DNA from: Podarcis melisellensis
Taxonomy: Eukaryota
Length of the DNA: 64,000 nt
Reading direction: 5' to 3' (one strand)
Assembly: GCA_964234715.1 (NCBI GenBank)
Contig: OZ174279.1
Positions 1 through 64,000 of the stretch are shown piece after piece; within the stretch, counting starts at the first letter, position 1, and each line of letters opens with the position of its first letter. Position numbers and translations under genes: made by a program. Below the pieces are notes generated by a model. That model ran no database searches. It was given only the letters and a program-made list of their open reading frames with translations, and had not been told where the DNA came from.

Positions 1-107
1 TGCCCACAAACAGCAGAAAATTTCAAAGTAGAAGATGTAGAACAGCATATAAATCAATTGAAAGAGCCCATCTTTAAAAACCAAGACGCACTTGGATAAA
101 AGCAAAA

Positions 108-41225
<41,118 letters not shown>

Positions 41226-42446
41226 GTCGCCGGCTTCGCGGCTCCCTCGGCTCCTGGCAGCAGTGACGGGGTGGGGTGGCGGGCAGGAAGGCAAGCGGCT
41301 GGCTCCCGCGGGCTGCTGAGAAGCTGCGAGGGGAAGGGAGTAGGTATAAAAGCGGCCGAGGAGACACGTAGCACTTCCCCGGACCGCCTTTCCAGCCCAC
41401 GGCTCACACCCCGCGCCCTCCTCTGGCTCCTCCCCTCGCTACTTGCTCTGCTCCCGGCTGCCACAGGCAGGAAGAGTGCGGGGTTTTTTCCCCTTCCCTG
41501 TGAGGGGAAAGGGCTCCGCGAGAGTATATTCACAGGAAAACTTTTCTCCTCTCGTGCCTGCGTCCTCCCCCCCCCCCGCGCCAGTTAGGACCCGCGCTTT
41601 TTTATTGTTTAAATCGCCTCAGACGGCGCTCGCTTAACAAAAACGTGTGTTCTTGCTCGGATAGGGGACACCGTCTCACCCACGCGTTTCCCTGGCTATA
41701 GGTTTGCAGGCTGGTGCTGGACGGAGGCGAGGTCCAACCCTCGCCAAGAATCTCACCTTTGTGCAACGAACAAAAGCAACAACAACCCCGGGCTTTCCCT
41801 CGCCTTAAACGCTGGTTTAGGGAAGCCTGAGAGCAAAAAAAGCAAAGTACTGTATGTCAAAGGACACTCTGGGTGATTCTGGGCTGGGAAAGTGGCTGCC
41901 TATTTTGTTTTTCTATATAAACCCTGCTTCCCAGCCCAAAGCAGCTTGCAGTGACACAGCCACGCAGGCAAGTAAAGGCGCGATATATTAGGGATACTTG
42001 GAGGTGTTTATAGCACTTCCTTCTGGTCCTCGGCAGTTGTTATCATAGCCTATCACAGCCAGCCACATCCTCAGCACACCTTTAAAGCACTCTGATGACA
42101 CTTACAACAGTCATGGAGAATCAGCGGTTTGTCAAAGGCTGCTGACCTTAGAGAACTACAGTTCCCAGCACCCACGGAAACTACATTTCCCAGGATTCTC
42201 TGTGGCTGCTAAAGTGGCGTAAGAGTGCTTCATATGTGTTCTAGAAAGAAGAAGCAGTAAGGTGGAGACATGGGCCGATGGATCATAGTAAGAATAACGA
42301 CCCAACAGTGTGTTTCAACCCTACAGGCAGGGCGTGAGGTGGCAGTGCTACCAGCACATTTAAAAGACACACACACAGCTTTCAGACACAAAAGCAACAC
42401 CGTGGCAGCTTCAGGCAGTAGTGCCATGAAAAGTCCTCTCCTCCAT

Positions 42447-42786
42447 AAAGGTAAAGGTGACCCCTGACCAGGTCCAGTCGTGACTGACTCTGGGGTTGCG
42501 GCGCTCATCTCGCTTTATTGGCCGAGGGAGCCGGCTTACAGCTTCCGGGTCATGTGGCCAGCATGACTAAGTTGCTTCTGGCAATTTAGAGCAGTGCACG
42601 GAAACGGCGTTTACCTTCCCGCCGGAGCGATAGCTATTTATCTACTTTCACTTTGACATGCTTTCGAACTGCTAGGTTGGCAGGAGCAGGGACTGAGCAA
42701 CGGGAGCTCACCCCTTCACGGGGATTCGAACTGCTGCCCTTCTGATTGGCAAGTCCTAGGCTCTGTGGTTTAACCCACAGCGCCAC
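42447..42786 (-). mobile_element. Sauria SINE
   Basis: Reverse complement of the 1834 and 37896 copies. Confidence 0.92.
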
Positions 42787-42904
42787 TTACCCTTCTGTCC
42801 TTCCTCGCCTCCGCTTCAAGCCAACTGCATCCCTGTATTTTCTTTCACTCCAGCTGCAAAGAAGCAGCAGTGCTAGGAGAAGCTCACACACTTGAGACAA
42901 TTTC

Positions 42905-43014
42905 CACAGGGGCTGCTCTTGTTAGCCTGCTGCTACATAAACAACAGGAAGCTTAAAGACGGGCAAATTTTATTATGGCATAAGATTTTGTGGACTGGAG
43001 CCCATATCATCTGA
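42905..43014 (-). mobile_element. Degenerate Penelope-like terminal fragment with hammerhead remnant
   Basis: Similar layout to the 59139 fragment. Minus strand reads cagatga-tatgggc-tcca-gtccac-aaaa-tctta. Confidence 0.55.
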
Positions 43015-43410
43015 CAAGGCCACTATATATAATACAGTATAGAAAGGGCAGGGATTCGTTGTTGTTTTTCAGGAATCCCTAGTATCAAGAGTAGAAAGCC
43101 AACAGTGCAAGATGCACAGCCTGCCTTGGCCCTAAATTGTTAAGTGTTGCCTTGGGGAGACTGGGAATGTGACACTAGCTGTGTGTGCCATGGAGGTGTG
43201 AGATGTGTGAGAACTTCAAAAGTTATAATAATACAGTAATTTATTATTTATACCCTGCCCGTCTGGCAGGGTTTCCCCATGTTGGCCCCAAAGAGCTGCT
43301 GCAGATACATTTAGGTGGTCATTCTTCATTTACTGCAGTGAGGAAGGCAATTTAATTGGAAAATAAATTTATGACACCTGTTCTTTCTTCTTGTCATGTG
43401 TGTAAATAGT

Positions 43411-43613
43411 CAGGGCTAGCCCAAGACATTTTGGCACCTGAAGCAAACCACAAAAGGGTGCTCCTTTCCCCATCAGGGAAGAATGGGAGAGTAAAGGTCT
43501 ACATTGGGAACAGAGGGCGGAGAGATAAAGCTCTACATCAGGATCTGCTGCCCCTGTGGATCCTGCCACCTGAGGCACTCATCTCACCTGGCCTCCTTGC
43601 TGGGCCAGCCCTG
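43411..43613. mobile_element. hAT-type MITE
   Basis: TIR CAGGGCTAGCCCA/TGGGCCAGCCCTG, 8-bp TSD taaatagt/taaatagc. Confidence 0.85.
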
Positions 43614-46600
43614 TAAATAGCATTATAGTGGGAAGGTAAACCCAGCATACATCTTGTGGTTCATTGCACTAAAATAAACCCTTTGTACAGAACAAGCAAT
43701 TGCTCTATCACACATTTTAAGTGATATAGAAGGAGAACATGCTATACTCTATAAGCAGTTGATTACATAGATAAGAAAATGTAAAACCAAGCCATAAAAC
43801 GTGAATAGCTAATCCACAGAAAGGTACTTATGGTGTGATAAAATTTCCATTATGTCACACACACGAGTTTGAACCAACAACATGCTTAGAGTCTCTGTAC
43901 TCATTTGGAATGTAATCCATTGAGATGTGTTTGTTTGTTTGTTTGTTTGTTTGTTTGTGGCTCCAAGAGTTAAAACCGGGCTGGAAGATCCAGCAAAAGC
44001 TTTGTCACAAAGGAAATTGAAGTAAAGTGTTAGAATACTATATAACTGATGTAACTCCAGGTAGGTACAGATAAGCAGAGATCCTTTTTTCAAAAGCAGC
44101 ACTCTTCTCACTCCCTTCCTCAAAGAACTGCAAAATGTACACAATATTTCCTGGATAACATTTTAAACTGTTGGTCACTTTTGCTAACAAATATCTAAAT
44201 AGAGTGAATATGTTGGCCTGAGATATTTCTTCTTGAACAAATAAAAACTGCCCCCCTGGCAACACAACACAGCTCCCTTCTTGTAATAATGAGGATTAGT
44301 TCAGATTAGTATACATTTACTACATTTATTATTCTATGCTTCTGTTGTTTCAGAGGATTTACTTACACACTGTGAATTCTCTCAGGGTTACTTTTTGTCC
44401 TACAGCTGGTGAAAAATAATATCTCATGAGCACATATTCTCATACTTGTGACAATGAGCTTCCCTAAGACAAGAAACATTATTCAAGCTTATTCAGGTAT
44501 TAGTAAAATTAAGATGGCTGGCTGGGAAACTGGGGAAAGTGGGTGTGTGTGTTACTTCCCTGCACACATATCCCAGGTCTTTCCAGCAGTTCATAAGTTG
44601 TTAAAAAAAAAAAGTGTCCACTGATAAGAGCAAGGGAAGGGGCTTGGCCTTTTTTTTTGTTTGTTTGTTTCCATACACTGGCCCATTGACCAATGTAGTT
44701 GCTGACTGTTATTCCTAAATATGGTTTGTTCTCTTCGAACAATAAATTGTAAAACCTGAAAAATGCATACTGAACACTCATAGGTAATGGAGCAAAACTG
44801 ATTTACAAACAACGGTCCAGTTTGCATGTGAAGCCGAGCTAAACTATGGTTAAGCAAGAGCACAAGGGTGTGAAAGTACAGGCTGTGACCATTTTGCGGG
44901 CATTCAATTGACTTGTGGGTCATTTTGGACCCAGAAGAGGGCAAAACGGTTGAAAGGGCAGCTAATAAATACCAGTTATCACCAGGGAACATAATCCAAC
45001 AAAAACAAACTCACACCTCAAATAAGTCAAAGGTCTGCATGAAGAGGAAAACTCAAATTGATGTTTGTTCCGACTGAGCACTTAAGAGCAGTTTTCCCCA
45101 AGATTGAGAGGAAGCAGTGGGTCAAGAGGAAGTGTGGATAAACCCACAGTGAGTGCACAGTAAATGGGAGTGTGAACACAGTCTCCACAAAATGAAACCA
45201 GAGATCCATCTCACTGTCTGGAGAGGGAGGTTCCAGGTTTTTATTGGAAGTGATTCAACTTCCCCAAGGATGGAAGTGAGTGCTACCCATGGAAATCAGT
45301 GGAGAACACCAACATCTTAGTAGTGGCTGGGCAGCAGCATGCCTACTGCCATGCAAAAGTATCAGCAGAGATAGGATTTACTACTCTATTGTCATATTCC
45401 ATGAGAAAAAAACATTTTGAAATAATCCTGCCAATGAAACGCCAGTGTAAATATAATATATTATTCCCATATTGCTGTTTTGGAGGTTGAGAGAGAGCAA
45501 GAGAGAGGTTCACAACAGCCATGCAATGGAGCCAATATCAATACTGCAGGTTACAGGTCAAATGCTTGTGAAGTTTGTCCTTGCATAATAGGTTTTAGGA
45601 AAAAATAACAGGAGCTTTTTTAAAACCAAACAAATGTGTATTAAGTTAAGCATGTAAAATACTCTCCTGTTTTGATGAGGTGTTGAAATACCCTTGTGTC
45701 TGCCCAAAGGAAACAGAGTACTGCACTCATCTTTAAAGATGTTTGTTTTCCCCCCCTAATCTGAGGCTGAACATCCATAGTAACTCATGGGATTTTAACT
45801 TTTGCTGGGCTGGTTGCTCACTCATGCTAGATTTGTTGCTTGCCCAGCCAGTAGGGACTGCAGCTAGAAAAGCGGGGATATTGCTTAAGAGGTTGCAAGG
45901 CTCCAGAATCCTGTGGATGGAAGGAATCAAGGAAACCAGTCGAAGTGCCTGAGGCTGCTTTTCATGGGAGATTACGGTAACTGGAGGGGAGCGACAGGCC
46001 TAACACACACACACACACACACATCCCATTTGTTGCAGTGCTTCCCAGGTTGAACAGGTTGGCAGGAAATGTAGTACAGGTTGCTCCTGAAATAAGCTGG
46101 CAGGGGCAGGATGAATTTTACAGCCTGAGGACCACATATCAGAGGCGGGTAGGGCCTGAAGCAAAAGTGGATGGAGCAATTAAAGTACAGTTTACCTACA
46201 CACAGTCCAGAAGATGGGAAACTGCAAGCCTCAGCTCTGCCTCCTGAACTTGCAAAAGGAGCACAGACGATTGGGCAGGCTGTTGAGAAGGATGAAGAAC
46301 TCTCAAGCCACATGTGTTGGATCCAACCTTAAGGTGGGGTGTGCTAGCCCTGCTGGACAAAGTGGGGCAGCAAAGGGAGGGGATTGCATGGACAGGTGGA
46401 GTCCCCCCAGCCCCAGGCGACTCTCGAGTGGAATAACAACTCAAGACAACGTGCTACAGGATTAAAATTGGCCACAACTTTGTTAAAGTTTCAGATGTAC
46501 GGAGACCTTGGCTTAGGCATTGGGCGTTTATCCCTCCCAGTCCCTGGCCGGGGATCTGGGGAACATCAGGGTTATCCAGAATGTGTGGGGATTGGGCTGG

Positions 46601-48785
46601 CTCTGGAGAACATATGTTCAAGCAGGGAGCCCGCCCCCCGTTTCGCCGCCATTGCAGGGAAGAGCAATGACATCCAATTGGCGTATGGCCAATGCCTCCC
46701 CTCAAAACAACCCCTTTAACAGGGAACCCTGGGATCACCGCTGCAGGGGGAGCGTGGGCCACTGCTTCACCCGCCCCATTAAGGGAAGATAGAGTAAAGG
46801 ATTCTGCCCAATGCCTGAAACCGCCAAAGTTGTGACATTTTGCTATAAGGAAGGCAAAACCTGCCAATGCAGGAAAATTCCTTTCCGGCCCTTCAACAGC
46901 GACCATAATGTAGCACCGCCCTCGTACCTGTGGAGAAGAGATTAACCTGCAAAGGAAGGCTTAACTGAGGGAGGGCAGGGTGGGAGAAGCTCTGGAGCCA
47001 ACTGACAATTCCCAGGTAAGATCTATTGTGTGAGTATGGCGGTCCCTCCTCCTACCTGGCCAGGTCCCCTGGCAACGCCTCCCCAGGTGGGATTGGGTAA
47101 CTGCTTGAGGTAGGTGGAGACCTCCAGATTTCCAACCTGGGAAGGGCGAAGCCAGGCTATATGGCTGGGAGCCACATAGGATCTGGGGGACTGCATGCGA
47201 CCACGCAAAAGGTGACCCCCATTTGATGTGGGGAGCGGTCATTCCTGTCTTAGGATCTGTAGAGCTGGTAATGATGTTTGGAGAGCGCTGCAGGGTCAGG
47301 GAGAGTTGTAGCATTTGGCAATGTGCCACAATTGTTAATTAGAATTTACATTTTTTAAAAAATTGCAGTCGTGTCCACAAGCTGCTTAACACCAACCAAT
47401 CTAAGCGAGTGTTAGTTAGGCAGCTCAAATGTTTGCTTAATGGTACCCATGTTCTCCAACACACTGAATCGATTTCAGTAGCTTACTCTGAGGCTATGGG
47501 AAGAACTGGGGCAAAAGTTGCTATGAGGCCCCAGGCCTGTGCAAAGGCTTGCACAAATATCTTGCATGACCTGGAAGATGTCAGGTGGTAACGACCTCAA
47601 CAAACACAGGTTTATGATATACCGCACATTTGTAGGGAGAGATTTCTCACGCAATGCTTTCATCACTGTTAATTGCACTCCTCTTGTATGTAGACAGGAT
47701 TATGTTGTTGTGGCACAAAGGGGAGCCTGAAAAATGTAACCTTTAGTGTGAGTTTTGTTACCTCGCTCACATCAACTGCCATTTATCACCAATATTTTAA
47801 AATGATACTAGTTTGCCCCTTACAAAGCTACAGTTCCAGCACCTTTGAAGAACTACAGTTCCCAATATTCTTTTTTTTTTTAATGTGCTGAAATGTACAC
47901 AGATACATCCTCCTAAAAGCTTAAGAATTATGTTTTGGGCATTTATGGAAACATACATACGTTGTGATGTCAGAAATTTGTTGACATTTATTGCTCTTTT
48001 TTAATATTTCAAAAATCCCAAAGGGAAATGTTCATATTTGTTGGCAAGTCTGCTGTAGTAGGGAATGATCTGCTGATCCCAAACACTCTCACAGCTAAAC
48101 TAACCAGGGTAACACCCAGCATCACAACATTGTATTTTGCCAATATTCAGATTTGTTTATTCACCCACATCTAGCCCATTAATATCCCTCCCGAAGCAAA
48201 GATCCACAGTGGAGAAAATGACTCCAGGTCGACTGAAAATGAAAAATAGACCTTCAGCCTTCAGATGATCTCATCCAGCCCCTTCTTACAATGTTAAATG
48301 GGACCATTTACCCGTCCTGGAGAAGTACTTCATAGTGGCTGGCCTTTGCCTTTGTTTACTTCTTACAGGGAAAGCGCAAGACTTGTTCAAGGGAAACACT
48401 TCAATGGAGTATAGGTAAGAACAGTTCCCAAGTTCTTGTGTGTCCTGGAGCTCCTTTGAGCTTCAGCTGTGCTGTTTCAGCACATTCAGCCACCCCAACA
48501 GCAATAAGGACTGGCCAGGTAGACCTTAAGCGGGTCCTACATGAATTCTGGAATGTAGTTCAGTAAACATTTAGAATGATGACACAACATAATCAATGGA
48601 GTAGTCTTGCCAGAAACCTCTTCTCTTGTAATACCAGCCAAATATATTAACAGAGATAACCATCAGCTGTGGCTTAACTCCACTGCTTTGGTACCACACC
48701 CCTTCATCCAATCTTTGGCTCTGAAACAGGAGTAGCCAACACCCTCCAGATGTTATTGGACTACAATAATCAATGTTTTATATTT

Positions 48786-48873
48786 GCTGTTAGCCGCCCT
48801 GAGCCCAATTTTTAATCTGGGAAGGGCGGGGTATAAATAAAGTACTACTACTACTACTACTACTACTATTATT
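48786..48873 (+). mobile_element. L2-type 3' end with (TAC)n tail
   Basis: gttagccgccctgagccc...agggcggggtataaataaa matches the 3' end of the 24-kb LINE. Confidence 0.75.
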
Positions 48874-51778
48874 CCACATCAGCTGTGGGAAAGGGCAGTA
48901 GATCAATGGCAGAAGATCAATCAGGTTTAATCAGCAGCAACTGAAGGCAGGGCGGCTGGGAATGCCACTTTCTGAAATCCCAGAAAGCTGCTGCCAGTCA
49001 GTGTCGGCTCAGTATAATGTCACTTCCTATGTTGCTCTGCAGCACTACACTGGCTACCCCTGCCCTAAAACTTTAGATTCTAAACTAGCCTTCCTTAACC
49101 TGGTGCCCTTTTAGATGTTTCACATTACAATTCTCATCGATGCCAGCCAGAATGGCCAATGAGTGATATTTGTCATTCACTAAAATACCTGGAGGGCACC
49201 AAGTTGGAGAATGAAGGATGAATGGGGATGGAGAGAAGCCCCAGAGACATAGTGTGAAAAGGGATACACAATTCTGTCCCCCACCCCAAAAGAGAGTCAA
49301 AGTGGATTATGCAGGTCTGAAAGACCAGGCCTACATACATCAAATGTAATCGCTGTCTTGGGCCAATGGTTTTGTGAAACTATCATCATATTCTGGGTGT
49401 AACATTTTGTACGGCACTCAAAATCTGTCTTTGTGCTTTTGAGGAATCTTATCTGGAAATGACCCAGTGATTAATTTAAAAGTACACCCACACCATTTCA
49501 AGATATGGCGTCCTAGCATATGTTTTTCTAGCTTTGCTTGAAAAATGTATGAGGCTTTCTGTTGCTCAAATTATAATAAAATGTTGTGGTTGCACAGTGC
49601 TGGTAAATTACATTTCATTGCCATCTTTAACCTCTCTCTTTCTCTGTGCTCTAGATGAATCATGTTAAGCAGAAGTGGAACAAAAAGAAATATTATTCAC
49701 ACAGCGCATGCTGAAGAAAAAATATCTAGAATTTATCTGGTTAGCCTTCAATATAAACATACTAACTAGGGAGAAAGCCCTTTTCAACACAATATGACTT
49801 GCTGCCGTGTGAACATTGCATAGGATTGCAAAGTCAATACAACTTTTGGCTTTAATTTTGCATCAATGTTAATGTTTTCCCCTTGTTAACAAAGCTAAGA
49901 AAACAGCAAGCTTTCACACAGCTAAGATGTTTGGCAAGAAGTTCTCTGAATAGAGAGGGGCGGAGAAGCAGTACAAAAGTTCTATGAATGTGTGTCTGTT
50001 ATGCAACAAGCCCTGTGCAATTCCTCTTTTGGATCGTGGCAGTTATTTTGACTCTGCTAATCTTGGCAAGTATTGGGTGTGTTCATAAAGTATGCTTGAG
50101 ATCTTCGGGGTGGGGGGGATCTTCACCTAGAAGCACTCAAAACCAGCAAGGTAATTTGAAGGGATTCAGTTAAACAGAATGGAGGGAGCTCAGTTTCAGA
50201 TAATTCCCATTATCCCCTTTTCGTAGTTGCCTTTAAGCTAGTTATCTAACATCACACAAAGTTCACAGCCTGATCAAGGTACATTTTCTGCAGGTAGTTA
50301 TTTGCTCACAGTTTTGTTTTTTTGTCAGGACTCTGAACGGAGTTGTGTAAATGGCTTATTCAGCTATTTGCCACTCACATCTAAACTCAGGCTATGTACA
50401 CACCAGCAGCTCAAAAAGCAGCGAGGTCATTCCTGCCACTATCCCCCCCCCCCCCGCCACCCCAGCATTTCAAGTCACTTTTTATGTTGCTTTTCACACT
50501 AGAGAGGAGGCGTGGATGTCTTCACCTGGTGCCCATTACCTGATTCGTTCCCCAGTGCCAAATTCCAATTCATCAAAGCTGTCATCTGCATGCGCTCTCA
50601 CCTGTTGCATGTGCAACAGCTTCCTGAAATGCACACACCACTTCAGTTTAACCATGACTTCCGTTTGCTAATTGGATGGAAGATGGTAAGAGCGAAAGAG
50701 CAACAGATGGGGCCATTTCTCAAGAAACTACACAACACCTTTGCATTGCGGCTAATGTCTTCTTCAAAACAGCAGAGGTGGGAGCGCTCTGGAGCCAGAG
50801 TAAGCGGTAACATATACACAGCCTCAGAATAAATCCTTTTGCCAAAGGATTAAGAAGGCAGGGGCATTACTGTGTAGAGGTCCCAAGCAGCTGAAAAATG
50901 ATCTAGTTGAGAACATTTTGCTTCCTTCTTGCCTCCACATTGACCTCAAGCAACAAAGAGGAATGCATTTGAAGCTTTTGCTAACACAAAGATGTGTTGG
51001 ATTTCAAACAAATGCGAAACTAATCTTGCCTCTGGCAAGTGTTCAGAAATGGGAATTACTAGTTTCCCAACAGCTGTGTTAGTCTTCAAATTAATTATTA
51101 CTAAGCAGACCGATCCTGTGCACATTTACTCAGCAGTAGACCCTGAGGTGTTCCACTTCCTCCCACATAAAAGTACGCACAATTAATTAAGGAGTATCCC
51201 ACCTCATGCAGTTTTATTGGTTGCAGATTGATCACACAACACCAGTAACAAACAAACAAGGACCCCCCAAAAAAACCTAAAATGCAACAGCAACGTTAAT
51301 TTTATGCACTGATGAGTTGAAGCAATGTGTCTTGCTACTGTAATGTGAGTGTTTTCTTTATAGGCTTACTGGGAAAGGTGTGTTTTCATGAGGAATCTAA
51401 AAGAAAAGAGGGGGGAGAGGTAACTTCAATGTGTGGGGTATTCCTGGACAGGGCAAGGCAAAATTGGCTGAAAGGGAGAATGAACTGAATAACATAAGGG
51501 AGGAGTCCAAGAGACAAAGTGAAGGCCATGGGCAGTTTATCGCAGAAAATTATAACACAGTGCTTTTTTTGGGGGGGGGGTACTCAAGGGTATGCAGTAC
51601 CAGCACCTTTAAAAATAAAAAAATCATCGGATGACAGTAAGACTGGAGGAGGAGACTGTAATGCAAGAAGGAACTAATGTGATTTAGAAATGGTTTTTGT
51701 GTGGAACAAGTTCTGGGTGACACCATCAGGGAAAGGAAGCTAAGAAGACCTGAATCATTTCAGTTTTGCATATAGTTT

Positions 51779-52103
51779 GGTAAAAGGTAAAGGTAAAGGG
51801 ACCCCTGACCATTAGGCCCAGTCGTGACAGACTCTGGGGTTGCAGTGTTCATCTTGCTTTATTGGCTGAGGGAGCCAGCGTACAGCTTCCAGGTTATGTG
51901 GCCAGCATGACTAAGCTGCTTCTGGTGAACCAGAGCAGCGCATGGAAACGCCGTTTACCTTCCCGCCAAAGCAGTACCTATTTATCTACTTGCACTTTGA
52001 CGTGCTTTCAAACTGCTAGATGGGCAGGAGCTGGGACCGAACAACGGGAGCTCACCCCATCACAGGGATTCGAACCACCAACCTTCTGACTGGCAAGTCC
52101 TAG
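51779..52103 (-). mobile_element. Sauria SINE, 5'-truncated
   Basis: (AAAGGT)n tail on the plus strand and body homology. Confidence 0.92.
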
Positions 52104-53374
52104 TTCTAATCCAGTATCTGAGGCTCAGCTAAGATGAAATTGTTTTAGAACATAGAGCCAAAATGCTTTGTGAAGGGACATTTTTAAACAGGAGCCTCCT
52201 GAACTCATTGTTAGTAGGTGCATGAGGATAAGCGGAACGTAGAGCTCTACAGTGCCATAGTGGTACAAGCTGTGGAGTGGAGCCACTCTCTTGACACCAG
52301 AGCCACCTCTGCTACTTTCTTGCATGGGAGTAGAACTGGGCTATGTGAATACTGGATTGGCTCCACTGGGCATTCACATAGCCCTTCTCTGACTACTGAC
52401 CCATCTCTATCCTGGTCAGGTCAGCCACAACAATGCCAGCGTTGGGAGGCTGGTTCTTCCATGCTATATTACCTGGGAAACTACAGCTAAGTGTGTACAC
52501 ACTTGATTCCAGTGGGGCTGTTCAGAACAAACAGCCTTTGCAGAGCGTTAGATTTTTGTGTGTGTGTGAGAGAGAGAGAGAGTAAACAGGCCAAAAGTTG
52601 ACAAAGGGAGTTTTCAGTGCGGTGGGGGATCACCGCCTTAAAGGAACAAGCTGGAGGTGTAAACCTTTGTCCCACTACAAGCCAGAAACTCACATAGGGA
52701 ACATTATCATTCGAAAATATGCCTTTTATGCATTAGTCTAAAGTGAACAGTTAAGAGAAGACAAATCTTCCATTCATGTAGAAGTCACTCTAATTATGCA
52801 ATTATACACTGCATAGGCAACATACGTCACACTAGTAACTGGTAGAAGTGCTGGATCAGGCACAATGCCTGTCACACTGGAACAACACCATGGTAACAGC
52901 TACCATTGGTAGATGACAATGCCTTTAAAAAAACAACTTGTCTGCATGCACCCATGTCCTACAACCTTGGGTCCCCAGATGTTGTTGAAGTATGACCACC
53001 CTCAGCCACCATGACCAATGGTCTGAGATGACAGGAGTCCAAAAGCACCCTAAGGTTGGGGAAGGCTGCCCAAGAACTTGTTAGGTTTCAACCCTTTCCA
53101 CCGGATTTTCTCTCAGGGTTGGAGAACCTCAGGCACAGGAGCTGAAAGGTCCTTCGGGTCCTTCTACCTAGCCCTCAGAATTGTCTCCTGAACGCAACCA
53201 TCAGTGCTTTTGTCTGACTAAAATGTGTCCTTGAGCTCTAATAATGCCTCTGAGGGAAGTGTGAATTTGTGTAGCAATTAGCGCACTGCAGGGAGGTAAG
53301 ATTAGCATATCTCGCTCCACCTGCTTTTGCTCCTGGCCCTGCCCAACACTGACCTGCGACCTTCAGAAGGTTTT

Positions 53375-53488
53375 ATAGAATTGTAGAGTTGGAAGGGTCA
53401 TCAGGCTCAACCCCCTACAATTTAGGAATCTTTGGCCCAGCATGGGGCTCGTACCCTTGACCGTGACTCTCATGCTCTACCAGCTGAG
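53375..53488 (-). mobile_element. Short SINE with tRNA head and CR1-like tail
   Basis: Minus-strand head ctcagctggtagagcatgagag, tail homologous to the CR1 end at 40411. Confidence 0.65.
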
Positions 53489-54207
53489 AATGCAGCCCTT
53501 GGGCTGAAAATGCCCCTCAGCTCTGCTCTAGAAGTTACAGTTTGGAGGATGTGTGTGTGTGTGTGTCAATCTGACTTCAGTGTGCATGCAAATAAATGCA
53601 TACGTGAGTGTCATGCCCTTCTACCTCATCCCCTCAATAAATGTCTGTATACACAGAATAAATGTTTATGGGTGTGCGTGACCTGCATCTGTTATATGGG
53701 AAGAACAGCTGAAACGATTGTGATATTGTGCTTTCCTGTTTCTTTTTAATAAAGCAAACAGCTATAGTCAGATTACTGTCAAGCAGGTGAAAGAGAACCT
53801 CCAACTATATGGAAGGGAATGGTCTAGCATTGGAGTGGCGAGAAGAGAAGCAATACACACACACACACACACACACAAACACATGTATGTGTCTCTATTC
53901 TCATCTGTGACATATAACAAGGATAAGAAGCTGCCCGCTGCAAGCTATACTTCCTGTGATGCATTTTGAGTGATTTTAGCATCATTCAACAAGAGTCAGG
54001 AATTGGAGAGAAGGACTGCTGAAAGAATTACTCAATATTTACAGGGAAACATAAGTTGCCAAGTCATCACGAGTTACTGGCACGCACATTTGAGCCCAAT
54101 CATTAGGAGAGCTATGTCCTTACGTGACTACAAAAAATGAAATCATCATACTATTAGTTCTGCATGAACTACTTTCCAAGCACCTGTGATGTTGAAATTC
54201 ACAGCCA

Positions 54208-54943
54208 GTTGTTCAGATGATGGGGGGCATGGGGGTGCTAGGAGTGGAGTAGTACTTCTGATAGTGGACATGATGTGCTCTTTCTGGGGTAGTTTGTCCC
54301 CCCTCAGTCCCAACTCTGCACTCAGCTCTCACCTATGGCTCCTAGAAGCTGTTAGCATAGGACAGTAGCCACACCCTGGGAAGAGCTTCACCTGGCCGGC
54401 TAAACCAGGTGAGGATAGCCAGTGGGTCTCAAACCCTCAGTGAGTCTGGGGCTTCCCCTGCATGTGAAGACAGTTTCCAACAGGTTGAGCGGACAAGACC
54501 AATAGCGGGTCCACTGGTCAGGAAGATGATTGCTGTATTGTAGAGGGGAGTGAGTGGCAGATGGGGTTCAACCACCTCTGAAGGTAGCTAGGAGAAGGAA
54601 AACTCTGATCCTAAACCTCCGCTGCCTAGCGGGATATCTGTGGGAGAAGAAATGGCTAAGGAGTAAACCCTACACAAATCTAGAGTCCCTAAGAAAGTTG
54701 GATGGTGCCTTGAATGCTTCCTTCCAGCAACTCCTGTAGCCAAGCTGGTTCCCAACACATTGCTCTGCTTTCCTTTGGGCCACATCAGTGAGGCCAAGAG
54801 GTGGGGTCTTGTCATCTGGACAGCCCAGGACCTCCCTACACACCACCAGGCTTGCATCCTGGAGAGATCACGTCAGTGCTGCTAATGCAACCACTTTGAC
54901 TTCACCCCTGGAGGCACACTCCATTGTCTATTGAGACAGACAG
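54208..54943 (+). mobile_element. Non-coding, probably RTE-clade non-autonomous retroelement or 5'UTR
   Basis: GC-richer structured block without an RT ORF. The motif ctaggagaaggaaaactctgatcctaaacc (54588-54617) resembles RTE 5'UTRs (recognised from memory, unverified). HDV-like fold near the 5' end. Confidence 0.55.
54232..54413 (+). ncRNA. Putative HDV-like ribozyme (degenerate copy)
   Basis: P1, P2, P3, P1.1 and J4/2 elements occur in HDV order; details are in findings. Confidence 0.5.
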
Positions 54944-55174
54944 AAACTAATCCCAAATGCTCACATGATGATAAGAAACGTGACTTCCCACAATAATTTA
55001 TATGCATAAGCATTCTATACCATTCACAGAAGACTGTCATATGGAAGAGATACTATCGCCCTCTTCTCTCTTTTGTTGTTATTGCTGGTAAAAACATTGT
55101 ATATATAGGTATTAGGGGAACTCTACTCCAAGAAGATTTGAGTAAGATCAATTCAAAGCTTTTAATTCAGCTAT

Positions 55175-55523
55175 AGGTAAAGTGACCCCTGACCATTAGG
55201 TCCAGTCGTGACCAGCTCTGGGGTTGCGGCGCTCATCTCGCTTTATCGGCCGGGGTAGCCGGCGTACAGCTTCCGGGTTATGTGGCCAGCATGACTAAGC
55301 CACTTCTGGTGAACCAGAGCAGCGCACAGAAACGCCGTTTACCTTCCCGCTGGAGCGGTACCTATTTATCTACTTCCACTTTGACATGCTTTCGAACTGC
55401 TAGGTTGGTAGGAGCAGGGACCAAGCAACGGGAGCTCACCCCGTCACGGGGATTCGAACTGCTGACCTTCTGATCAGCAAGTCCTAGGCTCTGTGGGTTA
55501 ACCCACAGCGCCACCGGCATCCC
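55175..55523 (-). mobile_element. Sauria SINE, full length
   Basis: TSD aattcagctat. Confidence 0.93.
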
Positions 55524-57409
55524 TAAATTCAGCTATTATCTAGTATCTATTCTGGGAAATTGTTCATTGGTCCACTGTGCACTTGGACACCGCTTAAGAT
55601 ATCATAATCATTTTTTTACATGATGGTTCCTGAGATCAAGGAGCAGGGTTTTTACCTGTTTGGATACAATTGGATTCCATGTTGAATCAAGAAGGTGGAC
55701 TGAACCCTTTCAAAATTGTACTGATTTTTCTTTTTTTCTTAGGACTTCCAAGCAATGCCAGACACAAGCCTGCTAGTAATTAATGTTTTAGGAAGGTCCT
55801 AAAATCTATAACGCTGTGTGTGCAAAAGCCTCTGTTCACGTGATGTATTAACACATATGCAACTTGCTTTTATGTGTGTCCATTATTCCACCTTCACTTG
55901 GGACTGCTTCATCAATGCAAGGGAGGGTGTGGTGAAGAGAGGCTGAAAAAGGAGTCATAAAGCTTTCCATGGAGAAGCTGTGGCTTTTCACTACGGAAAC
56001 AAACCCACACCTTTTCCCTCCCAAGAGCTGCAAAGAACAAACAAGCAAAAAACCCAGCTGACTGCAAAGCTGGTTATACAGGCTTAAATACCTTTGCTGC
56101 TGCTGCAGCTAGACAGCCCTCTACTTCCCTTTCCCTCCATTTGCCTGATTAGAAATATCTTTGCCACAACATGCAAATAATCAGTATTACCTGTTTCAAA
56201 AGGTTATGTGTCACTCAGGTCCTCTAAGTCTAAGCATGCATGCAAGGCCTATGGAGATGAGGAGCACTGGCTTTGCATCAACATGTTTACTCTTGCATTT
56301 TAAAACATACAGATTGCTGCTGCAGTCTAAGGCCAGTCTTCAAGAAGTCAGGCAACTGTTTGCCTTGCTTTTAGTCAAAGATTGGGAAGTACACCCAAAG
56401 ATCTTACAGATCGTCTATTAGGCAAATCGTATTCCAAGTACCGGCACTAGCTACCCCAAATGAGAAATGAGATTCCTTTATGGATGCTGCGATATGCGAA
56501 CAGCAAACGAAAGCGAGCAGCAGAGAACGTTTATGTGAGCAAGCATTGCATTGTCTCCTCATGACAAGGTAGTATAAGTGCAAGTAGATTTCTTTATAGA
56601 ATTTGTAATAAATTTACCCACGTTATGACTCACCAAAATATTTGCATGATGCCAGAATTCTTCCTATGGTTGAAAATGCAGAAAATCTTTCTAGAGCAGG
56701 GATGGAGCCACAATTAGGGAGCCACTAAAAAAGTCCATTTTGTTATTTTGTTTCTTAAGAAGGGTGTTTGTGAAGGGCAATGGATTGCTAAGATATTTTT
56801 GCATGTGTGTACAAACTGACTGCCTTGTGAGAAGGAAATTTCTCTCCAGTGAGCCATCAATGTGACTCTTAGCACCTCCATCTGTCTGCATAATTTCTCT
56901 ATGCTCTTATTTCTCTGTATCCAAAACTGTGCATTGCAGTGTATTACCATTATTGGGTTCGGACTGTACACAGAACAATTTAAGTCTGAACCTTTTTCTG
57001 TCTCTCTCTCTCCCTCCCCCATCCCTGTTCTAACAAATGATCTGTGTTTTCAATTCTGCTGTGTCAGCTTCCTGATCAGCAGGAAGGTAGAAAACTCATA
57101 TGGGTAAATTGTGTAACCATTCAAGAAGACAGTTTTACCTTAAAAAAAAAAAAGAAACTTAATTGCAGGGAGTTTTAATTTCTTTGAAGCAATGTAAACA
57201 ATACTTTTTAATCCACTTGTCATCACTTCATTGAAAGTTGTTGAGGACTAATGGCTTGCTGCCAAGAAGAAAAAGAAAAAGCTTACATAAGGCAAATACA
57301 ATGCAATTGTTACTTTGTAGGTAGTAACTATTTTGGGGTACCATTGCAAAGCTGCTCTGTAAACATGAAACTGCATTTTCCTGGACATTTGACTACATTT
57401 AACATTATA

Positions 57410-57617
57410 CAGTCGTACCTTGGTTGATGAACGCCTTGCGACTTGAACAATTTGGCTCCCAAGCACCGCAAACCCGGAAGTGAGTGATCCAATTCACAAA
57501 CGTTCTTTGGAACCCAAACATCCAATGCTGCTTCCTGAAGCCAATAGGAACCCATGCCTTGGTTTCCAAACATTTTGGAAGTCGAACGGATTCCGTTCAA
57601 CTTCCGAGGTACCACTG
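57410..57617 (+). mobile_element. MITE family A copy (internally deleted)
   Basis: CAGTCGTACCT...AGGTACCACTG ends with TA flanks. Confidence 0.85.
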
Positions 57618-57960
57618 TAGTCTTAAAATATGGAGATATCTTTAAGTGTTATGACCCATGCTAGGACTACCAATGAACAGCTGAATGAAAGACCCAAGGG
57701 CTGCCAGCTTAAAGCTCAAGGACAGAAGCATTTGACCCACTTTGTAAATTACAGAAGCCAAAGCCTGTTCCTGCACTAAAATACATTTCCCCACCTTCTG
57801 CAAACATTTTTAATTGATTGCAAATCATGTCCCCGTTTTATCTTCAATGCTTTAAAAGTAGCCGCTCAAATCACTATTTTAACAAGCACTTAGGAGTGGC
57901 AATTTAGAAAGCAGGTGTGCTACCATAACCTCATACCACATTTAAGTAGGGCATCAGGTA

Positions 57961-58495
57961 CAGTGGTGCCTCGCAAGAAGAAATTAATTCGTTCCACAAG
58001 TCTTTTCGTCTTGCGAGTTTTTCGTCTTGCGAAGCACGGTTTCCCATAGGAATGCATTGAAAATCAATCAATGCGTTCCTATGGAAACCGCCTTCAGACC
58101 AGGTCCAGGGACAGTCTGTCCCCCGACCTCTTCTGAAGGCCGGCGGGGGGCGAAAGTCTTTGCTTCCCCCCCGCCTGCCTTCCCGGGACAGCGGAGACTT
58201 CTTAAAATGCGATCTTAAAATGCTGGCGGGCGGCAGCGAACCCTTCGCTGCCGCCCGCCAGCATTTTAAAAACCTCGGGACAGCGGAGGAATTCTCCGCT
58301 GTCCCGGGGAGATTTAAAAGCCCCCGGGAAGGCAGGCAGGGGGGACAAAGACTTTTGCCCCCCGCCAGCCTTCAGAAGAGGTCCAGGACCTCTTCTGAAG
58401 GCGGGTGGGGGGCAAAGGTCTTTGCTCCCCCCCCCGCCTGCCTTCAAAAGCCCTCCGGGAGCATTTTAAAATCGCCCCGGGACAGCGGAGGAATT
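57961..58495 (+). mobile_element. Tigger-like non-autonomous element, family C (right end missing)
   Basis: ta|CAGTGGTGCCTCG left end. CpG-rich interior with nested palindromes. Confidence 0.7.
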
Positions 58496-59138
58496 CTCTT
58501 CCTTTTGATGACTCATCACTTCCTGTTGATTCTTATCTTAGGACATGGGTTGCTGAACAGGTATAAAATTGTGCGTGTATATGTGTGTGCACATACAGGT
58601 ATATATGTATAGAATACAACTTCAAGCAGAGAGGCAGAGGCTGCAATGGGAGGTGCTAAACCCTTTCCCAGCCCTGTCACCACAACACCTTCCTGAAACT
58701 GAGCTCATTTCCAGTCTCCAAGCCCAGACAGGGGGAAAAAAGCAGCTGGCTGAGAAAAGTTCACTAGCCTCTCTAGTTTGCTCTTCTTCCACTTGAAATG
58801 ACTACTCCCCACATTTTAGGTCTGTATGGTGCATTTTGTGCCTTAAGCCTAAACATCTATCCTGCATTTAACAAATGAGACAAATCAGTCCAATAATTAC
58901 TTTTTTTATTTAATTTTTTTTCTTGGAATGGCGTGATTTAGCTATCTGACAACATTTGAGGTGTTTAAACAGCTTGTACTATCGTGAAGTTTTCCTTCCT
59001 TTGTTATACAGCAACCAAACCATTATATGATATGCAGGAGTTTGAAACCATAAACTGAATTATAGGCACACAAAAGGCTCCACTGTAAGCACACACCTTA
59101 GCAACCACATTGCTCACAAATACTTATATTTATCCAGT

Positions 59139-59233
59139 TACAGATAGGTAGCCGTGTTGGTCTGCCATAGTCAAAACAAAAAATATTCCTTCCAGTAGCA
59201 CCTTAAAGACCAACTAAGTTAGTTCTTGGTATG
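59139..59233 (-). mobile_element. Penelope-like element terminal fragment
   Basis: ggtagccgtgttggtctg...gtagcaccttaaagaccaac resembles reptile Penelope ends. Perfect 15-bp flanking duplication ttatatttatccagt. Confidence 0.75.
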
Positions 59234-59543
59234 TTATATTTATCCAGTATGAAAGTAGCTTTATCATGTGATATGCTACATTTCATTTCTCCTGTGGAAT
59301 TGGATAGAGGAGACTTCAGTGTCAACAGACCTATCCTTACAGGTTTGTTCACCTGACACTCCTAATTAAGAACCTCCCCTCCCCACCCCACTCCCCAAAA
59401 TTGTCAGTATAACCTTCTCTTTAGAAAGAGCTCCCTTCAAAATGGTGGTGTATGGTATCTCACGTTATAGACCAGCAATTTAACACAGAGATACGCTGCA
59501 CACTGTATAACCACGATGCAGTCTCTTTTATGGATAGTTGTTC

Positions 59544-59549
59544 TTTATT
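59544..59549 (-). terminator. Candidate MINPP1 polyadenylation signal AATAAA
   Basis: First minus-strand AATAAA I found downstream of the stop (~1.5 kb), followed by GT-rich sequence. Confidence 0.35.
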
Positions 59550-59928
59550 AATTTTTCTTTAAAGCATGGTTTTTTTTAGCAGCAACTCTTGGTAAAAACC
59601 AAAACCAAAATCTTCAAAGTGTTTAGCAATACTGTATCCAAGATAATGCCCCACTAAAAAAACAACACTCCGGTTTCCAGGAATGGTTCATAGGAATGAA
59701 AAAAAGTTACAGAGAAACAGAGAGAGAAAAAGCCAAGACTGAGGTGATAATACTATTTTCAATTCTGAAAAACTAATTCCTGCTTCAATGCATGATTGAA
59801 TATATTTAGTTGGGAAAAGCAGTCTCTTTACAGTTTACATATGGAAACCACACCCAAGAATGGATTTAAAGGGGGAAGCCATATTAAAGCATCATGGATT
59901 TCCTCTTTAAAATGTACACTATGCACTA

Positions 59929-60169
59929 CAGTTGTACCTTGGTTTCCGAACAGCTAAGTTCTCAAACATTTTGGCTCCCGAACAGCGCAAACCAGGAAGT
60001 GACTATTCCGGTTTGCAAACTATTTTTGGAAGCTGAACATCTGACGGGGCTTCTGATTGGCTGCAGAAGCTTCCTGCAGCCAATCAGAAGTCATGCTTTG
60101 GTTTCCAAATATTTTGGAAGTCGAACGGACTACCAGAATGGATTCCGTTCGACTTCCAAGGTACAGCTG
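59929..60169 (+). mobile_element. MITE family A copy (probably within the MINPP1 3'UTR)
   Basis: Homologous to 291-540. Confidence 0.85.
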
Positions 60170-61025
60170 TGCTCTCTCTAGCTGAGCAATTTTGTTCGTT
60201 TTGAAACTGAACTCAAAGCAGTGACCCCCTTCTCTTCAATGTTATTATTATAGAATACCTGAATGCCCATCACAGATTGGCATCTGCCCAATTGGCAAAC
60301 GTACGACGCCTCTTTTTGAAGCCACAGAACCACATTATTGCTGGGCAAAAGCTACCAAAACAAAACACAAAAAAGACTGAATTATGAAAATAGATTATGC
60401 AGCACTGGTATTCTATTGCTTTACAATTTGGGGGTTGTGCGCAAATAGGTCATATTCAGAGCAGACCCATTAAAAACAGTAATTAGTAAAGCCCATTATT
60501 TCAGTGGACTATTTTGAGTATAACTTAACTAGATGCAACCTTTTATGCAAGGTCTCCAAAATACTTGGCAAAAACCAATTATTTTTTGTAAAACATAACC
60601 ATGAAAACCACCTGGAATCTTATATAAGAGATGTTTATACTTAGGAGATGTTTGTACATAAGAGGCTGTATTCACAAGTGAATATTCCAGTGAAGCAGCA
60701 ATTGAGATCCACGATAACTTCCAAACTATTCACATTAAATAACTGGCATAGCTATGAAGTAAACTGTATGCCAAATACCATGTGGTTACACCTAGATAAT
60801 TCTTGATCCTGAAAAAGGCAGCTTTTTTCCCAGAAACAGCTTCAGAGGTTTGTTTGAATGTTTTGAGATGTCCTGTATCTTTGTTTTTGTAATTTTGTTT
60901 TTGAATTTGAGAAACCAGTTTATGAAGTTGTTTTTTTAAAGTGTGATGGTACATCTTCCTAAAAAGTAGCAAAAGCAAAAGAGCTACATTTTATCAAACA
61001 CTTCCACACACAAAAAACGCTTCCT

Positions 61026-61437
61026 CTACTTTGTCCCCTTTATATACAGATCACCTTCAGTAGTATTTTTTGGCATGTCGCACACTTCGGAAAAGTGACA
61101 ATTTTGGAGGGCTTCATTATAGTGGTTTTTCAGGTCGGTGTACAAAGCAACTGTTTCTCCTGTGTGTGGAAATTGCAGCAGCTTCTCGTTGAGCAGTATC
61201 TGGATCTTGTACTCTTCCTTTGGAGTTGCGGCTTGATCACAGTGATAAAGCACAAACAACAGGTTTGCGGCATAAGGGACAATGCGGCCACTACGAAATT
61301 TCCGGTGCATCTGCCTGTGGTAGTTGTTAGCTTTAAGAGGCTCTTCGTCTTTGAAGTAGCCCATGAGAGCAAGGAGAGGTTGAAGGGTTTCTGCATGTCC
61401 AAACTGGAGGATCACGGGAGAGGAAATAGGCTTCGAA
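61026..61437 (-). CDS. MINPP1: MINPP1 last coding exon (multiple inositol polyphosphate phosphatase 1). Upstream exons lie beyond the window
   Basis: tttctag|T TCG AAG CCT. Translation [18 protein letters not shown]...[20 protein letters not shown] contains the Minpp HAE motif. Stop TAG at 61028-61026. Syntenic with PAPSS2. Confidence 0.94.
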
Positions 61438-63800
61438 CTAGAAAGTTTAAAAGCCAAGCAAAAGATGATTAGTCAGATGAATCTAAGGGTGGATCTACAC
61501 ATTCGGGGGAAAACACGCTATAAATAAGTCAGAAATTAAATCGTTATAACAAAAGAAAAAGAAACGCTATGGAAAATCACATATATATTTTTTTACTCTC
61601 CAGCACCATCTGGTATTGCATGTTTATAACGCATTCAAAACGCTGTTTTTTTTACTAATGTAGTGGAGTTCCAAGCAGTGAGGCACAACTACTGTATAGT
61701 TACAAGAATTAGCAAACTATGCTACTGTAAAAGAGTTGTTTTACTTTTGGTGGTCTGAACCGTAGGAATGGCATGCTAAAAAACACTTGGTCAAGAAATC
61801 ATTTTTTAAATAATAATAATAACAATAATATGTTATTTTAAAGAAAAGAACTAGAAGATTACAGAGTTCAATCTCATTCCCGGTTAAGAGATGACCTGCA
61901 GTTACAGCTGAGATCATGTGGATATTGGGGTGCAGTGGAAGAGAGCAATTCTCTAAAGAGAATGAATGGCAAAGCAGAGAATGTGCAACTCGCAACTCAT
62001 CTACAGATGATGCGCTCACTCTGTAGTGATTTTTTTGGCACATGAATGGCGACGACTTCATTCATCCTATTGTCCAGGCAAAGTGTCACAGCTTCTCTTG
62101 GATTAGTTTCTCTCCACTGCTACCCACCTGTTTAGAACGGCCATGTTATGGACCTTTCTCCCTGTACAACATACTAAAAATCCAACTGTTCCTCTCTGTC
62201 CTCGTGGCTACAACTCTGGTTTATGTAAGCCCTCTGGCCTCTTCCTCTTTCACATCTTAGTCCTCTCCCGTCTATCGAGAAACCAAAACCAAAATTATTC
62301 TCATTTCTCACTGATCTGACCACATCATTTGTTTCCTTCCCTGACTTCCCATGATCTTCTATAGTCAACAGAAAGCCTGGCCTTCAAGACCTCTCTCTGC
62401 CCCTGCTCAACCTATATTTTGACTCCTATTTCTCATTTTATCTCTGCCCATGATCTCCACTCCTCCACCTTGACAGTCAACTGACCCAATGCCTGTTTCA
62501 TTTCAGATTGTAAGTTCCTACAGCGTCTATGTTGCTTAGGTAACTCTAATGTACCGCGGTGATGGTACAATATAAAAAAGTAATGCAAAAGCAGCTGTCT
62601 AGTTTCTTCTCCCCAAAACTATTATCATCACTACTATTTATAGTTAATATATTTTTTAGAAAATTTAAAGGTCCGAGATCCCATGTTACTCATGATTCCA
62701 TGTGCTCATGTTATAGTAAAGCAGAATGTCAACTCCAGTATTTTTATTCTTTGTATGCTTTGAAGTAAGGTTGTGGATTTTTCTCAGTTTTCTCTTTTTG
62801 TAAACTGCTTTGAGGTGTGCCCCCCGCATCAAGTGGTGTATACATTTTAAGAAATGAATAAGTATCTTTAGAGAGTCCCAGCTAAACCAAGCTTCTCAGT
62901 AATAAGCTTGATAAGATACTTATCACACTATGCTGCCCCTACCTTTAGAAGCTTGTAACATAATCTATATAAAGGAACATACAGGTGTAACTATAATTTG
63001 CATTAGGGGAAACCATGCTTTACATATGTTGTGTTTTGTGAATGGAATAAACAAAGCCCAGTTCATAAATCCAGGTTTTCATCACAATTAAATGTAAAAA
63101 CTTTCAAGCCTTAGAATTATTAGCAGCAGCTATGACAAGCATACGAAGGCCAAGCAACAAGCCAAAGCTAAAATACAGTTTTTAATTCAACAGAGGAAAG
63201 TTCTTGGTACTTTAAGTTAACCTGTAACATCAAGAAGGAAATAAAATGCAACTACTTGTTTGACCTGTCCCATTTAGAGAAGAATGCTTTGAAGTATCCT
63301 GCTTCTGAAGTTTAAAAATGACACTTTGACATAATAAAGTACTGCACAAGTTATGTTATATCCTCAATTCTTTATAACCGGTCGCAAGCATTAAGGAAAT
63401 AAGATAGATTACTCATTTCTCCAAGAATTCATATACATATTTTTGTGCTTATGGTGGGGTAGTACAGAAGAAATTCCCCACCATACTGTGATTTAGCAAG
63501 CCCAAGAAAACAGACTAAAAACTGTTTTTACATAAGGAAATGAAGGTATACAATTTCCCCTTTCCCATAATTACTGACCCAATGCAAACAACAAATACCA
63601 AATTTCCTTCTTTTCTTTCTTTCTTTTATTTTATTAAGAAAACCAACACAAGTGAATTTAGTCTTTGGTCAGGATGAACATTTTAGCTGTTTGATGAGAT
63701 GCTTCCTTTACCAAAGTAATTGCTTCCTATAGTCTTTACCATGTGGCCTGTGCTTCTTAGTACATGCTTCTTACATTCAGGTTTCTCTGATGCATAGCCT

Positions 63801-64000
63801 AAAGGTAAAGGGACCCCTGACCATAAGGTCCAGTCGTGGCCGACTCTGGGGTTGTGACGCTCATTTTGCTTTATTGGCTGAGGGAGCCGGCGTACAGCTT
63901 CCAGGTCATGTGACCAGCATGACTAAACCGCTTCTAGCGAACCAGAGCAGCGCACGGAAACGCCGTTTACCTTCCTGCTGGAGCGGTACCTATTTATCTA
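63801..64000 (-). mobile_element. Sauria SINE 3' part, cut by the window end, in the last MINPP1 intron
   Basis: Homology to the other copies. Confidence 0.92.

Follow-up and report, generated by a model that had tools for sequence, protein, structure and literature searches.

R2, RTE, L1Tc and Baggins elements have their 5′ ends processed by HDV-like ribozymes (PMC6765202, PMC3774820), and the first-pass annotation of a 64,000-nucleotide stretch of Podarcis melisellensis DNA (contig OZ174279.1, here called the window) relied on this role, which is well established in the literature for R2 and RTE, when it placed a fold of this kind at the 5′ end of a non-coding, RTE-like element. The question raised by the locus is whether RNA of the plus strand once worked as a ribozyme, or whether its letters fall into a ribozyme-like pattern by accident. 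The answer that we favour, tentatively and as something a little short of probable, is that the stretch is a decayed and inactive relic of an HDV-like ribozyme, which once headed a plus-strand non-LTR retroelement, possibly of RTE type.

Core helices and conserved letters

The 182-nt stretch at 54232–54413 can be drawn on the plus strand as an HDV-type nested double pseudoknot with its strands in the canonical order, and is made up of the following parts.

54232–54237, plus strand: 5′ strand of P1, GGGGTG, pairing with CACCCT at 54372–54377 (6 bp)
54239–54326, plus strand: J1/2, 88–89 nt, with a single closed rod at 54242–54323 that resembles a P1.2 peripheral domain
54327–54334, plus strand: 5′ strand of P2, CTCACCT at 54328–34 with T54327 added as a U:G pair
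54337–54339, plus strand: 5′ strand of P3, GGC, pairing with GCC at 54368–54370 (3 bp)
54340–54367, plus strand: L3, 28 nt, consisting of UCCUAG, AA, a hairpin (54348–53/54361–66) and A
54368–54379, plus strand: 3′ strands in series, GCC (P3), A54371, CACCCT (P1) and GG (P1.1)
54380–54399, plus strand: expected place of P4, empty of any usable helix
54389–54411, plus strand: competing hairpin (7 bp, −10.9 kcal/mol), which occupies the 3′ strand of P2
54400–54406, plus strand: J4/2, CUAAACC, 7 nt, with the candidate catalytic C at 54400
54407–54414, plus strand: 3′ strand of P2, AGGTGAG plus G, giving 7 Watson–Crick pairs and an eighth pair, T54327:G54414

The fold as first annotated held in its helices and coordinates and had to be corrected in its account of P2, J4/2 and P4. 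All pairings of P1, P2, P3 and P1.1 were found at the positions given for them, P1.1 being possible between the CC at 54341–42 and the GG at 54378–79, and the G:U wobble that had been reported at the cleavage site is present, with G54232 facing T54377 and closing P1 where the cut is proposed to fall, 5′ of G54232. At the seventh position of P1, C54238 stands opposite A54371 as a mismatch. P2 is the longest helix possible between its two regions, with a duplex energy of −11.1 kcal/mol, and the mismatch that had been ascribed to it is absent, its seven Watson–Crick pairs being perfect.

The letters expected around an HDV active site are also in place. The opening of L3, UCCUAG (54340–45), provides equivalents of U20, C21, C22 and G25 with the HDV spacing kept; active HDV-like ribozymes conserve two of these, U20 and G25 (PMC4227795). 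The J4/2 strand, annotated as the five nucleotides G-C-T-A-A, is in fact seven nucleotides long and runs from C54400 to C54406. A cytosine is present there at 54400, a candidate for the catalytic position by analogy with C75 of HDV, yet it lies 6 nt away from the 3′ strand of P2, the distance of C75 from P2 in HDV being about 3 nt. In 54380–54399 we found no helix of at least 4 bp with a usable loop, which counts against a ribozyme; P4 had been described as decayed, and its loss as a working helix is borne out, but mere decay is too mild a term for a helix that is missing altogether. P4 is dispensable in minimal HDV-like variants.

Oversized insertions in J1/2 and L3

Both of the unusually long segments of the fold turned out much as first described, J1/2 as a segment of some 89 nt with hairpin potential and L3 as a loop of 28 nt with a stem-loop inside it. 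The rod in J1/2 leaves linkers of only 4 and 3 nt. Its folding energy on the plus strand is −29.0 kcal/mol (z −1.34), which counts for the ribozyme, and on the minus strand it is much weaker (−19.8 kcal/mol, z +0.63), so that the stability of the rod favours a plus-strand RNA. Among the controls, 9–14% gave a closed structure and about 1% one that was both closed and equally stable. The extra 22 nt of L3, placed after the equivalent of G25, likewise form a closed hairpin that closes as inserted, for which the comparable figures in random 22-mers were 10% (closed) and 1.9% (closed and equally stable). Both oversized inserts behave like tolerated insertions. We know of no natural HDV-like ribozyme with an L3 expanded to 28 nt, and no report of a hairpin insertion in L3, or of HDV-like ribozymes in lizards, was found in the literature searched.

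These inserts also bear on another reading, namely that the plus strand encodes a genuine and conserved RNA structure at the end of a repeat which does not cleave, its 28-nt L3 and missing P4 being incompatible with catalysis, and which would serve instead in, for example, protein recognition or the start of translation. A J1/2 rod whose stability is specific to the plus strand, and closed hairpins, are as expected of such a structure, the want of a natural precedent for the L3 hairpin points the same way, and a role in helping translation to start has been proposed for HDV-like folds at the 5′ ends of elements (PMC6765202). What such a reading leaves aside is that catalysis is the simplest explanation for the letters kept in L3 (U, CC and G), for the G:U of position 1 and for the J4/2 cytosine, and we consider it improbable.

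Folding energy, covariance models and competing structure

At E≤10 the Rfam models of the HDV-like, CPEB3 and drz families had no match, even with the search confined to 251 nt, a negative that is weak evidence because the models penalise long insertions. Taken as a whole, the 182-nt stretch is no more stable than its shuffles (z −0.29), and in its minimum-energy fold the 5′ strand of P1 is paired elsewhere and the 3′ strand of P2 lies in the local hairpin at 54389–54411. With no pseudoknot penalty yet charged, the HDV-like fold comes at best to about −63 kcal/mol, and the nested alternative to −64.6 kcal/mol. The same hairpin can be taken as P4 in an alternative register, but P2 is then weak (54331–36/54422–27). 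The lack of an Rfam match, of an energy signal, of P4 and of an RTE domain are all in keeping with a fold that arose fortuitously.

Chance occurrence of the fold

A lax HDV descriptor, wide enough to admit the 54232 site, finds 20 sites in the window compared with 17.1 ± 4.3 in dinucleotide shuffles. When the descriptor is given the helix strengths of the 54232 site, two sites are found in the window versus 0.9 in shuffles, the second of them at 50928–50815 on the minus strand. Requiring UCCnnG in L3 as well leaves 18 sites in 67 Mb of simulated sequence, or 0.017 per 64-kb window. The simulated background was first-order Markov sequence, and the core searched for in it consisted of the helices together with the G1:U pair, UCCnnG in L3, GG after P1 and C before P2; this core alone occurs at about 0.27 per Mb. 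In 79 Mb of simulated sequence there were 16 core sites, not one of which also had closed inserts in both J1/2 and L3, a result counted for the ribozyme. The point estimate for the full constellation is about 2e-4 per window, equivalent to a few per 1.5-Gb genome, and is unusual for a single window, yet within reach of a genome-wide scan; moreover, the list of features was partly fixed after inspection of the 54232 site, so that the real chance rate must be higher than this estimate.

These figures cut both ways for a fortuitous origin, which is helped by the frequency of the core and by the post hoc choice of some of its features, and is harder to reconcile with the missing double closure among the simulated sites, with a J1/2 rod that is specific to the plus strand and with active-site letters in exact HDV spacing.

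The dispersed repeat adjoining the fold

The first-pass annotation had placed the fold in a dispersed family of retroelements. This was upheld for a part of the DNA downstream of the fold but not for the fold itself, which no known relative detectably covers.

54555–54897, strand not assigned: part with relatives elsewhere, showing non-coding homology to 12 pseudo-ORFs

A HMMER search with a 94-residue stop-free frame of the minus strand (54591–54872) matched two pseudo-proteins (E 1e-7 and 2e-5), and a profile made from these two brought the total to 12 (P0001–P0012), each on a contig of its own from ENA assemblies (6–35 kb), Logan (1.4 kb) or NCBI (0.9–1.2 Mb). They are rich in Trp and Cys, 87–274 residues long and each the sole member of its own cluster, and no Pfam domain was found in any of them. 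They align to the window and to one another only with frame changes, and the homology is that of a non-coding repeat at the DNA level and not of a gene; the 12 are ‘proteins’ that gene callers made from copies of such a repeat. Judged from these alignments, 54555–54897 belongs to a dispersed repeat with at least 12 relatives on separate public contigs.

The homology of the present copy stops at about 54897, and 10 of the 12 relatives run on for at least a further 250–640 nt. On the other side, the C-terminal parts of the relatives showed, against 54200–54600, just a short LP....E.HLP match at 54555–54587, and none of the 12 ORFs gave detectable coverage of 54232–54413. A plus-strand match of two relatives at 54298–54342 (E 0.3–0.8) was dismissed as compositional. 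The fold may nonetheless have been part of the same repeat, as the relic reading supposes.

Further copies were sought in several ways. No second copy was found within the window by blastn or nhmmer at low stringency, word searches with the pseudo-ORFs at 54591–54857 (minus) and 54361–54540 (plus) gave no match, and a DNA pattern for P2, P3, L3 and P1 had no match among metagenome contigs. In genome contigs this pattern matched twice, both times in Micromonospora coding sequence, and the matches were set down to chance; they lie at 7359–7407 of locus L001 and 3516–3564 of locus L002, in what we take, by eye from the translation, to be the AMP-binding enzyme motif TSGSTGRPK..GHT. The 25-base ribozyme-core pattern involved shows that coding motifs rich in GC can look like the core. 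A translated search of metagenome contigs returned one locus (L003) which has no DNA similarity and was likewise attributed to chance, and three scans of viral contigs yielded nothing or chance matches in GC-rich phage contigs, a fourth such scan, made with P0005, returning no match.

Ends and orientation of the element

The stretch is non-coding, as first annotated, and no ORF with a Pfam domain was found in 54.1–55.0 kb or downstream. Its description as RTE-like was not supported, and no RTE endonuclease or reverse transcriptase domain, RTE-type tail or similarity to a SINE tail was found, and its placement at the 5′ end of an element is in doubt, as the relatives reach well beyond the right-hand end of this copy. 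No tRNA-like head was found in the stretch, nor any similarity to the Bov-B-type tails of Sauria-type SINEs or to anything else in the window.

54210–54222, no strand: candidate direct repeat, ending 9 nt upstream of G54232 and matching 54958–54970 at 11 of 13 positions

At junctions formed by HDV-like ribozymes it is normal to see a few extra, untemplated bases upstream of the site of cleavage (PMC3774820). The repeat was equalled by 12 of 200 shuffles in narrow windows, and in wider windows the candidates for a target-site duplication (the 11/13 match and an exact 8-mer at 54122/54978) were equalled by about a third of shuffles. No significant target-site duplication was found around the stretch, and without one, or a second copy, the borders of the element are undefined.

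Orientation is a difficulty for the relic reading. A plus-strand retroposed element must keep its 3′ end, so the fact that 10 of the 12 relatives outreach the copy on the right argues against a relic, and on the plus strand the copy has to be either an internal-deletion derivative or the product of a later deletion. A minus-strand orientation would make it an ordinary 5′-truncated fragment, with the ‘ribozyme’ as the antisense of its 3′ end. It is quite possible, though we hold it below an even chance, that this is the case, the fold being fortuitous and the DNA a piece of a non-coding repeat that is dispersed, probably a truncated element of the minus strand. In its simplest form this explanation takes the DNA to be the 3′ untranslated end of a retroelement on the minus strand, 5′-truncated at about 54897, and the ‘ribozyme’ to be the antisense either of the last ~190 nt at the element's 3′ end or of unique DNA next to it; the fold would then reappear wherever that end of the repeat family recurs. 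For a minus-strand element, the extra length of the relatives on the right is what 5′ truncation usually looks like, and the left border, read on that strand, carries two tandem CCCCCAT-like units followed by CATCATC, short terminal repeats of a kind seen at LINE 3′ ends. Against this, neither a coding remnant on the minus strand nor a known tail was found.

Other features of the window

The remainder of the window contains several other features.

288–543, 1832–2189, 19145–19521, 37895–38248, 42446–42786, 51783–52103, 55169–55523 (minus strand) and 63799–64000: copies of a SINE of about 350 bp
5269–5682 and 14346–16081, minus strand: exons with PUA_2 and APS-kinase domains, read as PAPSS2
24344–26143, minus strand: LINE fragment with an RVT_1 domain (E 1e-27) and the motif YADDTQLY
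43812–47338, minus strand: five long stop-free stretches (117–168 codons) with no Pfam match
58000–58500, also 57407–57620: GC-rich (0.58), strongly palindromic repeats

The SINE is present in about eight copies with a tRNA-like head and 72–91% mutual identity, and we take it to be of the Sauria type; a perfect 11-bp duplication, AATTCAGCTAT, lies on both sides of the copy at 55169–55523. From its YADDTQLY motif the LINE fragment is presumed to be L2-like rather than RTE. It is followed at about 24.1–24.2 kb by a simple-sequence run, judged from poly-Leu and poly-Tyr in the translated frames, and smaller related pieces lie near 6.0–6.2 kb and 31.4–32.0 kb. As the sole reverse transcriptase of the window (24.3–26.1 kb, minus) was judged to be L2-like, the window was rejected as a source of an RTE seed protein; no Pfam matches were found in its other long frames. 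The stop-free stretches at 43812–47338 are possibly an ORF of an unrecognised element or a compositional effect. The palindromic DNA at 58000–58500 scores weakly with many miRNA hairpin models, all under their gathering scores (the best, mir-763, with 43.8 vs 100 bits), and probably represents either a foldback repeat or, upstream of PAPSS2, a region resembling a CpG island. If exon 1 of PAPSS2 lies near 58 kb, the fold would be in the first intron of this gene and antisense to it.

A working model and its significance

If the stretch is a ribozyme relic, a working copy may be pictured as follows. Read-through transcription from a host locus would yield its RNA, which would fold into the double pseudoknot of P1, P1.1, P2 and P3 while the long J1/2 rod brought P1 and P2 close to each other. 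The J4/2 cytosine, with a Mg2+ held by the U/G pair of L3, would then cut 5′ of G1 and so set the element's 5′ end. The family would be unusual in that the 3′ half of L3, the catalytic loop, holds an inserted hairpin, and the present copy would be one without P4, with a competing hairpin over the 3′ strand of P2 and with everything past about 54897 lost. The broader proposition, that there is a vertebrate retroelement family headed by an HDV-like ribozyme which tolerates an L3 hairpin plus a J1/2 domain of the P1.2 type, seems to us doubtful; on that view, relatives on contigs of other origin might be a sign of spread between hosts.

Either outcome would have consequences for the search for such ribozymes. 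A real fold would extend ribozyme-processed retroelements to squamates and would mean that the HDV active-site loop is able to carry a helical insertion, which current search descriptors forbid, with the result that whole families would be invisible to them. A fortuitous one would serve as a warning that relaxed HDV descriptors pick up about 17 chance sites in 64 kb, and that a chance match inside a repeat recurs genome-wide and mimics a family.

Comparison with known systems

The site shares with the HDV-like ribozymes of retrotransposons (R2, RTE, L1Tc and Baggins) the strand order P1-J1/2-P2-P3-L3-P3′-P1′-P1.1-(P4)-J4/2-P2′, the G:U at the cleavage site, the cytosine in J4/2, the lack of a promoter or ORF nearby and a location within a host gene or next to one (PMC6765202, PMC3774820). 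It differs from them in its 28-nt L3 with a hairpin, in having neither P4 nor a match to an Rfam model, and in that the search around it found neither a retrotransposon ORF nor a tail, nor a target-site duplication of significance. A 5′-truncated fragment of a LINE 3′ end is the other obvious comparison, and here the likeness is in the length of about 0.7 kb, the non-coding and multi-copy nature and the one side that is shorter than in the relatives, as against the absence of a recognisable LINE ORF remnant, a known tail motif or a target-site duplication.

Like the core of genomic HDV, the site has an L3 beginning with U-C-C-U-N-G, a CC–GG pairing after P1 and a P3 of 3 bp (PMC4227795). Unlike it, L3 is 28 nt and P1 6 bp, compared with 8 nt and 7 bp in HDV. 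The J4/2 of HDV is about 4 nt, compared with 7 nt at the 54232 site. From the RTE-linked Agam-2 ribozyme of the mosquito, which carries a P1.2 domain, it is set apart by a P2 of 7–8 bp instead of 12 bp and by giving no match to the drz-Agam models of Rfam. Large structured J1/2 domains pinch P1 and P2 together and activate the Agam-2 ribozymes, and it is in this respect that the two are alike, the site at 54232 having a long closed J1/2 whose short linkers would join P1 and P2 in the same manner (PMC4908430).
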